Positions 1 through 64,000 of a stretch of 64,000 bases of DNA are shown here, in pieces. The notes beneath the pieces were generated by a model. The model saw only the letters and a program-made list of their open reading frames with translations, ran no database searches and had not been told where the DNA came from. Made by a program: the position numbers and the translations under genes. The stretch comes from an uncultured Planctomycetia bacterium (GTDB lineage Bacteria > Omnitrophota > Gorgyraeia > CAYWPX01): positions 9,524-73,523 of the forward strand of contig CAYWPX010000005.1 in the NCBI GenBank assembly GCA_964460615.1. The letters are read 5' to 3'. Numbering within the stretch: position 1 is the first letter of the stretch; every line of letters starts with the position of its first letter.

Positions 1-167
1 AGAAGTAACTGGCACTTTTGAAGTAGACAAGAAGATTATTGTCGGGGTGGAAGGGAAAAAGCGCCTTGACTCGCTCTTTTATATTAAAGACGCAGTAATT
101 AATAAAAAGAATCAAACGATATTCCAGGGAATATTTTAAAAATTAATTATTGGGAGGTTTTATAAGT

Positions 168-1157
168 ATGCATAAAAAAATTTTAGTAGTTTTTTTGTTT
201 ACATTTTTTTTTAGCTCGTCTTTTATTGTTGCCTCAAGTGAAGAGGTAGCAAAAAAACCCGATGTCATTACTACACTTTTCCCCACATATGATTTTGCCA
301 GACAAATAGGCAGGGACAAAATTGATTTGACCCTACTTTTGCCACCTGGAGTTGAGCCGCATGCCTATGAACCTAAACCACAGGATATTGTAAAGATAAG
401 TAAAGCGGATATTTTTATATATACCGGTAAAACTATGGAGCCCTGGGTAGAGAATATTCTAAAGGGCATTTCTAATAAAAATCTTCTGGTTGTTGACGCA
501 AGTTCCGGAATTGGTTTAATGAGTGAGGATGACCATGATTTGGATGAGGAGCTTCAAGAAGGCGGCCACCATGATGGAAAACACTCTGAAGCTCATGATG
601 AACACGGCCATCATCATCACGGGGGAAAAGACCCTCATATTTGGCTTGATCTGGCTAATGACCAGATCATAGTCGATACGATTACAAAAGCGCTTATTGA
701 GAAAGATTTGACCAATAAAGAATTTTATTCGAAAAATGCTGAAGAATATAAACTCAAACTGGCAAGCCTGGACAACCGGTTTAAGGAAACACTTGCTACC
801 GCCAAACATAAAACAATTATCTACGGAGGCCATTTTGCTTTTGGATACTTTGCAAAACGATACGGATTGGAGTATAATTCACCATATAAGGGTTTTTCAC
901 CAAACGCCGAGCCCAGCCCTAAGTCCATAGTAGAATTGATGGGGAAAATGAAAAAAACCGGGTCAAAATATATTTATCACGAGGAACTGCTTGACCCGAA
1001 AATTGCCCGGACAATTGCCGATGAGACAGGGGCAAAGCTTGAACTGCTTCACGGCGCCCACAATATTAGCAAAGATGAACTTAGCCAGGGGAAAACCTTC
1101 CTTGATATAATGGAAGATAACTTGAATAAATTAAAAATAGGCCTTGAATGCCAATGA
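168..1157 (+). CDS. znuA: Metal (Zn/Mn) ABC transporter substrate-binding protein, ZnuA/TroA family, with a His-rich loop (HDGKHSEAHDEHGHHHHGG)
   Basis: Signal peptide, TroA-fold signature regions and a His/Asp/Glu-rich flexible loop typical of ZnuA. The ORF track begins at a TTG at 150, but a GGGAGG RBS at 152-157 favours the ATG at 168. Followed directly by an ABC ATPase and permease. Confidence 0.8.
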   Translation: MHKKILVVFLFTFFFSSSFIVASSEEVAKKPDVITTLFPTYDFARQIGRDKIDLTLLLPPGVEPHAYEPKPQDIVKISKADIFIYTGKTMEPWVENILKGISNKNLLVVDASSGIGLMSEDDHDLDEELQEGGHHDGKHSEAHDEHGHHHHGGKDPHIWLDLANDQIIVDTITKALIEKDLTNKEFYSKNAEEYKLKLASLDNRFKETLATAKHKTIIYGGHFAFGYFAKRYGLEYNSPYKGFSPNAEPSPKSIVELMGKMKKTGSKYIYHEELLDPKIARTIADETGAKLELLHGAHNISKDELSQGKTFLDIMEDNLNKLKIGLECQ

Positions 1158-1894
1158 GTATTGTTGAAGTAAAAGACCTTACTGTAAAATACCGTGAAAT
1201 AACTGCGCTTTCAAATATAAGTTTCGGTGTAGAGCCTTCGGACTTTATAGGTGTAGTCGGGCCTAACGGTTCCGGGAAGACAACGTTGGTAAAAGCGCTT
1301 TTGGGGCTTCTGCCTTATGAAGGAAGTATTCTGTTTAAGGGAAAAGATTTCTTTTCCTTCACCAAAACCGGCCATGTAGGGTATCTTCCGCAGAAAATGT
1401 CTTATCTTGACCAGCATTTCCCTGCGACGGCTCTTGAGATAGTAGTGTCGGGAGTATATTGCTGTAAAAAATTCCCGAAATATCTACTTAAAAGTGACTA
1501 CAAATCCGCGCTTAAGGCTATGGATACCCTTGGAGTTATAAATCTTAGAAATCGTCCTGTCGGGATGCTGTCGGGCGGACAGCAGCAGAGAATTTTGTTG
1601 GCGCGCTCACTTGTGCATAATCCGGAAATACTGATACTTGACGAGCCAACAATAGCTCTTGACCCTCAGTCAAGGGACGTTTTTTATGAAACGGTGGAAA
1701 AACTAAACAAGGAAAGAAAAGTTACGGTAATTTTAGTAACGCATGATGTTGTTTCTATACAAAAATACGTTTCAAAGATACTCTATCTTGATAACAGGCT
1801 TATTTTCTACGGGTCATTTGATGACTTCTGCTCTTCCGCCAAAATGTCTGATTATTTCAAGGCAGGACAGCCAATAATATGTCACAGGCATTAG
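1148..1894 (+). CDS. znuC: Metal ABC transporter ATP-binding protein
   Basis: Walker A GPNGSGKTT, ABC signature LSGGQQQR, Walker B ILILDEP. Start overlaps the znuA stop (ATGA-type coupling). Confidence 0.8.
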   Translation: MPMSIVEVKDLTVKYREITALSNISFGVEPSDFIGVVGPNGSGKTTLVKALLGLLPYEGSILFKGKDFFSFTKTGHVGYLPQKMSYLDQHFPATALEIVVSGVYCCKKFPKYLLKSDYKSALKAMDTLGVINLRNRPVGMLSGGQQQRILLARSLVHNPEILILDEPTIALDPQSRDVFYETVEKLNKERKVTVILVTHDVVSIQKYVSKILYLDNRLIFYGSFDDFCSSAKMSDYFKAGQPIICHRH

Positions 1895-1964
1895 TTATAA
1901 AGAATTTACAAACAATAGATAGTTAAATATTAACTCAAGGTTTGGGAAAAAATTATACTACAAT

Positions 1965-2783
1965 ATGGATATTTTATTACAAATTAAAGAAGCTCTTCAG
2001 TATGGCTTTATCCAAAGAGCAGTCATAGCGGGATGTTTTATGGCTATAGGATGCTCATTTCTGGGGGTTTTTCTTGTGTTGCGGCGCTTTTCTTTAATTG
2101 GTGACGGACTGGCGCATGTAAGTTTTGCGACTGTGGCAATAGCGCTTCTTTTGCATGCTCAGCCGATGATCATATCTATACCGCTCGTTGGTCTGGCTTC
2201 TTTGGCCATTTTGAAGCTCAATGAAAAAGCCCACGTCTTTGGCGATGCAGCCATTGGGCTTGTCTCGTCATTTGGCATAGCGCTCGGGGTTATTATTGCA
2301 AGCACAGCCGGAGGGTTTAATGTCGATCTATTCAGCTATTTATTCGGAAATATACTATCTGTAAGTTCATTTGAGACATGGTTGACGGTAATAATATCTA
2401 TGATCGTTCTAATGGTGGTAATTCTTTTTTATCACGATCTCTTCGCTATTACTTTTGACGAAAACTATGCCTCAATCTCGGGTATAAAGGTAAAGATGGT
2501 CAATAAGATCCTGATCCTGCTGACTTCTCTTATAGTCGTACTCGGGATAAAGATCGTAGGCACAATGCTTGTTTCAAGCCTGATTATTTTGCCGGCAATC
2601 ACCGCATTGCAGATAGTAAAGAGTTTTAAAGCAACGATTTTGGTAGCGGGGATTTTGTCTATCGTTTCGGTGGTTATCGGGATCTTTGTCTCATATATTT
2701 TTAATTTACCTTCGGGCGCAACGATCGTAATGGTTAATTTTTTATTTTTTGGGGTTGCTTATCTTAAAAACCGGTTTTCTTAG
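1965..2783 (+). CDS. znuB: Metal ABC transporter permease (ABC-3 family)
   Basis: Polytopic hydrophobic 272-aa protein at the third position of the znuACB arrangement. Confidence 0.75.
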   Translation: MDILLQIKEALQYGFIQRAVIAGCFMAIGCSFLGVFLVLRRFSLIGDGLAHVSFATVAIALLLHAQPMIISIPLVGLASLAILKLNEKAHVFGDAAIGLVSSFGIALGVIIASTAGGFNVDLFSYLFGNILSVSSFETWLTVIISMIVLMVVILFYHDLFAITFDENYASISGIKVKMVNKILILLTSLIVVLGIKIVGTMLVSSLIILPAITALQIVKSFKATILVAGILSIVSVVIGIFVSYIFNLPSGATIVMVNFLFFGVAYLKNRFS

Positions 2784-2859
2784 CAGAATAAAATCGCTAT
2801 TCTAAACCTTGCCTAAAAATGTAACCATACTAAATCAATAAGAGGAGAGCATAGATTCG

Positions 2860-3603
2860 ATGAAAAGATTTTTTAACTGGCAAGTCATTCTTGCTTGCTT
2901 ACTGATAAGCCTTTCAATAATATTTTATCTTCTGCATTATTTTTTATTCAGAGATGCCCATCATATTTTCTTATATATGATAGGCGACATAGCATTTTTA
3001 TTTTTAGATGTCCTCATTGTGACAATGGTCCTGCATCGTCTGCTTGAATTCAGGGAAAAAAGATCGATACTTAATAAGCTTAATATGGTTATCGGAACTT
3101 TTTTCAGCGAAGTAGGCACCGAGCTTTTGAAAAAATGCTCAAGGTTTGACCCGGGGTTAACCGATATAGCTAAGTCGCTAGTTATCACAGCAGACTGGAA
3201 CAATAAAGAGTTTGCCGCAGGACGCGCATCCGTAAAAAAACACGCTTCTAACCTGAACAGCAAAAGCGGCAATCTGGCTGAGGTAAAAGATTTTTTGGTA
3301 ACAAAGAGGCCTTTTTTGCTGAACCTCCTGGAGAATCCTAATTTATTGGAGCACGAGTCGTTTACGGAACTATTGTGGGCGGTATTTCATTTGACCGATG
3401 AACTGGTGCACAGAAAAGATCTTTCTAGATTACCCGATACCGACTATCAGCATCTGTCAGGTGATATAAAGCGGGCTTACCAGCAGTTGATTTTGCAATG
3501 GCTGGATTACATGAGGCACCTTAAATGCAACTATCCTTATCTATTTTCTCTGGCGATTCGTATGAATCCTTTTGACGAGAAAGCCTCTATAGAGGTTAAA
3601 TAA
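2860..3603 (+). CDS. Hypothetical membrane protein
   Basis: Two N-terminal TM helices followed by a soluble domain. No motif recognised. Confidence 0.4.
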   Translation: MKRFFNWQVILACLLISLSIIFYLLHYFLFRDAHHIFLYMIGDIAFLFLDVLIVTMVLHRLLEFREKRSILNKLNMVIGTFFSEVGTELLKKCSRFDPGLTDIAKSLVITADWNNKEFAAGRASVKKHASNLNSKSGNLAEVKDFLVTKRPFLLNLLENPNLLEHESFTELLWAVFHLTDELVHRKDLSRLPDTDYQHLSGDIKRAYQQLILQWLDYMRHLKCNYPYLFSLAIRMNPFDEKASIEVK

Positions 3604-3625
3604 ATAGTCAATGACTATTTATTTA

Positions 3626-3658
3626 GCTCATGGCTTCCGCCACAAAGCGTTGGCGGGC
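3626..3658. repeat. Intergenic module GCTCATGG-CTTCCGCCACAAAGCGTTGGCGGGC (CCGCCA/TGGCGG hairpin). Second, diverged copy at 9656-9694
   Basis: Direct comparison of the two intergenic stretches. Both lie 60-150 nt upstream of a + strand start and are followed by a GATAGCTGATGG-type heptamer module. Confidence 0.6.
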
Positions 3659-3808
3659 CCCGAGAAATTGTGAAGCAATTTCCGGGACTAAGTCCTTGGA
3701 ATTTTATTATTTAAAATTCCTAAGGGCAGGGATAGCTGATGGTTATAACGCGCTGCTTGGCACCAGGAATACAATTAAATCAATACAACCTTAACTATAG
3801 GAGGAGAT

Positions 3809-3967
3809 ATGAAAAAGACCAAGGTAATTGGAATATCGTTTTTGATTTTAGCAGTTTATACAATCATAGGCATGATCTTAAATAACGATGCTTTTTGGGC
3901 AGTGTATAACTACATAACTTTGGGTTTATCGATAATTAGCGGGGTTATGCTAGTAAGAGAGAAGTAA
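3809..3967 (+). CDS. Small hypothetical membrane peptide (52 aa)
   Basis: Strong RBS TAGGAGGAG 6 nt upstream of the ATG. Hydrophobic 52-aa product. Not in the ORF track (below 60 aa). Confidence 0.3.
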   Translation: MKKTKVIGISFLILAVYTIIGMILNNDAFWAVYNYITLGLSIISGVMLVREK

Positions 3968-3987
3968 TAAAATAAATCGCCTTATGG

Positions 3988-4542
3988 CTATTGGTTTCTC
4001 CCAGTAGCTTCTTTTAAAGCATTGAGGAATTTAGGATTAACGCTATACCCAAGTTCAATAGCCTTATTTACATCATCCCAGCAGTTATCGTATTGGGCTT
4101 TTCGGAAATAGGCAACGGAACGATCATAATAAAATTGTCCTTTATTGCTGTTGTCAGTTCCAATATTCAATGCCTCGCCAAAATATTTAATCGCCGCGTC
4201 CATATTGTCATTCATAGCATAAGTTAATCCTAAGTCATGATAAACATTAGGATCTTTGGGATTGGCAGCTATTGCTTTATTATAATCTGAGATGGCTTTA
4301 TCAAAATCACCTTTTTTGGCATATGCGGTTGCACGGTTCGCAAGCGCGGTAGAATTATTTGGTTCTATCGCCAGGGCTTTATCGTATTCGCTAATAGCAT
4401 AGTCATAATTTCCTTGCTCATAATAGTCAAACCCTTGGTTAATATACGAGCTAACATCTTGGGCATAAACATTACCATAAATTGCCACAATGCCATAACA
4501 AAAGAATAATGTTTTTATAAAAAATAGTTTATTTCGTTTCAT
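3988..4542 (-). CDS. Secreted TPR-repeat protein
   Basis: Signal peptide, then repeated TPR-like segments (YYEQGNYDYAISEYDKALAIEPNN, AYAKKGDFDKAISDYNKAIAANP). Confidence 0.7.
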   Translation of the reverse strand: MKRNKLFFIKTLFFCYGIVAIYGNVYAQDVSSYINQGFDYYEQGNYDYAISEYDKALAIEPNNSTALANRATAYAKKGDFDKAISDYNKAIAANPKDPNVYHDLGLTYAMNDNMDAAIKYFGEALNIGTDNSNKGQFYYDRSVAYFRKAQYDNCWDDVNKAIELGYSVNPKFLNALKEATGRNQ

Positions 4543-4556
4543 CTAAAATACTCCTC

Positions 4557-5948
4557 TTATTTCCAATATTCTGGATTTAGTGTAGTAAAATCAAATTTTC
4601 CCATTACTTCGGCTTCAGGGGTCATGGGACCATAGTTGACGGACTTCATGTCGTCAGTTATTGAAATAAGCCGTGGAGCCCTTCGGCTAACACTTATTCC
4701 TATAAGCCCCGCTTCAATAATATCACTGGTTGTACTTTTCGCTATTACGAGCCGGTCTCCATCAATAGCTTCGGGATCAATGGTAACGGTTGCGGTATAC
4801 CCACCCATCTTTTTGGCAAGCGTTAATTCTGTGAAATGATAATCAGGGTTTGTGCCATAGCTTTCCACTGACTTTAGATTAAAATCTTTAATCCAAATAA
4901 AAAGTATATCGGTACATTTTCCGGGAGGAAGGAAAGAATGCCTGTCCATTTCATAGTTGCGTCCGGCCATCATCGAATGTGTGAGACTAAAAGGAGCTTT
5001 TTTATCGAGGATCCTTATAATAATATTATCTAGTTTGCGGTTACCATCATATAAATGCAAAACTTTACCTACCGTGGGATTATTATTGCTCTGGCTATTT
5101 GAAATAAACCAGCTGGGGCATTGCCCGAGAGGCTCGTCATAAGCGCTCAACTCATAACCTTTGGCAAAAATACGGTAATAGCCTTGATTTATTATATTAA
5201 TAGTAAAATACCCACCGCCATCTGTCAAAGCTGAATAGGTATGACCATTTCTGATATTTACCGCGAATACCATGGATTTTTTTTGTGAGTTGGATGTTTC
5301 GACTTTACCAGAGATCGTATGAACAGTTTCAGGAGCCCACATGCCACGTAAATCCGCTCGATCCTGTTCGCTAAAGGCAAGGAATTCGTCATCGCTCCAT
5401 GCCTTAGTACCGCAGAGCATTATGGCAGAAGTCGAAGCAGCATGCTCAAGACCCAATGCATGCCCTATCTCATGGATCATAGTATTGTAGGACATTGCAT
5501 AATAACCGTATTCGGTATTTAAAATTACTAAACCTTTTTGATAATCATGGGGGATAGCGCCTGAGTAACTTCCTCCGCCAGAAACCGATTTCCCAGGAAC
5601 AGTTGCCCCTGCCAGCACAACATAGATACAACCATCATTAGGAACTTCACTGATATTACCGTAATTGAAATTTTCAAGACCCTTGAAGACAAACTTTAGC
5701 CCTGTCTCAGGCACCGAACCCCATAATTCAAAAGCCTTTTTTATTTTTTCTACAACAGGTTCGGGCGTGGAAATATTTTTATTTTGTCTTTTATCAAATA
5801 GATTCGAGGATATCTTGTAGTTAATTATCCTAGCGGATTTTGATTGGCCGGAAGGTTTATCGGCATAGGAAGTTACATCTATCAAAAAAAGAAACATTAA
5901 ACTTAAAAGAAAAGCAGTATACCTACTGATCGCATAATCTGATCTCAT
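4557..5948 (-). CDS. Secreted metzincin-type zinc metalloprotease
   Basis: Extended zinc-binding motif HEIGHALGLEH (HExxHxxGxxH) with a downstream Met-turn candidate. N-terminal signal/TM. C-terminal beta-rich region. Confidence 0.7.
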   Translation of the reverse strand: MRSDYAISRYTAFLLSLMFLFLIDVTSYADKPSGQSKSARIINYKISSNLFDKRQNKNISTPEPVVEKIKKAFELWGSVPETGLKFVFKGLENFNYGNISEVPNDGCIYVVLAGATVPGKSVSGGGSYSGAIPHDYQKGLVILNTEYGYYAMSYNTMIHEIGHALGLEHAASTSAIMLCGTKAWSDDEFLAFSEQDRADLRGMWAPETVHTISGKVETSNSQKKSMVFAVNIRNGHTYSALTDGGGYFTINIINQGYYRIFAKGYELSAYDEPLGQCPSWFISNSQSNNNPTVGKVLHLYDGNRKLDNIIIRILDKKAPFSLTHSMMAGRNYEMDRHSFLPPGKCTDILFIWIKDFNLKSVESYGTNPDYHFTELTLAKKMGGYTATVTIDPEAIDGDRLVIAKSTTSDIIEAGLIGISVSRRAPRLISITDDMKSVNYGPMTPEAEVMGKFDFTTLNPEYWK

Positions 5949-6192
5949 AATGCCTCATTGTAATAAAGATTTTCCTTTAACTTATAGAGCAATGAATATA
6001 GTAATATTATAACTAATTTCTTCTTTAAATGCAATAGATGGTATTAAACCATATTTCTAATATCATACATAATATCAATGATCATTTTTTTCTTAAAACG
6101 CATTTTGATTAAATGTGAAATTTCATAGAATAAGGATACCCTATATGCTATAATGAGCTTTATTATCAAAACATCAAGAAAGCAAGTAAAAT

Positions 6193-6648
6193 ATGGTTAA
6201 ATGTTATATATGCGGTCTTGAATATGAAGAAAACCAGGGGGTATCATGCCCGCGTTGCGAGGCAAAACCGTCTGGTTTTAACATGTCAGATCTGTTCAAT
6301 CCAAAAAAAACATCTAAAGATAAACAAAGAAACGCTCTTGTCACAGCTGGCCGCCTTTTAAAAAGAGATATGTATATAGATGGAATAGGTTTTATAAGCG
6401 GTCTTATATTTTTCGGGCTATCAACTTTTGCTGAAATGTTCGCTTTATTAGGGACTGTTTCTTTATACATATGGTTTTTCTGGAGATTATTTGTTGTAAT
6501 AAGGATACGCTACCTTTTGATATTTATGGATAAAAAGAGGGGAACAGTATTTTTCTCTCAATTGCTTGCGTTACTTCTGCCGTTTGGCGAAATATTAATC
6601 GGGATAGATACATTATTCCAATTAAAAGATATGCTAAAAAAAGCCTAG
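6193..6648 (+). CDS. Zinc-ribbon membrane protein
   Basis: N-terminal CxxC...CxxC (CYICGLEYEENQGVSCPRC) then two TM helices. Extended -10 (TGCTATAAT) upstream. Confidence 0.5.
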   Translation: MVKCYICGLEYEENQGVSCPRCEAKPSGFNMSDLFNPKKTSKDKQRNALVTAGRLLKRDMYIDGIGFISGLIFFGLSTFAEMFALLGTVSLYIWFFWRLFVVIRIRYLLIFMDKKRGTVFFSQLLALLLPFGEILIGIDTLFQLKDMLKKA

Positions 6649-6649
6649 A

Positions 6650-6827
6650 TCAGTGGTTATGAGTTATGAGTTGGGAGTAAGAGATTGCTCAAGGGTCTAG
6701 GGGATAGGGTCTAGGGAAGAGAAAAAACGCTTCAGGTTACAAGCTTTTCCTCAGTTTAAACTTCGGGCTACGCAGGTTACAAGAAGAAGGTGTAGAAGAA
6801 CACAAGAACACATGTCACAGGTAAATA
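6650..6827. repeat. Mosaic intergenic repeat, composite part: (GTTATGA)x2, (GGGTCTAGG)x2, GCTTCAGGTTACAAG, CACAAGAACACATGTCACAGG modules
   Basis: Short tandem heptamer/nonamer iterations. Modules shared with the family-A and family-B copies elsewhere. Confidence 0.6.
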
Positions 6828-6946
6828 AGCTCATAGCTCATGGCTCATAGAAAAAGATAAGAGAAGCTTCAGGCCGCAAGCCACAGGCTACAGGTAAAAG
6901 ATTGAACCAAAAACGCCGTACCCCGTACGCCGTACTAAAAAAATAG
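6828..6946. repeat. Intergenic repeat family A, copy 1: (AGCTCAT)x3 - GCTTCAGGCCGCAAG - (CCACAGG,CTACAGG) - (CCGTACN)x3
   Basis: ~90% identical to 16946-17067. Clear 7-nt periodicity. Confidence 0.8.
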
Positions 6947-6976
6947 CTTATACAAAAATAAAAAGAAAGGCAGAAT

Positions 6977-9418
6977 ATGAACATACGAATATTAAAAGAA
7001 AAAAAATCGATTTTTAAGGTTTTAAGTTTAGTTGTTATTTTTTCATTTACACTGATAGTTAAACCGCTTTTAGCCGAAGATGCGGCCACGAACACGGCTT
7101 CTACAAGCAATGACTCTGCAACATCTGCCCCGACTATTGATAAAATAATCGAGACCACGACTTCAACGGAAGACACCGAATATTTACGCTCAGTTTTAAA
7201 AGAAACTTTTGATTCTTTATTATATTACAGGCACCCGGTTACAGGACTGTATTCCCAGAATCCTCAGAGCAACAAGGAGATGTCCAAGTGCGACCATATA
7301 GGTATGGTCTTTGGTTGTATTGCTATCGGCGGTAAAATAGGGCTTATCAGTGACGAAGAAGCTAAGCGCGAACTTGGTAAAGCACTGAGTTCTTTAGAAA
7401 AAGTCCCTACTGCTTCAGGGTTTCCCGCTGAACCGATAAAAGCTTCCGATCCTACAATAGGCTCTTCGGGTTGGGTAGCAGTGGCGGATATGGGGTGGTA
7501 TCCCTGCGGACTGATTGTTGCAGGAGAGGCGTATCCTGAATTTAAGCCACGAATTATGAAACTAATAAACGCTATGGACTGGACCAAGATGTACAACGCC
7601 GAAAAAGGATTCCTAAAAGGCATCTATGCCGTACAAAACGGGGTTTTAAAGGCTGAGGGACTTGATCTCTTGATCGCAAGCGACCAGCGTATGGCGATTT
7701 TTATTTCCATAGCCTCAGGAAAAGTCCCCGCATCAGTATGGGATAGAATGCCGCGCAATTACCTTACCAGATACGGCGAAAAATATTTAAAGCCAGGCGA
7801 AGGCCTCGGCTATGGGGAACAACCCTGGGATATGGGATATTATATAGATGAACGAGGTTCGGAAGTAGGCATGTCCAATGCTAACTTAGCCTGGGTGCAA
7901 ATGCATTACGCTTTGGATATGTGGTATCCGACTTGGGGATGGTCAAACTGTCTTACTCTTGAAAGATATATGGGTTTTGGCGATCCAGATACGTCCTGGT
8001 CATCGATAAATGCCCATGCAATAGCGCCGGCAGTAGTATTTTACCCAAACCAGGTAGTAAAAGCGCTAAAAAAACTGGAAGAACTTGGGAATAGAGAACC
8101 GGTCAGGCCTGATGGAATTACACTAAAAAAATTCGGCTTCAGAGCATCGTATGATGTGGATAAGAAAAAATCTCCTGAGGCGGTTCTTGCGGGCCTGGAC
8201 CAGCCGATGATATTTATGTCACTGGCAAATTACTTATACGACGGAATAATTTGGAAGCTTTTCAAACAAAACGAGATGGTAAGTAACGGCCTAAAATTAA
8301 TTAAGGAATATTCTAACCCCAATGCTGATTACATCAAACTTTATAAATCACGTGATACTAAAGGCCCGTCTATTGAATATAACCCGAAAGAACCCGGAAA
8401 GAAAATTATTGTAGTAGACGATTTTACAAAAAACGGCAACATAAATTCTCTTGGCGCCAATAGAGAACCGACTCTTTGCAGGCTGAACTCAACCAATGGC
8501 ATCGGAGCTCTTGAATTTATTGGAATCGGAAGCAGCCGCGGTTGGTTTATTGAAAAACTTAATGGAGTTAATCTGGTCCATCACCGGCTTCTTAAGCTAT
8601 CTATAAAAGGCAAAACTGAAGGCAAGGTCAAATTATCCCTGCGTATCGGAGGTACGGGAGGGTACAGGATGTTACCTATCACGACCGAGTGGACTGAGTA
8701 TTTGATACCCCTACGCAGTATGCTAGGCGGAACCGGGTACGACTATTCAAAAGAAAATCCTGAATTTCCATGGACAGCTATGTGGTACAACAGGTTTTCC
8801 GGTGAAGAGATCAGGATAGACCAGTTAGAAATGCCTTCTTTTGAACTTAAAGAAATATCCTTTATTGCCGCCACACCCGAAGAGATAGATATAGCCGCAG
8901 CAGCACTTGTTGCCGTCAAACCTACGGTGATAGAGCCTGACGGGACTTTTGACAGAATGGAAAAAATAGCTCTATGGTATGCGATCAGATCAGGACATAA
9001 CTCAAAGGCCGAAATATCTTCTTTGCCGGGCGTAGAAGGTAAAGGTATAGCCCTTAATTTCCAATTTCTGGAAACAGGCGCTGATAACTGGGCTTTAATC
9101 GGCAGAAAAGTCGCTTTTGAATTCCCGGAAAAAATGGATCTGGTTTTCAACATGAAGGTTACCGGAGGCCCGGCAGACCTGGAAGTAAAATTTGTTGATA
9201 ATAGCGGTGCTAACTACAGGATCACTCTGCCGAATAAAATTGTAAGTTCTGATTGGCAGATTGTAAGAGTGCCTATAGATACTATCCCTTACGGATGGGG
9301 CGGCATAGCAAAACCAAGAATTACTGATGCAGTTGAACTTCATTTTGCGGCAGTCTCAAAGTCAATGGTAAGCGGGACTGTTATCTTTGATAATTTGAAA
9401 ATTGAGAAGTCGAAGTAA
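6977..9418 (+). CDS. Large secreted protein (813 aa). Central region possibly an (alpha/alpha)6 glycoside-hydrolase-like (DUF3131/GH144-like) domain, with a C-terminal beta-sandwich CBM-like domain
   Basis: Signal peptide, Thr/Ser-rich linker, Trp/Tyr/Asp-rich central domain, C-terminal beta-rich domain. The family assignment is by recall only. Confidence 0.35.
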   Translation: MNIRILKEKKSIFKVLSLVVIFSFTLIVKPLLAEDAATNTASTSNDSATSAPTIDKIIETTTSTEDTEYLRSVLKETFDSLLYYRHPVTGLYSQNPQSNKEMSKCDHIGMVFGCIAIGGKIGLISDEEAKRELGKALSSLEKVPTASGFPAEPIKASDPTIGSSGWVAVADMGWYPCGLIVAGEAYPEFKPRIMKLINAMDWTKMYNAEKGFLKGIYAVQNGVLKAEGLDLLIASDQRMAIFISIASGKVPASVWDRMPRNYLTRYGEKYLKPGEGLGYGEQPWDMGYYIDERGSEVGMSNANLAWVQMHYALDMWYPTWGWSNCLTLERYMGFGDPDTSWSSINAHAIAPAVVFYPNQVVKALKKLEELGNREPVRPDGITLKKFGFRASYDVDKKKSPEAVLAGLDQPMIFMSLANYLYDGIIWKLFKQNEMVSNGLKLIKEYSNPNADYIKLYKSRDTKGPSIEYNPKEPGKKIIVVDDFTKNGNINSLGANREPTLCRLNSTNGIGALEFIGIGSSRGWFIEKLNGVNLVHHRLLKLSIKGKTEGKVKLSLRIGGTGGYRMLPITTEWTEYLIPLRSMLGGTGYDYSKENPEFPWTAMWYNRFSGEEIRIDQLEMPSFELKEISFIAATPEEIDIAAAALVAVKPTVIEPDGTFDRMEKIALWYAIRSGHNSKAEISSLPGVEGKGIALNFQFLETGADNWALIGRKVAFEFPEKMDLVFNMKVTGGPADLEVKFVDNSGANYRITLPNKIVSSDWQIVRVPIDTIPYGWGGIAKPRITDAVELHFAAVSKSMVSGTVIFDNLKIEKSK

Positions 9419-9448
9419 GAAATAGTTCATAGACATTGGAGCGCCAAG

Positions 9449-9582
9449 ACACAACGTCACAAGTTTAAAGAAGAAGAATTTGCTTGTGCTCTTGTGTCAT
9501 TGTGCTCATGTGTCAATAAATGCTGGTAACTGGTGCTCTGGCGATTGGTGCACTGGTAACAGCAATACCGGTACCCTGATGA
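9449..9582. repeat. Intergenic repeat family B, diverged copy 3
   Basis: Shares GTCACAAGTTTAAAG...GCTTGTGCTCTTGTG...ACAGCAATACCGGTACCCTG with the copies at 10984 and 13153. Confidence 0.6.
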
Positions 9583-9750
9583 CTTGCGTAGCCCCGAGGT
9601 TTCAACCAAAGGATAGCTGGTTCACTTTTTACGCTGAATGCTGATGACTAAAAACTTCCACCACAAACCGTTGGCGGGCGGGCATAGCTGATAGTTGGGG
9701 GTTCTAACTAAATAACATTTCCTATATTATTTATACAACAGGAGAAAGAA

Positions 9751-10968
9751 ATGAATATGAAAAATAAATTTATTGGAAATATAGTATTTGTCTTTTTATC
9801 AGTTCTTATAATTTTTATTTGCTCTGGATGTGCTACTTTGAGACATCCGGTCCCATCTAATATGATCGGCAAGGCTCATGTAGATAATATGTCGGATATA
9901 CGGACATTCTACGGTGATAGGGGTTCCGAACTGGCGAAGAATGCATTGCTGTCTTTCAAGGAAGAAAATATAACTGATTACCCTGTAAACTCCGATGGTA
10001 AGCGCGTCTATCCGCTGCTCTGCATATCCGGGGGCTCGGCAAATGGAGCATATGGGGCAGGATTATTAAATGGATGGTCAAAAGAAGGCTCAAGGCCCAA
10101 ATTTAAAGCCATTACCGGGGTATCCACCGGAGCTATAATAGCTCCTCTTGTATTCCTCGGCGAAGAATACGACGATATGGTAGAAAATCTTTATACAACT
10201 ATGGCGACAAAACAAGTAATGACTCTAAAAGGCCCTCTTAGGGCTCTCTTCGGAAATTCCCTTGCAAGCAACAAACCCTTAGAAAAACAGCTCGATAAAT
10301 ACATCACTGACGACATATTAAAAAAGATCGCAGATGAACATAAGCGCGGCCGAAGGCTATATGTGGGCACAACATACCTGGACGCGCAAAGATTTGTAAT
10401 ATGGGACATGGGCGCAATTGCCTTAAGAGGCGATGCGAAATTATTCCGAAAAGTTATTTTGGCTTCTGCTGCAATACCAATGGTATTCCCGCCTGTATTT
10501 ATTAAAGTGGAGGATAAAGGCAAAATATACGATGAGATGCACGTAGATGGCGGAACATTGATGCAGGCTTTCTCACTCTACAAAATATTTGAAGGGGAGG
10601 AAGAGAACGCCAAAAAAATGGGTATTGATCCGGAAAAGATAAAAGCAGATTACTACATTATAAGAAACGGATATTTTGACCCAAGCTATAAAGTCGTTGA
10701 TGATGAATTGGCTTCAATAGGAGGGCAAACGTTCGATACAATGATAAATTCTCAGGGCATTGGCGATGCTTACAGAATATATGCATTCATGCAACGAAGA
10801 GGCAATACTTATAACCTAGCGTTTATACCCGGAGATTTCAGGCCTCCCAAAAAAGAGGAATTTGACCCAAGCCAGATGAAAATGCTTTTTGATAAGGGAT
10901 ATGAGGACGCTGTTAACGGATATAAATGGAGCAATGTTCCGCCGGGGTTGGATATCAATAGGGAATAG
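9751..10968 (+). CDS. Patatin-like phospholipase lipoprotein
   Basis: Lipobox ICSGC, oxyanion-hole GGSANGAYGAG, nucleophile motif GVSTG (GxSxG), and a DGG Asp dyad motif further downstream. Confidence 0.75.
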   Translation: MNMKNKFIGNIVFVFLSVLIIFICSGCATLRHPVPSNMIGKAHVDNMSDIRTFYGDRGSELAKNALLSFKEENITDYPVNSDGKRVYPLLCISGGSANGAYGAGLLNGWSKEGSRPKFKAITGVSTGAIIAPLVFLGEEYDDMVENLYTTMATKQVMTLKGPLRALFGNSLASNKPLEKQLDKYITDDILKKIADEHKRGRRLYVGTTYLDAQRFVIWDMGAIALRGDAKLFRKVILASAAIPMVFPPVFIKVEDKGKIYDEMHVDGGTLMQAFSLYKIFEGEEENAKKMGIDPEKIKADYYIIRNGYFDPSYKVVDDELASIGGQTFDTMINSQGIGDAYRIYAFMQRRGNTYNLAFIPGDFRPPKKEEFDPSQMKMLFDKGYEDAVNGYKWSNVPPGLDINRE

Positions 10969-10983
10969 AATTACAGCCTCAGG

Positions 10984-11103
10984 CCTGCCAGCAAAGCTGG
11001 GGAGGTTACAAGAAGAAAGGGCAAAAGAGCACAAGAACACACGTCACCAGTTTAAAGCTTTTGCTGGTGCTCTGGTGACAGCAATACCGGTACTCTGGTG
11101 ATC
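10984..11103. repeat. Intergenic repeat family B, copy 1 (CCAGCAAAGCTGG palindrome; GTCACCAG-TTTAAAGCTTTTG-CTGGTGCTCTGGTGAC nested hairpin)
   Basis: Direct repeat of 13153-13309 (~80% identity). Nested inverted repeats read directly. Confidence 0.8.
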
Positions 11104-11130
11104 ATTGTACTCTTCTAGTTGCAAATTAAC

Positions 11131-11230
11131 TGATAGCTGAAACCTGCCTGCCAGCAGGCAGGGCTGATGGCTGATAGCTCATAGTAAAAAAACAAATAGC
11201 GATTAGCCAATTGGGCGAATAGGCGATTAG
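11131..11230. repeat. Intergenic module: CTGATAGCTGA - perfect palindrome CCTGCCTGCCAGCAGGCAGG - GCTGATGGCTGATAGCTCATAG - GCGATTAG x2 around the CCAATTGG palindrome
   Basis: Read directly. Shares AGCTGAT-type heptamers with the family-A tail. Confidence 0.6.
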
Positions 11231-11258
11231 GTAAAAATTTAAAAGGAATAAGAAAAGC

Positions 11259-12395
11259 GTGAAGCAAATAATTATAATTATCATAATCCTCGGTTCAATA
11301 GTAATGGCAATCCCCAGGCTCATTGAACCTATTATTGCGATTCAGACAAAAAAAGAACTAGAAAAAGTTTTTACACAAAGCAAAGTATCGGTCGGAAAAT
11401 GCATTTTCCGACCCACAAAATCTATCGCGCTTCAGGATATTTCAATAAATAAAAAAGGTTCTTACGATATCCATGTGAAAACCGCTGCGGTTCAGTATAA
11501 ACTTTCTACAATTTTCAGGCCGGGAGCCTTAAGGTTGTCTCTAAATGACGCAGCAATAAATGTACATACCCCGAAGGAAAATATTAATAAGTTAGCCCGC
11601 AATATTAGTCTTAAAGTAGGAAAATCCCCTCTATTCGGATACTTAACACTATCAGGCTTAAAAGTAGATATAAGCACAAAAGACCTTACTATTAAAGGTA
11701 CCGTGTCAGCGGGAGTCCGTCTTAGAAGGCAAACCATAGATACAATGGAAGTTAAAACGGACATCTTCAAGATGCAGGGAGTTGAGCTTAGCAATATATT
11801 CCTTAAGACAGATTCGGCTGAACCCCAAGGGGATTTTGGAATTGCAAAGATAAAATATAACGACCTCAATATCTACGACATGAACGGAAAGATCAAGTTG
11901 CAGGGCAAGGAGATAATATTTTCTGATTTTTCAGCTAATTCCCTGGGAGGCAAGATAGGCGGTAACCTTAACATTAAAATTGACAAGGAAGTGGTATATC
12001 TGCTTAATCTTATATGCACAGATATTGATATACAAAAATTAGTTACAGATTTCAAATTAAAAGAAAAATTTGATATGACCGGGTTAATTAATGGCGGCCT
12101 AAATCTTAAAGGTAATGGCATTAACATAGAATTACTATCCGGAGGTTTCTCGGTAGTACCTCCTGGAGGCATAATGTCTATAAAGGATACAAAATTTCTT
12201 GAGAACATGGCCAAATCGACTGACCAGCCGGTTGAATTAATAGTAGAAAGTTTTAGGAATTACAAGTATAATACAGGTATGATAGTACTTAGCTTTAAGG
12301 AGAACGATGTACTTCTTGATATGAATCTTGACGGCAACGCCGGCAAAAGAACTCTAAATGTAATAATGCATAATTTTAACAGTATTGTCCCATAA
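11259..12395 (+). CDS. AsmA/YdbH-like envelope protein
   Basis: N-terminal hydrophobic anchor. C-terminal Gly/Asn-rich beta-repeat region (GGKIGGNLNIKID, GGLNLKGNGINIE) resembling the AsmA-like C-terminal domain. Start is ambiguous: GTG at 11259 versus ATG at 11305. Confidence 0.45.
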   Translation: MKQIIIIIIILGSIVMAIPRLIEPIIAIQTKKELEKVFTQSKVSVGKCIFRPTKSIALQDISINKKGSYDIHVKTAAVQYKLSTIFRPGALRLSLNDAAINVHTPKENINKLARNISLKVGKSPLFGYLTLSGLKVDISTKDLTIKGTVSAGVRLRRQTIDTMEVKTDIFKMQGVELSNIFLKTDSAEPQGDFGIAKIKYNDLNIYDMNGKIKLQGKEIIFSDFSANSLGGKIGGNLNIKIDKEVVYLLNLICTDIDIQKLVTDFKLKEKFDMTGLINGGLNLKGNGINIELLSGGFSVVPPGGIMSIKDTKFLENMAKSTDQPVELIVESFRNYKYNTGMIVLSFKENDVLLDMNLDGNAGKRTLNVIMHNFNSIVP

Positions 12396-12551
12396 GCCCT
12401 AAATGAATTTTACCGGCAGCTTTACCGGAATAATTGAAGATAATAACATTAGATAATACCCGGCCGCTTCTAAATGGTCGCAGCCCTTGGTATTAATTCC
12501 TTCGACGTCGCTTTGAAAGTGCAAGTCGGAGCCATTAAGGAGAAATTTGTT

Positions 12552-13121
12552 ATGAAAAAAATCTTTACTTTATTAGCAGTGGCAATTTTTACTTTTGGGT
12601 GCGCCAGGGTAAGCTTGCAGGCACCCAAAGAACCCATAAAACTCGACATCTCCATGCGCCTTGATATCTACCAGCATGTCGAAAAGGATATCGACGCAAT
12701 TGAAGATTTGGTCTCCGGAGGAGGAGCAGCCGATAAGGTTGCAGCTCCGGATAAACAAAGTTTTCTGAACTCTTTTGTTTCAATCGCTTACGCAGAAGAT
12801 GGATTAAGCCCTGAGGTAGAAGAAGCCGCCTTAAGACGTAAATCAAGGCTTGGAGAGTTACGCTCATTAGAAACAAGTGGAGCTATTGGTGAAAGCAATA
12901 TGGGTTTAGTTGAGATAAGAGACTCTTCAAAAGCTGAAGGTTCTATTAATGAACTTATTAGAATGGAAAATAGCGACCGAATGATAATATACCGGTCTGT
13001 TGCTGAAAAAAACGGCACCACAGTTGAAGATGTGCAAAAAATATACGGTAAAAGACTCCAGAACGACGCACCTAGCGGAACCCCGATTGAAACCGATTCA
13101 GGGGAATGGAGCGTGAAATAA
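12552..13121 (+). CDS. YdbL-like lipoprotein (DUF1318)
   Basis: AAGGAG RBS and lipobox TFGCA. C-terminal region (IIYRSVAEKNGTTVEDVQKIYGKRL...GEW) resembles the YdbL/DUF1318 family, which in E. coli follows ydbH (AsmA-like). Confidence 0.5.
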   Translation: MKKIFTLLAVAIFTFGCARVSLQAPKEPIKLDISMRLDIYQHVEKDIDAIEDLVSGGGAADKVAAPDKQSFLNSFVSIAYAEDGLSPEVEEAALRRKSRLGELRSLETSGAIGESNMGLVEIRDSSKAEGSINELIRMENSDRMIIYRSVAEKNGTTVEDVQKIYGKRLQNDAPSGTPIETDSGEWSVK

Positions 13122-13152
13122 CGCCACATGCCACAAGCGCCAGGTCACAGGT

Positions 13153-13309
13153 CTGCCAGCAAAGCTGGCGAGGTTACAAGAAAAAAGTACGAAGGAACAC
13201 AAGAGCACACGTTACCAGTTTAAAGCTTTTACTTGTGTTCTTGTGACTTATGCTCTGGCAACAGCAATACTTGTGCTCTGGAAACATCAATACTTGTACT
13301 CTGGTGATC
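13153..13309. repeat. Intergenic repeat family B, copy 2 (internal duplication of the ACAGCAATAC-TTGTRCTCTGG unit)
   Basis: Alignment by eye with 10984-11103. Confidence 0.8.
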
Positions 13310-13362
13310 TGTGTAAGCCTGATTGAAGAGTACGATTGACAGAACAAAAAAAGGAGGAAATA

Positions 13363-13575
13363 ATGGCAAAATACGCACTATCAAGAAGAAAAGCGATCAG
13401 CCGCGCTCAGATGGGCAAAAATAATTCCTTTTATGGCAGAAAACATTCCAAAGAAACTCTTAAAAAGCTTTCCGCCGCCACCAAAGGAAAAAATAATCCC
13501 ATGTTCGGCAAACACCATTCCGTTGCGGCAAAACGAAAAATGAGACTTGCCAGACTACGAACAATTGGGAAATAG
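13363..13575 (+). CDS. Stand-alone protein with two NUMOD3 DNA-binding repeats (70 aa)
   Basis: Two tandem motifs, GKNNSFYGRKHSKETLKKLSAATKG and GKNNPMFGKHHSVAAKRKM, matching the NUMOD3 module of GIY-YIG/HNH homing endonucleases. No nuclease domain. AGGAGG RBS puts the start at 13363. Confidence 0.55.
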   Translation: MAKYALSRRKAISRAQMGKNNSFYGRKHSKETLKKLSAATKGKNNPMFGKHHSVAAKRKMRLARLRTIGK

Positions 13576-13611
13576 TCATATAATTTTGTTTGTGCAATAA
13601 AGGGCCGTTTA

Positions 13612-14622
13612 ATGGTTAAAACTAAGATAATAGCTACTCTCGGGCCGGCGTCATCTCGTGAAACAACGATAAGAAAAATGATGCTTGCCGGGATGGATGT
13701 TGTTAGATTTAATTTTTCTCACGCTAACACGGATGAACTACTGAGCAGGATCAGCATTATCAATAAACTGAACTCAAAATACCACAGGCATATTAGATTC
13801 CTCGGCGACTTACAAGGCCATCGCATACGAATAGGCTCTCTTCATAAGCCAATCCTTCTTATTAAACACAGAATCATATATCTTACTCAAAAAAATATTA
13901 TTGGAACCGATATTTTGGTCCCTTTTGATTATAAAGGACCTCTTGATAGTATTAAAACTGGCCATCACATTTTCATTGATGACGGGAATATCTCTCTTCA
14001 GGTAACAGGCCGGTCAAAAGATAAATTAAAAACAAAGGTAATTGTCGGAGGCCTGCTCAAAGAACATAAAGGCGTAAATATCCCTGATGCAAAACTCAAA
14101 TTCGACGGACTAAACATGAAAGATATCATTGATGCTGGGTTTTGTCAGGCCAATGGCGTAGATTATGTTGCGCAGTCATTTGTGCGGACAAAAAATGACA
14201 TTGACAGAGTTAGGGCGCTTTTTAATGAAGACTCTGGCATTAAAATAATTGCTAAGATCGAAAATAGAGACGGGATCAATAATATAGACAGCATTATTAA
14301 GGCATCCGACGGGATAATGATAGCGAGAGGGGATATGGGGGTATCAATACCTATATATGAAATCCCTATAATTCAAAAAATGATCATCAAAAAATGTAAT
14401 AAGTCGGGCAAATTTGTTATCACTGCCACCCAAATGCTCGAAAGCATGACCGAAAATCTTCGCCCTACACGTGCCGAGGTAACAGATGTAGCCAATGCCA
14501 TAATAGATGGCGCTGACTTTGTTATGCTTTCAGGAGAATCTGCCGTTGGTAAATATCCGTCCGAAACAATCACGATGATGAACAATATAATAAAATATAC
14601 TGAAAAATTTTTAAAACAATAG
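13612..14622 (+). CDS. Pyruvate kinase lacking the C-terminal (allosteric) domain
   Basis: Matches the PK barrel and B domain ([54 protein letters not shown]). Ends where the A domain ends, at 336 aa. Confidence 0.7.
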
Positions 14623-14640
14623 AAGACTTTTAAAAATTAC

Positions 14641-15564
14641 ATGATAAATAAAATATTGGAAAAATTTTCGCGCCTTCTGGTTTTATGGGTAATATTAGCA
14701 GCTGGGATAGGATATATATATCCATATGTACTTACACCGCTCAAACCCTTTACTGACTGGCTATTTGCCTTTACCATGTTTGGTATAGGATGTCTCCTAT
14801 CGACAAAAGATTTTAAGCCTATAATTGAAAAACCAAAACTAATTTTTCTTGGTACTGCGGCACAATTTATTATAATGCCTATTTTGGCTTTTCTTATAAT
14901 AAAGTTTTTAAACGTCCCGCCGGTTTTGGCGATCGGACTTATATTAGCAGCGGCAGTCCCTGATGCTATGGCTGCGGGAGTAATGTCGTACCTGGCTGAA
15001 GCGGATGTGGCGTTTTCAGTAGCACTCACTACGGCTACCACTCTAATTTCACCAATCGTTACACCGGCTTTAACATACTTCTTAGGTAGGGAATACATAC
15101 CCATACAATTCTGGCCGATGGTATTAAGCATAATGCAGATGGTAATAATACCTCTTTTATTAGGGTTGTGGGTACAGCATAGATTCCATAAGATAACCTC
15201 AAAAATTAAGCCTGTTTTTCCGGCAATATCGACACTTTTTATCGCTTTTATCTGCGGCTTAGTTGTCGCGCTTAATAAAATGACCCTTAGCAGGATAACA
15301 ATAGTTATTTTTATAGCAGTTGTTCTCTTGAATATTTTTGGACTTATTTTAGGTTACTTGACAGGAAAGGGTTTTGGATTTAATCTTGCCCAGCGCAGGA
15401 CGCTTGCTATAAATGTAGGCATGCAAAATGCGGGCATGGGGGCGGTACTTGCCATAAAACACATATCAAGCGAAGCTGCAATACCAAATGCGCTTTTTGC
15501 AACTTGGTGTATCATTTCTGCTGCCATACTGGCAGAAATTTGGAGCGCCAAAAAACATATATAA
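14641..15564 (+). CDS. Bile acid:sodium symporter (BASS) family transporter
   Basis: Polytopic 307-aa protein with BASS-like organisation. Confidence 0.6.
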   Translation: MINKILEKFSRLLVLWVILAAGIGYIYPYVLTPLKPFTDWLFAFTMFGIGCLLSTKDFKPIIEKPKLIFLGTAAQFIIMPILAFLIIKFLNVPPVLAIGLILAAAVPDAMAAGVMSYLAEADVAFSVALTTATTLISPIVTPALTYFLGREYIPIQFWPMVLSIMQMVIIPLLLGLWVQHRFHKITSKIKPVFPAISTLFIAFICGLVVALNKMTLSRITIVIFIAVVLLNIFGLILGYLTGKGFGFNLAQRRTLAINVGMQNAGMGAVLAIKHISSEAAIPNALFATWCIISAAILAEIWSAKKHI

Positions 15565-15566
15565 AT

Positions 15567-15884
15567 ATGGGACCAATTAAATATTTTCATAATAAATTTA
15601 GATCTGCATCAAAACCAGTCAGATGGGGAATGATCGGAGCCATGATACTGCCGCTTTTTTATATAGTTCCTATGGTCATATCGCATTACCCCGACTTTGT
15701 CATCAATGTATTAGGACCATTTGGAATTATTATCTGGCTGATCCAGTGGATTTCATTTATTATCGGAGGATGGGCGTTTGCTATTGCTTCAACCATAATA
15801 TTTTTTATTTTATCGGGATATGTGTTTGGTTTTTTAATAGCTGTTTTTTTGTCTAAAAAGGGGAGAGAATATCGAGTCTTTTAA
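15567..15884 (+). CDS. Small hypothetical membrane protein
   Basis: ATG 2 nt after the BASS stop. Three predicted TM helices. Confidence 0.35.
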   Translation: MGPIKYFHNKFRSASKPVRWGMIGAMILPLFYIVPMVISHYPDFVINVLGPFGIIIWLIQWISFIIGGWAFAIASTIIFFILSGYVFGFLIAVFLSKKGREYRVF

Positions 15885-15900
15885 AAAATAACTAAAATCT

Positions 15901-16188
15901 ATGAAGAAAAAAAGTGTCCTCCAATTAACAATATTCTTTAATTTGCTTTTAAGCTTAATTATCGGGATATGCGGATTAGTCCATAGCCCCGAAGACTCAA
16001 CTAAAGGCATTGATATCGTACCTGATACTACAGTTACAGTGCTCAGAAAACTAGAGGCCTTCTTTACTGGAAATTTAGAATGGACCATGTCACCTGAGAT
16101 AAAACCAAATAAAGACGACTATACGCTTGACCCATTGGGCCGTGAGATACCGCGTTCTACACTTAATAACATCACCCAGGAAGATTAA
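15901..16188 (+). CDS. Small secreted hypothetical protein
   Basis: Signal-anchor N-terminus. No motif recognised. Confidence 0.35.
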   Translation: MKKKSVLQLTIFFNLLLSLIIGICGLVHSPEDSTKGIDIVPDTTVTVLRKLEAFFTGNLEWTMSPEIKPNKDDYTLDPLGREIPRSTLNNITQED

Positions 16189-16206
16189 AAAACTTTAGGA
16201 GCAACT

Positions 16207-16665
16207 ATGATAAAAAGGGATTCAACTCTACGAAATAATATTTTACAACTACTTAATAGCCAGAAATTAGGAGTTTTGGCTACTCAAAGCGAAATGTACC
16301 CGCATACTTCTTTGGTGGCCTATGCTTTTACAAAGGATCTTAAATTTATTATTTTTGCCACATTAAAAAATTCCAGAAAATTTAAAAATATTGAAAATCA
16401 TCCTGAAGTTTCAATATTAATCGATAACAGAAAAAACCGGACATCAGATTTTAAAAATGCCGTGGCTTTGACCGCAACCGGTATTGCTCTGAGGCCGTCT
16501 AAACTCCAAAATATTAGATACAGGTACCTTTACTTAAAATCCTTTCCTGATCTAAGGGGTTTTATTAACGATCCGGATTCTATGATAATCCCGCTGAAAG
16601 TAGATAAATATACTTACGTACAACAATTTCAAGAAGTTGCAGAACTTAAAATTAACAAAATATAA
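16207..16665 (+). CDS. Pyridoxamine 5'-phosphate oxidase-like FMN-binding protein
   Basis: PNPOx-like split-barrel pattern (QKLGVLATQSEMYPHTSLVAYAF...ILIDNRKN). Confidence 0.55.
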   Translation: MIKRDSTLRNNILQLLNSQKLGVLATQSEMYPHTSLVAYAFTKDLKFIIFATLKNSRKFKNIENHPEVSILIDNRKNRTSDFKNAVALTATGIALRPSKLQNIRYRYLYLKSFPDLRGFINDPDSMIIPLKVDKYTYVQQFQEVAELKINKI

Positions 16666-16676
16666 AGAGAATAAAT

Positions 16677-16940
16677 ATGATGAAAAAAAATATTATGAAC
16701 AATGAACGCGGAGGAGCCTTTACGCTATTAGGACTTTTATTAGCATTGGCTATTATATGTTTTTTAATTATTAAAATGTTTTCGGGTTATACCGCGAGTG
16801 AATCCCTTGATAAAGAAACAAAAAAATCATTATCCAAAGAAGGTATAAATTTAGAAGGCCCCAAAAAGATCTTGGATAGCACCAGAGATATCATTAAGCA
16901 ATCTAATAAAAGCACTCAGAAAATAGAAGAAGTTAAGTAA
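16677..16940 (+). CDS. Small membrane-anchored hypothetical protein
   Basis: One TM helix, Lys-rich tail. Confidence 0.35.
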   Translation: MMKKNIMNNERGGAFTLLGLLLALAIICFLIIKMFSGYTASESLDKETKKSLSKEGINLEGPKKILDSTRDIIKQSNKSTQKIEEVK

Positions 16941-16945
16941 AACTT

Positions 16946-17097
16946 AGCTCATGGCTCATGGCTCATAGAAAAAGATAGGAGAAGCTTCAGGCCGCAAGTC
17001 ACAGGCTACAGGTAAAAGATTGGACCAAAAACGCCGTACTCCGTACGCCGTACTAAAAGAAAAATAGCTGATGGCTGAAAGCTGATAGCTGGTAGCT
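16946..17097. repeat. Intergenic repeat family A, copy 2, with a heptamer tail (AGCTGAT,GGCTGAA,AGCTGAT,AGCTGGT)
   Basis: Near-identical to 6828-6946. The tail module recurs at 3728, 9683 and 11133-11175. Confidence 0.8.
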
Positions 17098-17119
17098 AAT
17101 ACAGTCAACGCATAATATT

Positions 17120-17833
17120 ATGAAAAAACAAACCAAAAAAAGACGCAAAAATATATTTCACAAACTCAGCCAAATAAAGATACTATCTTTCAGTCTTATT
17201 GAATTACTCATAGTAATTGCTATGGTAGGAATCCTTGCCGGATTGCTTTTGCCGACTATGGGCAAGGCAAGAGAAGGAGCGCGCCGGGCTCAGTGCGCTA
17301 ATAACCTGAGGCAAATAGGCATAGCTTGGCAACTCTATCTAGAGGACCACAACGATACATTTTGGGTAGGGCCGATTGCACCGAGTACTACATTTGGCGG
17401 AAAACGCGGCACTGTAGGAGGCGGATTAGATATCGGGCCAAAAGAAAGGCCTTTAAATACCTATGTTGGTATTGATACATCGAGACCGGAAGATGAGGTC
17501 CAATCCGACCCCGGCATGGAAGTATTTCACTGCCCAAGCGACACGGGAAGCAATAATCAATTTACTCAGTTTGGAAACTCTTATTACGCTAATCTATCGG
17601 TATTGGGCAAGAATACTGCATCTTTCACAACTTCTTTTTCGAAACTGATACTATGCTACGACAAAATTGGTTTAATTGATTATCACGGCAGTGTCGGCCC
17701 CGATAAACTTATAAATATCTTATTAATGGACGGGCATGTTAGGATGTTTAAATGGCCCAAAGAAGTAGATGCTATTATAGAAGGGCCTGTTAAGCAAAAC
17801 GATCCCTCTAAGGACGCATATTTGCAGCCATAA
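17120..17833 (+). CDS. Prepilin-type N-terminal cleavage/methylation domain protein with DUF1559 (H-X9-DG) C-terminus
   Basis: [22 protein letters not shown] class-III signal/pseudopilin N-terminus. C-terminal LMDGHVRMF matches the H-X9-DG DUF1559 tail typical of PVC-group bacteria. Confidence 0.75.
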
Positions 17834-18195
17834 TCTATCCATATTATTTTATTAATTAGTTAAAGACAATCCTTATATAATATGCTATAATTAAAAGAAT
17901 AAATATGGATCACGTTGCTATTAAACAAAATTAGCTATGCCGGTCAACCGGCAGATAAGCGATAAGTTAATGATAGACAGAGTTTACCGCTTATAATAGA
18001 TGCTTATGTTGAATAAGCTATTAGTTCAATATGAACATTATTTCTTCAGGGTTACAAAAACATTGAAAAACTTCAACTTCCCTTCATCTCCCAAGAAATC
18101 CTAATAAAAATAGGTAGCAAAGTAGTATTTACCATATTACAATGGGGGCAGATGCTCCTGAGATCACATCTCTTTACATTTTCTACGAAAGGTTT

Positions 18196-19302
18196 ATGAT
18201 AGATAAATTAAAACCACTAATTATTGGGGACCTCGAGATCAAGGTTCCTATTATTCAAGGCGGCATGGGAGTAAGATTGTCTCTGGCGCCATTAGCAGCA
18301 GCTGTGGCAAATTGCGGTGGGGCAGGAACTATAGCAAGTGTGGGCCTTCCGCCTGATACAGAAGACAACAGAATGAATAAGCTTGTCCGCGAAACAGAAT
18401 ACCTTCCTCGCGAGATAAAAAAAGCCCGGGAACTGTCCAAAAATGGCGTTATCGGGGTTAATATAATGGTAGCTTTGAGTAATTACGAGGCGATGGTAAA
18501 AACAACCGTAAAAGAAGGTGTGGATTTTATTATTTCCGGAGCCGGGTTACCGATAAGTCTTCCGGAATTTGCCGAAGGCACCAAAGCTAAACTGATACCT
18601 GTAATCTCTTCTAGCCGGGGCGCTGAGCTACTGATAAAAACATGGTTTAGGCGTTACAAACGATTTCCGGACGCATTGATCGTTGAAGGGCCGTTATCCG
18701 GAGGCCACATAGCCGGCCATACCCTTGAAGAACTGAGAGCCAATAAAGACAAAATTAAAAACGAACCCCTTCTGGAAAATGCCGTCAAAGAAGTGCTGGA
18801 GATGGTTAGAAAATACGAAATGGAACATAAAATATGCATACCTGTGATCGCGGCCGGAGGAATTTTTGACGGCAAGGATATTGCAAAATTTTTAAAGCTC
18901 GGAGCTTCCGGGGTCCAGATGGGGACAAGATTTATAGCCACCACAGAATGTTCGGCTGCCAATGAATTCAAAGAGCTCTATGTAAAGGCAAAGGACGAGG
19001 ATATAGTTTTTATACAAAGCCCTGTTGGAATGCCGGCAAAAGTGATTAGAACTAAATTTATTGATAAGATTATGCGAGGTGAAGGCGAACCATTTACGTG
19101 CAACTATTTATGCCTTAGGACCTGTGATCCCAATAAAGTCCCATACTGCATTGCCAAGGCGCTTATTAATGCGGCTGAGGGAAGGGTGGATCAAGGAGTG
19201 GTACTGGCCGGAACAAATGTTGCTAAAATCAAAAAGATCGTCCCGGTAAAGGAACTTATGAATGAGCTCGTTAGCGAAGCTGTTAAAGAGCTTAATAAAT
19301 AA
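18196..19302 (+). CDS. Nitronate monooxygenase / FabK-like FMN-dependent oxidoreductase (NMO family)
   Basis: IIQGGMGVRLS FMN-binding motif and TIM-barrel NMO-like pattern. ATG at 18196 chosen over the track's upstream start. Confidence 0.65.
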   Translation: MIDKLKPLIIGDLEIKVPIIQGGMGVRLSLAPLAAAVANCGGAGTIASVGLPPDTEDNRMNKLVRETEYLPREIKKARELSKNGVIGVNIMVALSNYEAMVKTTVKEGVDFIISGAGLPISLPEFAEGTKAKLIPVISSSRGAELLIKTWFRRYKRFPDALIVEGPLSGGHIAGHTLEELRANKDKIKNEPLLENAVKEVLEMVRKYEMEHKICIPVIAAGGIFDGKDIAKFLKLGASGVQMGTRFIATTECSAANEFKELYVKAKDEDIVFIQSPVGMPAKVIRTKFIDKIMRGEGEPFTCNYLCLRTCDPNKVPYCIAKALINAAEGRVDQGVVLAGTNVAKIKKIVPVKELMNELVSEAVKELNK

Positions 19303-19410
19303 ATTTGATTATTGTTCAAAAAAAATAGACAAGCCTATGAAAAAAACAACTTTTAGGCTTTTTTTCATAGTCTTTTTATAGTAAACTGATGATAAAAAAG
19401 GAGTATGCAA

Positions 19411-19887
19411 ATGGCAGGAAAAATAGTTATACTGGAAACTAATTTGGGAACAATAGAGCTTGAGCTTATGGAGAACATTGCTCCAAAAGCATGTGAAAAC
19501 TTTTCAACACTCGCTGAAAAAGGCTACTACAATAACCTCATATTCCACCGAGTAATCCAAGGGTTTATGGTACAGGGAGGGGATCCCACGGGAACCGGTA
19601 TGGGAGGAGAATCTATATGGGGCAAACCATTCCAGGACGAAGTTTCTATGGATGTAAAATTCAATAAACCCGGTATTCTCGCCATGGCTAATTCCGGGCC
19701 CAATACTAACGGCAGCCAGTTCTTTATTACAACCGCAAAAACACCGTGGCTGAATATGCGCCATACCATTTTTGGCAAGGTAATAAATGGTTATGATGTT
19801 GTAGAAAAAATCGAAAATAGTCCGACCGGCCAGGAGGATAGGCCCCTTGACACTATAAAAATCGTCAAAGCTTACGTAAAAAATTAA
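19411..19887 (+). CDS. ppiB: Cyclophilin-type peptidyl-prolyl cis-trans isomerase
   Basis: HRVIQGFMVQGGDPTGTGMGGESIWG, FFITT. AAGGAG RBS favours the second ATG. Confidence 0.85.
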   Translation: MAGKIVILETNLGTIELELMENIAPKACENFSTLAEKGYYNNLIFHRVIQGFMVQGGDPTGTGMGGESIWGKPFQDEVSMDVKFNKPGILAMANSGPNTNGSQFFITTAKTPWLNMRHTIFGKVINGYDVVEKIENSPTGQEDRPLDTIKIVKAYVKN

Positions 19888-19966
19888 TTTTAGTCTCCCA
19901 TGAGTCCGGCTGGATTATTTATTTATAGTAATGTATAATCATTATAACGCGGAAAGATAGGCCATT

Positions 19967-20728
19967 ATGCTCTTAGCCATAGACATAGGAAATTCAAATA
20001 TAGTATTCGGAGTTTTTAAGAACAATGAACTCAGTTTAACCTTCAGGTTTGAAACTAAACACCCGTCATACAAAAAGTCCATACTTTCTTTCTTAAAGAT
20101 TAATAGATTAAAAAAAGATTTGATAAAAAATATAATCATCTCTTCGGTAGTACCTGAGGCATCCGAGCGTCTGCAGAAAGATATTTATAATATCTTTCAC
20201 ATCAAGCCCCTCGTGTTAGGGAAAAACGTCCTTGTCCCCATAAAAAATCTTTACAAAAAACCAAAAGAAGTCGGCCAGGATAGACTTGTCAACAGTTTTG
20301 CCGCCAAGACGCTTTATGGAACACCTTCAATAACTATCGACTTGGGTACCGCCATTACATTTGACGTCATCTCCAAAAAAGGGGAATATCTTGGCGGGCT
20401 GATTTTTCCGGGATTAGAGCTGTCTATGGAAGCGCTATCTCTTAAGGCGGCGCTTTTACCCAGGATCACTCTCCGCAAACCCAAAAATCTAGTCGGAAAA
20501 GAGACTGCTGAAAGCATGAGAAGCGGTATCTACTACGGCATAGGATCCCTATGTGACGGTATCATAGAAAAGCTTAACAATAAATTTAACACCAGGTTTA
20601 AAGTCATAGCTACCGGTGGCCACTCCCGAGAAATTGCAAATTTCTGCGAATTAATAGATAAAGTTGATATGGATCTTACATTAAAAGGTTTGAATTTAAT
20701 ATTTAATGAAATATATCAAAATAATTAG
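19967..20728 (+). CDS. coaX: Type III pantothenate kinase
   Basis: MLLAIDIGNSNIVFGVF N-terminus and acetate/sugar kinase fold motifs (GTAITFD, ATGG). Confidence 0.8.
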   Translation: MLLAIDIGNSNIVFGVFKNNELSLTFRFETKHPSYKKSILSFLKINRLKKDLIKNIIISSVVPEASERLQKDIYNIFHIKPLVLGKNVLVPIKNLYKKPKEVGQDRLVNSFAAKTLYGTPSITIDLGTAITFDVISKKGEYLGGLIFPGLELSMEALSLKAALLPRITLRKPKNLVGKETAESMRSGIYYGIGSLCDGIIEKLNNKFNTRFKVIATGGHSREIANFCELIDKVDMDLTLKGLNLIFNEIYQNN

Positions 20729-20800
20729 AAAAACTCTTTTTTTACCAGGTTTTTTCTTAAAAATCCTCCATAAATCCTATCTAATATCCTAAAATAATGC

Positions 20801-20829
20801 TTGATTTTTCCTTAATTTACTATTAGAAT
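20801..20829 (+). promoter_or_regulatory. Sigma70-like promoter TTGATT-N17-TAGAAT upstream of groES
   Basis: Hexamers read directly. Followed 10 nt later by a CIRCE-like inverted repeat. Confidence 0.45.
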
Positions 20830-20838
20830 AGGCCCCTG

Positions 20839-20865
20839 TTAGCAGTTTAGTCTAACGAGTGCTAA
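20839..20865 (+). promoter_or_regulatory. CIRCE-like HrcA operator (TTAGCAGTT-N9-GAGTGCTAA)
   Basis: 9-N9-9 inverted repeat matching CIRCE consensus TTAGCACTC-N9-GAGTGCTAA with 2 mismatches in the left arm, ~45 nt upstream of groES. Confidence 0.6.
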
Positions 20866-20911
20866 AAAGCCATAAATAAACCAAAAAAAATTTGAAAGGA
20901 GGGTTTTGCAA

Positions 20912-21199
20912 ATGGCAATACAACCACTAGGTGACAGAGTAGTTGTAGAAGTATTAGAGGCAAAGGAAAAAACTCAGGGAGGCATCTTTCTTCCCGAAAC
21001 AGCTAAAGAAAAGCCTCAGGTAGGCAAAGTAATTGCAGTTGGCAAAGGCCGATTAGTAAATGACGGCAAAGTTGTACCGCTTGATGTAAAAATCGGTGAT
21101 AAGATCCTTTTCGGGAAATATTCCGGTAACGAAATACACATTGATGATAAGGAATATTTGATAATTAAAGAAGAAGAAATATTTGGTATAGTGAAATAA
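20912..21199 (+). CDS. groES: Co-chaperonin GroES
   Basis: MAIQPLGDRVVVEVLEAKEKTQGGIFLPETAKEKPQ. GGAGGG RBS favours the second ATG. Confidence 0.9.
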   Translation: MAIQPLGDRVVVEVLEAKEKTQGGIFLPETAKEKPQVGKVIAVGKGRLVNDGKVVPLDVKIGDKILFGKYSGNEIHIDDKEYLIIKEEEIFGIVK

Positions 21200-22903
<1,704 letters not shown>

Positions 22904-22952
22904 AATAGCGAATGGCAAACAGCCAATAGCTAAAAATACAAAAACAATAAAT

Positions 22953-22988
22953 AACCCCTTCAAGCAATTGGAGGGGTTATTTTATTAC
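22953..22988 (+). terminator. Rho-independent terminator after groEL
   Basis: Hairpin CCCCTTCAA-gcaa-TTGGAGGGG followed by TTATTTTATT. Confidence 0.6.
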
Positions 22989-23106
22989 AAATACTCTTGA
23001 CATTTATGCCTGCCGCATATATGATTATAGGTTAAATAAGAGACTATTCTGCCAGTATTTTTCGTTTAATTATTACTTTAAAAAAATAGATTTGGAGGAT
23101 TTTATA

Positions 23107-24267
23107 ATGGGAGTCTGGATAGGAAAAGGCCGAAGAGTAAGACGTTGTTATGGTTTTGATGAGGTAGCTTTAGTTCCGGGAAATGTAACTATAAACCCAA
23201 ATGAAGTTGACACCAGCTGGGAAATTAACGGAAAAAAATTCAAAGTTCCGATACTTGCAGCCGCTATGGACGGAGTAGTAGACGTAAATTTTGCTATAAA
23301 AATGGGAAAAATGGGCGGGGTAGCTGTATTGAACCTCGAAGGAATACAAACCAGATACGAAAACCCAAATGAGGTCCTTGATGCAATTTCTAAGGCCACA
23401 CCTGAAAAAGCCACCGAACTTGTCCAGGGCATATACACCAAACCTATCAAAGAAAAACTCATTGAAAAAAGAATAAAAGAAATAAAGAATGCCAAAGTCC
23501 CTTGCGTAGTAAGTTCTATACCTCAAAGGGCTGAAAAATTTGGCAAAATTGCCCAAGATGCCGGCTGCGACATATTTATCGTTCAATCCACTGTATGCAC
23601 GGTTAAGCACGTTGCCACCGAATACAAGACCCTGGATTTACAGAAATTCTGCAGATCGATGAAAATTCCTGTGGTTCTTGGAAACTGCGTAACTTATGAA
23701 GTCGCCTTGGACCTTATGGAAGCAGGAGCATCCGCATTATTGGTCGGGATAGGACCGGGAGCAGCTTGTACCACCAGAGGAGTTCTTGGTATAGGCGTAC
23801 CTCAGGTTACTGCCACTATTGACTGCGCATCCGCAAGAGATTTTTTCTACAAAAGAAAAGGTAAATACGTCCCGATTATCACTGATGGCGGAATGTCCAC
23901 CGGAGGAGAGATCTGCAAAGCTTTCGCTTCCGGAGCAGATGCGGCAATGGTCGGGTCGGCTTTCGCAAGAGCAAAAGAGGCCCCCGGAAGAGGTTACCAC
24001 TGGGGCATGGCAACACCGCACGCCAATTTACCGAGAGGAACAAGAATCAGAGTTGGAACAACCGGCACACTGGAAGAAATTCTTTTTGGCCCGGCCAAGC
24101 TTGATGACGGCTCTCAGAACCTTATGGGCGCTCTTCAAACTTCTATGGGTAATGTGGGTGCAAGAAATATTAAAGAGATGCAGCTTACCGAAATTATCAT
24201 TGCACCATCCATTCAAACGGAAGGAAAAGTATTTCAGGTTGCTCAAAAAGTAGGAATGGGGAAATAA
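23107..24267 (+). CDS. IMP dehydrogenase/GMP reductase-family protein without CBS domains
   Basis: Catalytic-loop motif GIGPGAACTTR (IMPDH GIGPGSICTTR), TIM-barrel, ~385 aa, no CBS insertion. GGAGGA RBS at 23107. Confidence 0.6.
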   Translation: MGVWIGKGRRVRRCYGFDEVALVPGNVTINPNEVDTSWEINGKKFKVPILAAAMDGVVDVNFAIKMGKMGGVAVLNLEGIQTRYENPNEVLDAISKATPEKATELVQGIYTKPIKEKLIEKRIKEIKNAKVPCVVSSIPQRAEKFGKIAQDAGCDIFIVQSTVCTVKHVATEYKTLDLQKFCRSMKIPVVLGNCVTYEVALDLMEAGASALLVGIGPGAACTTRGVLGIGVPQVTATIDCASARDFFYKRKGKYVPIITDGGMSTGGEICKAFASGADAAMVGSAFARAKEAPGRGYHWGMATPHANLPRGTRIRVGTTGTLEEILFGPAKLDDGSQNLMGALQTSMGNVGARNIKEMQLTEIIIAPSIQTEGKVFQVAQKVGMGK

Positions 24268-24268
24268 C

Positions 24269-24772
24269 ATGGCTGACGAAATAAAAAGACCAAAATTCAG
24301 TTTAACTACCATCCAGACAGTGCTTGCAATTTTAGTTGCTTTGGGCACTCTGACCGCTACCACACTCACGATAAAAAAGAATTTTTTTACTGAAAAATCG
24401 GACGGTAACTTGATAGGTGTTGTTAAAGATAAGAAAAATTTTAAGCCCATAGAAGGCGTCACCGCTGAGATTTATGATTCTTCAAATGCTCTCCTTTTTT
24501 CGCAGATCACGAGCCCTGAAGGAACATTCAAGAAAAATAAACTCAAAGAAGGCCCCTATACCATCAAAGTATCTAACAATAACTATGAACCTGAAATAAA
24601 AACCGTATCTATCATAGGCAAAGAAACATCCGAAGTGGTCATTTACATGGTCCCTTTAGCCAAAGAAAAAGATGCCGTTACTAAAGCCCTGGAACAAAAG
24701 GCTGCTGAGTTCATATCCGGTTTCGGGAAAACCAAAGAGACAAGCAATAATCCTCCTTTAACAACCCAATAA
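24269..24772 (+). CDS. Membrane-anchored protein with a carboxypeptidase-regulatory-like beta-sandwich domain
   Basis: TM anchor plus IEGVTAEIYD...GPYTIKVSNNNYEP pattern typical of CarboxypepD_reg-like domains. Confidence 0.35.
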   Translation: MADEIKRPKFSLTTIQTVLAILVALGTLTATTLTIKKNFFTEKSDGNLIGVVKDKKNFKPIEGVTAEIYDSSNALLFSQITSPEGTFKKNKLKEGPYTIKVSNNNYEPEIKTVSIIGKETSEVVIYMVPLAKEKDAVTKALEQKAAEFISGFGKTKETSNNPPLTTQ

Positions 24773-24775
24773 TAG

Positions 24776-25513
24776 ATGTTTAAAATAGATGATGGAATTT
24801 TCAAAAATTTTTTTGGCATAGATAGAGAACGCATTAATTCAAAAATCATTATCAGCCCCTATATTCCCGCAAAATCTTTTAATAGCTTTATAGAAAAAAA
24901 AGAAGAATTTTGCGGGATTCTTTTTTCCGGTTTTAATACCAAGGATTTTACTTACATTAAATCCGGGATAGGTTCCAACCTGACCGGTGACTGCGTATTA
25001 TGCCTTAAGTACAGCCCTGCAAAATCTGCAGTATTTATTGGGAGTATCGGGGGGATGAACGGCCTGGCATTAGGCGATATAGTTATGCCCAAAAGGGCTT
25101 ATAATGGCGAGGGTTTTTCAAAATATCACAAAGATAATGCCGAACCGGTTGAAATACACAGCGATAAATTTGTCGATATAGACACGGTTTATCTAAAAAA
25201 AACCATTCAAACGGCGGATAAATTAAATATTAATTATAAAGTTGAGGATATATTCACTATCGGGTCTATCTTCGGGGAAGAAGATAGTTTTTTGAAGTTT
25301 CTTGAAAAAGAATCGTTTTTCGGGGTTGATCTGGAACTTTCTGCTTTTTTCTCTGCTTCCAAGAAAATAGGTATCAACTATACGGCTATAACCTATGTTT
25401 CGGATCTGCCATTATCAAAACCTCTTCACAAAATGGTTAGTCATAAAAACAATGTTCGCAGCAAAAACCCTCTAAAAACTTCCATTGAACTTGCTATTAA
25501 AATCATTGAATGA
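24776..25513 (+). CDS. PNP/UDP phosphorylase-superfamily nucleosidase (MTA/SAH-nucleosidase- or futalosine-hydrolase-like)
   Basis: C-terminal FGVDLELSAFFSASKKIGINYTAITYVSDLP matches the phosphorylase family 1 fold. Confidence 0.55.
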   Translation: MFKIDDGIFKNFFGIDRERINSKIIISPYIPAKSFNSFIEKKEEFCGILFSGFNTKDFTYIKSGIGSNLTGDCVLCLKYSPAKSAVFIGSIGGMNGLALGDIVMPKRAYNGEGFSKYHKDNAEPVEIHSDKFVDIDTVYLKKTIQTADKLNINYKVEDIFTIGSIFGEEDSFLKFLEKESFFGVDLELSAFFSASKKIGINYTAITYVSDLPLSKPLHKMVSHKNNVRSKNPLKTSIELAIKIIE

Positions 25514-26901
25514 CCATGCAAAGACTCAATAACAATTTATTCCGTGAATCAGAAATCATATTCGATCAAAAGACAAAAGGGATCTTCGGTATAAATAAAT
25601 CGAAAGACCTTGTGCGCTTGATATTTGAGATATCAATTAGAAATTCTATAAGTCCTGAAAAGATATTTAATAACCCAACGATCTCAAATACGCTTGAAAA
25701 TTCCTTGCTCTCCCAAAACAAAAAATTTGATGCTATTAAATCTCATCTTGTATCGCTCCGTTTCCCTAATTGCTATGACAAATATGACGATCTTTTTATT
25801 GGAGGCGTATCAAAAAAAGAGGATTTCGGCACAGATATGCCCGTAACCTCAGATAAATTTGAACCATTAAGGATATTTATCGAAAATGGCGCCAAGGATT
25901 CTATTCTCAGCAAGCGCGTATGCCGCCTTTTTCCAAATAGTGAAATAATCCAGTTAACATCCCTTAAAGAATACAAAAGTTTTAGAAAAAAAATATTTTC
26001 TAAATGGAAGCAGGACCTCTTCATTACAAATGAAAAATTTGACTTTTTTAAGGATTGCCCCTGCACAAAAGGAGCCGTATCTTGTGGGTATAAAATTTTT
26101 AATATCGGATTCGGCTGCCCGTTTGATTGCACATACTGCTACTTACAGGAATACACAAATTTTCCCGGCATAATCCTGCAGGCCAATATCGAAGACTATC
26201 TAAAAGCTTTTTCATGGTCATTCAAAGGGAAAGAGAAATTACGCATTGGAACAGGTGAATTCGCTGATTCATTAGCCCTGGACCATGTTTCTGAATACTC
26301 AAAAACACTGGTACCTTTTTTTGGCGGCACAAGCCACACGCTTGAGCTTAAAACAAAAAGCGCAAATATAAACAATCTGAAAGGACTCAATCATAATGGC
26401 CAAACAGTTATATCGTGGTCATTAAACCCCCAAAAGATAATAGATTCCGATGAGCATAAAAGCGCATCTCTATCCCAAAGGCTTGAAGCTATGGAAAAGA
26501 CGCTAGAGTGGGGCTATAGGGTGGCAGCCCATTTTGATCCGATAATATTCTATCCGGGATATCTGGATGACTACAAAGAAGTAATTGATAAACTGTTTAA
26601 GACATCCAAAGGAAAGCTTAGCTGGATAAGCCTCGGAACTTTCCGTTTTAGACCGGGATTAAAATCAATTATTGAAGAAAGATTCCCTGAGACTCGGTAC
26701 ATCTATGAAGAATTTATTTTAGACTGGGACAAAAAAGCCAGATATTTCCCAAATTTGCGCGTGGATATATATAAAAATATCTCAAAATTGTTTAACAAAT
26801 TCGAACTAACGCCTGTTTATCTCTGTATGGAAAAAAAATCTATATGGGAAAAGATCGATCTAGAATCCAAGGCCTTGACTTATCTTAGTAGTACTAATTA
26901 A
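25510..26901 (+). CDS. Radical SAM protein of the spore-photoproduct-lyase (SplB)-like family with a ~110-aa N-terminal extension
   Basis: GFGCPFDCTYCY (CxxxCxxC embedded in the SplB-type CxYCY context). Start overlaps the upstream stop (ATGA). Confidence 0.55.
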   Translation: MTMQRLNNNLFRESEIIFDQKTKGIFGINKSKDLVRLIFEISIRNSISPEKIFNNPTISNTLENSLLSQNKKFDAIKSHLVSLRFPNCYDKYDDLFIGGVSKKEDFGTDMPVTSDKFEPLRIFIENGAKDSILSKRVCRLFPNSEIIQLTSLKEYKSFRKKIFSKWKQDLFITNEKFDFFKDCPCTKGAVSCGYKIFNIGFGCPFDCTYCYLQEYTNFPGIILQANIEDYLKAFSWSFKGKEKLRIGTGEFADSLALDHVSEYSKTLVPFFGGTSHTLELKTKSANINNLKGLNHNGQTVISWSLNPQKIIDSDEHKSASLSQRLEAMEKTLEWGYRVAAHFDPIIFYPGYLDDYKEVIDKLFKTSKGKLSWISLGTFRFRPGLKSIIEERFPETRYIYEEFILDWDKKARYFPNLRVDIYKNISKLFNKFELTPVYLCMEKKSIWEKIDLESKALTYLSSTN

Positions 26902-26912
26902 ATAAAAAATAT

Positions 26913-26940
26913 TTGCAATTTTCATTTGTTATGGTATAAT
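26913..26940 (+). promoter_or_regulatory. Sigma70-like promoter TTGCAA-N16-TATAAT
   Basis: Hexamers read directly, ~45 nt upstream of the 26988 start. Confidence 0.5.
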
Positions 26941-26987
26941 GAAAAAAATTAATTTTTCAACCTTTCCAATTTAAAGGAGCCAAAAGA

Positions 26988-27779
26988 ATGGATAAATCTC
27001 CCGCCAAATTAAATATGAGCGTGCAGATAATAGTCATTATCGTACTGGTAGTTTTCTGCGGAATCCTTTTTGTTTTAAATAATGGGGAAAAAACAAGGCG
27101 TAAGCAGGTTGAGACCAAGCTTGTTGAAACTTTAAAAGCTAAAGAAGAAACCCAAAAAAACCTAAACGATCTTAAGACGGCAAAAGATGCCATGGAAACC
27201 AAGATAACGGGGTTGGAAGCTGATATTAAAAAACTTAATGATTCTTTAGTAAAAGAAAAAGGCGAGAAGACGGTCCTGAAAACAGATCTTGATGCTAAGA
27301 CATCTATGATAAATGACCTAAATGAACAACTTGACAGAGAAAGAAGCGATAAAAATGCTATCAACGACAGGCTTACAAAAACCCAGAGAGACCTTGACGG
27401 CTTAAAAGCCCAGATCGACCAACTTACAAAAATAAAGATGGACCTGGAAGCAAAAGTCAAAGAACTGTCCGAAATGCCGTCACCTCAGGCTCTTGACAAG
27501 GAAGGCGGCGTAGAATTAGAAAAAATCGTAGTAAGCGCCGATTCCAAAGTTAAAGGCGAAGTTGTCGTAGTAAACACAAACCTTGGATTTGTTGTCGTAA
27601 ACCTTGGTTCAAAAAATAACATAACAGCAGGAACTATCTTAGGCATATACAGAAATGAAAGCTTTATAGGTGAAGTTCAGGTAGATAAGGTATACGAGGG
27701 GATCTCATCTGCCAATATTTTACCTGAATGGAAAAATGTTGCTTTCAAAGAAGGCGACAAAGCTATTATAATGGAATAA
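26988..27779 (+). CDS. Membrane-anchored coiled-coil protein with a C-terminal beta domain
   Basis: TM helix, ~130 aa heptad-rich region (LKTDLDAKTSMINDLNEQLDRERSDKNAINDRLTKTQRDLDGLKAQIDQL), beta-rich C-terminus. Confidence 0.45.
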   Translation: MDKSPAKLNMSVQIIVIIVLVVFCGILFVLNNGEKTRRKQVETKLVETLKAKEETQKNLNDLKTAKDAMETKITGLEADIKKLNDSLVKEKGEKTVLKTDLDAKTSMINDLNEQLDRERSDKNAINDRLTKTQRDLDGLKAQIDQLTKIKMDLEAKVKELSEMPSPQALDKEGGVELEKIVVSADSKVKGEVVVVNTNLGFVVVNLGSKNNITAGTILGIYRNESFIGEVQVDKVYEGISSANILPEWKNVAFKEGDKAIIME

Positions 27780-27819
27780 AATATAGAGTACTTGACAATT
27801 TGCTTGGACTCCTTAAAAA

Positions 27820-27850
27820 AAGCGGATGAATAATCTTCCTCCGCTTTTTT
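27820..27850 (+). terminator. Rho-independent terminator
   Basis: AGCGGATGAA-taatc-TTCCTCCGCT stem followed by TTTTTT. Confidence 0.6.
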
Positions 27851-27893
27851 AATGCATATATCTTCGAAAACTACCCAACCAATTAGAGTGACC

Positions 27894-29174
27894 ATGGCTC
27901 AATTCAGCATAAATAAAGCCTCTGAAATTAGAGGCGAGATAAACCTTGCCGGCGATAAATCAATAACCCACAGGGCTATTATGATCGGGGCGATCACGAA
28001 CGGCCTTACCCGCATAAAGAACTTTTCACTAAGCAATGATTGTTCAGTAACTATCAGAGCTTTTCAGGATATGGGCGTTGCAATAGAAAATAAGCAGAAT
28101 GAACTTATTATCCATGGTAAGGGGTTCGACCTTAAACCTCCTAAAAACGATCTTTTTATGGCAGATTCAGGCACATCGATCAGGCTTTTATTGGGCATAT
28201 TAGCGGGACAAAATTTTAAAACCTCTCTTTTTGGAGATGATGGGCTGGCAAAAAGGCCCATGAAAAGAGTGACCGAACCTCTCAGGTTAATGGGCGCTAA
28301 AATAACCGGCCCGCAGGATGCAAATTTTATTCCCATCACAATTGAAGGCGGCAAACTAAGATCTATTGAATACACGACACCTGCCGCCAGCGCCCAAATA
28401 AAATCAGCCATACTGCTTGCAGGGCTCTTTGCTGATAAAACCACCAGAGTAACAGAGCCTGCGAAGTCGAGAGACCACACGGAAAGAATGCTTAAGCTCT
28501 TCGGCGCAAAGATAGACGTGGATAATCTAACAGTATCCGTAGAACCCCGCCCGGGTCTAAAGCCGCAGTCTCTTACCATACCCGGAGATATTTCTAGCGC
28601 TGCCTTTTTTATCGTAGGTGCTACTATTGTAAAAAATTCTGAGCTTACTATTAAATCCGTCTCCCTGAACCCTACCAGGATCGGCATTATCAATGCTATT
28701 ACAAAAATGGGGGGTAAGATTGACGTAGTTGAAAAACCCGGTGCATTTGAACCTATTGGGGATATTATCATAAAAAGCTCTCAACTAAAAAGCATTACTA
28801 TAGAAAAAGATGAAATACCATCCCTTATCGATGAATTACCAATACTCATGGTTGCGGCTAGCTTTGCAGACGGCACCACTATCATAAGATCGGCCGGGGA
28901 ATTAAGAATAAAAGAGACTGACCGCATAAACTCCATGCTTACAAATCTCAAATCGCTGGGCGTCGATATAAATGCAACCGGGGATGATATTGTTATTGTC
29001 GGAAAACCAATTTTACATGGAGGAAAGGCTATGAGCTTTAACGACCACAGAACAGTCATGGCCATGGCTATCGCAGGACTAAGAACCGAAAACGATGTTA
29101 TAATTGACGATATCGATTGTATCAAGAAATCTTTTCCGGATTTTTTTGATAAACTTAATGGTATCATTAAATAA
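27894..29174 (+). CDS. aroA: 3-phosphoshikimate 1-carboxyvinyltransferase (EPSP synthase)
   Basis: LAGDKSITHRAIMIGA and full-length EPSPS pattern. Start taken at MAQFSI. Confidence 0.9.
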   Translation: MAQFSINKASEIRGEINLAGDKSITHRAIMIGAITNGLTRIKNFSLSNDCSVTIRAFQDMGVAIENKQNELIIHGKGFDLKPPKNDLFMADSGTSIRLLLGILAGQNFKTSLFGDDGLAKRPMKRVTEPLRLMGAKITGPQDANFIPITIEGGKLRSIEYTTPAASAQIKSAILLAGLFADKTTRVTEPAKSRDHTERMLKLFGAKIDVDNLTVSVEPRPGLKPQSLTIPGDISSAAFFIVGATIVKNSELTIKSVSLNPTRIGIINAITKMGGKIDVVEKPGAFEPIGDIIIKSSQLKSITIEKDEIPSLIDELPILMVAASFADGTTIIRSAGELRIKETDRINSMLTNLKSLGVDINATGDDIVIVGKPILHGGKAMSFNDHRTVMAMAIAGLRTENDVIIDDIDCIKKSFPDFFDKLNGIIK

Positions 29175-29179
29175 ATATT

Positions 29180-32100
29180 ATGCAACACTCAGACTTTGTA
29201 CATCTGCACCTACACACTCAATACAGCCTACTTGATGGAGCATGCCATCTTGAAAAGCTGATGGATCTGGCAAAAAGCTATAAAATGCCTGCTATTGCCA
29301 TTACAGACCATGGGAATATGTTCGGTGCGATTGAGTTTTATAATCTAGCGTTTTCCTACGGGATAAAACCTATCATCGGCTGCGAAGTATATATAGCCCC
29401 CGAAAGCCGCTTTGACAAAAAAGCCAGCGGGATAAATGAGGCTTCCTTTCATTTAATACTTTTATGTAAAGACGAGATTGGCTACGGAAATTTAATTAAA
29501 CTTGTTTCTTACGGCTTTATTGAGGGATTTTATTACCGCCCCAGGATTGACAAAGAGATACTATCCAGGCACTCCAAAGGTCTCATATGTCTATCTAGCT
29601 GCCTAAAAGGCGAGATAGCAAGCCTTATAAATTCCAAAAAAGAGGAAGAAGCCGAAAAAGTAGCAAAGTTTTATAAAGATACTTTTGGTAGAGATAATTT
29701 CTTTCTTGAGATACAAGACAACCGCATTCCCGAACAGACAATAGTCAATAATGGGCTTATAAAACTTGCAAAAAAACTTGACTTGGAACTAGTTGCTACA
29801 AATGACGTCCATTATCTAAAAAAAGAAGACGCAGAAGCTCACGAGGCACTTCTTAGCATACAAACACAAACGACTCTCGACGATCCTAATAGAATGCGTT
29901 TTCAGACTGATGAATTCTATTTTAAAAGCCCCGAGGTGATGAAAAAGTCTTTTGAATCTATCGCTCCTGAGGCTATTAAAAATACTATTAAAATCGCTGA
30001 AAGGTGCAATCTCGAACTGGATTTCTCTAAAACACATCTACCGCAGTACAGGCCTCCTGATGGGAAGACCAGGGAAGAGTTCTTGCTCGAACTTGTTAAA
30101 GCCGGTCTATCAAAACGTTATCCCGAAATAACCAAAAAAATTTCCGAGAGAGTGGAATATGAGCTTTCGGTAATACGAAAAAGCGGTTATACGAGCTATT
30201 TTTTAATAGCATGGGATTTTGTCAATTATGCAAAAAGCAAAGGTATCCCGGTCGGCCCCGGCAGAGGAAGCGCGGCCGGAAGCGTCGTAAGCTATGCCCT
30301 TGGCATTACGGATATAGACCCATTAAAATACGACCTGCTTTTTGAAAGATTTTTGAATCCCGAACGAGTAAGCCTGCCTGATGTCGATATAGACTTCTGC
30401 TACGAAAGAAGGAATGAGGTAATAGAATATGTGACAAGCAAATATTCCAAAGACAACGTCTGTCAGATAATAACGTTCGGAACTATGATGGCAAGAGCCG
30501 TTGTTCGCGACGTAGGCAGGGTAATGGCTATACCCTACGGTGAGGTCGATAAGATAGCAAAGCTCATCCCTTTTGAACTGAATATGACCCTTGAAGACGC
30601 TCTCAAAAAAGAACCGCAATTGAAAGATATCTATGATAAGAATTTTCAGATAAAAAAACTAATCGACACGGCTAAGATCCTTGAAGGGCTTACAAGGCAC
30701 GCATCCACCCATGCGGCAGGGGTAGTCATTTGCGAAGAACCGCTGATAAACCTTGTCCCTCTATTTAAAACCGGCGACGACCAGATTACGACGCAATACG
30801 CGATGAGTTCCTTAGAAAAACTTGGCGTACTTAAGATGGATTTTTTGGGACTTAGAACACTTACTGTTGTAAGCGAGGCTGTAAAGATAATCAAGAGAAC
30901 CCGAGGCCTCGAACTAGACATAACTACGATCCCACTTGATGATAAAAAAACATTCCAATTACTAGCTAGCGGCGAGGCAATAGGAGTGTTCCAGCTTGAA
31001 AGTAGCGGTATGAGAGACCTGTTGAAAAAGCTAAAAACCGATAAATTTGAGGATCTTATAGCTTTACTTGCGCTTTTTAGACCTGGCCCGCTTGGCAGCG
31101 GATTAACAGATGATTTTTGTTCCAGAAAAAATGGGAAGACACCCATAAAATATGACCACCCAAAACTGGAACCCATTTTAAAGGAAACTTATGGCATTAT
31201 CCTTTACCAAGAACAGGTTATGCGTATTGCCAGTAATTTGGCAGGATTTAGCCTTGCTCAGGCAGATTCCCTCAGACGCGCCATCGGTAAAAAAATCCCT
31301 GAAGCAATGGCTGAAGCCAAAAAAAAGTTTATTGACGGTGCGGTCAAAAATAAGATAGATGAAAAAATTGCTACAAAAATATTTGAACAGATTGAATACT
31401 TTGCCGGATATGGCTTTAATAAATCCCACTCTGCCGCATATGCTATGATCAGTTACCGCACAGCCTATCTTAAGGCAAATTTTCCTATTGAATTCATGAC
31501 TGCTCTTCTAACCTCAGAAAAAGATAATACCGACAAGATTGTTGAGTATATCAATGAGTCAACAAGAATGAATATCCCCATTAAACCTCCCGATATAAAT
31601 GAAAGCTTTGCAAAATTTACCGTCGTCGGTGATTCTATCAGATTCGGGCTCTCAGCAATAAAAAATGTCGGACAAGGGGCTATTGATTCTATTATCAACG
31701 CCCGCGAGAAAAACGGCAGATTTAAAGATATTTATAATTTTTGCGAACATATAGACACAAGGCTCGCTAACAGGAAGGTCATTGAAAGCTTGATAAAATC
31801 AGGTGCTATGGATAGCCTGGGTCTGAAAAGATCCCAAATGATGATTGCTATAGATAAGGCTCTTGAAATGGCTAACTCTATACAAAAAGACAGGTCAAAT
31901 GGCCAGCTTTCTTTTTTTGATGTTGGAAAAAAGGATAGCACCTTTAACCATTCTTTCAACGATATCCCTGATATGGAAGAATGGCCGGAACATGAATTTT
32001 TAATAAATGAAAAAGAGATGCTGGGATTTTATATCACAAAGCACCCATTGGCAAGGTACGAAAAGATCATAAAATCATTTTCTAGCACATCTTCAAAAAC

Positions 32101-32629
32101 ACTTGGTTCCCTAAAAGATAACGACTTGGTCAGTATCGGCGGGATAATAAGCAAAGCCAAGTTCACTGTTACAAAAAGAACTGGTGAACGCATGGCGATA
32201 TTAAATCTGGAAGATTTTGACGGATCAACAGAAACGCTTGTATTCCCTAAGACTTTCCAGGCTTCAGCGCAGTACATCAAGGTTGACTCTATAGTATATA
32301 TTAAAGGCCGTTTAAACCTTAAGGAAGACACCCCTAAGATCATTGCCGATGAGATCATTCCGATAGAAAAAGCTGAAGAAAAAATGATTAAATCGGTCTC
32401 CATTAAACTAAACTCTGCTAAATTGGAAAAAAAGGACCTTGAAGAGCTTAAGTGGATCTTATCACAAAACCCCGGGACTATTCCCGTGTATCTGAACTTC
32501 ATAACCGCCGATAATAAATCAGTAGGGGTAGTAGCCAATAAAAACTCCGGAATAAAGATTTCCGGGGTATTTATTGATCAGGTTGAAAAAATTGCAGGTG
32601 AGAACACTGTGAAACTAAACTTATCATAA
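29180..32629 (+). CDS. dnaE: DNA polymerase III alpha subunit
   Basis: PHP domain HLHLHTQYSLLDGA, polymerase core, OB-fold. 1149 aa. Confidence 0.95.
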   Translation: MQHSDFVHLHLHTQYSLLDGACHLEKLMDLAKSYKMPAIAITDHGNMFGAIEFYNLAFSYGIKPIIGCEVYIAPESRFDKKASGINEASFHLILLCKDEIGYGNLIKLVSYGFIEGFYYRPRIDKEILSRHSKGLICLSSCLKGEIASLINSKKEEEAEKVAKFYKDTFGRDNFFLEIQDNRIPEQTIVNNGLIKLAKKLDLELVATNDVHYLKKEDAEAHEALLSIQTQTTLDDPNRMRFQTDEFYFKSPEVMKKSFESIAPEAIKNTIKIAERCNLELDFSKTHLPQYRPPDGKTREEFLLELVKAGLSKRYPEITKKISERVEYELSVIRKSGYTSYFLIAWDFVNYAKSKGIPVGPGRGSAAGSVVSYALGITDIDPLKYDLLFERFLNPERVSLPDVDIDFCYERRNEVIEYVTSKYSKDNVCQIITFGTMMARAVVRDVGRVMAIPYGEVDKIAKLIPFELNMTLEDALKKEPQLKDIYDKNFQIKKLIDTAKILEGLTRHASTHAAGVVICEEPLINLVPLFKTGDDQITTQYAMSSLEKLGVLKMDFLGLRTLTVVSEAVKIIKRTRGLELDITTIPLDDKKTFQLLASGEAIGVFQLESSGMRDLLKKLKTDKFEDLIALLALFRPGPLGSGLTDDFCSRKNGKTPIKYDHPKLEPILKETYGIILYQEQVMRIASNLAGFSLAQADSLRRAIGKKIPEAMAEAKKKFIDGAVKNKIDEKIATKIFEQIEYFAGYGFNKSHSAAYAMISYRTAYLKANFPIEFMTALLTSEKDNTDKIVEYINESTRMNIPIKPPDINESFAKFTVVGDSIRFGLSAIKNVGQGAIDSIINAREKNGRFKDIYNFCEHIDTRLANRKVIESLIKSGAMDSLGLKRSQMMIAIDKALEMANSIQKDRSNGQLSFFDVGKKDSTFNHSFNDIPDMEEWPEHEFLINEKEMLGFYITKHPLARYEKIIKSFSSTSSKTLGSLKDNDLVSIGGIISKAKFTVTKRTGERMAILNLEDFDGSTETLVFPKTFQASAQYIKVDSIVYIKGRLNLKEDTPKIIADEIIPIEKAEEKMIKSVSIKLNSAKLEKKDLEELKWILSQNPGTIPVYLNFITADNKSVGVVANKNSGIKISGVFIDQVEKIAGENTVKLNLS

Positions 32630-33298
32630 ATGAAACTAACCAGCAAAACCTTAGAAATTAATAAATCCCTTTATCCTATCTACAAAAAATTGCTCAATGA
32701 ATTTGGCACTCAGCATTGGTGGCCGGCAAAAACCAAGTTTGAGGTTATTATCGGAGCCATCCTTACTCAAAACACATCCTGGCAAAATGTTGAGAAGGCA
32801 ATATTAAATCTAAAACGAAAAAAACTTCTCAATCCCAAAAACATCAGAGACGTAGATATAGCTACTCTTGCCGGGCATATAAAGCCCTCCGGTTATTACA
32901 ACATAAAAGCTAAAAGAATAAAGAATTTTGTAAATTGGTTTCATATAAATTTTGATTCAAGTATCAGCCGTATGTCCAAGGCTCCTCTTTATGATCTCAG
33001 GAAAGGACTACTCTCAGTCAACGGGATTGGACCTGAAACAGCTGACTCCATCTTACTATATGCTGTTCAAAAACCGGTATTCGTGGTTGACGCATACACG
33101 AGAAGAATTTTTTTCAGACACAAACTTATAAGTCAAGATGCTTCTTACGAGCAAATCCAGTCTTTTTTCCAGAACAGCCTGGCGACAGATACCGAATTAT
33201 TTAATGAGTATCACGCTCTAATTGTTAAACTCGCTAAAACATACTGTAAAAAAACTCCGGAATGCAATAGATGCCCTTTGGTTGATTTCAAACAATAA
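32630..33298 (+). CDS. HhH-GPD superfamily base-excision glycosylase (endonuclease III-like, COG2231-like)
   Basis: HhH-GPD pattern (VNGIGPETADSILLYA). ATG abuts the dnaE stop. Confidence 0.6.
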   Translation: MKLTSKTLEINKSLYPIYKKLLNEFGTQHWWPAKTKFEVIIGAILTQNTSWQNVEKAILNLKRKKLLNPKNIRDVDIATLAGHIKPSGYYNIKAKRIKNFVNWFHINFDSSISRMSKAPLYDLRKGLLSVNGIGPETADSILLYAVQKPVFVVDAYTRRIFFRHKLISQDASYEQIQSFFQNSLATDTELFNEYHALIVKLAKTYCKKTPECNRCPLVDFKQ

Positions 33299-33352
33299 GC
33301 AAATTGAAGCTTAATAGTCTTTCTGACATAATAAAAAAATATAAATTGAATT

Positions 33353-34123
33353 ATGAAAAAAAATATTAAAAAAACAACAGAAAATATAAAAGTTAAAAGG
33401 GAAAAGATATCCAGCCTAGAATTTTTCATTTCTAAAAAGATCGGCCGCGCGATCTTTGATTATAATATGCTTTCTGATAACGACAGAATACTCGTAGCGG
33501 TTTCAGGGGGGAAAGACAGCCTGATGCTTTTAAGAATTTTACATCAAAGGCAGTCATTCGTCCCCATAAAATACAAGCTTCTTGCCGTGCATATTGTCAG
33601 TGATTTCCATTGCCAGGGTTGCGCAAATTCAAAAAATCTTGAGAAGTTCTTTAAAGAGAATGATATCGATTATATCATCAAAAAAATCGAGATCCTGAAA
33701 AATTCCAAAAAAAAGATAGACTGTTTCTGGTGCAGCTGGAATAGGCGTAAAGCACTTTTTGATCTGGCTAAAGAGCACTCATGCAAAAAAATCGCATTTG
33801 GCCACCATAAAGACGATATCGCTCAGACAATGCTTTTAAATCTTTTTTTTAACGGCGAGATAAGCACAATGCCTGCAAAACTGAGTATGTTTAATGGTGA
33901 GTTCCATATAATAAGACCCCTGGCTTATGTGGAAGAAAAAGACATTGCCAGATTCGCTAAGGAGATAAATCTGCCTATAAATGCGTGCAGGTGCCCTTAT
34001 GGCGCGGATTCTTCCAGAAACCTTATGAGAAATATCATCAAAGAGGTGGAAGAGATTAATCCGAAAGCGAAGACAAATATCATAAAATCACTTGAACGAA
34101 TAAAAGAAGGCTACCTTTTGTGA
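33353..34123 (+). CDS. PP-loop ATPase, TtcA-like tRNA 2-thiocytidine/thiolation enzyme
   Basis: PP-loop LVAVSGGKDS plus Cys pairs (CQGC, CFWC, CRCP). Confidence 0.6.
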   Translation: MKKNIKKTTENIKVKREKISSLEFFISKKIGRAIFDYNMLSDNDRILVAVSGGKDSLMLLRILHQRQSFVPIKYKLLAVHIVSDFHCQGCANSKNLEKFFKENDIDYIIKKIEILKNSKKKIDCFWCSWNRRKALFDLAKEHSCKKIAFGHHKDDIAQTMLLNLFFNGEISTMPAKLSMFNGEFHIIRPLAYVEEKDIARFAKEINLPINACRCPYGADSSRNLMRNIIKEVEEINPKAKTNIIKSLERIKEGYLL

Positions 34124-34884
34124 AAAAATACAACAGTATCATCACTTTTCTTGGAACAGGAGCGGGGACGCCCACCAAAACAAGGTCCGAGGCCGGCATC
34201 CTTATTTCATCCGGTTCCTTAAAAATCCTGATCGATCCCGGCTCTGCCATTATTGAGCGATTACTCAAAATAAATGTGACATATCACGATATTACTCATA
34301 TAGTCATATCGCATCTGCACCCTGATCACGTTCAGGGATTGATTTCATTTCTTTTTTCGTCAAAATTCCATCTTTCTCCAAGGCGAAATGACCTGATAAT
34401 AATCGCACCCAAAGGTTTCAGGCGCTTTCTTAATAAACTTCAGGAGACATTTGACAATACGATCACGCCCGAATTTTATAAACTTAACATCCATGAGGCA
34501 AGCAATAAGGTCATAAATTTTAAAGAGCTTAAAATCACTTTTGCAAAAACTCTCCACAGCATAGAAAGCATTGGCTACAGATTCCATATAAATGGCAGGA
34601 TCATAACATACTCAGGAGATACGGGTTATTGCCAAGACATCATCGATCTTTCCAAACATTCAGACATCCTGATTTTAGAATGTTCTATGCCTGATAAATT
34701 TAAGGTAAAAAATCACCTTACACCAAGCTTGGCCGGAAAGATAGCTTCTCAATCCGGCTCAAAAATCCTAATATTAACTCATTTTTTCCCTATTTGTGAA
34801 AAATTTGATATACTAAGTAAAGCGCATTTAATATTTAAGGGAAAGATCGTACAAGCATATGATTTCATGAGTATAAAAATATAG
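34120..34884 (+). CDS. MBL-fold metallo-hydrolase (RNase Z/ElaC-like)
   Basis: HxHxDH motif ISHLHPDHVQG. Start overlaps the upstream stop (GTGA/ATGA coupling). Confidence 0.65.
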   Translation: MKKYNSIITFLGTGAGTPTKTRSEAGILISSGSLKILIDPGSAIIERLLKINVTYHDITHIVISHLHPDHVQGLISFLFSSKFHLSPRRNDLIIIAPKGFRRFLNKLQETFDNTITPEFYKLNIHEASNKVINFKELKITFAKTLHSIESIGYRFHINGRIITYSGDTGYCQDIIDLSKHSDILILECSMPDKFKVKNHLTPSLAGKIASQSGSKILILTHFFPICEKFDILSKAHLIFKGKIVQAYDFMSIKI

Positions 34885-34893
34885 GGGGTATTT

Positions 34894-35286
34894 ATGGCCA
34901 AAGTGTCAAAAAGCAAGCCTAAAAAATCAAAAAAAATTTCCAAGAGACCTAAATCTAAAAAACCTTCCAAAAAAATATCAAAGACTTCTGCTAAAAAAAT
35001 TAAAAAAAACAAAATAACTTCTGAAATTACGCAAAATATGGCACTTATCGGCAGTATTGTGCATTATTTTCCACATGTAAAAGTAGGTGTTATAAATATT
35101 TCCGAGGGAACGTTAGCTAAGAACGATAATATATTTATCAAAGGGCATACTACTAAATTCAGGCAAAAAGTCAGTTCGCTTGAAATTGACCACAAGAAAG
35201 TAAATGAAATAAAAAAGAATGATGACGCAGGCATCCTGTTAAAAGCACGGGTTAGAATAGGCGATCTGGTTTACAAAATCGGTTAA
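34894..35286 (+). CDS. Lys-rich histone H1-like N-terminus fused to a small beta-barrel (EF-Tu domain-2-like) domain
   Basis: Residues 1-50 are about 50% Lys/Ser/Pro (KSKPKKSKKISKRPKSKKPSKKISKTSAKKIKK). C-terminal ~80 aa are beta-rich (VGVINISEGTLAKNDNIFIKG...GILLKARVRIGDLVYK). Confidence 0.4.
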   Translation: MAKVSKSKPKKSKKISKRPKSKKPSKKISKTSAKKIKKNKITSEITQNMALIGSIVHYFPHVKVGVINISEGTLAKNDNIFIKGHTTKFRQKVSSLEIDHKKVNEIKKNDDAGILLKARVRIGDLVYKIG

Positions 35287-35287
35287 T

Positions 35288-35818
35288 ATGGCTGATCATA
35301 AAATATTAAAAGAGAAATTAATTCATAAAGGGAAGGTCTTTAGCTTAGTAAATGAAGTCATTTACGCTAAAGGCAAAAATATCTCAGTTGACCTGATTAA
35401 GCACCCCGGAGCGGTAGTAATAATACCCGTTTTAAATAACAATAAAGTAGTACTATTAAAACAATTCCGGCCCGCAGTAAAAAAATATATCTATGAATTC
35501 CCGGCAGGAACTCTTAATCAAAATGAGACGCCTTTATCGGCAGCAAATAGAGAACTGGAAGAAGAGACAGGTTTTGTAGCGAAAAAACTGGACAAAGTAT
35601 TTAAAGTTATTCCGGTCCCCGGATACTCAACAGAGATCATGCATTTCTTTATAGCTAAGGATTTAATAAAAGGCAAATTAAATCTCGATAAAGATGAAAT
35701 ACTTAAAGCTGAGGTTATTGGCATAGACAAAATACTTTCTCTGGCAAAAAAAGGAAAAATATCTGATGCCAAAACGCTTGTCGGGATTTTTATACTAAAA
35801 TATTTGAAAGAATTATAA
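35288..35818 (+). CDS. NUDIX hydrolase (ADP-ribose pyrophosphatase-like)
   Basis: Nudix box GTLNQNETPLSAANRELEEETGF. Confidence 0.75.
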   Translation: MADHKILKEKLIHKGKVFSLVNEVIYAKGKNISVDLIKHPGAVVIIPVLNNNKVVLLKQFRPAVKKYIYEFPAGTLNQNETPLSAANRELEEETGFVAKKLDKVFKVIPVPGYSTEIMHFFIAKDLIKGKLNLDKDEILKAEVIGIDKILSLAKKGKISDAKTLVGIFILKYLKEL

Positions 35819-35819
35819 A

Positions 35820-36056
35820 ATGAAAAAAGAACACTACAAAAAGATCCTTTTCGGTTTGGGCTTTGATTCCAAAGACGGCCATGTAAGAATTACTAAAGGC
35901 GATAATTTCAAGTTATTTGGAGGATCAAAAAATACCCATGAGATGATGCAGGAAAAAGCAATCAAATTCAATGAACAACTCAAGAAAAAAGGAAAGACGC
36001 TCGATGATATCTCAAGGGAAGAATTTTTGGATATTATGCATAAGACTTTGAAATAG
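35820..36056 (+). CDS. Small hypothetical protein (78 aa)
   Basis: ORF only. ATG immediately after the upstream stop. Confidence 0.3.
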   Translation: MKKEHYKKILFGLGFDSKDGHVRITKGDNFKLFGGSKNTHEMMQEKAIKFNEQLKKKGKTLDDISREEFLDIMHKTLK

Positions 36057-36090
36057 TATAGGCAAATATCTCTGATACTTTAAAACTTTC

Positions 36091-36118
36091 TTGAAATAAT
36101 ATATATTTAATGTATAAT
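36091..36118 (+). promoter_or_regulatory. Sigma70-like promoter TTGAAA-N16-TATAAT
   Basis: Near-consensus hexamers read directly, ~25 nt upstream of the 36144 start. Confidence 0.55.
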
Positions 36119-36143
36119 TATATAAAATCATAAAAAATCCTAT

Positions 36144-37388
36144 ATGGCCAAAAACGATACATTAAGCGACCAAAATAAAAGGCAGTATCTCAGAATAGAT
36201 ACTGTTTTTCCTATAGAATTCCAGATTACCAGCGAAGACAGGATGCGCACTCTCTCTGATTTAAAAGAGGGATTTACCAGAAATATCGGTAAAGGCGGTA
36301 TCTGCATAACCACAAAAATAGTAAAAGGTGCCTCTTTTCCCGATCTCTTGCCGAAAAAAACCAAATTAAAGCTTATTATCAATATCCCCCCTGACCGAGA
36401 ACCCTTAGAGTCATTCGCTACGGTCGAATGGGTAGAAAAATATTCCGGTTCACTTTTGGATACATATACATTCGGTGCTTCCTACGATTATATAAACGAA
36501 GAAGAATATGAAAGAATATTAGGCTATTTGAACTGGATCCGCCACAAACCGAAGGTCCTTACCGGTTTTGTTATAGTTCTAAGCTTAATAATAATATTTG
36601 GCATTGGGCTGATGATAAAATCAAATAAATTGCAAAACATCGCTCAGCAATTTCTTATCAGTAAAGACACCCTTGTAAAGATCGAGTCCGAACTCGAAAG
36701 GAAAAAACTCGAGGTCTTATCCATACAAAAGGAACTTGAAAATCTTCAGACCCAAAGAGAGACCGAAGAGTCATTAAGGGACGAATTAGAATCTAAGCAG
36801 TCAGATCTTGAGAAATTTCTTAAGGATCTGGAAGCCAAAAAAAATTCCTTACGCGAAGAAATAGACTCTCTTAATGCCGAAAAAAATGCCGATGAAGAAC
36901 AACTCCTGGAAAACGAAACTACTAAATCGGAAACTGAAACTATAGTTCCTGAAGAGCTTGGCTCTGAAGAGGTTATCCCTAAGTCCGCCGAAACTGTTGC
37001 CTCAAAATCTCCCCAGATTTCCCAAGAACTACTTAGACTAGAGGAAACCAATTACAACAGATTCCGCGAATTGATCCTTCAGGAAAAGGTACAGAGCCTT
37101 GAAATCTACTGCTCATCTCACAAATCTAGCATATATTATCCAGCGGCACTTTTTGCCTTAGCCGAGATTCAATACAAAGCCAGAAATAATACATTCGCAA
37201 AAGCCAATTACACAAAACTAGTCGAAAATTTTCCTGATAGCATATACGGCCTTTATTCAGGACATCGTTTGGATCAAATAAATAGTTATTATAATTACAA
37301 CCGGTATTCATTAAAAGATTTATCCGAACAATACAATTTGCCGGCTCTTTATGACTATAAAAAACTAGAGCCTTATATCAAAGAATAG
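36144..37388 (+). CDS. PilZ-domain protein with TM helix, long coiled coil and C-terminal TPR/YbgF-like region
   Basis: PilZ motifs RQYLRID (RxxxR) and NIGKGGI (D/NxSxxG). TM at ~130-150. Heptad-rich 170-300. C-terminal TPR-like segment. Confidence 0.6.
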   Translation: MAKNDTLSDQNKRQYLRIDTVFPIEFQITSEDRMRTLSDLKEGFTRNIGKGGICITTKIVKGASFPDLLPKKTKLKLIINIPPDREPLESFATVEWVEKYSGSLLDTYTFGASYDYINEEEYERILGYLNWIRHKPKVLTGFVIVLSLIIIFGIGLMIKSNKLQNIAQQFLISKDTLVKIESELERKKLEVLSIQKELENLQTQRETEESLRDELESKQSDLEKFLKDLEAKKNSLREEIDSLNAEKNADEEQLLENETTKSETETIVPEELGSEEVIPKSAETVASKSPQISQELLRLEETNYNRFRELILQEKVQSLEIYCSSHKSSIYYPAALFALAEIQYKARNNTFAKANYTKLVENFPDSIYGLYSGHRLDQINSYYNYNRYSLKDLSEQYNLPALYDYKKLEPYIKE

Positions 37389-37404
37389 AATGGAGGTGTA
37401 TAAA

Positions 37405-37635
37405 TTGAAAATCAAAGCATATGTGCTAATGAACTTGAATACCGACAATCTTCAGTCAACATTAGAAAATGTCAAGAAAATCTCCGGCGTAACAACGGCT
37501 GATGCTATCATCGGGCCTTACGATGCTATAGCCATTTTGGAAGCAGGACACATGGATGAGATAGGAAAAATCGTTGTCGAAAAAATCCTTAAAGTTCCAG
37601 GTGTGGCTAAAACCCTTACATGCGTAACCGTTTAA
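37405..37635 (+). CDS. Stand-alone Lrp/AsnC C-terminal (RAM) ligand-binding-domain mini-protein
   Basis: ~77 aa beta-alpha-beta-beta-alpha-beta pattern (KAYVLMNL...ISGVTTADAIIGPYDAIAILEAGHMDEIGKIVVEKI). TTG start 8 nt after a GGAGGTG RBS. Ends 6 nt before the next ATG. Confidence 0.4.
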   Translation: MKIKAYVLMNLNTDNLQSTLENVKKISGVTTADAIIGPYDAIAILEAGHMDEIGKIVVEKILKVPGVAKTLTCVTV

Positions 37636-37641
37636 CTATAA

Positions 37642-39594
37642 ATGCAAATATTCAAATATTTTCAGGATAAGGCATATATAATCAATCAGCTGCCAATTTT
37701 TTCTGATTTAAGCGATGATGAGAAGAAAATGGTAGCTGAATTATGCCAATTTTCTGAATATAAAAAAAATGAACTTATTTATAAGCAATCAAGCCCGCCT
37801 GACAAATTCTATCTCATTATAACCGGAAGGGTCGAGGTTTTCTCTTTTTCGAAAAACGGAAAAGAGGAACCTCTTGAATATTTAAGAAGAGGACAATTTT
37901 TCGGTATTATTTCACTCTTAATAGGCGAACCGCATTCTGTAAGCGCAAAGGCAATAAATGATTCTGTAATACTGACGATAGAAAAAGATAATTTTGATCT
38001 TATCCTTAAAAAAATACCCGGACTTTCTTTCTATTTCAGCCAATACTTATCAAGAAGATTAAAAAGAAAAGACCTTCATCCGAAATCTGTTTTTGAAAGC
38101 ACTATAATTGCGGTCTTTTCGCAAGATAGGCTTACCGGCAAAACTCTCTATTCGGTGAACCTGGCTCTCAGCCTTATCAAAGAATCCAACAAAAAGGTCA
38201 TCCTTGTCGATATGAGCCCTCAGGGGAATAAGATCTTTTCTATGCTCGGAGAACCCGCTCCTAAAGCCATAAATTTAAACAACAGCTTCTTTGATGAAAA
38301 AGCCATTAAAGAAAACCGAATATATCATAAGCTGGGAATCGATATATTAGGAATAGAATACTCTGAGCTTAAAAGCGAAGAGTCTTTTAAGATAGGGGCT
38401 CTCTTAAGCCTTTTGACAAACGAGTACCACTATATCATTCTTGATCTGCCCCATATTATCGATTCTACAATCTCAAAAACATTAGCACAATCTGATCTTA
38501 TACATATCATTACTGTTGCCGAAGAAGAATACCTCAAAAAAACCAATTCTATTATTAAAGAATTCAAAGAAAACCTGAAATCAAAAAGTGAGGATATCAA
38601 GGTAATAGTAAATGAATACGAACTTAAAAAATCTTTACCGCATTCAAAAAGGGCCGAAATACTTGGGCATCAGATTTACGCGACTCTCCCTGATATAGAG
38701 CTTCATCTTAGCTTCGACAAAGAAAAAATTGTTTTAGACTACCCGGAATCATCTTACGCAAAAGCTATTCGACGCATAGCCAGAGACATAAGCCATGTTT
38801 TGATCGGATTGGCACTGGGTTGCGGCGGAGCCATGGGATTAGCTGACATAGGAATACTAAAAGTCTTTGAAAGGGAAAAGATCCCCATTGATATGATCTC
38901 CGGGACAAGCATAGGAGCTATAATTGCGGGTTTCTGGGCGGCCGGATTCAATTCAAAAGACTTGGAGAACATATTTAGAAAACAGACCGGAAAATTTTCT
39001 ATGTTTGGGTTGATCGATCTTGTTTACCCTAAAAGCGGTTTCATAAAAGGCAAAAAAATTGAAAATTTTCTTAAAAAATACCTGGGTACCAAAACCTTTT
39101 ACGATACAAAATTGCCTCTCAAGATCATCGCTTGTGATTTAGTGAACCGCCAGGAAGTTGTACTAGACAAGGGAAGCCTCACTAGCGCAATACGCGCCAG
39201 CATAGCAATCCCGGGAGTAATACAACCTCTGGAGCTGGATGGAAGAATACTTGTTGACGGAGGGATCGTAAATCCGGTGCCGACAGATGTCCTGATCCAG
39301 TCAGGAGCCAGTAAGATAATATCCGTCAATTCACTTCCTGGTCCTGTAGCTAGTAAAAATCTCAGAAAAATTCGTTTTAAAGCGGGAATTTTTGACACGA
39401 TTGTGATCAGTATCCAGGCAACTGAATTCATTATAGGGGAAAGAAGTTGCGAAGATTCCGATATAGCTCTTAGGCCAATCCTTGATGAAGTTGAATGGTT
39501 TGAATTTAGCGAGATCGATAGGCTTATAAAACTTGGCGAAGAGACCGCAGAACAATTCCTTCCTCAAATTAGGCAGTTAAGCTTGGACCAATAA
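37642..39594 (+). CDS. Three-domain protein: N-terminal cyclic-nucleotide-binding (CAP-type) domain, middle degenerate ParA/MinD-like domain, C-terminal patatin-like phospholipase (NTE/RssA-like)
   Basis: cNMP domain (GRVEVFSF...RRGQFFGIISLL...SAKAIND). Middle region has a degenerate Walker-A-like segment SQDRLTGKTLYSVNLALSL. Patatin motifs GCGGAMGLADIG (oxyanion), GTSIG (GxSxG) and DGG. Confidence 0.7.
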   Translation: MQIFKYFQDKAYIINQLPIFSDLSDDEKKMVAELCQFSEYKKNELIYKQSSPPDKFYLIITGRVEVFSFSKNGKEEPLEYLRRGQFFGIISLLIGEPHSVSAKAINDSVILTIEKDNFDLILKKIPGLSFYFSQYLSRRLKRKDLHPKSVFESTIIAVFSQDRLTGKTLYSVNLALSLIKESNKKVILVDMSPQGNKIFSMLGEPAPKAINLNNSFFDEKAIKENRIYHKLGIDILGIEYSELKSEESFKIGALLSLLTNEYHYIILDLPHIIDSTISKTLAQSDLIHIITVAEEEYLKKTNSIIKEFKENLKSKSEDIKVIVNEYELKKSLPHSKRAEILGHQIYATLPDIELHLSFDKEKIVLDYPESSYAKAIRRIARDISHVLIGLALGCGGAMGLADIGILKVFEREKIPIDMISGTSIGAIIAGFWAAGFNSKDLENIFRKQTGKFSMFGLIDLVYPKSGFIKGKKIENFLKKYLGTKTFYDTKLPLKIIACDLVNRQEVVLDKGSLTSAIRASIAIPGVIQPLELDGRILVDGGIVNPVPTDVLIQSGASKIISVNSLPGPVASKNLRKIRFKAGIFDTIVISIQATEFIIGERSCEDSDIALRPILDEVEWFEFSEIDRLIKLGEETAEQFLPQIRQLSLDQ

Positions 39595-39633
39595 AGAGCT
39601 TTGAAATCAAATTATTAGGCTTTTAAATTAGCT

Positions 39634-39660
39634 TGATTAATTTACCCATTAATATATAAT
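39634..39660 (+). promoter_or_regulatory. Possible promoter TTGATT-N15-TATAAT overlapping a CCCATTA/TAATGGG hairpin
   Basis: Hexamers read directly. Spacer is short (15 nt). Confidence 0.25.
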
Positions 39661-39685
39661 AATGGGTGTCTAATATTTAGGGGAA

Positions 39686-40186
39686 ATGATGATATTATTT
39701 ATAGAATTATTGGTTATTCTGGTTTTAATGCTCATCTGGTTTTCGGTGAGTAGGGAGGAATCCCAAAAAATCAAAGATTCAATCTCCAAGGCTACTCTCA
39801 GGGAAATATGGGAAGGTACTGAAAGAAGGAGGTCTTTCAGATTGCCCGTATCTTTAGAAGTGCGGTATGTTATCGAGAAAAAAATACAAGCCAGTTTAAA
39901 AAGCAGGAGTAAAAATATTTCATCCGGCGGGATAATGCTTGAAGCTGAAGAGAAAATTTATCCGGGCACTCCGCTTAAATTAGAGATCATTCTGCTGGAT
40001 AATAAACCCCCTATCCAGACTGAAGCAGAGGTTATTTGGGTAGATGAAGCTAATGAATCCGATAATATCGAAAAAAGACACTTTAATATCGGAGCAAAGT
40101 TTATTTATTTAAATAATGCCAGCCTTAAACGCATAGATGAGTATGTAAAACAAAAAAGGGAAGATTCCAATGAAAGAGAGACGTAA
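39686..40186 (+). CDS. Membrane-anchored PilZ-domain protein
   Basis: TM helix, then RRSFRLPVSLEV (RxxxR) and NISSGGI (DxSxxG-like). Confidence 0.65.
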   Translation: MMILFIELLVILVLMLIWFSVSREESQKIKDSISKATLREIWEGTERRRSFRLPVSLEVRYVIEKKIQASLKSRSKNISSGGIMLEAEEKIYPGTPLKLEIILLDNKPPIQTEAEVIWVDEANESDNIEKRHFNIGAKFIYLNNASLKRIDEYVKQKREDSNERET

Positions 40187-40712
40187 ATTTAAACGTTTAG
40201 CCGTAGAAATACCCATTCAGTTGGAACCGGTTTTAAACAAAAAACAAGCTTCAACCACTGCGTATCTATTCAATTCAAAAAATATTGCTGAAGCGGGAAT
40301 GTTCCTTCATACTCCTATTAAATATAAAAAAAATCAGGCACTCGATTTTCTCATTAAACTTAGGAATGATTCTAACCCAATTCATCTGATAGGAAAAATT
40401 GTCTGGATAGCCAATAAAAAGGACCACCCATATCTCTATCCGGGAATTGGCATTAAATTCTCATTGATCAATGAGAATGATAAAAAAAGATTAAAAAAGT
40501 TCTTAAAGAGCCGCTTAGCCAGCTACAAAGATGCCAGAGAAATGAAGGATATGTACCTAAAACTAAAGAAAATGGCCGCAAGGCTTATTTCTTTGGAGGA
40601 AAAACATCCCACCGCATCTCAGTTTAAAATAATTATCGATAAGGCGATTTCGGAGATCGACAATGCCGCTCACACAATAGACAGAGAAATTATGGAGATC
40701 AAGAAGCTCTAA
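40170..40712 (+). CDS. PilZ-domain protein with C-terminal helical extension
   Basis: RRKFKRLAVEIP and NIAEAGM motifs. 17-nt overlap with the upstream gene. Confidence 0.65.
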   Translation: MKERRKFKRLAVEIPIQLEPVLNKKQASTTAYLFNSKNIAEAGMFLHTPIKYKKNQALDFLIKLRNDSNPIHLIGKIVWIANKKDHPYLYPGIGIKFSLINENDKKRLKKFLKSRLASYKDAREMKDMYLKLKKMAARLISLEEKHPTASQFKIIIDKAISEIDNAAHTIDREIMEIKKL

Positions 40713-40726
40713 AGGCTTTATAATAA

Positions 40727-41245
40727 ATGGGTACTATCAAAAAACCTCTTCCGGTTAAACTTATTGCTGGGCTTATCTACCATGATGAATCATTCCTAGA
40801 GTTGTCCAAAAAATTTCTTGTAAAAAAATTTGGACAGATTGATTTCGAAAGCGAAACCCTAAATTTTAATTATACAGATTATTACTCAAAAGAGATGGGT
40901 AATAATTTGCTAAGAAAATTTATTAGCTTCAAAAAACTTCTTATTCCCGAAGATTTTGATAGAATAAAGCTTTATACAAATAAAATTGAATCAAGACTAT
41001 CATGCAATGATAAGAGGCAGATCAATATTGATCCAGGATATCTGAATGACGCAAAACTCGTGCTATTGACCACTAAAGACTATTCGCATAGGATCTATCT
41101 TGGCCGCGGCATATATGCCGAAACAACTCTTGTTTACAAAAAAGGGAACTTTGAAGGCTATGATTGGACATATCCTGATTACAAAAAAGATTATATCAAT
41201 ATATTCACGGACATAAGAAAGATATTTTTATCACAAATACATTAA
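40727..41245 (+). CDS. DUF4416-like protein
   Basis: Pattern KKPLPVKLIAGLIY...INIDPGYL...LVLLTTKDYSHRIYLGRGIYAE recalls DUF4416. Assignment by recall only. Confidence 0.4.
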   Translation: MGTIKKPLPVKLIAGLIYHDESFLELSKKFLVKKFGQIDFESETLNFNYTDYYSKEMGNNLLRKFISFKKLLIPEDFDRIKLYTNKIESRLSCNDKRQINIDPGYLNDAKLVLLTTKDYSHRIYLGRGIYAETTLVYKKGNFEGYDWTYPDYKKDYINIFTDIRKIFLSQIH

Positions 41246-41246
41246 A

Positions 41247-41852
41247 ATGGGAAAAATTTTAAAGAAAAAAAGTATTATTGTTATAACCGTATCTTCAATA
41301 ACGCTCTCGATAGTGATCCTCTCGACTTTTGCGGGATTTTTTCTGTATGCAACTTGGAAAGAGAACGAGGGCGAAGAGTTGTATTTGGAAAAATTAGGCT
41401 CAGTATTGGCGCAAACATATTATAATAAGATTGTCATTACTGATTTAGAGGCAAAAATAAGCAAAACATACCCATATAAAGAAAAACCTGTTCTGAAGGG
41501 ATCCATTGAAAATTTGGGGAACTCTACTATTAAACATCTGGTCATAAAAGTCTACTTTCTTGATTTTAGAAATGACTCAATATATGATGTCGAATTTGAG
41601 CCGTTAAAATATATTTCAAAAAAAGAAGGTGTGGTTACTCCGTTTATTGAGATGCTTATCAGGGAAGACGAGGTCCCGTTGGGGGAAAACGAAAAGGCTG
41701 AATTTACTTATAGTCTGGAAAACTGCCCCCCGGAAATCGGCAAAATGATTGAAAACAACCAACTAAAACCTACTTTTGTCAAACACAGAATAAACAAGGA
41801 TTCGTGGTCAGGTAAATTGAAAACCAAGATATTAAGGATGAGATTTTTTTAA
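41247..41852 (+). CDS. Membrane-anchored hypothetical protein
   Basis: N-terminal TM helix. Soluble ~170-aa domain of unknown function. Tightly coupled to its neighbours. Confidence 0.4.
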   Translation: MGKILKKKSIIVITVSSITLSIVILSTFAGFFLYATWKENEGEELYLEKLGSVLAQTYYNKIVITDLEAKISKTYPYKEKPVLKGSIENLGNSTIKHLVIKVYFLDFRNDSIYDVEFEPLKYISKKEGVVTPFIEMLIREDEVPLGENEKAEFTYSLENCPPEIGKMIENNQLKPTFVKHRINKDSWSGKLKTKILRMRFF

Positions 41853-43522
41853 TGAAAAGAATTGCTTTTGTATTAATTACAGTCGCGAGCTTAATCGTTC
41901 TCATTTTCTTTGCCTCTTTTTATTTTGTAGATAGAGAGAAACGAAAAGTTTATTATTATAATATCTATAAAGATAATAACTTGATGGGCCATATTAAGCT
42001 TGAAAGATTCATTACTGAAGATAAAATTATTTATATCTCAACAAAAACTTTAGAATTCGAGCCATACCAAAAAAAAGTCAAATCAAAGCTTGTTATAGAT
42101 AAGTTTTCCCATGAATTCGAAGATTTTAGCGAAGAAGAAATTGAACTTGGAGCAAAAAAATTTTTAACACTGCAAAACAAAAAAAATAGAATAAGTTTTT
42201 TAAGCTCTGAAGATTCTGAATTTACTTATCTTGAAAATCATGAGATCACCAAGAAAATTAGCTTATTTAAAAAAGACAGCATCATAACTTTCCCTGAAAT
42301 TATAAAAAAGTTCAATCCTGAAAGAGGGCTTACTGCCGAGATAAATTGCTTAAACCAATTCTCCGGAACTTATCCTCCTATAGAAAAAATGTTCAGGATT
42401 TCGTTATCCAAAAATGAGATCTTCCGATATAACAATGCCAATGTAAGGACTAATCATCTTATTTTTCATCTTTACAACGATGAAGACATATCCGTATGGA
42501 CTTATGGCTGGCTTAACACTATCATATCCATTGAGATACCTAAAGAAGGCATCAAAATAAACCTGACTCGTAAACCCAGGCTTGACGAAGGCGTGGCTTA
42601 TAAAATAGAAAATAAAACCTACAATGAAACTGAAATAAAATTCAAAAATGGGAATATTGCCCTATATGGGTCGCTGACTACCACGAGAGACCCTAATAAG
42701 GTCCCTGCCGTGATACTGATAGCCGACAGAGGGATAATGGACAGGAACGGAAAAGGTTTATTTCTGACTTTGGCCGATTCCCTTTCAAAAAAAGGCATAA
42801 CAGTCCTTAGATACGATAAGCGTGGCGTCGGAAAAAGTGAGGGCGACTACTCGGCCACAAGTCTAAAAAATAGCCTGGGGGATATCAAGGCAGCTATAGA
42901 TTACTTATATACAATGGAATATATCGATCGGGACAAGATCGGTATAATCGGATGGGGATATGGCGGATACCTCGGGCTCAAATATGCTTCAAGCGATGAT
43001 AGGGTAAAATTTATGATATCCCTTAATAGCGAAGCATTTAATAGAACTAGCGACGAGAACTTTGAAAAACTTCAAAATTTTCTTGAAAATAAAATGGGCG
43101 ATATCAAAAGCTATTTTAATACTATAATAGACTCCTACAAACAAACCTTTGCTATTGCCAGATCTGATAAAGATTGGGCCAATCTAATAGGCAAAAAGGT
43201 TTATTTGGTCAGAACAAGGGAAAATCTTGAAAACAATTTTGACGAAAATTTGAAAAATCTTAATATCCCTGTTTTGATTCTGCATGGCAGGGAAGATACC
43301 GTCGTACCCGTTGAAGAGGCCGATATTTTACATAACAAGATCAGATCTTCCAACAGTATATTATGCGAACTCAAGCTATTTCATAAACTCGGACACAACC
43401 TAGGCGATTACCTATATGACGGACATCATCGTAAATATATTATCGTAAACCAAGAAGTTGTAGGCACAATAACGAATTATATTAATAAAATATCTGTTGA
43501 GGAATACAATACTCAAAAATAA
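41852..43522 (+). CDS. Membrane-anchored S9-like alpha/beta hydrolase-fold protein with the catalytic Ser replaced by Gly (probable pseudo-enzyme)
   Basis: C-terminal domain has the peptidase S9 nucleophile-elbow context GWGYGGY in place of GWSYGGY. Asp (REDTVV) and His (HKLGHN) positions are retained. N-terminal TM plus a ~300-aa unknown domain. Confidence 0.55.
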   Translation: MKRIAFVLITVASLIVLIFFASFYFVDREKRKVYYYNIYKDNNLMGHIKLERFITEDKIIYISTKTLEFEPYQKKVKSKLVIDKFSHEFEDFSEEEIELGAKKFLTLQNKKNRISFLSSEDSEFTYLENHEITKKISLFKKDSIITFPEIIKKFNPERGLTAEINCLNQFSGTYPPIEKMFRISLSKNEIFRYNNANVRTNHLIFHLYNDEDISVWTYGWLNTIISIEIPKEGIKINLTRKPRLDEGVAYKIENKTYNETEIKFKNGNIALYGSLTTTRDPNKVPAVILIADRGIMDRNGKGLFLTLADSLSKKGITVLRYDKRGVGKSEGDYSATSLKNSLGDIKAAIDYLYTMEYIDRDKIGIIGWGYGGYLGLKYASSDDRVKFMISLNSEAFNRTSDENFEKLQNFLENKMGDIKSYFNTIIDSYKQTFAIARSDKDWANLIGKKVYLVRTRENLENNFDENLKNLNIPVLILHGREDTVVPVEEADILHNKIRSSNSILCELKLFHKLGHNLGDYLYDGHHRKYIIVNQEVVGTITNYINKISVEEYNTQK

Positions 43523-43591
43523 TTTGAAATATTGAAATTCATGGTCTTTTGGTGTATATTATTACTTATATGCTAGCAAAAAGAGAGGGAT

Positions 43592-44101
43592 ATGAGTTTT
43601 GAATTATTAGGGTATTATTTAGTTTTTTGCAGTATTGTAATATTCGGTCTGGCAGTCTACTTTGTAATTATTAAATTTAAAAGGTTAACTGAAGACATTA
43701 ACCTGTATGGTAATCTTGCAGGAAATAGTTTTAAAAACCCTGATAAAAAAATTTTTAAAGAACGGCGTGTTTTTGAAAGATTAGGAATAGAGTTAGATGC
43801 TATCTTAAATATCCCGGAACAGAAAAATGTCTTTGAAGCTCAAACAAAAGACATAAGTTCGAGAGGGGTAGGGGTAAAATCTAGGATTTTCTTTCCTGAA
43901 AAAACTCATGTCGAAATAAACCTTATATTATCAAAAACCGACCAATTCGTAACCAAGGGAATGGTTGTTTGGTCTAAGGAAAATTATGATGGAATAAGTA
44001 ACCTTGGGATTAAATTTGATAATTTACTAACGAATGAAATGATCAGAGTTTATAAATACTTTGATGAACTAAAAAATTCAAATTCTAAATTAATAGGTTA
44101 A
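43592..44101 (+). CDS. Membrane-anchored PilZ-domain protein
   Basis: TM helix, then RRVFERLGIELD and DISSRGVGV motifs. Confidence 0.65.
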   Translation: MSFELLGYYLVFCSIVIFGLAVYFVIIKFKRLTEDINLYGNLAGNSFKNPDKKIFKERRVFERLGIELDAILNIPEQKNVFEAQTKDISSRGVGVKSRIFFPEKTHVEINLILSKTDQFVTKGMVVWSKENYDGISNLGIKFDNLLTNEMIRVYKYFDELKNSNSKLIG

Positions 44102-44117
44102 AAAAGGATAAGGCAAA

Positions 44118-44489
44118 ATGGTCAGACTCCCTGATGAAAAAAGAAGATATATTAGATTAGAAATGCCTATAAAGATTATTTATAATGCAAAAAATGACAA
44201 TCAAATGAAAGAATCTTTCTCTAAAGACATATCTGCTGAGGGTCTTAGGTTCATAGCAAGCAGCCCGATTAACCCTGGAGCCGAAATCGAGCTTAAAATT
44301 TCATTGCCTGATGCCACTAACCCGGTTCACATACAAGGCAAGACCGTTTGGTGCAGCAAAACAAATCAAGGCGATGAAATCTATGAAGTAGGAGTTGAGT
44401 TTGTAAAAATTGAGGAAGATAATAAAAATACTTTTTTAAAGTTTCTATGTGACACAATGTATAAACAAGCAAAAAAACTATCAGCTTAA
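44118..44489 (+). CDS. PilZ-domain protein
   Basis: RRYIRLEMPIKI and DISAEGLRF motifs. Confidence 0.65.
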   Translation: MVRLPDEKRRYIRLEMPIKIIYNAKNDNQMKESFSKDISAEGLRFIASSPINPGAEIELKISLPDATNPVHIQGKTVWCSKTNQGDEIYEVGVEFVKIEEDNKNTFLKFLCDTMYKQAKKLSA

Positions 44490-44503
44490 ATACGGAGTTA
44501 TTA

Positions 44504-44878
44504 ATGAAGAGATATTCGATTACCCAGATATTATTGATAATTACTTTTTTGTTTATATGCGGCTGTGCCAACAATCAAACATTTAATATCGCAGGTATTG
44601 AACCCTTGCAAATACCTAAAGATGTGGGAGACAACCCTCTGGGAACCACCGCTTTAAGGATTGGCATGACAAAGGATGAGGTCAAATCACTATGGGGACA
44701 ACCGGATTTTATTAACCCAATACCATCAACAGATGACGCATCCGGATCGATAAAAGAAGAATGGGTTTACAGGGCTAAGAAATATTCGCCAATCCCTGTT
44801 GATGTAGAATACTTATCTAACAACAAGCATCTGTTCTTTGATGGCCCTAATTTAACAAAAATAGCTGAGGATAAGTAA
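44504..44878 (+). CDS. Hypothetical lipoprotein
   Basis: Lipobox FICGCA. No domain recognised. Confidence 0.4.
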   Translation: MKRYSITQILLIITFLFICGCANNQTFNIAGIEPLQIPKDVGDNPLGTTALRIGMTKDEVKSLWGQPDFINPIPSTDDASGSIKEEWVYRAKKYSPIPVDVEYLSNNKHLFFDGPNLTKIAEDK

Positions 44879-44894
44879 GGATCATACCTGATAT

Positions 44895-45095
44895 ATGAAA
44901 AAAAAATTCCCATTATATCTTGCTTGCGTGCTTGTGCCTCAAATTATGATTATTTTGGGGGTTATATATTTATCAAAATCTGATAAAAACTTAAAAAAAA
45001 CCGGCCTTAGGATATCTCAATTAAGCTTAGCTGTTATGATCATCGGTTCTTTTTTTTACTACCTTTTTTTTACCCCATTATTTGGTTTAGATTGA
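44895..45095 (+). CDS. Small membrane protein (two TM helices)
   Basis: ORF and hydrophobicity only. Confidence 0.3.
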   Translation: MKKKFPLYLACVLVPQIMIILGVIYLSKSDKNLKKTGLRISQLSLAVMIIGSFFYYLFFTPLFGLD

Positions 45096-45113
45096 GATGA
45101 TAGAGAATTTATT

Positions 45114-45596
45114 ATGAAAATTTTACCTTTAAAAAAATATCCAAACAAAGTATTGTCTAAAAAAAATTTAATTGTTGAAAAAATCACTCCGGATGAATTG
45201 AAACTATTGAATGATATGGCGGCTACCATGTATGCCAGCTACGGCATAGGACTTGCTGCGCCGCAGATAGGAGTAAATAAACAGCTTGCTGTTATTGACG
45301 TAGGCAATGGGTTGATCAAATTAATAAACCCCGTGATTATCAAAAAAATCGGTAGAGACTGTATGGAAGAAGGGTGTCTAAGTTTACCTTCTGGCTTCCA
45401 AGTTAAGGTTACTAGAGCCAAGGAGGTGCATGCAAAATATCTCAATGAATACGGTGAGCAGATTTTTGTAAAAGCTTCTGGCCTTTTAGCTAAGGCTATC
45501 CAGCATGAAGTTGACCATTTAATGGGTATATTGATAATAGACAAGGTAAACCCGGTAAAAAAGATCTTTATAATAAACAAGCTTTCCAAAACTTAA
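45114..45596 (+). CDS. def: Peptide deformylase
   Basis: GIGLAAPQIG, EGCLS and HEVDHL motifs. Confidence 0.9.
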   Translation: MKILPLKKYPNKVLSKKNLIVEKITPDELKLLNDMAATMYASYGIGLAAPQIGVNKQLAVIDVGNGLIKLINPVIIKKIGRDCMEEGCLSLPSGFQVKVTRAKEVHAKYLNEYGEQIFVKASGLLAKAIQHEVDHLMGILIIDKVNPVKKIFIINKLSKT

Positions 45597-45638
45597 TATT
45601 TGGCTAATATGCCAAACTAAATAGGAAGGAGTACTATA

Positions 45639-46073
45639 ATGAATAAGAATAGGGTGGTTTTACTAACATTAATAGTTTCTCTTGCTTTTAATCTTAGCGC
45701 ATTTGGTGCCGAAAAAAAAGCAGCTCCAACCGGCAAAAATGCCCCTGCGCAAGAAGCCCTCAAACCACAAAATACTGCACCTGCAATGCAACCACTAAAA
45801 ACCAACATTGCTTACGGTGAAGTCGTTTCTATTGATCTCAACAGTTCTGTTTTAACAATTAAAGACGCAACAGGTGCAACTGAAAGTTCTATCAGTTTTA
45901 CACCTTCAACAGGTGTTACAAAAATGACCGATGCTTCTGAAATCAAACAGGGAGATAAGATCAGAATAATTTATCAGGACAATGAGGGCAAAAAAGTAGC
46001 CAAAGCCATTATGTTCGGTAAGATCAGAACTGCGCCGGCAGCCCCTAAGCCAATGGAAACACCAAAAAAATAG
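45639..46073 (+). CDS. Secreted hypothetical protein with a Pro/Ala-rich N-terminus
   Basis: Signal peptide and low-complexity linker. No domain recognised. Confidence 0.4.
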   Translation: MNKNRVVLLTLIVSLAFNLSAFGAEKKAAPTGKNAPAQEALKPQNTAPAMQPLKTNIAYGEVVSIDLNSSVLTIKDATGATESSISFTPSTGVTKMTDASEIKQGDKIRIIYQDNEGKKVAKAIMFGKIRTAPAAPKPMETPKK

Positions 46074-46165
46074 CTTGACTTAAAGCATTACTTATGATAA
46101 ACTACCTGTATTATTAAAGTTAAGTAAAACACAATGAAAAGAATTAAACTAAATAGCTAGCTTTT

Positions 46166-46203
46166 GCCATCTAAATCTTAACAAGATTTAGATGGCTTTT
46201 TTT
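46166..46203 (+). terminator. Rho-independent terminator
   Basis: Perfect hairpin GCCATCTAAATCTT-aaca-AGATTTAGATGGC followed by TTTTTTT. Confidence 0.7.
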
Positions 46204-46322
46204 CATATTTTAAAATTTTTAAGGAAGTAAGCAGGCCAGTCCTTAATACAATTAATAGGCCTGTAGTAAAGCGACTGAATTACGCCATGTATTTAAGTCG
46301 TTGACTAAAAAGGAGGAAGTTA

Positions 46323-46526
46323 ATGGCAACGGGAACAGTAAAATGGTTTAGCGACCAAAAAGGGTATGGTTTTATTACGCCTGACGGCGGCGGCAAAGAT
46401 CTTTTCGTCCATCACACAGCCATTGAAGGCGAAGGTTTCAGAACCTTAAAAGAGGGACAAAAAGTACAATACGAAGTAACTCAAGGGGCTAAGGGAGAAC
46501 AGGCCACCAAAGTTACTAAAGTCTAA
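46323..46526 (+). CDS. Cold-shock protein (CspA family)
   Basis: [18 protein letters not shown]...DLFVHHTAI, with RNP1/RNP2 motifs. Confidence 0.9.
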
Positions 46527-46542
46527 TATCTTGATTAAATCA

Positions 46543-46585
46543 ATACCTTTGTGTATTTACCTTAATACACAAAGGTATTTTTTTA
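46543..46585 (+). terminator. Rho-independent terminator after csp
   Basis: ATACCTTTGTGTATT-tacctta-AATACACAAAGGTAT followed by TTTTTTT. Confidence 0.7.
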
Positions 46586-46674
46586 ACATGTTATTTAGAT
46601 TTTAATTTTATCATTGCGAAATTATTTATTTTGAGTTAAAATACTATAAATAAAACTAAAGGGGGTGAATATTA

Positions 46675-47049
46675 ATGAAAAAAGTAATCATTGTTATTGC
46701 CATAATCCTATCATTTGCTTTTATTGCTTCAACAGCAATGTGTGAAAACGGGAAGCCTGCGGAAGGGAAGAAAAGTTTTACGCAATGGCTTAGAGATGTA
46801 CTTCATTATCCTACAAAAGTAACAAATAAGACATCTGAAGTAGTCGCTGATTCCGCAAAGAAAACTGTTGATACAGCCGCACAAACTGTTGACACTACCA
46901 CCAATGTATTAACAGGTGAAGTGAAAGAAGCCGATAAGATTATAATGACTCCGGCTCAAGGCGCTGCTGATGTTATTACAGAAACTACCGAAGGTGTTGT
47001 AACGGCTCCTGTTGATGCTGCTAAGCAGTTAGAAACAACGACACAATAA
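46675..47049 (+). CDS. Secreted hypothetical protein with Thr/Val/Ala-rich repeats
   Basis: Signal peptide. Repetitive TAAQTVDTTTNV-like segments. Confidence 0.4.
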   Translation: MKKVIIVIAIILSFAFIASTAMCENGKPAEGKKSFTQWLRDVLHYPTKVTNKTSEVVADSAKKTVDTAAQTVDTTTNVLTGEVKEADKIIMTPAQGAADVITETTEGVVTAPVDAAKQLETTTQ

Positions 47050-47059
47050 TATTTACTCA

Positions 47060-47109
47060 AAAAAAGAGCCATATTGTGCTATGGATATATACATTATGGC
47101 TCTTTTTTT
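47060..47109 (+). terminator. Rho-independent terminator
   Basis: AAAAAAGAGCCAT...ATGGCTCTTTTTTT hairpin. It lies inside the 5' part of track ORF 47074, so I moved that gene's start to 47122. Confidence 0.55.
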
Positions 47110-47121
47110 AGGCTAAAACAA

Positions 47122-47853
47122 ATGAACTTAAATGTCAGGGAAATAGGAAGAATAAGTATTATTGATATTGAAGGCCAGATAGATATCAACTCTTCTGAAT
47201 TAGTTGAAACTGTAGGCTGGTTAGTTAAAAATGATAAGGTCAGCATTATATGTAACCTTGAAAAAGTTGAATTAGTTGATTACAGCGGGTTATCGATTTT
47301 TGCAATAATTTTCAAGAATGTATCAAACCATGGCGGGCACTTAAAATTCTGCAATGTTCCTCTCCATATTTTAGAGCTTTTTAGGGTGGTCCAATTAGAC
47401 TCGATATTTACCTTTTATAACAGCGAAGATGCTGCTATCAAAAGCTTTATAATACCCTCAGAAATTGATAAAGCCACCCTTAGAAGGCGTTTCCAAAGGG
47501 CTTATGTTCAGATAAATGTAAAATACAGGATAATAAGCAATAACTCCGAAACCAGCTATTCCCACCCGGGCAAGATACTTAATATAGGCGGCGAAGGAAT
47601 GTATATTTATACCCAGGAAATTTTTCCTATAGGAACCAGACTTGAACTCGAAGTGGATTTAGGCCCTCACAATAAACCTGCTATTATAAATGGTTTTGTT
47701 GTTTGGATCGCCGATAAAGAGATCCAACCGCACTCCTATCCAGGGATGGGGGTCCAATTTGCTAAATTAAACGACAATATACAAAAAAATATTATTGATT
47801 TCATAAACAAACATGTTACCCATAGAAGCGGACTTTACGACAATTTGTTATAA
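47122..47853 (+). CDS. STAS (anti-sigma-factor antagonist-like) domain fused to a C-terminal PilZ domain
   Basis: N-terminal SpoIIAA-like STAS pattern (ISIIDIEGQIDINSS...VELVDYSGLSIFAIIFKN...LKFCNVPLHILELFRVVQLDSIF). C-terminal RRRFQRAYVQIN and NIGGEGMYI PilZ motifs. Confidence 0.55.
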   Translation: MNLNVREIGRISIIDIEGQIDINSSELVETVGWLVKNDKVSIICNLEKVELVDYSGLSIFAIIFKNVSNHGGHLKFCNVPLHILELFRVVQLDSIFTFYNSEDAAIKSFIIPSEIDKATLRRRFQRAYVQINVKYRIISNNSETSYSHPGKILNIGGEGMYIYTQEIFPIGTRLELEVDLGPHNKPAIINGFVVWIADKEIQPHSYPGMGVQFAKLNDNIQKNIIDFINKHVTHRSGLYDNLL

Positions 47854-47985
47854 TGAATTATTTTTAATAAATCATTTGAATCTTTACATAAACATGTTAA
47901 AATAGTCCAAAGCTCATATTTATTTGGTAAAAATTGTAAAATTATGCTATACTTTAGTCAGATGTAATACACTTTAGGGAAAAGT

Positions 47986-48759
47986 ATGGATGTAGTTCTA
48001 GAAAAAACCAACAAAAAAAATCAAACTACTTTGAAAAACCAAAAAAAAGATAGGACCCACTATCATTTAGAGCAAGATTCTATAAAAGCTAAACTAGCCG
48101 ATACATATATATTTAACTCACCCAAGAAAAAAGAGACCATCCCTTTAACTTCCAAGAAAAATATTCAAAAAAAATACAACTTTTCAATGATTATTGGTGG
48201 CATTTTACTGCTTTGTGCAGTTATCCTTATCTCTAAGAATTTATTTTTTAATACCGACCCTAATAACAATCTTTCTTTATCCAATAAAAATGCTTTATTC
48301 AGTAATGGTTTGGCTAGTAAGGATAGCATAATACTCACAAATCTTAATTTCTATGGAAATTTAAGCGAAAATTCTAAACTGACTCAAGAATATATCTATT
48401 TATCAAAGTCAAGGGGAACAAAAAAGGCTGGGGTTGAAATTAAAATTAATACCCCTATAAACACTGAGAAGGGCTCTTTAATCTTATTAGCCAAAGGAGA
48501 GATAGGGGATGAAAATCTTTCAATTGTTTTGATTGACGGTGAAGAAAGTGGAGACAACACGATCAAACAGATCAGGATTTCCCCGCATTTCGGAAGTCTC
48601 ACTTCTAACTGGCAAAAGGTACTCGTTCCGTTTGAACAGATTAAAGAAAAAAATACTTTAAAAAAGATTTCGTCTATAGCATTTGAGGTCTCGGATTCAA
48701 AAAAAACTGATTCTAAGGCATCGTGCTATTTGAAGGATATTGTGCTCTTAAACGAATAG
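47986..48759 (+). CDS. Membrane-anchored protein with a C-terminal beta-sandwich (CBM-like) domain
   Basis: TM at ~60-80. C-terminal beta-rich ~130 aa with a pattern similar to the C-terminus of the 813-aa secreted protein. Confidence 0.35.
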   Translation: MDVVLEKTNKKNQTTLKNQKKDRTHYHLEQDSIKAKLADTYIFNSPKKKETIPLTSKKNIQKKYNFSMIIGGILLLCAVILISKNLFFNTDPNNNLSLSNKNALFSNGLASKDSIILTNLNFYGNLSENSKLTQEYIYLSKSRGTKKAGVEIKINTPINTEKGSLILLAKGEIGDENLSIVLIDGEESGDNTIKQIRISPHFGSLTSNWQKVLVPFEQIKEKNTLKKISSIAFEVSDSKKTDSKASCYLKDIVLLNE

Positions 48760-48780
48760 TAACATAAAAAGGAGGAAAGC

Positions 48781-49866
48781 ATGATAGTAATTTCCCTATC
48801 AAACCAAAAAGGTGGTTGTGGGAAAACGACGTCGAGCATTAATTTGGCCGCTTCTTTAGCGTATAATAATTACAAAGTCCTTTTAATTGATCTGGATCCT
48901 CAGGCTCATGCATCTATGGGTGTCGGCATCAAAACTGACAGAATTGAAAAATCTATGTATAACGTGCTAACTAGCTCTACCGATAAAAAGAAGGATCTAA
49001 ATGACGTTATACTGCATTTATGGGAAAATTTCGACCTAGCTAGCGGTCATATATTGCTAAGCACTGTGGAGCAGGAATTAAGCGACACAGAAAATGCCAT
49101 ATCCTTAGTTTACGAGGCTCTTAACAAACTAACCACTCCTTACGATTATGTAGTTATAGACTGCCCTCCAAGCTTAGGTTTTTTGACTTTCAACGCTTTA
49201 CGTGCCTCTCATGAAGTAATTATACCTGTTGAAACCAGCTCATATTCTCTTTCAGGCGTAGGTAAATTGATCAACATGGTTGAACTCATACAGCTAAAAC
49301 TCCATAGATCCCCTAAGATCAAAGGGCTTGTGACCATATTCGACAAAAGAACTAATTTTTCGAATAGAATGTTAGGTGAGATAAGAGACTATTTTAAGGA
49401 TAATATCTATTCTTCAATAATACGGGTAAATGTTGCCTTAAAAGAAGCTTCATCTAAAGGCATACCTTGTATCAAGTTTGATAAATATTCAAATGGCTCT
49501 AAAGATTATATGGCTCTGGCAGATGAAGTCATAGCGGATACCAAAAGACTCCAGCTTGAAAATTTTTATTTAAGAGCTGAATCATTATTGGAGAATATAA
49601 AGGATACTCTTCGCATAAAGAACTTTAATCTATATTCACCTAATGCGGTCGAGGTATTTATTGTGGGTGACTTTAATAATTGGACTATAAATGATGAATC
49701 CAGGCTGGAATACAATAAAGGCGGGTTCTGGGAAAAGAGAGTAGCCGTCCAGCCGGGAAAATACAGGTATAAATTCGTTGTTGATGGAAAATGGATACAT
49801 GACCCCAATAACTCAGAGACTGAGATTAATCAATACGGCGGCTTAGATTCCATCTTAACAATGTAA
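48781..49866 (+). CDS. ParA/MinD-family ATPase fused to a C-terminal CBM48/AMPK-beta glycogen-binding domain
   Basis: Deviant Walker A ISLSNQKGGCGKTTSSINLAASLA and ParA fold to ~aa 270. C-terminal VEVFIVGDFNNWTINDESRLEYNKGGFWEKRVAVQPGKYRYKFVVDGKWIHDPNN matches the AMPK1_CBM/CBM48 signature. Confidence 0.6.
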   Translation: MIVISLSNQKGGCGKTTSSINLAASLAYNNYKVLLIDLDPQAHASMGVGIKTDRIEKSMYNVLTSSTDKKKDLNDVILHLWENFDLASGHILLSTVEQELSDTENAISLVYEALNKLTTPYDYVVIDCPPSLGFLTFNALRASHEVIIPVETSSYSLSGVGKLINMVELIQLKLHRSPKIKGLVTIFDKRTNFSNRMLGEIRDYFKDNIYSSIIRVNVALKEASSKGIPCIKFDKYSNGSKDYMALADEVIADTKRLQLENFYLRAESLLENIKDTLRIKNFNLYSPNAVEVFIVGDFNNWTINDESRLEYNKGGFWEKRVAVQPGKYRYKFVVDGKWIHDPNNSETEINQYGGLDSILTM

Positions 49867-50147
49867 ATATAAGTATTTTAATTATATTTTATCCGCAAAA
49901 AAACCTCTAGAAGCTTAAATAAAAAGCCTTTCGGAAGTTCTTGTATTTTTTCTACTTTTTATAGCTAATTTCATCAAATAAATATATACTTTATATATAT
50001 GATAATGGTATAATATTCCAAATTGATTGTCGATATACGATAATAAATCACTAAAGAGCTTATTACAGGAGCCCTGAGATTAGACCCACAGCTCATATAG
50101 CCGCATCGGCAATTTCATCTAGTCTATTTTATTTTGTTACCCAATCC

Positions 50148-50582
50148 TTGGAATATAGCATCTATTGTTTTCTTATTGGGTTCCTGATCGATTTAGATCA
50201 TATTATTGATTTAGTGTTTAATTATGGATTTAATTTTAAAATCAATGAGGCTTATAAAATTCTAGCCGAGTGCAGATTGGCTAAAATATATCTTTTTTGC
50301 CATTCTTTTGAATTATTGATCATTACATTTATAATATCGCTAAACGGATCTTTATTTTGGAGTGCTATTGTTTTTGGCATAGGACAACACTTACTCTTTG
50401 ATACTATATTCAACCCAATGGGAAGGTATTCCTATTTTATTACATATAGGATCCTAAATAAATTTAATAAAGACAAGCTTATTGATAGCAAGAAAAGTTG
50501 CTATCTCAAAAATAAATTTAACAAGATGTTAGCAAGTAAATCACCTTTAAAAAGATACATTGCAATATTAATTTATGATTGA
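50148..50582 (+). CDS. Hypothetical membrane protein
   Basis: ORF with three predicted TM helices whose 3' end overlaps the porC start. Weak call. Confidence 0.25.
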   Translation: MEYSIYCFLIGFLIDLDHIIDLVFNYGFNFKINEAYKILAECRLAKIYLFCHSFELLIITFIISLNGSLFWSAIVFGIGQHLLFDTIFNPMGRYSYFITYRILNKFNKDKLIDSKKSCYLKNKFNKMLASKSPLKRYIAILIYD

Positions 50583-51123
50583 GATCAGATTTCATGGAAG
50601 AGGGGGGCAGGGAGTAGTAGTTGCCTCCAATCTATTAGGTGAAGCCGCCTTCAGAGAAGGTAAATTCATTCAATCCTTTCCTTTCTTTGGTGTCGAAAGA
50701 AGGGGTGCGCCTATCATGTCGTTTTTGAGAATTGCCGATAATAAAATTTATACCAGAACCCAGATTTACAACCCTGATTTTGTTATTGTTCTGGACCCGA
50801 CTCTTTTAAAATTCGTCGATGTTTTAAGCGGCATAAAAAGCAATGGTATCATTCTCATCAACACGCATAAAAAACCTTCAGAATTTGATCTTAAAAAAAA
50901 TATCAAAGTATGCACGATTGCAGCTAATAATATCGCGGAAGAATTTGATCTGGGATCAAAAACGTCTCCTATAATAAATACAATTATGCTGGGGGCTTTT
51001 GTTAAAGCAACAAATATAGTAAAACTGGACAGCCTTCTTGGCTCAATAAACGATCTTATTAAAATAAAAACACAAAATAATGTAGACGCGGCAGGAAAAG
51101 CATATGAAAAAGTTATCCTTTAA
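50575..51123 (+). CDS. porC: Pyruvate/2-oxoacid:ferredoxin oxidoreductase gamma subunit
   Basis: GRGGQGVV motif, ~180 aa, first of a gamma-delta-alpha-beta run. Confidence 0.8.
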
Positions 51124-51385
51124 AAAAGCAAAAAATTTACCGGAAATGGTAGTATCTTTCTATAGCTCAAAGACCAATAAGACAGGTTCATGGAGAACTC
51201 TAAAACCTGTTTTGAACAAAAAAAAGTGTATATCCTGCTTAATTTGCTGGAAATTTTGCCCGGATGCTGCTATTCTATTAAGAAAAGGCAAACCTGTTAT
51301 TGATTATAAATTCTGCAAAGGCTGTGGAATTTGTGTTGAGGAATGCCCAACCAAGGCAATATTTTGGGAAGAAGAGGAAAAATGA
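51104..51385 (+). CDS. porD: POR delta subunit (2x[4Fe-4S] ferredoxin)
   Basis: Two CxxCxxCxxxCP motifs ([24 protein letters not shown]). Confidence 0.8.
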
Positions 51386-52530
51386 AGAAGCTTTTAACTG
51401 GAAATTATGCTGCTGCTTACTCAGCCATGCTTTCAAAGGTTGAGGTTATTGCTGCATATCCTATTACGCCTCAGACTGAAATTGCTGAAAAACTATCTGA
51501 GATGGTTTCTGACGGGTTATTAAGGGCTAAATATATAAATGTTGAATCTGAGCACTCAGCAATGGCTGCCTGTATAGGCGCTTCATCTACCGGGGCAAGA
51601 GCCTTCACAGCAACATCTTCTCAAGGGTTAGCACTAATGCATGAATTGCTGCATTGGGCTTCAGGTGCAAGGCTTCCTATCGTGATGGCAAATGTTAATA
51701 GGTCCTTAGGCCCTCCCTGGAATGTTTGGTGCGATCAAACTGATTCATTGGCACAAAGGGACACCGGTTGGATGCAATTTTATTGTCAGGACAATCAGGA
51801 AGTAATGGATACTATTATTCAGGCTTATAAAATCAGCGAGGCCTTACTATTACCTTCAATGATAGTCATGGATGCTTTTATATTATCTCATACGAGCGAA
51901 GTGGTTGATATCCCTTCGGAACACGATGTTAACAGATTTCTACCGTCATTCAACCCAAAATTTAAAATGGATGTTAATCAGCCTCATACTTTCGGAAGCC
52001 TCACAGGTCCGGACCTCTATTTTGAATTTAGATATAAAATACAAAGATCGATGGAAGAAGCACTTAGTAAAATCAACTCTGTGGGCAAGGAATTCGGTAA
52101 AGTTTTCGGAAGGGAATATGGCCTTATCGAAAAATACATGTCCAACGATGCTGAAATTATTTTAGTTACATCGGGCTCTTTATCGCTAACTGCTAGAGAA
52201 CTAATAGATAAGCTTAGAAAGCACAATCTAAAGATCGGATTAGTAAGAGTAAGGGCTTTCAGGCCATTTCCTAACGACGAAATATACGAAGCCATAAAAA
52301 ATGCTAAGGTAGTCGGTGTGATAGACAGGAACATTTCATTAGGCAATGAAGGTATATTCTTTAATGAAATCAAAGCCGGGTGCTGCAATAAAACTGATAA
52401 GCCCAAGATCTTTGGATTTATTGCCGGACTTGGCGGCAGAGATATTAAAGTTTCGGATTTGGAAAAAATTGTGAAAATCCTCCAAAATAAACCTTCTCAA
52501 TATATTAATTGGATAGGACTAAAAAAGTGA
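51382..52530 (+). CDS. porA: POR alpha subunit
   Basis: Start moved to MKKLLTG (GAGGAAAA RBS, 4-nt overlap with porD). PorA-like pattern throughout. Confidence 0.8.
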
Positions 52531-53420
52531 AAAAAATAAAACCTACTATTCCAACCGAAGAGATCATGTGCCCCGGACATTTAGCTTGCCAGGGGTGCGG
52601 GGGAACCCTCGCCATGAGGCTTGCTTTGAAAGCTCTCGGGAGAGACACCATGTTAGTGATTCCGGCATGCTGCTGGTCCGTGGTGGATGGGGCTTTTCCT
52701 AATTCTTCAGTCGGAGTACCCCTTTTCCACACCGCTTTCGAAACAGCTGCTTCCGTAGCCACTGGAGTAAGAGCTGCCTTAGAAATTAAAAATAAGAAAA
52801 AAACTTCTGTTTTGGCATGGGCAGGGGACGGGGGGACTTTTGATATAGGACTTCAAGCGCTTTCCGGAGCTGCCGAGAGAAATGAAGATTTTATCTACGT
52901 TTGCTATGACAATGAAGCTTATATGAATACAGGGGTCCAGAGAAGCTCATCAACCCCTTACGGATCATGGACATCAACAACACCGGTCAAGATTTTTAAA
53001 TCATCCCATAAAAAAAATATCATAGAAATAATGAATGCTCACAAAATTCCTTACATAGCAACTGCCAGCATATTCAACCCTGAAGATCTTGTAGCTAAAC
53101 TGATTAAAGCCAAAGATATTGTTGGAACTAAATATATACATATTTTAGCTCCTTGTCCGGTTGGATGGAAATTCCCTTCTTCAAAAACAATTGGAATGGC
53201 AAAACTTGCATTTGAAACATGCATATTTCCTCTCTATGAAATTGAAAACGGTAAATATACGGTCAAGAAACCTTCTGTAAAAAAACCTGTTAAGGAATAT
53301 CTTAAAATTCAAGGCAGATTTGCCCATGTAGACGAAAAATTGATAAGATCGATACAGGAAAATACCGATAAAGACTGGGAAATCCTCTTAAATAAAGAAA
53401 TAGCTTCTAAAAATTGCTAA
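52509..53420 (+). CDS. porB: POR beta subunit (TPP-binding)
   Basis: Cys cluster CPGHLACQGCGG and TPP motif GDGGTFDIG. Confidence 0.8.
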   Translation: MDRTKKVKKIKPTIPTEEIMCPGHLACQGCGGTLAMRLALKALGRDTMLVIPACCWSVVDGAFPNSSVGVPLFHTAFETAASVATGVRAALEIKNKKKTSVLAWAGDGGTFDIGLQALSGAAERNEDFIYVCYDNEAYMNTGVQRSSSTPYGSWTSTTPVKIFKSSHKKNIIEIMNAHKIPYIATASIFNPEDLVAKLIKAKDIVGTKYIHILAPCPVGWKFPSSKTIGMAKLAFETCIFPLYEIENGKYTVKKPSVKKPVKEYLKIQGRFAHVDEKLIRSIQENTDKDWEILLNKEIASKNC

Positions 53421-53432
53421 CAGAGGCATTTA

Positions 53433-53651
53433 ATGAGATTATTTTTGCTTTTTTTGATCATATTAACGGTATTTTTTAGGGTGGTCCTGGATAGCGAAAC
53501 ATTCAGAATAGTTTCAATCCCCAAAGAAGAGGGGCTATATACAGTTTCTCGTTTTGAATGGAATTGGGGCAATTTTTCAAAATACCTAGACGTAAAATAT
53601 GAAGAAATCGGCAAATCCATATATCTTAAATTCCATTCAATTATCAAATAA
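53433..53651 (+). CDS. Small secreted hypothetical protein (72 aa)
   Basis: Signal peptide. No motif recognised. Confidence 0.3.
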   Translation: MRLFLLFLIILTVFFRVVLDSETFRIVSIPKEEGLYTVSRFEWNWGNFSKYLDVKYEEIGKSIYLKFHSIIK

Positions 53652-53654
53652 AAT

Positions 53655-54254
53655 ATGAAAAAATCCGAGATTACGTTAAAAATCGTAGGAATATTAGGAA
53701 GCCCTAGAAAAAACGGCAACTCAGAAGCATTGCTTGATGCCGCACTTAAAGCATTCGATAAAAATAATGTCCGGATAGAAAGAATCGTCCTTAACAATCT
53801 TGACTTTAGACCCTGTATTGAATGCGGAGGATGTGATAAAACCGGAATATGCGTATTAAAGGACGACCTTGTGAATGTATACAAAAAGGTTAAGGAAAGC
53901 GATATCCTTATCATTGCTTCACCGATTTTTTTTGGGAACATCTCTGCTCTTACAAAAATGCTTATCGACAGATTCCAATGTATTTGGGTAGAAAAATACA
54001 TTTTAAAAAAATATGACAAACCTGCGCCAAAAAGATTGGGCGCTTTTATTGCCGTAAGCGGATCTAATAATATCAAATTTTTTAAAAATGCTGAAAGTAT
54101 AATTAAAATATTCTTTGCTGTCACGAACACTATTTATGCTGATAGTCTATTTATCGGTGGTTGCGACAAGAAGGGCGATATTAACAAAAATAATCCGGCA
54201 AGAAAAAAAGCCTACAAACTAGGCTTATCACTATTAAATAAAATAACTCTTTAG
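53655..54254 (+). CDS. Iron-sulfur flavoprotein (NADPH-dependent FMN reductase fold)
   Basis: Flavodoxin-like N-terminus (VGILGSPRKNGNSE) with the compact Isf Cys motif CIECGGCDKTGIC. Confidence 0.65.
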   Translation: MKKSEITLKIVGILGSPRKNGNSEALLDAALKAFDKNNVRIERIVLNNLDFRPCIECGGCDKTGICVLKDDLVNVYKKVKESDILIIASPIFFGNISALTKMLIDRFQCIWVEKYILKKYDKPAPKRLGAFIAVSGSNNIKFFKNAESIIKIFFAVTNTIYADSLFIGGCDKKGDINKNNPARKKAYKLGLSLLNKITL

Positions 54255-54288
54255 TTTTTTTTAACACTTAACTTATAATAAATATTAA

Positions 54289-55092
54289 ATGACTAACGAT
54301 ACGTTTAAAAATATATGCATTAAAGCTGCCTTAGAGTCAGGAAAATACATCAAAGAAAACCTCGGTAAAATCAAAACCTTGTCCTATAAGAGCAAGTCAA
54401 ATCTCGTTACAAATATTGATAAATCTTCTGAAAAACTTATAGTTAAAATTATCAGACGCTCTTTTCCCGATCATGACATCATAGCGGAAGAAGGTGCTCA
54501 GGTAAAAAGAAAGAGTGAATACCGATGGGTGATCGACCCTTTGGACGGTACAACCAATTTTGTGCACGGGTTCCCTTTTTTTTCTGTCTCGATAGCGCTG
54601 GAAAATTTTAAGACCAAAGAAATCGTCGTTGGTTCTGTATTTGACCCGATAAAAAATGAGCTCTTCTATGCGCAAAAGGGGCATGGCTCTTTTCTGAACA
54701 AAAAAAGGATTTGTGTCTCAACTAACTCCAAGCTAAAGGACAGCCTTTTAGCAACTGGGTTCGCCTACAACCCTACCGACCCCGATAGCGATAACCTTAA
54801 ATACTTTACAAAATTCATATTCTCTTCGCAAGCAATAAGACGCGCTGGTTCCGCCGCCTTAGATCTGTCATATGTTGCATGCGGTAGATTTGATGGATAT
54901 TGGGAGCTTGGACTAAAACCATGGGATACCGCGGCGGGAATACTAATAGTTAAGGAAGCAGGCGGGCGGGTAACAACTATTAATGGCAGCTCTTTCGACC
55001 CCTATAAAAAAGAAATTGTTGCGTCAAATAGCCTTATACATAACAAAATGTTGGAAACTTTCAAAAAACCTATGAGTAGTTTTTATATATAA
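54289..55092 (+). CDS. suhB: Inositol monophosphatase family protein
   Basis: WVIDPLDGTTNF and WDTAAG motifs. Confidence 0.8.
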   Translation: MTNDTFKNICIKAALESGKYIKENLGKIKTLSYKSKSNLVTNIDKSSEKLIVKIIRRSFPDHDIIAEEGAQVKRKSEYRWVIDPLDGTTNFVHGFPFFSVSIALENFKTKEIVVGSVFDPIKNELFYAQKGHGSFLNKKRICVSTNSKLKDSLLATGFAYNPTDPDSDNLKYFTKFIFSSQAIRRAGSAALDLSYVACGRFDGYWELGLKPWDTAAGILIVKEAGGRVTTINGSSFDPYKKEIVASNSLIHNKMLETFKKPMSSFYI

Positions 55093-55102
55093 GGGAGGTG
55101 CT

Positions 55103-55561
55103 ATGAAAAATAAAATTCTCGATTTTATTCAAAGCCCTGTTGCCATAGTAACAACCAAATACAAAGAAGAAGTAAATGGAATGACTTCAGCATGGATCGC
55201 GCAAGTCTCTTATAGCCCAACATTAATAATTGTGAGCATTGCTCACGAAAGATATACTCATCAACTTATTCAATTAAGCAAGGTATTCGCTCTAAATTTT
55301 ATTACCTCTGATCAGATTAAATTAGCGAAGTTTTTTGGAACCAAATCAGGGAAAAACACCAACAAATTTGAAGGAATTAAATATTCAAGCTTAATAACCG
55401 GGTCACCAATCCTTCCGGAAGTATATGCCTATGCTGACTGCAAAGTCTTATCCGGGTCTAGAATGGGCGATCATACTGTCTTTTCAGGAGAAGTCTTGGA
55501 CTATAAAGTCTTTGAAGACAAAAAACCTCTAATATTCAGAAGCAGGGATTTCTTTAAGTAA
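55103..55561 (+). CDS. Flavin reductase-like FMN-binding split-barrel protein
   Basis: ~150 aa with a flavin-reductase-domain pattern (VAIVTT...GMTSAWIAQVSYSPTLIIVSI). Confidence 0.5.
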   Translation: MKNKILDFIQSPVAIVTTKYKEEVNGMTSAWIAQVSYSPTLIIVSIAHERYTHQLIQLSKVFALNFITSDQIKLAKFFGTKSGKNTNKFEGIKYSSLITGSPILPEVYAYADCKVLSGSRMGDHTVFSGEVLDYKVFEDKKPLIFRSRDFFK

Positions 55562-55597
55562 GAATTATTTAAAATTTGCATAACCATTCTATATTAT

Positions 55598-56653
55598 ATG
55601 AATAAAATCCCAATCACCAATCTCTCCAAAGAAGAGCTGGCAAAAAAACTTCAAATTCACGATATCGAAAGCTATCGGGCTAATCAGATTTTTAGATGGA
55701 TTTTTAATAAGAATATCCATGATTTTGAAAAAATGACCGATATCCCCAGAAATAAGCTAGAAATATTAAAAGAGAATTTTCTTGTATTAACCTCTAAGCT
55801 TATGGACAAGAAAATTTCAAAAGATGGCACAGTAAAGTTTCTTATCAAACTTGCTGATGATTATTACATCGAAACCGTATTATTAAAAGATCGTACAAGA
55901 AATACTATTTGCGTTTCTACACAAGTCGGATGCGCCCTAAAATGCAGATTCTGCCTGAGCGGAAAATTTGAATTCAAGAGAAATCTAACAACTTCTGAGA
56001 TCATAGATCAGCTTCTTATAGCCGCTGATCATATTTCAACTAATGGAAGAATAGATAATATAGTATTTATGGGGATGGGGGAACCCCTCCTAAATATTGA
56101 TAATGTACTGCGAGCAATAGAGATTATAACTTCATCAAATTCATTTAATATTGGTGCGAGAAAAATAACGGTCTCAACTTCAGGGATAATCCCGGGTATC
56201 GATAAATTATCCTCTTACGATAAGCAGATAAGGTTAAGCATATCCTTACATTCTCCATTCCAAAAAGTCAGAGAAAAATTGATGCCTATCGGGTTAAAAT
56301 ATAACCTGAACGATTTAATAAAATCCATCAAAAACTATTCACAAAAAACTAAAAGAGAAATAACGTTTGAATATATCCTTATTGATCATATAAACAATTC
56401 CGATAAGGATATCCATGAACTTTCAAAAATTTTGAAGGGTATCAGATGCACGCTTAATATCATTCCCTATAATAATACAAACATGAGGGAATATTTATCG
56501 CCAAACAATGAAGAGATAAGATCATTTTTTAACAAGCTTGAAGCTAATGGGATAAAAGCAATTTTACGGAAAAGAAGAGGTTCTGATATAGATGCTGCTT
56601 GCGGCCAGCTCAGCCTCAAAACCATTTTTAAGGAACCCGAATATAATGATTAA
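55598..56653 (+). CDS. rlmN: 23S rRNA/tRNA adenine C2-methyltransferase RlmN (radical SAM)
   Basis: CALKCRFC cluster. N-terminal RlmN-specific region (YRANQIFRWIF). MGMGEPLLN. Confidence 0.85.
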   Translation: MNKIPITNLSKEELAKKLQIHDIESYRANQIFRWIFNKNIHDFEKMTDIPRNKLEILKENFLVLTSKLMDKKISKDGTVKFLIKLADDYYIETVLLKDRTRNTICVSTQVGCALKCRFCLSGKFEFKRNLTTSEIIDQLLIAADHISTNGRIDNIVFMGMGEPLLNIDNVLRAIEIITSSNSFNIGARKITVSTSGIIPGIDKLSSYDKQIRLSISLHSPFQKVREKLMPIGLKYNLNDLIKSIKNYSQKTKREITFEYILIDHINNSDKDIHELSKILKGIRCTLNIIPYNNTNMREYLSPNNEEIRSFFNKLEANGIKAILRKRRGSDIDAACGQLSLKTIFKEPEYND

Positions 56654-57893
56654 AGATCACAAAATCTTTGATTGCATTGTAGTAGGCGCAGGGCCGGCGG
56701 GCCTTATGGCAGCAATACGTGCAAGTGAGCTGGGTAAAAAAACTATTATACTTGAAAAAATGCACAACCCCGGACTTAAGTTATTAATATCCGGTAAAGG
56801 CAGATGCAACATTACAAATGTTAAGGAATTAGGGGATTTTATTGACTCTTTTGGAAAAAATGGCAAATTTCTTTATGGTGCATTTACCAGGTTTTTTACA
56901 AAAGATTTACTGAATTTTTTTGAAGAGAGGGGTATAGAATTTAACATAGAAAGAGGCGGAAGAGTTTTCCCTAAGTCTAACACAGCTTCAACCATACTTA
57001 ATTGCCTTTTAGATGAATTAAAAAAATTAGGCGTTAAGCTGTTACTAAAAACAAACGTCGTAGACATACTTGTTGTCAACGGCAAAGCTGAAGGCGTCGT
57101 TACTGAAAAAGGCGATACCTTTTATGCAAAATCCATAATAGTAACCTGCGGAGGCATGTCATACCCTTTAACAGGTTCTACCGGGGACGGTTATAAATTA
57201 GCAAAAAAATTAAAGCATACCATTGCACCGCCCAAACCATCATTAATAGGGCTCCATACAAAAGAAAAAGAACCTAAGGAGTGGCAAGGTGTCAATCTAA
57301 AAAATGTTGAGATATCATTATATATTGATGGAAAATTAAAACAATCTCTTTTTGGCGAAATGGTCTTTACTCATTTTGGTATCTCAGGACCTATAATTCT
57401 TCAGGTAAGCAAAAACGCACTAAATGGCCTTGAAAAAGGAGGAAAAGTTATTATTAAGCTGGACCTTAAACCGGCCCTTTCGGTTGACCAATTAGACGCA
57501 CGACTTATTAGAGATTTTAAAGAAATGGGCACTAAAATATTCAAAAATTATGCCAAGGAATTACTACCCTCAAAAATGATCAAAGACTTTGTAAAACTTA
57601 GCGAAATAGACCCTGACAAAAAAATTAATCAGATAACTCAATGCGAGCGACATGGGATCATAGATCTCCTTAAAAATATGAGATTTACTATTTGCGGCTC
57701 ACCCAATATAAGCGAAGCTATTATTACCAGCGGCGGCATAGAAACAAGTGAAATTAACCCCAAAACAATGGAATCAAAGCTTATAAAAGGGCTGTTTTTC
57801 GCTGGTGAGGTCATAGATGTAGACGGCATAACCGGTGGATACAACCTCCAGGCAGCCTTCTCTACGGGGTATGTAGCAGGGGAGTCTTCTTAA
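56646..57893 (+). CDS. HI0933-like NAD(P)/FAD-dependent flavoprotein
   Basis: FDCIVVGAGPAGLMAA Rossmann motif. HI0933-like pattern. Start at MIKDHK, 8-nt overlap with rlmN. Confidence 0.7.
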   Translation: MIKDHKIFDCIVVGAGPAGLMAAIRASELGKKTIILEKMHNPGLKLLISGKGRCNITNVKELGDFIDSFGKNGKFLYGAFTRFFTKDLLNFFEERGIEFNIERGGRVFPKSNTASTILNCLLDELKKLGVKLLLKTNVVDILVVNGKAEGVVTEKGDTFYAKSIIVTCGGMSYPLTGSTGDGYKLAKKLKHTIAPPKPSLIGLHTKEKEPKEWQGVNLKNVEISLYIDGKLKQSLFGEMVFTHFGISGPIILQVSKNALNGLEKGGKVIIKLDLKPALSVDQLDARLIRDFKEMGTKIFKNYAKELLPSKMIKDFVKLSEIDPDKKINQITQCERHGIIDLLKNMRFTICGSPNISEAIITSGGIETSEINPKTMESKLIKGLFFAGEVIDVDGITGGYNLQAAFSTGYVAGESS

Positions 57894-57915
57894 TAATGGC
57901 AGGGGAGAACCTTAT

Positions 57916-58518
57916 ATGAAAAAACTGATCTTAGCCTCAAAATCTAAAAGAAGAATAGCTATTTTGGCATCATTAAATATAGAATTTAAAACCTTTAAAA
58001 CCAAAAATTGGGAACTTAGATATGGCTTAAAGGCAAAGGACATGGTAATGGTCAATGCCCTGAATAAGGCCCTAGAAGCCTCAAAAACGCCTATTAATGC
58101 CATTATAATAGCTGCTGACACCATAATATATAAAAATGGCAAGATGCTTGGCAAACCGCGGACAAGGAAAGAAGCATTTAATATGCTAAAACTGCTAAGA
58201 AATAATGCTCATTATGTCTATACAGGCATAGCAATTATTGATAAGTACAAGAAAACTACATTGGTTGATTACCAAAAAAGTACTGTTATTTTTCGAGATT
58301 ATTCGCATAAAGAAATTTACAGATATTTAGCCAAAGAAATGGTATTCGATAAGGCCGGTGGATACAACCTGGGAAGCCTTGGAGCACTATTATACAGCAA
58401 TATACATGGATGCTATTACAATATATTAGGGCTGCCTTTACCTAAATTGGAAAATATGCTTAACCATGAAGGCCTGAGTCTTTTTGATTTTATGAAAAAC
58501 AAAAAAACCTTGACATAA
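57916..58518 (+). CDS. maf: Maf-like nucleoside-triphosphate pyrophosphatase
   Basis: LILASKSKRRIAIL N-terminus. Maf family pattern. Confidence 0.8.
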   Translation: MKKLILASKSKRRIAILASLNIEFKTFKTKNWELRYGLKAKDMVMVNALNKALEASKTPINAIIIAADTIIYKNGKMLGKPRTRKEAFNMLKLLRNNAHYVYTGIAIIDKYKKTTLVDYQKSTVIFRDYSHKEIYRYLAKEMVFDKAGGYNLGSLGALLYSNIHGCYYNILGLPLPKLENMLNHEGLSLFDFMKNKKTLT

Positions 58519-58570
58519 CTTTTTAATTGGGTTATATTTATATTATTAAACTATAAGGAGGTGAATTCAA

Positions 58571-58765
58571 ATGGCTAGAATTAAGATGAGCAGCACAACA
58601 ACAACTACTTCCTCCAATACTTCAAAGACAAAGAATGCAAGTGATGAAGTGGCAAAATTGGCATATCAATTTTTCGTAGAAAGAGGTTATAAGCACGGCC
58701 ACGATCAGGAGGATTGGTTAAGAGCTGAAAGGATTATTAAGGCAAGACGCTCAAACTGGAAGTAA
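58571..58765 (+). CDS. DUF2934-like small protein
   Basis: Thr/Ser-rich N-terminus, then AYQFFVERGYKHGHDQEDWLRAERII. Family name by recall only. Confidence 0.4.
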   Translation: MARIKMSSTTTTTSSNTSKTKNASDEVAKLAYQFFVERGYKHGHDQEDWLRAERIIKARRSNWK

Positions 58766-58862
58766 AAATATAAGGGTGTTTATATGTGTAATACCTGCGG
58801 ATGTCAGGGCAAAAAACCCCCAAAGAAATAAGCAATTTTATAAAATTCAAAAAAATTTTTAA

Positions 58863-58902
58863 GGGCAGGATATATAAATTATATTCTGCCTTTTATTTTT
58901 TT
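58863..58902. terminator. Bidirectional rho-independent terminator
   Basis: GGGCAGGATATA-aatt-ATATTCTGCC followed by TTTTATTTTTTT on + and by a T-run on -. Sits between the + DUF2934 unit and a small - strand ORF. Confidence 0.55.
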
Positions 58903-59020
58903 AAAGCCACCACCATGGGGTCAGGATCGGAATAGCGTTTGGGATAGGTATTGAAGCGCATCCGGAAACACCTAGAAGACAGGCCAAAATAACAATTATT
59001 AATAACATTCTTTTATTCAT
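58901..59020 (-). CDS. Small lipoprotein-like peptide (39 aa, MNKRMLLIIVILACLLGVSGCAS...PWWWL)
   Basis: ORF below the 60-aa track cutoff. Signal peptide plus lipobox (LGVSGC). Ends in the bidirectional terminator. Confidence 0.25.
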   Translation of the reverse strand: MNKRMLLIIVILACLLGVSGCASIPIPNAIPILTPWWWL

Positions 59021-59344
59021 ATTGCTATTATATACTAAACAACAAATAATTCAACAAAAAATTAAGGATGGCAACGGTCATTGAAATATTTGTACTGGAA
59101 GAACCAGTTAATTTACCGTGTTTGCCATCCTCAACATAAGTATACATTAGGAATTCAAAAAAATCAAGCCTACCAAGAAAATACAAAATAATCTAATACT
59201 GGGAAGATAACTTTTAAGCAGATAGGGTATATTTTATTTATCCACAGAATAATAAGATTTATCATAACTTATTTAAATTCAATATGTTATGCCATTATTC
59301 TACAATATCGTAGTTTACATAACATATATTATAGGACGTTAATA

Positions 59345-59380
59345 AACTATTATAAAAGGCATCGTCTTTAAGATGCCTCT
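59345..59380 (-). terminator. Terminator hairpin downstream of pckG (minus strand)
   Basis: AGGCATC-gtctttaa-GATGCCT stem, T-rich on the minus strand. Confidence 0.4.
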
Positions 59381-59416
59381 TATAAAATGCTGGCTTTTTG
59401 TGACAAATCCGGTTTT

Positions 59417-61198
59417 TTATGCGCTCTTATCTAAACGTTTCCTAAGAGCTTCATATTCACGCATAATTTCCTTAGGAAGCTTATTTTTGAATAGTGTAAA
59501 AAAATCTTTTAGGCTCTCAACTTCTTGTTTCCATTCATCTTTACGAATCTGGAAAAGCTTATTTTTTGTTTCCTCTTGCAATTTTAGGTCTGTCATATCA
59601 ATATCATCCCAATATGGTATATACCCTATGGGTGTTTTTTTGGCATCAACCTTGTTGTTGCATCTGGCCAAAATCCACTCCAAAACCCTCAAATTTTCGC
59701 CAAAACCCGGCCATAAATAATCTCCTTTTTCATCCTGTCTAAACCAGTTTACATGAAATATTTTAGGAGCCTTTTTCATCGATTTTCCCATATTTAACCA
59801 GTGTTTGAAATATGAGCCCATATTGTAACCGCAAAATGGGATCATAGCCATGGGATCGCGTCGCACCTGCCCCTGTGCACCATATTGAGCCGCGGTGATC
59901 TCTGATGCCATCGTGGCACCAAGATAAACGCCATGCTGCCAGTTGAACGCCTCATAAACTAATGGCGCTAAATGCGCACGCCTTCCGCCAAATATAATGG
60001 CCGAAATCGGAACACCATGCGGTTGATTGACCCTAAAAGAGACTGTTGGGCACTGATTTACTGGGGCTGTAAAACGGCTATTTGGATGAGCGCCTAGAAT
60101 AGCTTTGCCTTTATCATCCACCATACCAGGCCTCCAGGGCCTGCCTTCCCAATTAATCCCTTCCTGAGGAGCTTCGTCATCCGAACCCTCCCACCAGACA
60201 GTTTTATCCGGCTTAAGCAGCGCGTTGGTATAGATTGTATTTTTTTGTATTGTTTTTATTGCATTTGGATTTGACTTAGAATTTGTCCCTGGTAACACTC
60301 CAAAAAAACCACTCTCAGGATTTACTGCCCAAAGTGATCCATCCGTATCAACTCTCATCCAAGCTATATCGTCACCAACCGTCCAAATACGATATCCTTT
60401 CTTCTGCAATCCTTTAGGTGGGACTAACATAGCTAAATTTGTTTTACCGCAAGCGCTTGGAAAAGCAGCCGCAACGTACTCAATATGGCCATTTGGTTCC
60501 TCAATACCTAAAATCAGCATATGCTCAGCAAGCCAACCTTCTTTTTTGGCCATATAACTGGCGATCCTTAGCGAAAGACATTTTTTACCCAATAGAACAT
60601 TTCCTCCATATCCTGACCCAACACTCCATATGGTATTATCCTGAGGAAAATGCAAAATCATTCGACGATTAATATTAAGATCCGCCTTAGAATGCAAACA
60701 TTTTGTAAATTCTCCGTTTTCACCCAATGCTTCTAAAACATCCTTTCCGATTCTTGTCATTATGCGCATATTCAAAACCACATAAATACTATCTGTAAGC
60801 TCAACCCCTATCTTACTAAAGCGCGATCCTATGGGCCCCATAGAAAATGGTATAACATACATTGTTCGGCCCTTCATTGCATTCTTAAAAATAGCCCTGG
60901 CTTTATTATAGGCCTCTTTAGGACTCATCCAGTTATTTGTTGGCCCGGCTTCATCTTTTTTAGGTGTACATATAAAAGTAAGATGCTCTGTTCTTGCCAC
61001 ATCACTTGGGTCAGTCCTATGATAAAAACAACCCGGAAGCTTCTCTTGGTTGAGTTCAATTAATTCGCCTGTAGAACAAGCTTCTTTTTCCAAGCATCTT
61101 TTCTCTTCTTCGGTGCCGTCAATCCAAACAACCCTATCCGGTTGGCACATCTTAGCCATTTTTTTAACCCATGAATGCAATTTCTTGTGTTTAACCAT
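59417..61198 (-). CDS. pckG: Phosphoenolpyruvate carboxykinase (GTP)
   Basis: Full-length GTP-PEPCK pattern (VVWIDGTEEE, kinase-1a P-loop AFPSACGKTN, FGGRR). Start at MVKHKKLHSW with an AAGGGGA RBS. Confidence 0.9.
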   Translation of the reverse strand: MVKHKKLHSWVKKMAKMCQPDRVVWIDGTEEEKRCLEKEACSTGELIELNQEKLPGCFYHRTDPSDVARTEHLTFICTPKKDEAGPTNNWMSPKEAYNKARAIFKNAMKGRTMYVIPFSMGPIGSRFSKIGVELTDSIYVVLNMRIMTRIGKDVLEALGENGEFTKCLHSKADLNINRRMILHFPQDNTIWSVGSGYGGNVLLGKKCLSLRIASYMAKKEGWLAEHMLILGIEEPNGHIEYVAAAFPSACGKTNLAMLVPPKGLQKKGYRIWTVGDDIAWMRVDTDGSLWAVNPESGFFGVLPGTNSKSNPNAIKTIQKNTIYTNALLKPDKTVWWEGSDDEAPQEGINWEGRPWRPGMVDDKGKAILGAHPNSRFTAPVNQCPTVSFRVNQPHGVPISAIIFGGRRAHLAPLVYEAFNWQHGVYLGATMASEITAAQYGAQGQVRRDPMAMIPFCGYNMGSYFKHWLNMGKSMKKAPKIFHVNWFRQDEKGDYLWPGFGENLRVLEWILARCNNKVDAKKTPIGYIPYWDDIDMTDLKLQEETKNKLFQIRKDEWKQEVESLKDFFTLFKNKLPKEIMREYEALRKRLDKSA

Positions 61199-61319
61199 AT
61201 CAGATTTTCCCCTTATTATTATCATTTTAAGCGCTATATAATAACTTAATTATACCACAAAGTCAAAGAAAAAATATATAAGTTTTAATTGTTAATATAT
61301 GTGCTATAATAAATATATT

Positions 61320-63260
61320 ATGATACTGGATAGATTTCAAGAAGAAGCAATAAAGCACATTAAAAATGGCCATTCCGTACTGGTTTCTGCGCCTACCGGA
61401 GCCGGTAAAACCTTGATCGCTGAACGGGTTATTGAGGAATGCATTGAAAAAAATCTAAAGGCCATCTACACATCTCCCATAAAAGCCCTTTCAAACCAAA
61501 AATTTAGAGATTTTTCTAAATTATACGGAAACAAAGTCGGTATTCTTACCGGGGACGTCAGCATAAATCCTGATGCCGAGATACTTATCATGACCACTGA
61601 GATCTTTAGGAACAAAATACTTGAAAGCGCCTATCAGCTGGCTGAATATGGATGGATAATTTTTGATGAAATACATTATATAGATGACAGAGAACGCGGG
61701 ACTGTTTGGGAAGAATCTATAATGCTAATGCCGCCTCATATAAGGATCCTTGCTCTTAGCGCCACTATCCCAAATGTAGATGAACTAGCTGAGTGGATAT
61801 CCAAAGTCCACGATGTCCCTATTCATGTAGTTACAGAATCTACCCGGCCTGTTCCTTTAAAGGTTCTTTATAACTGCTCAAACAATGTACATAGAAATAT
61901 AAAAGAATTAGACCGCTACCGCAACGAATTCAGGACCCCCCAATCCGGTTTTTATAATAAAAGAAAATACCGCTATCACCACTCAAATATTGCTCCCAAT
62001 AGGATCGACACTCTATTGGAGTTTATTGAAAAAAACGGGGGTTTTCCCTGCATCTATTTTGCTTTTTCTCGCTCCAGATGTGAAGAACTTGCCAGCACAA
62101 TCGTTACAAAAAACTTTTTAACTACAAACGAGAACAAGGCGATCTTAAAATATTATGATGAGTTGGTAGAGAATTTTAACCTGCAAAATGAACGCACCGC
62201 TGCTTTTATGAGAGAGGCTGTAAGCCGCGGGGTCGCATATCATCATGCTGGACTCCTCCCTACCCTGAAAGAAGTGATAGAGAGGTTATTTACTTCGAGG
62301 TTATTAAAGATAATATTTACGACTGAGACATTCGCCCTTGGTATAAATATGCCTGCGAGATCTGTTATATTTGACGAAATAAGAAAGCGCTATGGGGAAA
62401 ACTTTGCAACCCTTAGAGTCAGAGATTTTAACCAAATGGCCGGCAGAGCCGGCAGGCGCGGAATCGATGAAGCCGGATTTGTTTATCTGAGGATAAACCC
62501 GCGCATGCTAGGTTTGGAAGAGATAAAAAGACTTATGTTCGGCAAGCCGGAACGAGTCGCCAGTCAGTTTAACTCCGGCTACGCTACAATATTGAATCTC
62601 TATAGAAAATATGGTGAGAAGCTTTATGATATTTACCCTTCAAGCTTTCATTTCCACCAATCAAACCCAAAAAGAAGATCCGAAGCTACAAACCATTTTA
62701 TGCAAAAAGTTAAGCTTCTTAAAGAGATGGGTTATATTGATGAAAAAGGCCTCACTGAAAAAGGACAATTTGCCTCAGAAATTCACGGTTACGAACTCCC
62801 AATAACCGAGCTTTACCATAATGACTATTTAAGCGGGCTATCCCCCGTTGCACTTTGTATAATCGTCGGTTCTCTCATCTATGAACCTCGTAAAAATCAG
62901 GATGAACCGCCTTTATCAAAAATAGCCCGGGATCTCAAGAGAATTGCCTGGGAAAACGCTAATAATATAAAAAGTATGGAGAGGAATTTTAAACTACAAC
63001 TTGAATCTAAATATCCCTACTTTCATGTTTCAAACGCCATAGAAGCCTTCATGGCAGGGAAAAACTTCTCTGAATTATTTAAAATCACCAGCATCGATGA
63101 AGGAGAATTGGTTAAAATATTTAGAGCTATTATTCAGGTCCTAAGAGAAATATCACACTCACCTAGCGTTTCAAGCTCACTAAAAAATACCGCCTATAGA
63201 GCTATCGAACAATTAAATAGAGATGTAGTCGACGCAGAAAGAGAACTCCGCTATAGTTAA
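61320..63260 (+). CDS. Ski2-like DExH-box helicase
   Basis: Motif I APTGAGKT, motif II FDEIHYIDDRERG (DEIH), motif VI QMAGRAGRRG. Confidence 0.75.
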   Translation: MILDRFQEEAIKHIKNGHSVLVSAPTGAGKTLIAERVIEECIEKNLKAIYTSPIKALSNQKFRDFSKLYGNKVGILTGDVSINPDAEILIMTTEIFRNKILESAYQLAEYGWIIFDEIHYIDDRERGTVWEESIMLMPPHIRILALSATIPNVDELAEWISKVHDVPIHVVTESTRPVPLKVLYNCSNNVHRNIKELDRYRNEFRTPQSGFYNKRKYRYHHSNIAPNRIDTLLEFIEKNGGFPCIYFAFSRSRCEELASTIVTKNFLTTNENKAILKYYDELVENFNLQNERTAAFMREAVSRGVAYHHAGLLPTLKEVIERLFTSRLLKIIFTTETFALGINMPARSVIFDEIRKRYGENFATLRVRDFNQMAGRAGRRGIDEAGFVYLRINPRMLGLEEIKRLMFGKPERVASQFNSGYATILNLYRKYGEKLYDIYPSSFHFHQSNPKRRSEATNHFMQKVKLLKEMGYIDEKGLTEKGQFASEIHGYELPITELYHNDYLSGLSPVALCIIVGSLIYEPRKNQDEPPLSKIARDLKRIAWENANNIKSMERNFKLQLESKYPYFHVSNAIEAFMAGKNFSELFKITSIDEGELVKIFRAIIQVLREISHSPSVSSSLKNTAYRAIEQLNRDVVDAERELRYS

Positions 63261-63261
63261 T

Positions 63262-63546
63262 TTAGTTATCCCGTATATTTTTTATAAATATTATCTTGCC
63301 GTTAATCAGAGCATCTGCAATAACTTGTCTTGATTTTTTTAGGATTCTACCGAATGTCTGCCTGGAGATTCTCATCGATTTTGACGCTTCATCCTGACCC
63401 AATCCTATCAAATCAACTAATCTTAAAGCCTCATACTCCTCAAGCCTTAAAATAACATAATTTGGCCGGCCGCGGCTACCACGCGGACTAAATTTAATTA
63501 CTTTCGGTGATTTCTCTATAAACCTTGGTTTTAACGGCCGAGACAT
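63262..63546 (-). CDS. DUF134/UPF0251-family predicted DNA-binding protein
   Basis: MSRPLKPRFIEKSPKV...ILRLEEYEALRLVDLIGLGQDEASKSMRISRQTFGRILKKSR matches the DUF134 HTH pattern. Confidence 0.6.
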   Translation of the reverse strand: MSRPLKPRFIEKSPKVIKFSPRGSRGRPNYVILRLEEYEALRLVDLIGLGQDEASKSMRISRQTFGRILKKSRQVIADALINGKIIFIKNIRDN

Positions 63547-63706
63547 TAAAGCCCCTTTCTATATAAAAACAAACGTAACTCTTTTATTTAACAATACTTA
63601 TGAACAAAATACCTATTTTATTAAATCTATTTTTAAGTTATCCACAAGAATTAATTATGAGCATTTGCTCAAAATATTTTAAAAAAACAAGAAATATTTT
63701 TTTAAA

Positions 63707-64000
63707 TTATTTTTTGATAACTGTCCTGATCGGGAAAGGTATTACAATATTCTCTTTATTGTACCTTTTGTGGAGAAGTTTTATAAATTCATGTTTTATA
63801 AGATACTGATCTGTAAATTCTTTACCTCTTAAAATCACGGTAAAATCAATGCTGAAATAGTTGAATTTATTAAACCTTATAAAGGGCTCAAAATCGGGTA
63901 CGCCGCCATTTACTTTTTTCATAACCTCTTTTGCAACTTCGCACGTTACCTTTTCAACTTTTTCAAGGTCGCTGGCATAATCCACGCCCACATTGACCAA
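63707..64000 (-). CDS. Mechanosensitive channel MscS-family protein, C-terminal part (gene continues beyond the window end)
   Basis: C-terminal beta domain pattern of MscS (VGVDYASDLEKV...RFNKFNYFSIDFTV...IPFPIRTV). No start codon inside the window. Confidence 0.55.
   Translation of the reverse strand: MVNVGVDYASDLEKVEKVTCEVAKEVMKKVNGGVPDFEPFIRFNKFNYFSIDFTVILRGKEFTDQYLIKHEFIKLLHKRYNKENIVIPFPIRTVIKK

Follow-up and report, generated by a model that had tools for sequence, protein, structure and literature searches.

The locus examined here raises the question of what kind of element occupies six intergenic gaps (3604-3808, 6649-6976, 9419-9750, 10969-11258, 13122-13362 and 16941-17119, hereafter R1 to R6) in an Omnitrophota genome, and whether those elements do anything for the genes between which they lie. 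The window, i.e. the whole stretch of DNA analysed, is 64,000 nucleotides long. All six gaps are non-coding and each is bounded by genes of the + strand; the end of R5 was set at 13362 because a real 70-aa NUMOD3 gene begins at 13363. The modules of the six gaps lie entirely in ORF-free DNA, as STRR-type repeats do. The GC content of the gaps (0.41-0.46) sets them apart from the 12 other true gaps of at least 100 bp, which are AT-rich as predicted (0.19-0.30), and is higher than that of the flanking genes, although only slightly so (genes 0.31-0.43). Subtraction of the repeats leaves spacers of only about 18-65 nt, and the AT-rich promoter-type region present in the other gaps is absent from the repeat-bearing ones. 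As the repeats sit in such otherwise short spacers, they are probably co-transcribed with their neighbours.

The original prediction had every gap of this stretch filled by repeats, which proved too broad: the 244-bp divergent gap listed in Table 1 and the short intra-operon gaps inside the stretch carry none. Significant copies of the modules were found neither in the remaining ~50 kb of the window nor in 5.2 kb beyond it, so that the family is limited to 3.6-17.1 kb (13.5 kb) within the ~69 kb of genome seen. An assembly artefact or chimera was ruled out since an independent assembly, Logan contig L001 (SRR12487046), matches window positions 3691-12829 at 100% identity and so reproduces R2-R4 exactly.

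Table 1 Modules of the six repeat-bearing gaps and the repeat-free gap used as a negative control
Region	Feature	Position	Strand	Make-up
R1	Region with a run of four hairpins	3604-3808	+	Hairpins at 3604-3618, 3637-3656 (H1, CCGCCA/TGGCGG), ~3659-3687 and 3693-3725
R1	Other units	3625-3633; 3732-3744	+	Single AGCTCATGG; ATAGCTGATGGTT
R2	Arrays	Within 6649-6976	+	GTTATGA x2.4 at 6656-6672; AGGGTCT x3.6 at 6692-6716
R2	Type II element, 5' half	6767-6818	+	
R2	Type I element	6823-6955	+	AGCTCAT x3, A-rich spacer, GCTTCAGGCCGCAAGCCACAGGCTACAGGT, CCGTACN x3, one decayed AGCTTAT unit
R3	Long hairpin	9426-9520	+	CTTGTGYY 8-mer array as 3' arm
R3	Further modules	9529-9557; within 9545-9590	+	ACTGGTGC-type 8-mers; CAGCAATACCGGTACCCTGATGA unit
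R3	3' part	9658-9677; about 9684-9697	+	H1-like hairpin; ATAGCTGATAGTT
R4	Type II element	10980-11109	+	CTGCCAGCAAAGCTGG, GGTTACAAGAAGAA, CA-rich 8-mers, TTTAAAGCTTTT loop, TG-rich arm, CAGCAATAC unit
R4	Palindrome	11143-11162	+	CCTGCCTGC/GCAGGCAGG
R4	Arrays	11160-11184; 11199-11231	+	GGCTGAT GGCTGAT AGCTCAT; GCGATTAG x4
R5	Second type II element	13148-13247	+	
R5	23-nt unit x2.6	13246-13304	+	Followed by SD
R6	Second type I element	16941-17061	+	93-96% identical to R2 copy
R6	AGCTGAT-type units x5.4	17064-17101	+	End 18 nt before ATG of DUF1559 gene
	Negative control gap (244 bp)	5949-6192		Divergent, promoter-type, inside the stretch; GC 0.23; without repeats

The predicted 7-nt period was found to lie well above a shuffled background. 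Autocorrelation at lag 7, pooled over the six gaps, reached 0.380 compared with 0.260 in dinucleotide shuffles (z = 10.8), with a further signal at lag 14 (z = 6.3) and a weaker 8-nt signal at lag 8 (z = 4.9); the remaining gaps gave z values of -0.3, 0.0 and 0.1 at lags 7, 14 and 8, respectively. By region, the lag-7 z was 8.0 in R2, 7.2 in R6 and 4.0 in R4 (where lag 8 gave 5.4), R1 showing no periodicity (z = 0.5). Tandem Repeats Finder returned eight period-7 arrays in the window, seven of them in R2 and R6. The tracts are short, with 2.4-5.4 copies, and imperfect, with 77-100% matches. Nine matches to GCTSATRGCTSAT with at most one mismatch were identified where 0.55 were expected, all on the + strand and all within the six regions. 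By these three measures a head-to-tail 7-nt unit is present beyond chance, R1 alone excepted; R1 belongs to the family by virtue of just one hairpin and one ATAGCTGATGG unit. The AACACAA/GAACACA/TGTCACA module, predicted as a 7-mer, and several others are 8-periodic (arrays at 9483-9515, 9529-9557 and 11199-11231), and the array at 13246-13304 has a period of 23.

Comparison of the regions with each other confirmed that the six co-directional spacers hold related modules in a mosaic of shared composites and junctions. R2 and R6 share a module at 95.6% identity over 113 nt and R4 and R5 have the type II element in common (86% over 100 nt), while shorter matches link R3 to R4 (29 nt, 93%), R2 to R4 (45 nt, 87%) and R1 to R3 (25 nt, 92%). 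All seven inter-region HSPs are same-strand and none is inverted. Five regions carry a TAGCTGA/TAGCTCA unit, in every case forward-oriented and with 18-75 nt between it and the next start codon, these copies being paralogous and hence not independent. In R1, R2, R3 and R6, four of the six regions, no other module lies closer to the downstream gene than the TAGCTGA-type one; in R4 the GCGATTAG array lies between it and the gene. An SD-like motif is kept by five of the six downstream genes, and by four of the five that follow TAGCTGA/TAGCTCA-bearing regions, the DUF1559 gene after R6 having none.

Folding gave a mixed answer to the suggestion that the repeats are structured UTR elements. It holds for R1 (RNA fold z = -5.8) and for the R3 hairpin (z = -4.4 on the + strand and -4.7 on the - strand), but the type I element is unstructured (z = -1.5 and +0.5) and whole regions scored only -0.8 to -2.6, without strand asymmetry. 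A scan against Rfam 15 returned no match at the gathering threshold in support of a known RNA family. Its sole sub-threshold match paired MIR156 with the R3 hairpin (E = 0.21) and was taken as chance. No G-quadruplex potential was seen in the six regions.

We consider it probable that the six gaps hold a lineage-private family of composite heptamer SSR repeats, generated by slippage and local copying. The building blocks are tandem arrays, short and in part decayed, of 7-nt units (TAGCTGA/TAGCTCA, CCGTACN, AGGGTCT, GTTATGA) and in some cases of 8-nt units, with A-rich linkers and small hairpins connecting them. Slippage most likely made the arrays, as had been proposed. The evidence for this is indirect: the type I paralogues carry one (R2) and five (R6) AGCTGAT units, and among foreign contigs the near-identical L055/L056 and L075 are one repeat unit apart, which are the copy-number changes that slipped-strand mispairing would predict. 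Whole 100-130-nt composites were copied between neighbouring spacers, always in one orientation. This copying may have proceeded by recombination or gene conversion at shared AGCT-type units, a process that fits the junctions seen in the mosaic as well as the clustering of the copies. The repeats would be insertions into intercistronic spacers, transcribed in the + sense with their neighbours.

With low confidence, we regard the repeats as mostly tolerated filler, any effect of which would be secondary and exerted at the RNA level. For the hairpin modules (R1, R3 and type II) a role in protecting or processing mRNA ends is conceivable, and the TAGCTGA arrays nearest the next gene would put stop codons in all three frames. 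Slippage alone leaves three features unexplained, namely the restriction of the family to a 13.5-kb part of the ~69 kb seen, the single orientation of all copies and the position of the TAGCTGA-type module nearest the downstream gene; paralogy could account for the latter two. The arrays being so short and imperfect, present-day slippage rates should be low, which counts against slippage.

Relatives of the flanking genes point to a recent origin. In related Omnitrophota loci, four relatives of the patatin gene (L299, L302, L303 and L304, 69-73% identity) and one of the gene for the 813-aa protein (L298, 72%) carry neither arrays nor any similarity to the modules, which suggests that the repeat family is young and lineage-specific. 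The neighbours of both genes differ in all relatives examined. Arrays of the TAGCTGA type were found across more than 12 phyla and also in numerous viral contigs; heptamers with scrambled sequence form arrays too, only 2.6-7 times less often. Among more than 230 fetched loci, each chosen for carrying a heptamer array, period 7 was dominant among periods of at least 5, and many different heptamers were in use. Heptamer arrays fill gaps between co-directional genes in two of the contigs (L070 and L047) as well.

Post-transcriptional control, in which the arrays, especially TAGCTGA ahead of start codons, serve as platforms for RNA-binding proteins or as 30S standby sites, is a possible but rather unlikely reading. 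Such a role has been put forward for the Beggiatoaceae TAACTGA repeats and for Nostoc heptamer repeats. It would account for every window copy being forward and 18-75 nt before the next start codon, and it gains from the TAGCTGA unit being one base off TAACTGA, the two units adjoining in some arrays (5/120 and 6/107 loci vs 0/60 controls). BOGUAY repeats are likewise mostly close upstream of start codons (MacGregor 2015, PMC4679880) and reporter data for Nostoc recF/recO implicate heptamer repeats in expression (bioRxiv 10.1101/2022.06.06.494920). However, 213-253 AGCTSAT arrays of other genomes showed no sense/antisense bias (39 vs 45 in co-directional gaps, 32 vs 28 next to SD-ATG starts), albeit with crude gene calls in these foreign loci, and this lack of orientation preference makes it less likely that a strand-specific RNA binder acts on this unit. 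The SD-like motif retained by most downstream genes, unlike in BOGUAY, the many unrelated heptamers and 8-mers in the same regions, and the relatives that do without the elements speak against control as well.

It is improbable, in our estimate, that TARCTGA arrays are a single horizontally spread intergenic element, possibly phage-carried, with a real role at gene boundaries, the Omnitrophota mosaic being a local burst of it. The TAGCTGA unit would then link the present locus with the phyla above, and TAACTGA would extend it to Beggiatoaceae, cyanobacteria, Bacteroidetes and the 107 viral-contig stretches in which that unit was found. Such an element might act as a three-frame stop, a pad for translation re-initiation or a universal microhomology linker for gene-cassette exchange, and the mosaic would not be slippage debris.

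Spread as non-autonomous mobile elements, whether REP/BIME-like or MITE-like, by a transposase such as RAYT encoded elsewhere is less probable still. Two 100-130-nt composites are each present twice beside unrelated genes at 86-96% identity, and their extragenic sites between co-directional genes resemble those of REP/BIME. Against this, the type I and type II boundaries have neither terminal inverted repeats nor target-site duplications, the copies are confined to one 13.5-kb neighbourhood, and no transposase, integrase or RAYT was seen among the annotated genes at 150-20728. A MITE was rejected as the ends of type I are direct AGCTSAT arrays and no target-site duplication was seen at the homology boundaries. 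The predicted REP/BIME likeness, taken as membership, was not borne out either, there being no palindromic unit of ~35 nt, no inverted copies and no alternation of orientation.

Very little favours the repeats as contingency (phase-variation) loci, whose SSR copy number would tune the expression of neighbouring secreted or envelope proteins in the manner of the 7-bp repeats upstream of the Haemophilus influenzae hmw genes. Heptamer SSRs in 5' regions do have experimental precedent (PMC12721329), and the predicted envelope-gene character of the stretch is true of the M10 peptidase, patatin, AsmA-like and DUF1559 genes; the flanked units also include a PNPOx-like protein and, as housekeeping genes, pyruvate kinase and an SBF transporter, and the tie of the repeats to envelope genes is weak. 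The tracts, with their few and imperfect copies, are also unlike hypermutable ones, and no difference was seen between the two assemblies of the sample. An integron-like cassette array with the repeats as attC sites is hardly credible: the co-directional, functionally unrelated genes, each followed by a related repeat, and the differing neighbours of the patatin and 813-aa genes would suit it, but the length of the elements is 170-330 bp, their symmetry is not that of an imperfect palindrome ending in RYYYAAC...GTTRRRY, and no integrase was seen among the annotated genes at 150-20728. The equally remote artefact reading fails on the identical independent assembly.

The repeats as decayed, locally copied heptamer arrays can be compared with several known systems. 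Enterobacterial REP/BIME hairpins are known to affect mRNA stability. In their way of working the present repeats would resemble REP/BIME, which likewise form mosaics of short modules within the transcribed extragenic DNA that separates co-directional genes, but their basic unit is a tandem 7- or 8-mer and not a ~35-nt palindrome, and they have no alternating orientation and no known RAYT. Filamentous cyanobacteria carry STRR, which are intergenic heptanucleotide tandem repeats of variable copy number with several unrelated heptamers per genome (PMC4692102). Those features, i.e. 7-nt tandem intergenic units, several unrelated heptamers and variable copy number, recur here, and heptamers are, in the summaries given in PMC4679880 and PMC4692102 of Mrazek 2007, the most abundant long SSR class and enriched in intergenic DNA. 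Unlike STRR, the arrays described here come from Omnitrophota, are very short and decayed, and form part of 100-130-nt composites that also contain 8-mers, linkers and hairpins and were duplicated locally, as seen in ~69 kb only.

In marine Beggiatoaceae, and in some Cyanobacteria and Bacteroidetes, TAACTGA occurs as direct repeats (MacGregor 2015, PMC4679880). With the present arrays these share the one-base-different unit, the forward orientation towards the downstream start, the three-frame stops, the intergenic location and the sporadic phylogeny. The units here are TAGCTGA/TAGCTCA rather than TAACTGA, however, and coexist with many others; in BOGUAY, related heptamers including TAGCTGA form no repeats, only a few nt separate the repeats from the start and SD sequences are rare, whereas here the distance is 18-75 nt with an SD-like motif in 5/6. 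The multicopy heptanucleotide elements of Geobacter metallireducens (PMC2700814) and the GGGAATC/GGGGAYT repeats of Xanthomonas and Nostoc (PMC4692102) resemble the present ones in having 4-5 tandem heptamers, some inverted hairpin pairs, a mostly intergenic location and lengths that vary between close relatives; they differ in unit sequence, in their tens of copies genome-wide and in G-quadruplex potential. The heptamer SSRs 5' of the surface-protein genes hmw1A/hmw2A of H. influenzae, which affect expression through the 5' UTR (PMC12721329, PMC8262952), are long, perfect and hypermutable tracts, unlike the short and degenerate ones found here. Overall, the repeats belong to the already known class of heptanucleotide SSRs (STRR/LSSR), of which they are a new member and not a new kind of element.

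The six repeat-bearing gaps, here called R1-R6, were confirmed to be free of ORFs and flanked in each case by + strand genes, in a window of 37.6% GC whose genes lie nearly all on that strand. Their GC content was 0.41-0.46, versus 0.19-0.30 in the twelve other true gaps of at least 100 bp. The 7-nt period described in the original prediction was also recovered by autocorrelation: pooled lag-7 identity was 0.380, against 0.260 in dinucleotide-preserving shuffles (z=10.8), with further signals at lag 14 (z=6.3) and lag 8 (z=4.9), and the other gaps of the window gave no signal at lags 7, 8 or 14 (z=-0.3, 0.0 and 0.1). Region by region, the lag-7 z value was 8.0 in R2, 3.8 in R3, 4.0 in R4, 2.8 in R5 and 7.2 in R6, and only 0.5 in R1; in R4 and R5 the lag-8 signal equalled or exceeded that at lag 7. 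Of the eight period-7 arrays that Tandem Repeats Finder returned for the window, seven lie in R2 and R6; it also gave several period-8 arrays in R2, R3 and R4 and a single period-23 array in R5. The motif GCTSATRGCTSAT, allowing at most one mismatch, occurred nine times (0.55 expected), always on the + strand and always within R1-R6. The repeats are real and had been carefully described. A 9,139-bp contig (L001) from the Logan assembly of run SRR12487046 was 100% identical to window positions 3691-12829, spanning R2-R4. Source names attached to homologues of the patatin assign the lineage to Candidatus Omnitrophota. The same assembly is broken inside R1, at a hairpin (~3654-3691), with contig L307 ending near 3654 and L001 beginning at 3691; the other end of L001 (12829) falls within a gene.

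All six regions are connected in a single similarity network, in which two composite elements, type I and type II, were recognised. Type I consists of (AGCTCAT)x3, an A-rich linker, GCTTCAGGCCGCAAGYCACAGGCTACAGGT, a second A-rich linker, (CCGTACN)x3, TAAAA..AAAT and (AGCTGAT)n, with GCTTCAGGCCGCAAGYCACAGGCTACAGG as its core. Its two copies share 93-96% identity over 113-121 nt and differ in the terminal array, which is reduced to one decayed unit in R2 and holds about five units in R6. Type II, with the core CTGCCAGCAAAGCTGGSGAGGTTACAAG, runs through CTGCCAGCAAAGCTGG, GGTTACAAGAAGAA, a CA-rich 8-mer run, a TTTAAAGCTTTT loop, a TG-rich 8-mer run and one or two copies of CAGCAATACYKGTRCTCTGGTGA; its copies in R4 and R5 are 86% identical over 100 nt. 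A diverged version of type II was found in R3, and its 5' half only in R2, fused to type I at an AAGCT microhomology. Lastly, R1 and R3 have in common a CCRCCA-N8-TGGCGG hairpin followed by ATAGCTGATRGTT (92% over 25 nt). All seven between-region alignments were on the same strand, none being inverted. No further copy was detected elsewhere in the window (~50 kb), nor in the 5.2 kb past its end that could be reached via Logan contigs of the parent genome. A search of IMG/VR for type II relatives with CAGCAATACYKGTRCYCTG gave eight matches, which all look coding and were therefore taken as chance matches. Spurious ORFs across the repeats were considered as bait for more copies, an approach that was abandoned because no frame was long enough.

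Repeat regions, composite elements and other features of the window, with the gene units flanked by the repeats
Feature	Position	Strand	Description
R1	3604-3808		repeat-bearing gap
R2	6649-6976		repeat-bearing gap
R3	9419-9750		repeat-bearing gap
R4	10969-11258		repeat-bearing gap
R5	13122-13362		repeat-bearing gap
R6	16941-17119		repeat-bearing gap
Type I, R2	6823-6955		composite element
Type I, R6	16941-17100		composite element
Type II, R4	10980-11109		composite element
Type II, R5	13148-13315		composite element
CCGTACN array, R2	6917-6929	-	CGTACGGNGTACG hairpin
CCGTACN array, R6	17035-17047	-	CGTACGGNGTACG hairpin
R3 hairpin	9426-9520	both	strong fold
R3 H1-like hairpin	9658-9677	-	closing G-U pair on this strand only, then T-run
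Divergent gap	5949-6192		promoter-type, repeat-free
NUMOD3 mini-protein	13363-13575	+	directly after R5
Pyruvate kinase	13612-14622	+	barrel alone
Convergent gap	58766-59416		651 bp
Flanked unit			52-aa membrane ORF
Flanked unit			TPR + M10 peptidase (- strand) + 151-aa ORF
Flanked unit			813-aa glycoamylase-like protein
Flanked unit			patatin
Flanked unit			AsmA-like + DUF1318
Flanked unit			NUMOD3 mini-protein, pyruvate kinase barrel, SBF transporter, three small ORFs, PNPOx
Flanked unit			DUF1559 protein

In R2-R6 the repeats start about 0-7 nt from the upstream stop codon and stop 18-75 nt ahead of the next start codon. Once they are subtracted, spacers of ~18-65 nt are left, with no AT-rich stretch like that of the other gaps. 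From this arrangement the repeats would be insertions or expansions in intercistronic spacers, probably transcribed in the + sense together with the neighbouring genes. The proposal that they fill every gap of a stretch of envelope genes was an overstatement, since the divergent gap inside the stretch is repeat-free, and it was only partly right as to the genes, since the flanked units also encode a pyruvate kinase barrel, an SBF transporter and a PNPOx protein. A compositional island was ruled out because the gene GC and GC3 of the stretch are ordinary. With a length of only 336 aa, the pyruvate kinase matches the barrel domain alone (PF00224 3-328 of 328), with no PK_C C-terminal domain detected.

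R1 folds into four hairpins in a row (z=-5.8), and the long R3 hairpin was strong on both strands (z=-4.4 and -4.7), whereas type I is without structure (z=-1.5 and +0.5). A single large structured RNA was dropped as a candidate because whole regions reached z values of only -0.8 to -2.6, with no asymmetry between strands. Scans for tRNA and tmRNA found none, promoter and terminator consensus scans did not rise above shuffles, and an Rfam scan at the gathering threshold and at E<=1 gave nothing real. The convergent gap elsewhere in the window holds no ORF of at least 60 aa and gave sub-threshold Rfam matches only (SdsR_RyeB, E=0.13). On the - strand, the CCGTACN hairpins of both type I copies are followed by GCGTTTTTGG; together with the H1-like hairpin of R3, these are terminator-like sites that would face antisense transcription.

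The free-standing 70-aa protein encoded directly after R5 carries two NUMOD3 motifs (Pfam E=2e-25), NUMOD3 being the DNA-binding module of homing endonucleases. It was rejected as a binder of the repeats: homologues of 73 aa in other genomes have housekeeping surroundings (aconitase or SWIB next to them) and no repeats there. Downstream of the sole metagenomic relative of the 813-aa gene (L298, 72% identity) lies an ordinary AT-rich spacer, and the neighbouring gene is a different one. Four patatin loci of 69-73% identity (L299, L302, L303 and L304; 74 kb in total) likewise have ordinary AT-rich spacers; heptamer arrays of at least three units, similarity to the modules and shared gene order are all absent from them. 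Since the relatives lack arrays and modules, the repeat family is young and lineage-specific. The genes adjoining the patatin and 813-aa orthologues were different in each of these five loci, so both genes lie in variable neighbourhoods across the group.

Heptamer arrays as such are widespread. RGCTSAT x3 was found in 116 stretches of IMG/VR and in at least 120 of a one-genome-per-species collection, with more than 12 phyla among the genome matches listed, namely Acidobacteriota, Planctomycetota, Omnitrophota, Cyanobacteriota, Chloroflexota, Gemmatimonadota, Bacteroidota, Desulfobacterota, Nitrospirota, Actinomycetota, Pseudomonadota, Patescibacteria and others. Two scrambled heptamers of equal degeneracy were found in 44 and 16 viral stretches, and CCGTACN x3 in 11; tandem heptamers of any sequence are therefore common, and the AGCT(G/C)AT type is only 2.6-7 times commoner than the two controls. 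The fetched loci contained at least 231 different heptamers and, among periods of 5 or more, 803 arrays of period 7 versus 53 of period 8, a count biased because the loci were chosen for a heptamer array. The phage-like contigs L070 (6886-14780), L047, L098 and L116 have an array in nearly every co-directional gap, with a unit that changes from gap to gap, often starting at or a few nt from the stop codon and ending 8-20 nt short of the next start. These contigs resemble the window on a smaller scale. The near-identical contigs L055/L056 and L075 differ by one unit. An inverted partner array lies close to about 13% of AGCTSAT arrays, and an inverted ATCAGCT array often lies near AGCT(G/C)AT x3 to form a long hairpin (e.g. 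L074, L097 and L098).

Overall, the best-supported reading combines slippage, local copying by recombination and lodging between cistrons. Heptamer and octamer arrays would be generated by slippage, recombination at shared AGCT-type units would assemble them into composites and copy these locally, and the composites would lodge in short intercistronic spacers, probably being co-transcribed. If there is a function, hairpins could act on mRNA ends, or TAGCTGA arrays could provide three-frame stops ahead of the next gene. Chief among the rival readings is that the repeats act in translation or post-transcriptionally, in the way discussed by MacGregor for the TAACTGA repeats of the Beggiatoaceae genome BOGUAY. 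By crude ORF-based gene calls, AGCTSAT arrays showed no sense/antisense preference with respect to flanking genes (39 versus 45 co-directional gaps) or adjacent SD-ATG starts (32 versus 28). Exact TAACTGA x3, a pattern 64 times more stringent than RGCTSAT x3, occurred in 107 viral-contig stretches of IMG/VR, and here adjacent SD-ATG starts lay 22 times on the TCAGTTA side and three times on the TAACTGA side; in BOGUAY the reported orientation is the reverse. TAACTGA and TAGCTGA neighbours were mixed in 5/120 and 6/107 loci, versus 0/60 in controls. A REP-like 3'-end bias in the foreign loci (35 convergent versus 9 divergent in a first count) was gone or reversed once arrays were masked before ORF calling, and these crude gene calls support no claim either way. 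Assignment to REP/BIME elements, MITEs, integron attC sites, contingency SSRs or an Rfam family failed throughout. If the arrays are functional, loci such as this one and the phage contigs with an array in nearly every gap would be handy test beds; if not, the locus illustrates how a compact genome can acquire longer, more GC-rich spacers through slippage and local recombination.

Intergenic heptanucleotide repeats have been on record since 1990 and are the commonest class of long SSR in bacteria, cyanobacterial STRR being a named case. To our knowledge, neither the preference for 7 nt nor any function has been established. According to Mrazek 2007, as summarised in PMC4679880 and PMC4692102, many bacteria have heptamers as their most abundant class of long SSR. 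These are over-represented between genes, the proposed cause being slippage of DNA polymerase over a ~7-nt contact. Other named cases are GGGAATC in Xanthomonas and GGGGAYT in Nostoc (PMC4692102), and Geobacter metallireducens has multicopy elements of four and five heptamers (PMC2700814). Experimental hints of function are limited to Nostoc recF/recO (bioRxiv 10.1101/2022.06.06.494920) and the 7-bp tracts of H. influenzae hmw (PMC12721329). TAACTGA repeats were reported in 2015 from Beggiatoaceae, cyanobacteria and Bacteroidetes, spread with 'no mechanism evident' and with phage nowhere mentioned (PMC4679880). Read as TAGCTGA, the principal unit of the present repeats differs from TAACTGA at one base; in BOGUAY, TAGCTGA forms no repeats (PMC4679880). 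The class is already known, and the locus is not a new kind of element. Our survey places one unit family, TAGCTGA/TAACTGA, recurrently in many phyla and in viral contigs, and the Omnitrophota locus is a compact case of array composites copied between adjacent spacers of co-directional genes.

Follow-up and report, generated by a model that had tools for sequence, protein, structure and literature searches.

Intergenic stem-loops with periodic arms between co-directional genes of an Omnitrophota genome

Genomic setting

The window, which is the whole stretch of 64,000 nucleotides analysed here, is a piece of ordinary chromosome and encodes ZnuABC, a patatin-like lipase, pyruvate kinase, GroEL, DnaE, EPSP synthase and PFOR. 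Three copies of a hairpin-forming repeat lie in its spacers, all of them in + orientation between genes of the + strand, and the same holds for all repeat modules described below. The hairpins begin 38-90 nt past the upstream stop codon. Copy 2 is directly followed by the gene of a small NUMOD3 DNA-binding protein and lies just upstream of a strong sigma-70-like promoter for the next gene (TTGACA-17-AATAAT, 13336-13364). Pfam domains of transposases, integrases, RAYTs or reverse transcriptases were not matched by any of the 56 window ORFs scanned, several of which had no match at all, and no Y1 transposase was found among these ORFs, which covered lengths from 150 aa upwards. Similarity of the window to plasmids or phages was not found either. 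At the gathering score, Rfam gave no match in the window or in the related contigs L058-L060; at E<=1, the sole match was a plant miRNA hairpin, which scored 25 bits where the gathering score is 62.

The homologues of the patatin and of the pyruvate kinase are annotated as Candidatus Omnitrophota, with the best ones 73-75% identical. Judged by these proteins, the host is an Omnitrophota MAG without a close relative in the collections searched. The source genome was read over 69 kb (the window and L057), which hold three copies of the repeat; the 5.2 kb added to the source genome by a Logan contig carry none. The window sequence was also assembled in Logan run SRR12487046. In the contigs with the patatin and pyruvate kinase homologues, synteny is lost and the spacers are free of word arrays, and no such arrays were found in Omnitrophota contigs with a patatin about 70% identical to that of the window. 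The orthologous spacers compared below are thus those of other Omnitrophota contigs.

Anatomy of the three copies

The hairpin of copy 1 belongs to a small family of intergenic stem-loops that is specific to this genome. Each member consists of a 5' tandem array of 7-8-nt words (CACAAG, CACACG or CACCAG), an A/T-rich loop starting with TTTAAAG and, on the 3' side, tandem words that are the reverse complements (CTGGTG or CTTGTG). Because both arms are periodic, several pairing registers are possible. Generic scans for exact 5-mer dyads with a period or for strict ungapped hairpins were too stringent for such degenerate arrays, and folding z-scores and autocorrelation were used in their place.

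Copy 1 (11043-11079, + strand) reads GTCACCAG-TTTAAAGCTTTTG-CTGGTG-CT-CTGGTGAC. The distal CTGGTGAC forms 8 bp with GTCACCAG, and the loop starts with TTTAAAG and contains a 3-bp mini-stem. The fold has an MFE of -16.1 kcal/mol with a z-score of -3.94, and none of 200 shuffles was as good. The 5' word array (11026-11050, +) holds CACAAG at 11030, CACACG at 11038 and CACCAG at 11045, spaced by 8 and then 7 nt. In the 3' word array (11064-11102, +), CTGGTG occurs at 11064, 11072 and 11095, and one 23-nt unit, AGCAATACCGGTACTCTGGTGAT, belongs to the repeat family D2. An alternative pairing joins 11044-11066 with 11079-11101 (inverted repeat I1, 23 nt, 74% complementary). Over the region 11022-11110, the lag-8 autocorrelation was significant with p=0.0005.

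In copy 2, the segment homologous to this hairpin (13211-13247, +) reads GTTACCAG-TTTAAAGCTTTTA-CTTGTG-TT-CTTGTGAC. The hairpin itself is formed in a shifted register (13196-13247, +; z -4.33), with a stem of 12 bp in which the upstream words CACAAGAGCACA, of the CACAAG type, pair with UGUGUUCUUGUG. Its 3' array (13247-13315, +) was detected by TRF with period 23, 2.6 copies and 88% matches, belongs to family D2 as well and mixes the words CTTGTG, CTGGCA, CTGGAA, CTTGTA and CTGGTG.

For copy 3, the segment 9456-9498 (+; GTCACAAG-TTTAAAGAAGAAGAATTTG-CTTGTG-CT-CTTGTGTC) is only the inner part of an extended hairpin at 9438-9516 (+), which has a z-score of -2.97 and corresponds to an inverted repeat of 38 nt with 71% complementarity. 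Three nested helices make it up, namely GAGCGC/GUGCUC, GACACAA/UUGUGUC and CACAAGU/GCUUGUG. On the 3' side, two CTTGTG words are followed by ATTGTG, CATGTG and then five words of the CTGGTG type. The extra octamer words at 9517-9582 (+) are CTGGTA, CTGGTG, CTGGCG, TTGGTG and CTGGTA, followed by one 23-nt unit; TRF lists the octamers at 9529-9557 with period 8 and 3.8 copies.

A mosaic of repeat modules

The hairpins are embedded in larger modules. A dispersed 100-nt module (family D3; 10980-11079, +), 86% identical to 13148-13247, contains a mini-hairpin CCAGCAAAGCTGG (10988-11000), the motif GGTTACAAG, the 5' words and the hairpin. A partial fourth copy (family D4; 6767-6818, +) has the 5' module GGTTACAAGAAGAAGG...GAACACAAGAACACATGTCAC and is devoid of the TTTAAAG loop and of the 3' arm. 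It is followed by the word-array module D1 (6823-6943, +), which is built of GCTCATAG, CAGGCNN and CCGTACC heptamers and is repeated with 93% identity at 16941-17061.

Other sources of such modules were considered and rejected. A duplication of a gene together with its 3' UTR does not fit D1, the proteins upstream of its two copies being unrelated. A template and variable repeat of a DGR does not fit either: counted by eye, five transitions separate its two copies, three of A/G and two of C/T, without adenine bias. An integron attC array was discarded on the grounds of the large housekeeping genes, the lack of an integrase domain in the scanned ORFs and GGTTACAAG, which misfits the GTTRRRY core.

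The 18-nt core of the family was found three times in the window against 0.02 expected occurrences, with up to three mismatches allowed, and the pair of 3' words eight times against 0.08 expected. With both counts far above expectation, the repeat family is not due to chance. Lag-8 autocorrelation was significant in all three copies (p 0.0005-0.0015); control spacers mostly had p>0.2, and one of eight reached p=0.03. A lag-7 autocorrelation with p=0.0005 was found over the whole spacers 6649-6976 and 16941-17119, both of which contain D1.

By TRF, arrays with a period of 7-8 nt are restricted to five spacers between 6.6 and 17.1 kb. The mosaic filling these spacers (6649-6976, 9419-9750, 10969-11258, 13122-13362 and 16941-17119) includes the 100-nt module of copies 1 and 2, a 23-nt unit occurring one to three times and GCTGATAG/GCTCATAG heptamers. 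At least 10 different units were detected by TRF within 10 kb, among them GTTATGA, AGGGTCT, AGCTCAT, CCGTACC, CTTGTGCT, ACTGGTGC, GCGATTAG and ATAGCTG. Some direct arrays in these spacers have no complementary partner, namely D1, a fourfold GCGATTAG and a fivefold GCTGATAG.

Covariation between the copies

An earlier note on this DNA had compared copies 1 and 3 and had taken a compensatory change between CACCAG/CTGGTG and CACAAG/CTTGTG as covariation, the signature of a selected secondary structure. The sequences and coordinates it gave for the two copies are exact. The C>A change in the 5' arm of copy 3 is indeed matched by G>T, in both 3' words, and the TTTAAAG start of the loop is kept in all three copies.

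Preservation of the pairing does not extend to copy 2, which the note had not used. This copy has CCAG in the 5' arm and CTTG in the 3' arm and thus a C.U mismatch at the same pair; it combines the 5' state of copy 1 with the 3' state of copy 3. In the version with an 8-bp stem, copy 3 has an extra T.T mismatch. In the three-copy alignment, which is too small for R-scape, the pair reads A-U once, C-G once and unpaired once, and the observed covariation was reached by 307 of 500 shuffles for the 8-bp stem and by 321 of 500 for the 6-bp stem. The reported compensatory change is therefore real as sequence but statistically empty as covariation.

Folding of the segment as delimited in the earlier note gave a stable helix for copy 1 only (z -3.94); the homologous segments of copy 2 (13211-13247, z -0.26) and copy 3 (z +0.14) did not fold better than shuffles, and the same helix is not present in every copy. 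Significant folds of copies 2 and 3 use other registers (13196-13247 and 9438-9516). Both word variants (CACCAG and CACAAG) and their complements (CTGGTG and CTTGTG) occur within single copies, so the reported change is a swap of word variants.

The proposal of a selected structure thus loses its covariation argument, one compensated pair between two copies, while the maintenance of a hairpin is supported on other evidence, namely a significant hairpin in each of the three copies in different registers, the same design in other Omnitrophota and a folding bias towards the sense strand. The persistence of a hairpin independent of the register in three paralogous copies is evidence that the hairpin is maintained and not the sequence. 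As a caution, a "compensatory change" seen between two copies of a tandem-word repeat can be a word-variant swap or a shift of register, and covariation in such repeats needs many copies and controls for relatedness.

The same design in other Omnitrophota contigs

Collections of genome and metagenome contigs were scanned with a pattern neutral to the arms, CACAN{0,1}CGTYACNNGTTTAAAG. The source genome and close relatives are absent from these collections. The matches were chance matches in coding DNA, except for an intergenic one in L038 and possibly one in a word-rich spacer of L012. The match in L038, from another Omnitrophota lineage, carries GTCACAAGTTTAAAG, and a second contig, L058, has an identical spacer. 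It reads GTCACAC-GTCACAA-G-TTTAAAGC...-TGACGTG-GTACGTGA-GACGTGA-AACGTGA; the 5' motif and the start of the loop are as in the window, a resemblance created by the search as far as the 5' motif is concerned, since the pattern required it. Here, 5' words GTCACAC and GTCACAA face four tandem GACGTGA words, which complement an overlapping but different 5' stretch (CACGTCA, not GTCACAAG).

Orthologous spacers were compared in contigs with pairwise gene DNA identities of 82-90% (L058, L059 and L060) and of 67-74% (L060 versus L062). For the GAF-ANTAR gene and nadE, the coding sequences of L058, L059 and L060 can be aligned as far as the stop codon and again from the start codon onward, and the spacer in between is unalignable (A3). 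Each of the GAF-ANTAR>nadE spacers has words in tandem on the 5' side, then an A/T-rich loop and complementary words in tandem on the 3' side. In L059, four to five AACAGGG words in the 5' arm are opposed by CTGTTAC CGGTTAC, in L060 GTTTCAAG GTATCAAC GTATCAAG by a fourfold TTGAAAC, and in L062 GCGAGTC GCGAGTT by ACTCGTAG AACTCAAA. The spacers AsnC>aminotransferase (A4) and LemA>M48 (A5) of L059 and L060 are likewise unalignable and have the same architecture. A target of the ANTAR protein was considered and rejected: by eye, no dual hexaloop motif was found in the spacers after the GAF-ANTAR gene in L058-L062, and unrelated spacers share the architecture.

Of seven hairpins folded in L059 and L060, six had z-scores from -2.7 to -6.4, and the GS>PGI hairpin of L062 reached -6.1; the hairpins of the window are less strong than these. 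The hairpin spacers of L058-L062 are periodic by autocorrelation, mostly with p=0.0005. Other spacers in these contigs are 85-100% conserved, non-periodic and free of arrays. At GS>PGI, a hairpin of GTTTCAAG/CTTGAAAC words is common to L060 and L062. The GS>PGI spacer of L059 has no word array and has kept the seed GGGTTTCA. The direct ACGAGTT array of L061 folds into no more than a weak hairpin (z -1.15). Inside apparent operons of L058-L060, the distance from the end of the 3' arm to the next start codon is 0-5 nt.

The persistence of hairpins at the compared orthologous spacers with fully replaced sequence in these related contigs supports maintenance of the hairpin as well. Two observations count against it. 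The direct array of L061 and the partnerless arrays of the window (D1, GCGATTAG) indicate that word arrays arise without a hairpin function, and L059 is arrayless at GS>PGI, where L060 and L062 have an array.

Strand bias and possible roles

The MFE was lower on the gene-sense strand in 11 of 13 hairpins, with one tie and one loss, and in the three window copies the sense strand was favoured by 2.2-6.2 kcal/mol. Across the 13 hairpins, 38 G.U pairs were counted on the sense strand versus 14 on the antisense strand. The earlier note had left a structured RNA and a DNA cruciform side by side; the strand bias of the predicted folds favours RNA structure in the sense transcript. Folded together with their flanks, the window copies had modest z-scores (-1.5, -0.4 and -3.3) without a clear strand preference by z-score. 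Richness of the sense strand in G and T or a C>T mutation bias could also give such a bias without selection, and the comparison was made without a composition-matched null model.

We give about an even chance to the reading that a hairpin is maintained in the sense-strand RNA of co-directional gene arrays, where it influences the processing or stability of the mRNA or the formation of its 3' end, and that its arms are renewed by slippage and templated copying. Transcription of the element, its function at the RNA level and the mechanism of turnover are what we infer from patterns in the sequence. The sense RNA of the co-directional genes would fold into the hairpin 38-90 nt past the stop codon of the upstream gene, and this intercistronic or 3'-UTR structure might serve as a barrier to 3' exonucleases or as a site of RNase III-type processing, of stabilisation or of assistance to termination. 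Its arms would turn over quickly, with whole words gained or lost by strand slippage and with copying from one arm or one copy to another, so that complementarity would outlast the individual base pairs. The change from C-G to A-U would then be a swap of word variants and not a point substitution followed by compensation.

The earlier note had also named a terminator. A factor-independent transcription terminator of the upstream gene would suit a hairpin past the stop codon in all three copies, the site of copy 2 just upstream of the sigma-70-like promoter and an L059 hairpin of the same design (14579-14655) that is followed by TTTTTATTTTT. In canonical form, it is contradicted by the bases after the three window stems (AGCAATACC, TTATGCTC and ATTGTGCT), none of which is a T-run, and none of the copies was listed by the terminator scan. 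Canonical A/T-tract terminators are present elsewhere in the window (e.g., 22949-22982, 27816-27850 and 47059-47109), and because the genome has such ordinary terminators, the window hairpins are a separate class. A 3' arm 0-5 nt from the next start codon, as in the apparent operons of L058-L060, also speaks against termination. This role is considered very unlikely.

The main rival to a maintained sense-RNA hairpin is a functionless mutational by-product. Slippage would make arrays of 7-8 nt in slack intergenic DNA, and fold-back or template-switch synthesis at quasi-palindromes would copy one arm onto the other, so that complementarity and "compensatory" changes would arise without selection on RNA or DNA structure. 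Heptanucleotide repeats were described as the commonest long simple-sequence repeats in prokaryotes and were attributed to slippage (Mrazek 2007, as cited in PMC4679880). Partnerless direct arrays are common in the same spacers (D1, the fourfold GCGATTAG and the fivefold GCTGATAG), the array of L061 is direct at a site with inverted arrays in its relatives, and the 3' words of L038, complementary to CACGTCA and not to GTCACAAG, are as expected from templating by the 5' arm. The GS>PGI array of L060 seems to have grown from the local seed GGGTTTCA, which is also present in L059. A by-product is harder to reconcile with hairpins that recur at one and the same spacer, alike in size and in the position of the loop, despite a fully replaced sequence, with the retention of one word hairpin at only 67-74% coding DNA identity (L060 and L062) and with the bias of mismatches towards G.U on the sense strand. 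General intergenic decay is contradicted by the other spacers, which are 85-100% conserved and arrayless. Altogether, a by-product is possible, with a probability on the low side.

Comparison with described repeats

The window spacers carry tandem direct repeats of 5-11 nt in intergenic DNA; a single characteristic unit used genome-wide was not found in them. A direct array with a close, convergent reverse-complement array able to form a stem-loop is present in the window copies and in L058-L062. Among the described systems, the closest analogue is the convergent pairs of GGGAATC heptamer arrays in Xanthomonas (PMC4692102). Its intergenic regions contain inverted, i.e. convergent, pairs of tandem GGGAATC arrays (Rehm et al. 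2015, PMC4692102), and the type of array, single or inverted pair, is preserved between related genomes with changes in length (PMC4692102). As in Xanthomonas, intergenic tandem arrays of about 7-nt units lie near a reverse-complement array, which makes a stem-loop or a cruciform possible. Xanthomonas uses one G-rich heptamer with G-quadruplex potential genome-wide, whereas each spacer here has its own words, which are not G-rich. The units are 7-8 (up to 10) nt long here, and unlike in Xanthomonas, unrelated words were found at the compared orthologous spacers.

Heptanucleotide units are also known from the cyanobacterial STRR and from the TAACTGA repeats of Beggiatoaceae, Cyanobacteria and Bacteroidetes (MacGregor 2015, PMC4679880). 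The present arrays share with them short intergenic heptamer arrays, often near start codons without a canonical ribosome-binding site, as well as a patchy phylogenetic distribution and slippage as the supposed origin (PMC4679880). In STRR and TAACTGA repeats, a single invariant heptamer is repeated, nearly always directly, with 169 direct sets versus one indirect set in 'Maribeggiatoa' (PMC4679880), whereas a direct array is combined here with its inverted complement and many words are used.

REPs, among them GTAG- and CGTC-tagged ones, have units of 20-40 bp with stems of 8-9 bp, loops of 4-5 nt and an unpaired tag, and are present in many copies, frequently in association with a RAYT transposase (Di Nocera et al. 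2013, PMC3733652). Like REPs and BIMEs, the present family is extragenic, species-specific and palindromic, forms mosaics and lies mostly downstream of genes between co-directional ORFs, and the role proposed for REPs and BIMEs, RNA hairpins in mRNA stabilisation or termination (PMC3733652), is similar to that proposed here. Unlike REPs, it has loops of 13-19 nt, periodic arms that shift their register and three known copies, and no RAYT was seen among the scanned ORFs.

This resemblance bears on a DNA-level element, either a REP/BIME- or MITE-like mobile palindrome that a transposase recognises as folded single-stranded DNA, or a target of a DNA-binding protein in the form of iterated sites or of a cruciform. 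Such an element would explain a dispersed, genome-specific extragenic family with a BIME-like mosaic of modules and the occurrence of the 100-nt module with 86% identity in two unrelated spacers, and the NUMOD3 protein encoded directly downstream of copy 2 might be a candidate binder. In copies 1 and 3 and in L038, CGTC adjoins or overlaps the stem, which recalls the CGTC-tagged REPs (PMC3733652). In such REPs, an unpaired terminal tag (CGTC, or TGTC or CCTC) adjoins the stem. Here, CGTC is found at 11042-11045 and 9455-9458 with its GTC inside the stem, copy 2 has CGTT, and the tag is partly paired in all copies. Against the 8-9-bp stems, beginning with A-T pairs, and the 4-5-nt loops of CGTC REPs, the loops have 13, 13 and 19 nt and the stems 6-12 bp in varying registers, and a CCA tail was not found. 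On inspection, the module ends (10976/13144 and 11109/13315) have neither of the MITE features, terminal inverted repeats of 15-30 bp and target-site duplications. The 56 scanned ORFs are without a Pfam match to transposase, integrase, RAYT or reverse transcriptase, plasmid or phage similarity is lacking in the window, the words vary by spacer and genome, which misfits a single sequence-specific protein, and the G.U bias of the sense strand favours RNA. An element acting at the DNA level is thus judged unlikely.

For a hairpin in the sense RNA, processing sites offer a further comparison. RNase III processing hairpins between cistrons, for example those in the early mRNA of phage T7, are long (20-35 bp) and imperfect with regularly placed internal mismatches. 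The present structures resemble them in these respects and in their place between co-directional genes. Unlike the window hairpins, the RNase III sites described are not known to be built from tandem words.

In summary of these comparisons, inverted heptamer arrays and REP-like repeats are an already known kind, of which the window element is a variant. New are the own words of each spacer, the wholly replaced sequences of the orthologous spacers compared among related contigs and the different host phylum.

A possible class of self-renewing hairpins

A more far-reaching proposal is made only tentatively and with rather low confidence. Some Omnitrophota might possess undescribed "self-renewing" intercistronic hairpins, both arms of which are rewritten together, at a much higher rate than other intergenic DNA, and which stay fixed at the same operon junctions. 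The rewriting would occur by slippage together with fold-back templating or conversion between copies. If this is true, a sequence-independent function of the RNA would be implied, which might be RNase III processing, protection of 3' ends or translational coupling. In the last case, the upstream stop codon and the downstream start codon would be brought together at the base of the stem. Apparent covariation could then stem from a templated mutational process and not from point mutation and selection.

Should periodic-arm hairpins truly be kept at orthologous operon junctions during replacement of their sequence, they would provide a tractable case of structure conserved without sequence and an extra layer of regulation or processing in Omnitrophota, a phylum that has been little studied and is mostly uncultured. 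On the practical side, short-read assemblies would break at the word arrays, which would be well suited as strain markers.

Word arrays and terminators in the window

Word arrays, i.e. tandem short words in spacers, are not confined to the cluster at 6.6-17.1 kb, because four direct heptamer words (AATAGCG, AATGGCA, AACAGCC and AATAGCT) were found at 22904-22931, just 3' of groEL and just 5' of a canonical terminator. This terminator (22949-22982) belongs to a set of perfect hairpins of 11-23 bp flanked by A-runs and T-runs (the others at 27816-27850, 46166-46196, 46535-46586 and 47059-47109), all of which are of the canonical bidirectional type. From these five hairpins it follows that the genome uses ordinary intrinsic terminators alongside its word-array hairpins.

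Within the cluster, a 121-nt repeat with 93% identity occurs in two spacers 10 kb apart (6823-6943 and 16941-17061). Its units are the heptamers CAGGCNN and CCGTACY together with GCTCATRG, and by eye the only differences between the copies are five transitions. The proteins encoded upstream of the two copies are unrelated to each other. The HindIII site AAGCTT forms the centre of the mini-palindrome AAAGCTTT in the loops of two of the word-array hairpins, copy 1 (11043-11079) and copy 2 (13196-13247), and occurs 56 times in the 64-kb window vs about 21 times expected by a rough estimate from base composition.

Spacers and leaders in other genomes

Word-array spacers are present beyond Omnitrophota too, because one was found in an uncultured Bdellovibrionales MAG (L012, 6730-6805, minus strand). 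Here, the search motif matched by chance inside a short spacer, which is built of hexamers in tandem, about 12 words with the pattern TNNAAG (GTTTAAAG TTAAGA, further on TATAAG three times, and later TCTAAG).

In three related Omnitrophota contigs, 0-5 nt separate the hairpin 3' arm from the nadE start codon (L058 7745-7758, L059 6175-6188, L060 5643-5656). No recognisable Shine-Dalgarno sequence precedes nadE in any of the three, whereas neighbouring genes have strong ones. The base of the stem brings the stop codon of the preceding gene close to the start codon of nadE, an arrangement that hints at translational coupling.

In the GS to PGI spacer (L059 12030-12135, L060 11415-11520), two hairpins of the conventional kind differ between the two genomes by textbook compensatory changes, GTAGCTTATG...CATAAGCTAC to GTAATTTATG...CATAAATTAC in the first hairpin and CCCAGAACTAA...TTAGTTCTGGG to CCCAGCACTAA...TTGGTGCTGGG in the second. 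The type III glutamine synthetase gene is preceded by a 62-nt leader (L059 9775-9836, L060 9160-9221) that is 100% identical between these genomes, whose coding sequences share 82-90% identity. Within the leader, a small hairpin (AACCGTT...AACGGTG) comes before a strong Shine-Dalgarno sequence, and the stretch may be a conserved regulatory leader.

Genes in the window

Directly 3' of copy 2 lies a gene (13363-13575, plus strand) for a free-standing protein of 70 aa that consists of a pair of NUMOD3 DNA-binding motifs (Pfam E 4e-25). The gene has a sigma-70-like promoter (11/12, 13336-13364), and its Shine-Dalgarno sequence, AAGGAGG, is strong. NUMOD3 is usually found in homing endonucleases; a nuclease domain is absent from this protein. 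Elsewhere in the window, a signalling-gene cluster (37642-39594, 39686-40712, 43592-44101 and 47074-47853) encodes one protein that combines a cNMP-binding domain with ParA-like ATPase and patatin domains; after it come four proteins with PilZ domains, of which one is a STAS fusion.

Follow-up and report, generated by a model that had tools for sequence, protein, structure and literature searches.

A known DNA-binding module in a new form: free-standing, hyper-basic NUMOD3 proteins conserved in Candidatus Omnitrophota

The NUMOD3 motif is usually encountered within homing endonucleases, and its occurrence as the sole domain of a small protein raises the question of whether such a protein is the debris of an endonuclease or a gene in its own right. 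The case that we consider here is a coding sequence for 70 aa at 13363..13575 (+) in a 64-kb stretch of genomic DNA (the window, by which we mean the whole 64,000 nucleotides that were analysed). The first-pass annotation called it an orphan made only of two NUMOD3 repeats and left the choice between the relic of a decayed endonuclease, hinting at past intron or phage activity, and a domesticated small DNA-binding protein. The reading frame itself is just as then described, with an ATG, 70 codons and a TAG in the ORF list, and its strong ribosome-binding site is also real: direct reading of the sequence places the Shine-Dalgarno motif AAGGAGG at 13351..13357 (+), 5 nt before the ATG. We discarded an alternative TTG start at 13336, which would give a protein of 79 aa, as no ribosome-binding site precedes it and the N-termini of the relatives do not agree with it. 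The gene is present in 1 copy within the window.

The coding assignment is carried by the ORF list, the Pfam match and the composition of the product. The protein matches NUMOD3 (PF07460) in two stretches, with E=2.1e-25 and 88.8 bits against a gathering score of 20.4; the strongest stretch covers residues 25-61, and no Pfam family other than NUMOD3 was matched. The corresponding matches in PHROGs, NCBIfam and PADLOC concern only the DNA-binding part of homing-endonuclease models. As for TIGR01453 (“group I intron endonuclease”), the protein scores 36.8 bits, below the cut-off of 56.05, and covers only positions 103-157 of the 215 in the model. Its composition is extreme, with 21 K+R, 1 D+E and a pI of about 12.

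The anatomy of the protein was taken from an alignment of 72 relatives (A3) together with an AlphaFold2 model built on that alignment (mean pLDDT 92.9, pTM 0.51), in which helices are predicted at residues 6-15, 30-40 and 54-69. The description of the protein as consisting of NUMOD3 only is upheld; the count of two is not, since the model and the alignment agree on three helix units. Unit 1 (residues 1-26, 13363..13440, +) has a degenerate predicted helix at residues 6-15 (13378-13407) and the linker GKNNSFYGR at residues 18-26 (13414-13440). Unit 2 (residues 27-50, 13441..13512, +) opens with a KHS cap, continues with the helix of residues 30-40 (13450-13482) and closes with the linker GKNNPMFGK at residues 42-50 (13486-13512). 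Unit 3 (residues 51-70, 13513..13572, +) has an HHS cap and a long, basic C-terminal helix predicted at residues 54-69 (13522-13569), and is without a trailing linker. The repetition is visible even at the DNA level, 13414-13449 and 13486-13521 being 75% identical at a spacing of 72 nt (24 codons). In the window copy unit 1 reads K-Y-A-L-S-R-R-K-A-I-S, as against a family consensus of K-H-S-x-A-T-K-R-K-I-S; the H-S cap, intact in most relatives, has been lost here, and it is for this reason that only two repeats had been counted.

Throughout the family there are two near-invariant linkers, G-K-N-N-S-F-Y-G-[KR]-x-H and G-K-N-N-P-M-[FY]-G-[KR]-x-H. The invariant columns among the 72 members are G18, N21, G25, G42, N45, P46, G49 and H52, and conservation exceeds 90% at Y24 (92%), H28, M47 and K59 (96%). 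The helix positions are variable and rich in K, R, S, T and A, the surface of helix 2 being the most variable of all; helix 1 is fairly well conserved (A-T-K-R-K-I-S), and the tail of unit 3 is R/K-rich in all 72 members. [quoted passage not shown] Foldseek superimposes the model on 1i3j with 2.2 A over 33 columns and 45% identity, at an E of 5.8 that is not significant by itself.

The protein is far from being the orphan that it had seemed. A single-sequence word-index search recovered only 3 homologues of 71-73 aa, and a search with a five-sequence profile recovered 396 proteins; among the best 120 of these 396 matches, about 80 stand free and have NUMOD3 as their sole domain, a length of 56-86 aa, 43-70% identity to the window protein and the same three-unit layout. 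An all-library HMMER search gave 24,454 matches, the best 150 of which are almost all multi-repeat endonucleases, because the scores of the repeats add up; the sole useful one among them was P0129 (75 aa). All 72 of the aligned members have a NUMOD3 match and no catalytic domain, and they are alike in having equivalent starts and stops and lengths of 63-86 aa. Those homologues among the approximately 80 that bear NCBI names are entered as [quoted passage not shown], and a cluster look-up of the family found no taxonomic names beyond Omnitrophota.

To obtain a broader view of the distribution, one genome per GTDB species was scanned with two exact peptide patterns, giving at least 54 loci. At least 18 species-level Omnitrophota assemblies have one NUMOD3 locus each, situated among ordinary housekeeping genes. 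The ORFs at these loci are 64-84 aa long, as are those of syntenic relatives that carry coarse “Planctomycetales” labels and those of two named Candidatus Aceula species (phylum Omnitrophota). The other bacterial and archaeal loci in the scan are nearly all GIY-YIG or HNH endonucleases of about 200-340 aa, or lie within DnaE-like ORFs of about 1,440 aa. Among the best 80 viral loci from IMG/VR, nearly all are endonucleases of 200-300 aa, the few short ORFs inspected run off contig ends, and there is no stand-alone small basic NUMOD3 member. Outside the family, then, NUMOD3 was found in these scans almost only in homing endonucleases, in keeping with the background supplied by the first-pass annotation.

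Some of the loci merit separate mention. Three archaeal ORFs of 119-136 aa contain NUMOD3 only: L033 4902-5309 and L050 4881-5240 (Thaumarchaeota MAG), and L036 1178-1588 (Methanomicrobiales MAG). They have 4-5 NUMOD3-like repeats in which the acidic residues are kept (HSEETKRKMSE type), and may be either a separate class of stand-alone NUMOD3 proteins or fragments of endonucleases. The DnaE-like ORFs with an internal NUMOD3 match (about 1,435-1,442 aa: L053 1066-5373, L059 2679-7007 and L063 2682-6986) have an N-terminus that resembles a PHP domain, and presumably carry an intein-borne homing endonuclease. In an Omnitrophota MAG (JBFZAD010000105.1, L055 4998-5225), the family member looks frameshifted after about residue 43, tblastn splitting it into two frames at 5120-5129; this could be either an assembly error or a pseudogene, i.e. 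a case of loss.

Among the named records examined the family is characteristic of Candidatus Omnitrophota. The window itself is, judging by what lies close to the gene, of the same phylum; the evidence is in the relatives of the neighbouring pyruvate kinase and in a nearby DUF1559 protein, of a type that we take to be typical of the PVC group. The family could be confined to some Omnitrophota lineages, since the scan relied on two exact patterns and none of 80 pyruvate kinase loci (see below) had the gene nearby. It is present in the databases under an automatic name and appears to be undescribed: among the papers listed by a full-text search on NUMOD3, none deals with Omnitrophota or with a stand-alone bacterial NUMOD3 protein, and those found to join Omnitrophota with nucleoid-associated proteins deal with histones and IHF-like proteins only.

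The family is vertically inherited, single-copy and under purifying selection. Where dS is measurable, dN/dS is 0.069 (L021/L022), 0.082 (L025/L038) and 0.175 (L034/L038); in the remaining pairs dS is saturated, with the amino-acid identity still at about 55-60%. Despite these saturated synonymous sites, positional orthologues are found in three synteny groups. In the first, which comprises six species-level genomes, the gene order is aconitase – NUMOD3 – three small genes – leuC-like – leuD – chorismate synthase (aroC). The other two unite L020 with L027, and L006 with L035, each pair with a context of its own. A GGAGG-type Shine-Dalgarno sequence precedes about 16 of the 21 members inspected, in loci that range from 35 to 53% GC. 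There is no conserved functional partner gene across the contexts compared, the immediate neighbours differing from one synteny group to another. A minority of the contexts have translation-related neighbours: an RF-1-domain protein in L006 and probably in L035, a TypA-like gene near the member in L018 and an RNA-methyltransferase-like gene near that in L028 (the last two names were read from the sequence and are not profile matches).

Two further contexts are of interest in themselves. In two contigs the member P0001 is preceded, at a distance of 78 nt, by a same-strand gene for an 84-aa protein with a SWIB domain (PF02201; L004 3369-3623 and L005 337-591). This domain is of a chromatin-remodelling type, and its adjacency may be fortuitous or may hint at a common role related to DNA. 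The member P0207 has a giant called gene on either side, one of 7,531 and the other of 11,889 residues (L010 1-1150 and 6586-12216, JGI Ga0451520_0000078; also L011).

With respect to composition, the family is clearly set apart from the NUMOD3 of mobile elements. Its members average 31.5% K+R and 2.3% D+E, with a mean net charge of +0.29 per residue, as compared with 23.4% K+R, 11.7% D+E and a net +0.12 per residue for 152 NUMOD3 segments from viral endonucleases (Mann-Whitney p about 4e-33).

Could the gene nevertheless be a pseudogene fragment, the decaying remainder of a GIY-YIG/HNH homing endonuclease that was brought in by a former mobile intron or phage insertion? The near-restriction of NUMOD3 elsewhere to homing endonucleases, the degenerate unit 1 of the window copy and the dispersed repeat element directly upstream of the gene would all be in keeping with such an origin. 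We consider it extremely improbable that the gene is of this kind, as selection, positional orthology, uniform gene structure and the lack of any debris all argue against it. The dN/dS values of 0.07-0.18 are those of a conserved gene and, together with the uniform architecture of the 72 aligned homologues (alike in start, end and length, at 63-86 aa), they exclude a series of independent neutral truncations. Orthologues hold their positions in genomes whose dS is saturated, and a strong Shine-Dalgarno sequence precedes most of the members inspected.

The flanks of the gene are equally clean. No GIY-YIG or HNH catalytic domain was detected by Pfam in the 70-aa protein, in the 72 relatives or in the flanking frames; four reading frames over 13106-13384 gave no Pfam match at E up to 10, and the remnants for which a search had been proposed were found neither in the 240-nt upstream spacer nor in the 36-nt downstream one. 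Nor is there room for a remnant, since an intact DUF1318 gene lies 240 nt upstream and an intact pyruvate kinase gene 36 nt downstream. Neither a group I intron nor any other Rfam match turned up in the window, and there is no mobile-element, intron, intein or phage gene near the NUMOD3 gene; the surrounding 15 kb is of a housekeeping character (glucoamylase-like, patatin, AsmA-like, SBF transporter, PNPOx, NMO, cyclophilin, CoaX and GroEL). The location in introns, inteins or phages and the patchy or multi-copy spread that go with homing endonucleases are likewise missing, each Omnitrophota assembly having one locus and synteny being conserved. The notion of a relic that hints at past intron or phage activity must consequently be given up, and what we have is, with high probability, a selected and functional stand-alone nucleic-acid-binding protein. 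It is the other original suggestion, that of a domesticated small DNA-binding protein, which agrees with a conserved, selected family of extreme basicity; DNA binding would follow from its homology to I-TevI, I-HmuI and I-BmoI.

The immediate surroundings of the gene in the window were also examined for clues. The pyruvate kinase gene at 13612..14622 (+) begins 36 nt past the NUMOD3 stop codon and encodes a barrel-only protein of 336 aa (Pfam PK E=3.6e-108; TIGR01064 above its cut-off), without a PK_C domain. There is no terminator-like site on the + strand between the two genes, and they are probably co-transcribed. This pyruvate kinase had been regarded as truncated, which is not the case: its 120 closest relatives measure 333-360 aa, nearly all of the named ones being from Omnitrophota, and 80 metagenomic pyk loci with 63-74% identity align over residues 1-336, so that the barrel-only 336-aa protein is the normal form of this lineage. 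In none of these 80 loci (0/80) does a NUMOD3 ORF lie within 4 kb of pyk, and the adjacency would thus be peculiar to this genome. The same loci share almost none of the other genes of the window, and gene order therefore seems to be poorly conserved in the phylum.

The best site in a promoter scan, a near-consensus sigma-70-like one (13336-13364: TTGACA, a 17 nt spacer and AATAAT, with 11/12 matches), overlaps the ribosome-binding site and the start codon of the NUMOD3 gene. Because of the overlap with the start codon it cannot serve this ORF; were it active, its transcripts would begin within the coding sequence and might serve pyk.

On the upstream side there is a dispersed intergenic repeat element (13130..13310, with no strand assigned) that has hairpin arms at 13198-13212 and 13231-13245 and a 23-nt tandem of 2.6 copies at 13246-13304. 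The presence of a family-B repeat ahead of the gene had been correctly recognized, and the element is real; it is not, however, tied to the NUMOD3 gene. Related copies at about 9440-9580 and 10969-11100 stand upstream of unrelated genes, the element has no Rfam match and its fold is unexceptional (z=-1.4), and we rejected it on these grounds as a gene-specific operator or RNA. More generally, the window has two families of dispersed intergenic repeats of about 110-180 nt, one at 6820-6940 and 16945-17060 and the other at 9440-9580, 10969-11100 and 13130-13310. They consist of short reiterated words (GCTCATG, CCGTAC[TC], ATAGCTG and CTTGTGCTCTGG) and hairpins, lie between genes of the same strand and have no Rfam match at the gathering score; runs of heptamers occur at 17064-17101 and 11130-11180. 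These families could be REP/MITE-like elements, terminators or small RNAs.

If the protein is functional, how might it act? In I-TevI, I-HmuI and I-BmoI, NUMOD3 is the alpha-helical module that binds the minor groove (PMC3664794). Two such helices of I-HmuI are intercalated there, at steps with a roll of +20 and +37 degrees, and the groove is widened and underwound (PMC2175346). From the sequences we infer that the family binds DNA, in a minor-groove mode and with low sequence specificity, and plays an architectural role. The reading that we prefer, and which seems to us somewhat more probable than its competitors taken together, is that of a functional, vertically inherited mini-protein of three NUMOD3 units that the host has retained and that acts as a small architectural DNA-binding protein of the nucleoid type. 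The module would have become detached from the nuclease and helix-turn-helix domains and then been kept by the host. Each unit would set a short amphipathic helix rich in K, R, S and T in or along the minor groove, and the invariant G-K-N-N-x-x-[FY]-G-[KR]-x-H linkers would take the chain over the backbone, from one site to the following one. A protein of 70 residues might thus extend along roughly two turns of DNA, its net charge of about +20 neutralising phosphates, and three bound units would widen or bend the groove. What such a protein would read is the shape and charge of DNA and not one specific sequence. This type of readout is favoured because it is mainly the linkers that are conserved, because the helix surfaces differ among members and because there is no conserved neighbouring target gene; a low sequence specificity is likely because the acidic residues are almost gone and the helix faces vary between species.

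Several features bear on such a role. With 70 aa, a pI of about 12 and 21 K+R against 1 D+E, the protein is as small and strongly basic as nucleoid proteins are. In the exact-pattern scan the family extends over at least 18 species-level Omnitrophota assemblies, in several unrelated contexts and with dN/dS of 0.07-0.18. The strong Shine-Dalgarno sites may be an indirect hint of high abundance, and the bending reported for the NUMOD3 helices of I-HmuI (PMC2175346) an indirect hint, by analogy, that DNA is bent here as well. That the role is global or architectural, as opposed to site-specific, is a suggestion that we make tentatively. More doubtful is its boldest form, in which the Omnitrophota would carry a phylum-specific hyper-basic nucleoid protein of about 73 residues and of selfish-element origin, coating and bending DNA with three minor-groove helices and without a globular fold. 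By analogy with the endonucleases, in which NUMOD3 works together with other DNA-binding modules, three NUMOD3 units by themselves may be weak binders or depend on a partner. Moreover, some Omnitrophota metagenomes encode IHF-like proteins and histones (PMC11390915), and for that reason a further nucleoid protein is not obviously needed.

The main rival to an architectural role is a site-specific transcriptional regulator, whose three units would recognise a defined sequence of about 15-20 bp and control a small regulon, by repression or activation. A model for this exists, as the DNA-binding domain of I-TevI doubles as an autorepressor of its own promoter (PMC3384342), and the NUMOD3 gene is small and single-copy like those of many regulators. 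Its linkers are well conserved, as is helix 1, which would also fit a conserved specific target. On the other hand, the surface of helix 2 is highly variable among orthologues, and a net charge of +20 with near-zero acidic residues would be unusual for a specific regulator. In I-HmuI, most of the base-specific contacts come from the helix-turn-helix domain (PMC2175346), which is absent here. The repeat-rich 240-nt region upstream of the gene in the window might have been taken for an operator, but the repeat element precedes unrelated genes too; and no neighbouring target gene is conserved, the contexts differing between synteny groups. All in all, we think that a site-specific regulator is rather unlikely.

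Both of the remaining alternatives, an RNA/ribosome-associated role and one against selfish elements, have little to support them. A small basic protein that binds rRNA or other structured RNA, perhaps on the ribosome, would account for the 31% K+R, the pI of 12, the size of about 70 aa and the extended helices without a core, all of which recall small ribosomal proteins, and a few contexts (L006, probably L035; L018 and L028) do lie near translation genes. These neighbours are nevertheless a minority and are not conserved, no ribosomal-protein family is matched, and what structures and biochemistry have taught about NUMOD3 relates solely to the minor groove of B-form DNA (PMC3664794, PMC2175346); an RNA-binding function is thus improbable. 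Even less probable, in our opinion, is a part in selfish-element biology or defence, either in occupying, and so shielding, a conserved target site of an endonuclease or as the DNA-targeting subunit of a nuclease encoded elsewhere. The origin of the protein in an endonuclease targeting module and its partial match to homing-endonuclease models listed in PADLOC would speak for this, but those matches span only the DNA-binding segment of the models, a nuclease or defence gene is never consistently adjacent, and the gene is single-copy and vertically inherited in housekeeping contexts.

Whatever its precise role, the DNA-binding module of this protein is a familiar one, and what is new is its form: free-standing, hyper-basic and conserved in a lineage. 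Studies of NUMOD3 have so far dealt with it solely as an accessory spacer of mobile endonucleases. In the present family it constitutes by itself a conserved gene of the host, and this in a large phylum of which only uncultured or enriched material is known. For annotation it follows that short NUMOD3-only ORFs of Omnitrophota should be neither named “group I intron endonuclease” nor taken as evidence of mobile introns. If the protein does bind and bend DNA, it would be a clean bacterial case of a DNA-binding module of a selfish element recruited by the host. It would also be a candidate lineage-specific nucleoid protein in the Omnitrophota, whose cells are very small and among which giant genes were seen in L010. 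With about 24 residues per unit, it would offer a minimal natural scaffold for tracking the DNA minor groove. Were the nucleoid reading true, it would represent a class of bacterial nucleoid-associated proteins unrelated to HU, IHF, H-NS, Fis and histones.

It is perhaps useful to compare the architectural protein that we propose with the systems that it most resembles. HU, IHF and the chlamydial Hc1, a histone-like protein of the PVC group, are small, very basic and often single-copy, and HU and IHF bend DNA via the minor groove. The NUMOD3 family is like them in its size, its strong basicity, its housekeeping contexts and, probably, its minor-groove bending. HU and IHF are, however, dimeric and have beta-arms, whereas the present protein looks like a monomeric helical repeat, and there is no relationship in sequence or fold. 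The STPR domain binds in the major groove of DNA. In Bombyx FMBP-1 (PDB 5d23) it places tandem 23-residue helical repeats on DNA, but the identity to the window protein is 8%, with a score too weak for homology. With the NUMOD3 of homing endonucleases, in contrast, the likeness is direct: the PF07460 motif, the unit of a helix and an extended linker and the tandem array are all shared, I-BmoI having three predicted units (PMC3664794), and the family profile aligns to the minor-groove helix segment of I-TevI in its DNA complex (1i3j). What distinguishes the family from these enzymes is that it has no GIY-YIG/HNH nuclease, zinc finger or helix-turn-helix, that it is not found in an intron, intein or phage, and that it is single-copy, vertically inherited and far more basic.

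The re-use of DNA-binding surfaces of endonucleases for host regulation also has parallels in the LAGLIDADG-derived regulator WhiA and in the I-TevI autorepressor (PMC3384342). WhiA keeps the whole of an inactivated LAGLIDADG scaffold along with a helix-turn-helix, whereas here there is only a short repeat module. By analogy, the nearest functional precedent is a family of Paulinella chromatophore proteins, the DB-sCTPs, which are stand-alone small DNA-binding proteins with the helix-turn-helix fold of I-TevI and I-HmuI (PMC10319021). Theirs is a C-terminal helix-turn-helix that is globular, binds in the major groove and exists in many copies in a eukaryotic host, and the two families have no sequence relationship. 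In both of them, nevertheless, a DNA-binding module of a phage-type endonuclease has been detached and kept by the host as a free-standing protein.

Follow-up and report, generated by a model that had tools for sequence, protein, structure and literature searches.

Organisation of the locus

The window, by which we mean the whole 64,000 nt stretch of Omnitrophota DNA that was analysed, contains on its plus strand a gene (37642–39594) encoding a 650 aa protein, in which a cyclic nucleotide-binding (CNB) type sensor, a ParA/MinD-like domain and a patatin-type lipase domain follow one another. The gene was delimited by its open reading frame, and its product carries three Pfam domains, each above the Pfam threshold: cNMP_binding (residues 39–123, 75 bits), AAA_31 (residues 154–313, 46.5 bits for a cutoff of 27) together with CbiA (30.7 bits), and Patatin (residues 390–552, 102.7 bits). 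The gene is preceded by one for a 76 aa stand-alone RAM protein, an Lrp/AsnC-type ligand-binding domain (37405–37635, plus strand). Further upstream lies the gene of a 414 aa protein with PilZ-like, transmembrane, coiled-coil and TPR segments (36144–37388, plus strand; the Pfam PilZ and TPR_6 matches are weak). Two overlapping PilZ genes are found downstream of the fusion (39686–40186 and 40170–40712, plus strand; Pfam PilZ 59 and 47 bits).

A first, sequence-only reading of this locus had proposed a cNMP-binding, a degenerate ParA-like and a patatin domain in a single protein, and the Pfam matches confirm this architecture. The motifs that it quoted (SQDRLTGKT, GCGGAMG, GTSIG and DGG) were all found where it had placed them. 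The AF2 model of the 650 aa protein had a pLDDT of 84.4 and a pTM of 0.83, and inspection of the N-terminal sequence revealed no evident transmembrane segment or signal sequence.

The fusion protein has 889 homologues in total, the best 120 of which are full-length and share 40–67% identity with it. Those with a named source were all Candidatus Omnitrophota, and the full-length fusion is conserved across this phylum. The same reading had held the architecture to be undescribed. This stands for the literature, in which our search found no paper on the CNB/ParA-like/patatin combination, but not for the databases, where hundreds of clusters already carry cNMP_binding, ParA-like and Patatin domains together, under generic names only. 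Judged from its conservation, the fusion is a real, phylum-wide and uncharacterised family of three-domain lipases. The motif statistics given below for the fusion were taken over 47 homologues.

The RAM gene and its neighbours

The RAM protein matches the Pfam AsnC_trans_reg profile with 36.3 bits (cutoff 25), over residues 14–79 of an 81 aa open reading frame that opens with an ATG at 37390. A Pfam scan detected no HTH. A RAM profile match, a length of ~75–90 aa and no HTH characterise stand-alone RAM proteins, and the initial description of a RAM domain devoid of a DNA-binding domain was thus correct, as was its start at the TTG in 37405. All 42 database homologues are exactly 76 aa long, and the start signal GGAGGTG-N6-8-TTG is conserved in two relatives, loci L081 and L082, whereas the ATG at 37390 is not; the 81 aa version was rejected on these grounds. 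The Shine-Dalgarno sequence of the gene, GGAGGTG (37392–37398, plus strand), is tied for the strongest match among the 56 genes of the window. The dN/dS ratio of RAM was 0.05–0.07. By this measure of conservation it is a genuine, selected gene and, because of this ratio on the one hand and the number of fusion homologues on the other, neither open reading frame is a chance one.

Only 6 nt separate the RAM stop codon from the ATG of the fusion, on the same strand (TAA CTA TAA ATG), and no Shine-Dalgarno sequence precedes this ATG. The two genes had been called translationally coupled, which would ensure a fixed proportion of their products, the free RAM domain and the fusion forming a small-molecule-gated, nucleotide-regulated phospholipase module. 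L081 and L082 keep the two genes side by side, as such a module would have it. Moreover, the best sigma-70-like promoter match of the region lies upstream of the 414 aa gene (36091–36118, plus strand, 11/12, consensus match only), and a terminator-like hairpin, also a consensus match only, follows the fusion (39643–39668, plus strand), in a region where the count of terminator-like sites was not above shuffle expectation. However, a missing Shine-Dalgarno sequence is the norm here (36 of the 56 genes of the window), and the gap is 11 nt in both relatives. The short gap and the lack of a Shine-Dalgarno sequence are therefore real, but translational coupling is an interpretation and not an observation. 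A read-through fusion of RAM and lipase was also considered and rejected: in the window the two genes share the same frame but two stop codons lie between them, and the 11 nt gap of the relatives puts them in different frames.

Conservation across loci argues against the module more directly. When all open reading frames of at least 40 aa from 80 related loci, about 40 of them with full-length fusions, were searched for RAM, with a single-sequence phmmer query and then with an HMM made of 42 sequences, no match was found. Apart from the window, RAM adjoins the fusion only in L081 and L082, both closely related to it. Eight RAM loci that are more distant (59–62% identity) have a methyltransferase-epimerase cluster after RAM, and not the fusion, so that the co-occurrence across genomes that had been proposed as a check was not observed. 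What is conserved lies on the other side. A ~400 aa orthologue of the 414 aa protein precedes RAM in 8/8 of the more distant loci in which the upstream flank is present. Orthologues with 40–60% identity to the 414 aa protein, which contains the motifs RQYLR and NIGKGG, are located directly upstream of RAM in L082–L084 and L086–L089.

A module made of RAM and the fusion is, in view of these data, very unlikely. Gene order indicates that RAM belongs with the 414 aa PilZ-like membrane protein rather than with the lipase, beside which it lies only through a lineage-specific rearrangement, as a recent neighbour. A local functional link may nevertheless exist in the lineage of the window, where a single transcript may span the 414 aa gene, RAM and the fusion. 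The negative outcome is useful in itself, since it removes a tempting "RAM-gated lipase" as unsupported.

The closest known counterparts of RAM are stand-alone proteins of Sulfolobus, Thermus and Pyrococcus, ~75–90 aa Lrp/AsnC ligand-binding domains that likewise have no HTH (PDB 2zbc, 2djw, 2e1a and 2cvi, sequence matches with E values of 2e-7 to 7e-4). In contrast to these, the proteins described here form an Omnitrophota-specific subfamily of 76 aa, found consistently after a ~400 aa PilZ-like membrane protein.

A modified pocket in the sensor domain

The sensor domain (residues ~14–140; 37681–38061, plus strand) has both a profile match to PF00027 and the beta-roll fold of CNB domains. In the canonical phosphate-binding cassette, FGE...R[ST]A, the Glu contacts the ribose 2'-OH and the Arg contacts the cyclic phosphate. 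The equivalent segment of the window protein (FGIISLLIGEPHSVSAKA, 37900–37953, plus strand) reads FGI...HSV, with Ile in place of the Glu and His98 in place of the Arg. Among the 47 homologues, position 89, which corresponds to the ribose contact, is Ile in 30, Thr in 10 and Met in 7, and Glu in none; His98 and S99 are present in all 47. The outgroups L039 and L063 retain the canonical FGE...RS. The pocket is strongly constrained, with an invariant Pro-His-Ser and an invariant Asn-Asp. Because it is devoid of the Glu and Arg of canonical cAMP/cGMP sites, its ligand would be bound differently, or would be other than cAMP or cGMP. The invariant Arg to His change predicts a non-canonical ligand that can be searched for.

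The C-helix of the sensor is connected to the ParA-like domain by a conserved basic hinge (SRRLKRKDLHPKSVFE, 38050–38097, plus strand), in which S137, F151 and E152 are invariant and R138, R139, L140, K143 and D144 are at least 90% conserved. Residues 141–145 of the hinge had a pLDDT below 50 in the AF2 model.

A ParA/MinD fold with decayed ATPase motifs

The presence of a ParA-like fold in the middle region (residues ~153–386; 38098–38799, plus strand) had been set beforehand as a test of the three-domain proposal. A ParA/MinD fold was found, and it is complete; its nearest relatives are localisation proteins of the CpaE/TadZ type. The Walker A motif is present as the remnant SQDRLTGKT (38119–38145, plus strand), which aligns to KGGVGKT of ParA and departs from the deviant Walker A consensus, xKGGxxGK[ST] with its signature Lys: the signature Lys is replaced by Asp, and Gly-Gly by Arg-Leu, which puts bulky residues within the phosphate loop. 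The degeneracy, first noticed in the window protein, holds for the whole family, as neither the signature Lys nor the Gly-Gly was found in any of the 47 homologues. The P-loop Lys is dispensable: position 167 is Lys in 21 of them, Arg in 14, Thr in 4, Val in 3, Ala in 3 and Cys in 2, and in more distant variants of the fusion the P-loop has decayed further or is missing. In contrast to the Walker A, the Walker B is readily recognised as a hydrophobic strand ending in Asp, YIILDLP (38431–38451, plus strand), with D268 and P270 each conserved in 46/47 homologues.

From this motif decay, the middle domain would be a family-wide pseudo-ATPase that has lost ATP binding, hydrolysis and ATP-dependent dimerisation. 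The window protein, which keeps G166-K167-T168 and the Walker B Asp, may have some residual nucleotide binding. Indeed, these retained residues, the completeness of the fold and its kinship with localisation proteins could also be taken to mean that the domain has remained a nucleotide-dependent switch, in the members with G-K-T at least, and that it serves for ATP-dependent dimerisation or for positioning the lipase at a surface (membrane or nucleoid), as in MinD, FlhG and ParA. We consider such a switch unlikely, given a signature position where the window protein has Asp and no family member has Lys, the Arg-Leu in the phosphate loop, a P-loop Lys changed in 26/47 homologues despite strong conservation elsewhere, and the further erosion or deletion seen in distant homologues. 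The pseudo-ATPase is thus the preferred reading of this domain. That the lipase is nucleotide-regulated, as was proposed initially, is also doubtful, both from the degenerate P-loop and from the sensor pocket without the canonical Glu and Arg.

Pairwise BLAST between the middle domain and the homologues from Leptospira and Ardenticatenia was not significant, and profile alignment alone was collinear with it; for this reason, no ParA fold is claimed for these versions.

The catalytic domain

The patatin-type domain (residues ~387–650; 38800–39594, plus strand) matches PF01734 above the curated threshold and has the patatin alpha/beta fold. Its catalytic dyad consists of Ser423 in the nucleophile elbow GTSIG (38902–38916, plus strand), which conforms to GxSxG, and of Asp539 in the motif DGG (39256–39264, plus strand), which conforms to DG[GA]; G421, S423 and G425, as well as D539, G540 and G541, are invariant in 47/47 homologues. 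The Gly-rich oxyanion loop, GCGGAMG (38818–38838, plus strand), has conserved G393, G395 and G399. The basic residue of the GGxR/KG consensus was not found: position 398 is Met in the window and Tyr, Leu, Met or Gln in the family, never Arg or Lys. Given the invariant Ser-Asp dyad and the Gly-rich loop, the domain is probably catalytically competent. An Arg or Lys in the oxyanion loop is usual for phospholipase-type patatins, so that a loop without it leaves room for another substrate, which could be a neutral lipid or another ester.

Genomic context of the fusion

Several genes of lipid metabolism recur next to the fusion. An acyl-CoA dehydrogenase of the very-long-chain type is located immediately upstream in 7 loci, a thiolase immediately downstream in 5, FadB-like genes nearby in 5, and an FGGY (glycerol-kinase-like) kinase immediately upstream in 3. 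A GH1 glycosidase, with no link to lipids, is the upstream neighbour in 12/39 fusion loci, and the evidence from context is therefore clade-specific.

PilZ genes form the other recurrent group. A pair similar to the one downstream of the fusion in the window, in which the RxxxR and [DN]xSxxG motifs are present, precedes the fusion at other loci of Omnitrophota, so that the association occurs in two gene orders. Within 8 kb of the window, four PilZ-type genes with these motifs were counted, and four loci (L025, L028, L029 and L032) have a DUF520/YajQ gene between PilZ genes. Some CRP-family proteins bind c-di-GMP. The fusion might then be an output of c-di-GMP signalling, either with the PilZ pair (and YajQ) binding its pseudo-ParA or CNB domain or with c-di-GMP itself entering the remodelled CNB pocket. 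We give this a low probability: PilZ genes are upstream of the fusion in only 12 of ~40 loci, to which the lineage of the window is added, and they seem numerous in these genomes, which makes chance adjacency plausible.

The combination of a cyclic nucleotide sensor with a patatin phospholipase is also reminiscent of anti-phage abortive infection of the Pycsar/CBASS kind, in which the sensor would unleash a membrane-destroying effector. At the level of domains, the fusion resembles the CapV/CapE phospholipase effectors and the CNB domain of PycTIR. However, neither a CNB nor a ParA-like domain is present in CapV and CapE, which adjoin a CD-NTase, and no cyclase, CD-NTase or other defence gene was found in the neighbourhood of the fusion. 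The NCBIfam CBASS_lipase match reached 35 bits for a cutoff of 200, and those of PADLOC were at the domain level only; all were partial and far under family cutoffs. Furthermore, the full-length protein occurs phylum-wide, among housekeeping and lipid-catabolism genes and not in variable islands, and the residues that canonically contact a cNMP are absent from its CNB pocket. The defence reading was rejected as extremely improbable. An MBL gene at 34120, tried as an Apyc1-type cNMP phosphodiesterase, was rejected as well (27 bits for a cutoff of 50).

Proposed function and comparison with known systems

Patatin lipases are dangerous enzymes, and cells gate them tightly. With moderate confidence, and from sequence and modelled structure, we propose that the fusion is a cytoplasmic, allosterically regulated lipid acyl-hydrolase, of phospholipase A or lysophospholipase type, which would be a bacterial enzyme of the NTE/RssA kind built on a ParA-derived scaffold. 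In this proposal, the CNB-type sensor would change conformation, and the ParA-derived domain would pass the change to the lipase. The C-helix of the sensor would reach that domain through the conserved basic hinge, and hardly any linker would separate it from the patatin domain. No longer an ATPase switch, it would probably act as a rigid scaffold, a dimerisation piece or a transducer. Substrate, ligand and oligomeric state are all predictions. In view of the recurrent neighbours (acyl-CoA dehydrogenase, thiolase, FadB-like, FGGY kinase, PilZ pair and YajQ), the role of the enzyme would lie in housekeeping membrane-lipid turnover or lipid catabolism, possibly with some cross-talk with c-di-GMP signalling.

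To our knowledge, the control of NTE-type lipases by their CNB domains is still unexplained, also in the case of PNPLA6, a human disease gene, and we know of no cultured model for Omnitrophota. The fusion family would provide a compact, soluble, bacterial version of a CNB-gated lipase, in which a ParA/MinD fold without ATPase motifs can be recognised as the element that couples the sensor to the lipase. It would also illustrate clearly how an ATPase switch is reused as a pseudoenzyme scaffold, and would be a marker of lipid physiology in Omnitrophota, conserved throughout nearly the whole phylum.

A broader scheme may be imagined, which we regard as quite unlikely. The pseudo-ATPase would be indispensable to bacterial NTE-type lipases as an allosteric or dimerisation transducer, well preserved in Omnitrophota, eroded almost beyond recognition in Leptospira, Chloroflexota and Verrucomicrobiota, and conceivably homologous to the unexplained region that precedes the patatin domain of eukaryotic NTE. 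The CNB pocket, with its His, would respond to a ligand distinct from cAMP and cGMP and would be wired to c-di-GMP via the PilZ pair.

Among known systems, the ParA-related proteins CpaE/TadZ and MinD/FlhG/FleN differ from the fusion in three respects: its deviant Walker A (KGGxxGK[ST]) is lost, tad, flagellar and division genes are absent from its vicinity, and its ParA-like domain is covalently attached to an enzyme. Among patatins, RssA is a single-domain protein of ~300 aa, and the fusion scores far under the RssA equivalog cutoff of 272. PlpD is the passenger of a secreted autotransporter, whereas the fusion is predicted to be cytoplasmic and has two regulatory domains. Its oxyanion loop, without Arg or Lys, also sets it apart from patatins of the RssA/PlpD type.

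The eukaryotic neuropathy target esterase (NTE/PNPLA6/Swiss-cheese) and bacterial NTE-family proteins such as CNB-patatin esterases share with the fusion the order of a CNB-type sensor followed by a patatin esterase with a Ser-Asp dyad. In Drosophila SWS, mutations of the CNB sites abolish phospholipase function, and the sensor therefore controls the lipase in that protein (PMC12710771). Compared with NTE, the fusion has no evident N-terminal transmembrane segment, a single CNB domain where NTE has three, a ParA/MinD-fold domain inserted between sensor and lipase, and a His in place of the phosphate-binding Arg of the CNB pocket. Homologues of the fusion already carry the JGI label "NTE family protein".

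Domains and distribution of the fusion protein

The 650-aa protein encoded at 37642–39594 (+ strand) carries three Pfam domains above threshold: cNMP_binding (CNB, residues 39–123, 75 bits), AAA_31 (residues 154–313, 46.5 bits, with CbiA at 30.7 bits) and Patatin (residues 390–552, 102.7 bits). The three-domain fusion with an adjoining RAM ORF, as proposed by the sequence-only reading, was thus confirmed, and all motifs quoted for the fusion were found in place. The ParA/MinD-like fold predicted for the middle region was also borne out: the isolated segment matched ParA (8ray, E 3.6e-7) and Soj by sequence, with SQDRLTGKT of the fusion opposite NQKGGVGKT of ParA. When this segment was scored against 1.84 billion representative proteins, the top matches were fusions of 620–720 aa, which carry the domain at about residues 145–390, followed by proteins of about 370–430 aa, with the domain at about 135–380. 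AAA_31/ParA was present in all eight sampled members of the latter group, and an N-terminal Response_reg domain also in three of the eight; this is a CpaE/TadZ-type layout. One 711-aa protein (P0265) is apparently a fusion of CpaE with CpaF, having an AAA_31/ParA-like domain at its N-terminus and a T2SSE (CpaF-type) secretion ATPase after it.

A word-indexed search with the fusion returned 889 homologues. The best 120 of these had 96–99% query coverage and 40–67% identity, and all those with a source name were Candidatus Omnitrophota. Scanning a single genome for each species gave 583 relatives, from which 80 loci were kept, about 40 of them full-length. No NCBIfam model reached its cutoff for the fusion, the best being RssA (104.6 bits versus 272). 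Every domain and pairing has precedents: NTE combines CNB with patatin, TadZ combines a receiver with ParA, and RAM proteins occur on their own. The claim that the CNB / ParA-like / patatin architecture is not described held for the literature, where our search found no paper on it, but database entries for these genes exist, generically named ‘patatin-like phospholipase family protein’ or ‘NTE family protein’, and many of the entries list PF00027, PF13614 and PF01734 in precomputed annotation. What appears undescribed is the ParA/MinD pseudo-ATPase that separates CNB sensor from patatin lipase, the phylum-wide conservation of this fusion, and an invariant Arg-to-His change in the sensor pocket.

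Decay of the ATPase motifs

Motifs were counted in 47 aligned homologues, 40–67% identical to the window protein. The degenerate Walker A first noticed in the single protein proved to be family-wide: neither the signature Lys (Asp in the window protein) nor the Gly-Gly (Arg-Leu) occurs in any of the 47. The P-loop Lys position is occupied by Lys in 21, Arg in 14, Thr in four, Val in three, Ala in three and Cys in two. Because this catalytic Lys varies freely in orthologues that are well conserved elsewhere, the motifs indicate that ATPase function was probably lost throughout the family. The second P-loop Gly (G166) is retained in 45/47 homologues, and the Walker B Asp (D268) with the next Pro in 46/47; leftover nucleotide switching in the members that keep G-K-T is improbable, given a signature Lys missing from these as from all others. 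As a pseudo-ATPase, the ParA-derived domain would act as a scaffold, a dimerisation element or a transducer between sensor and lipase. The predicted model of the fusion has a high pTM and a near-zero linker to the patatin domain, with a conserved basic hinge (SRRLKRKD), features that would fit a rigid sensor-lipase coupling.

In distant relatives the P-loop is still more eroded, or deleted. These include CNB-less versions from other Omnitrophota and from Verrucomicrobiota, as well as a Candidatus Vecturithrix protein and the proteins of a cultured Leptospira and an Ardenticatenia MAG. The middle region of the Verrucomicrobiota relative is collinear with that of the fusion (E 0.002), and that of the Leptospira relative in profile alignment only. 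Since pairwise BLAST of the middle region against the Leptospira and Ardenticatenia proteins gave no significant match, no ParA fold is claimed for them. Shorter relatives in Omnitrophota and Verrucomicrobiota (about 500–590 aa; L034 3365–4915, L035 1748–3346, L037 5974–7488, L043 710–2425, L044 5779–7554) have no CNB domain, and an N-terminal region collinear with the ParA-like domain, its P-loop gone, precedes their patatin domain.

Sensor pocket and catalytic site

In the cAMP/cGMP receptors PKA, CRP and MloK1, the phosphate-binding cassette is FGE-x8-R[ST]A, whose Glu binds the ribose 2'-OH and whose Arg binds the cyclic phosphate. The corresponding stretch of the fusion reads FGIISLLIGEPHSVSAKA. 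Among the 47 homologues the Glu position holds Ile (30), Thr (10) or Met (7), and the Arg position holds His throughout, with an invariant Ser after it. This change of the Omnitrophota pocket is derived, since the Vecturithrix and Ardenticatenia outgroups retain FGE...RS. Judged by these residues, the pocket is not canonical for cAMP/cGMP, and its ligand would be a different one or be bound in another way. Pro-His-Ser and Asn106-Asp107 are invariant in the family, which argues for a pocket under constraint.

The patatin dyad is intact, G421-x-S423-x-G425 and D539-G-G being invariant; there is also a Gly-rich oxyanion loop, but it has no Arg or Lys. The catalytic domain looks active, and we read the fusion as a cytoplasmic, regulated lipid acyl-hydrolase of NTE/RssA type. 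Among published proteins, NTE/PNPLA6/Swiss-cheese is functionally its nearest analogue; there, mutation of the CNB sites abolishes phospholipase function (PMC12710771).

The RAM gene and its partners

A close-packed run of five genes occupies 36.1–40.7 kb of the + strand: an ORF of 414 aa (36144–37388), the 76-aa RAM gene (37405–37635), the fusion, and two PilZ genes overlapping by 17 nt (39686–40186 and 40170–40712). The best promoter-like site (36091–36118) and a terminator-like hairpin (39643–39668) are consensus matches only. The RAM product matches the Pfam Lrp/AsnC ligand-binding family (36.3 bits, cutoff 25) with no HTH found by Pfam, and its top solved-structure matches are the stand-alone RAM proteins 2zbc, 2djw, 2e1a and 2cvi. 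Its start was correctly placed at TTG 37405, because each of the 42 homologues in the database has a length of exactly 76 aa and the Shine-Dalgarno (SD) sequence GGAGGTG (37392–37398), 6–8 nt before TTG, is kept in the two closest relatives, whereas the ATG at 37390 is not; the 81-aa ORF from that ATG, given by mechanical listing, was ruled out on the same grounds. With a dN/dS of 0.05–0.07 against two relatives (L081–L082 pair unsaturated, dS 0.31), RAM is a real gene under selection. An SD-like match of at least 4 nt precedes only 20 of the 56 genes of the window and none precedes the other 36, so the host genome mostly starts translation without SD; RAM, with its TTG start, has one of the two strongest matches, the other lying upstream of 55103.

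No RAM ORF was detected in the ±6 kb around the fusion in any of the 80 loci, whether by phmmer with a single sequence or by an HMM built from 42 RAM sequences. Outside the window, RAM directly precedes the fusion only in two related loci, L081 (fusion 67% identical) and L082 (RAM 74% identical, identical synteny). In eight others (L083–L090), RAM is 59–62% identical and there is no fusion; methyltransferase, epimerase, nitroreductase and alpha/beta hydrolase genes follow it. An orthologue of the 414-aa protein precedes RAM in eight loci, six aligning over the full length at 40–60% identity; in L089 the alignment starts at query residue 68, and in L084 it is confined to the C-terminal 114 residues. 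L085 and L090 have too little upstream sequence to judge. Synteny thus breaks exactly between RAM and fusion, and RAM belongs to the upstream block. The proposed single module with RAM gating the lipase is thus not supported, and is very unlikely despite the adjacency in the window, L081 and L082. Nor is translational coupling singled out by the 6-nt gap and absent SD, with SD-less genes so common and a gap of 11 nt in two relatives; the 414-aa gene, RAM and fusion may share one transcript in the window lineage.

The pair of a ~400-aa protein and 76-aa RAM, conserved across Omnitrophota (window, L082–L084, L086–L089), may be the real functional unit of the RAM gene. In the 414-aa protein, RQYLR and NIGKGG motifs accompany a weak PilZ match, and the chain also contains a hydrophobic segment, a long stretch of coiled coil and, at the C-terminus, a TPR. 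A metallo-beta-lactamase-fold gene (34120–34884), with a partial, sub-threshold match to anti-Pycsar Apyc1 (27 bits, cutoff 50), is syntenic with the RAM block, not with the fusion.

Gene neighbours of the fusion

Clustering of Pfam-annotated neighbours in 39 loci gave three main arrangements. A GH1 glycosidase lies directly upstream of the fusion in 12 loci, and a very-long-chain-type acyl-CoA dehydrogenase in seven. The third arrangement has PilZ, DUF520/YajQ, PilZ and FGGY kinase genes upstream, and thiolase and FadB-like genes downstream; a thiolase is directly downstream in five loci and an FGGY kinase directly upstream in three. A role in lipid turnover or catabolism, possibly tied to c-di-GMP, may be envisaged. 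That the fusion is a defence effector is highly improbable, as its surroundings showed neither a nucleotide cyclase nor a recognised defence gene.

In 12 loci a PilZ HMM picked up PilZ genes on the upstream side of the fusion, and in several of them two PilZ genes best match those at 39686 and 40170, in the same order. The pair thus stays near the fusion in two gene orders, upstream in other loci and downstream in the window. This co-occurrence is better than that of RAM, but still clade-limited, and control of the fusion by c-di-GMP through PilZ proteins is doubtful.

DUF520/YajQ family members bind c-di-GMP in Xanthomonas. Here, such a gene lies between the two upstream PilZ genes in one Omnitrophota clade (L025 3201–3695, with equivalents in L028, L029 and L032). 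A fourth gene at 43592–44101 brings the PilZ-type genes in this 8-kb part of the window to four (36144–44101; that at 36144 weak), all with RxxxR and [DN]x[SAG]xxG motifs. After the PilZ pair, 40727–41852 holds a DUF4416 and weak DUF2393 gene, then a 556-aa alpha/beta hydrolase, in the same order as in L082.
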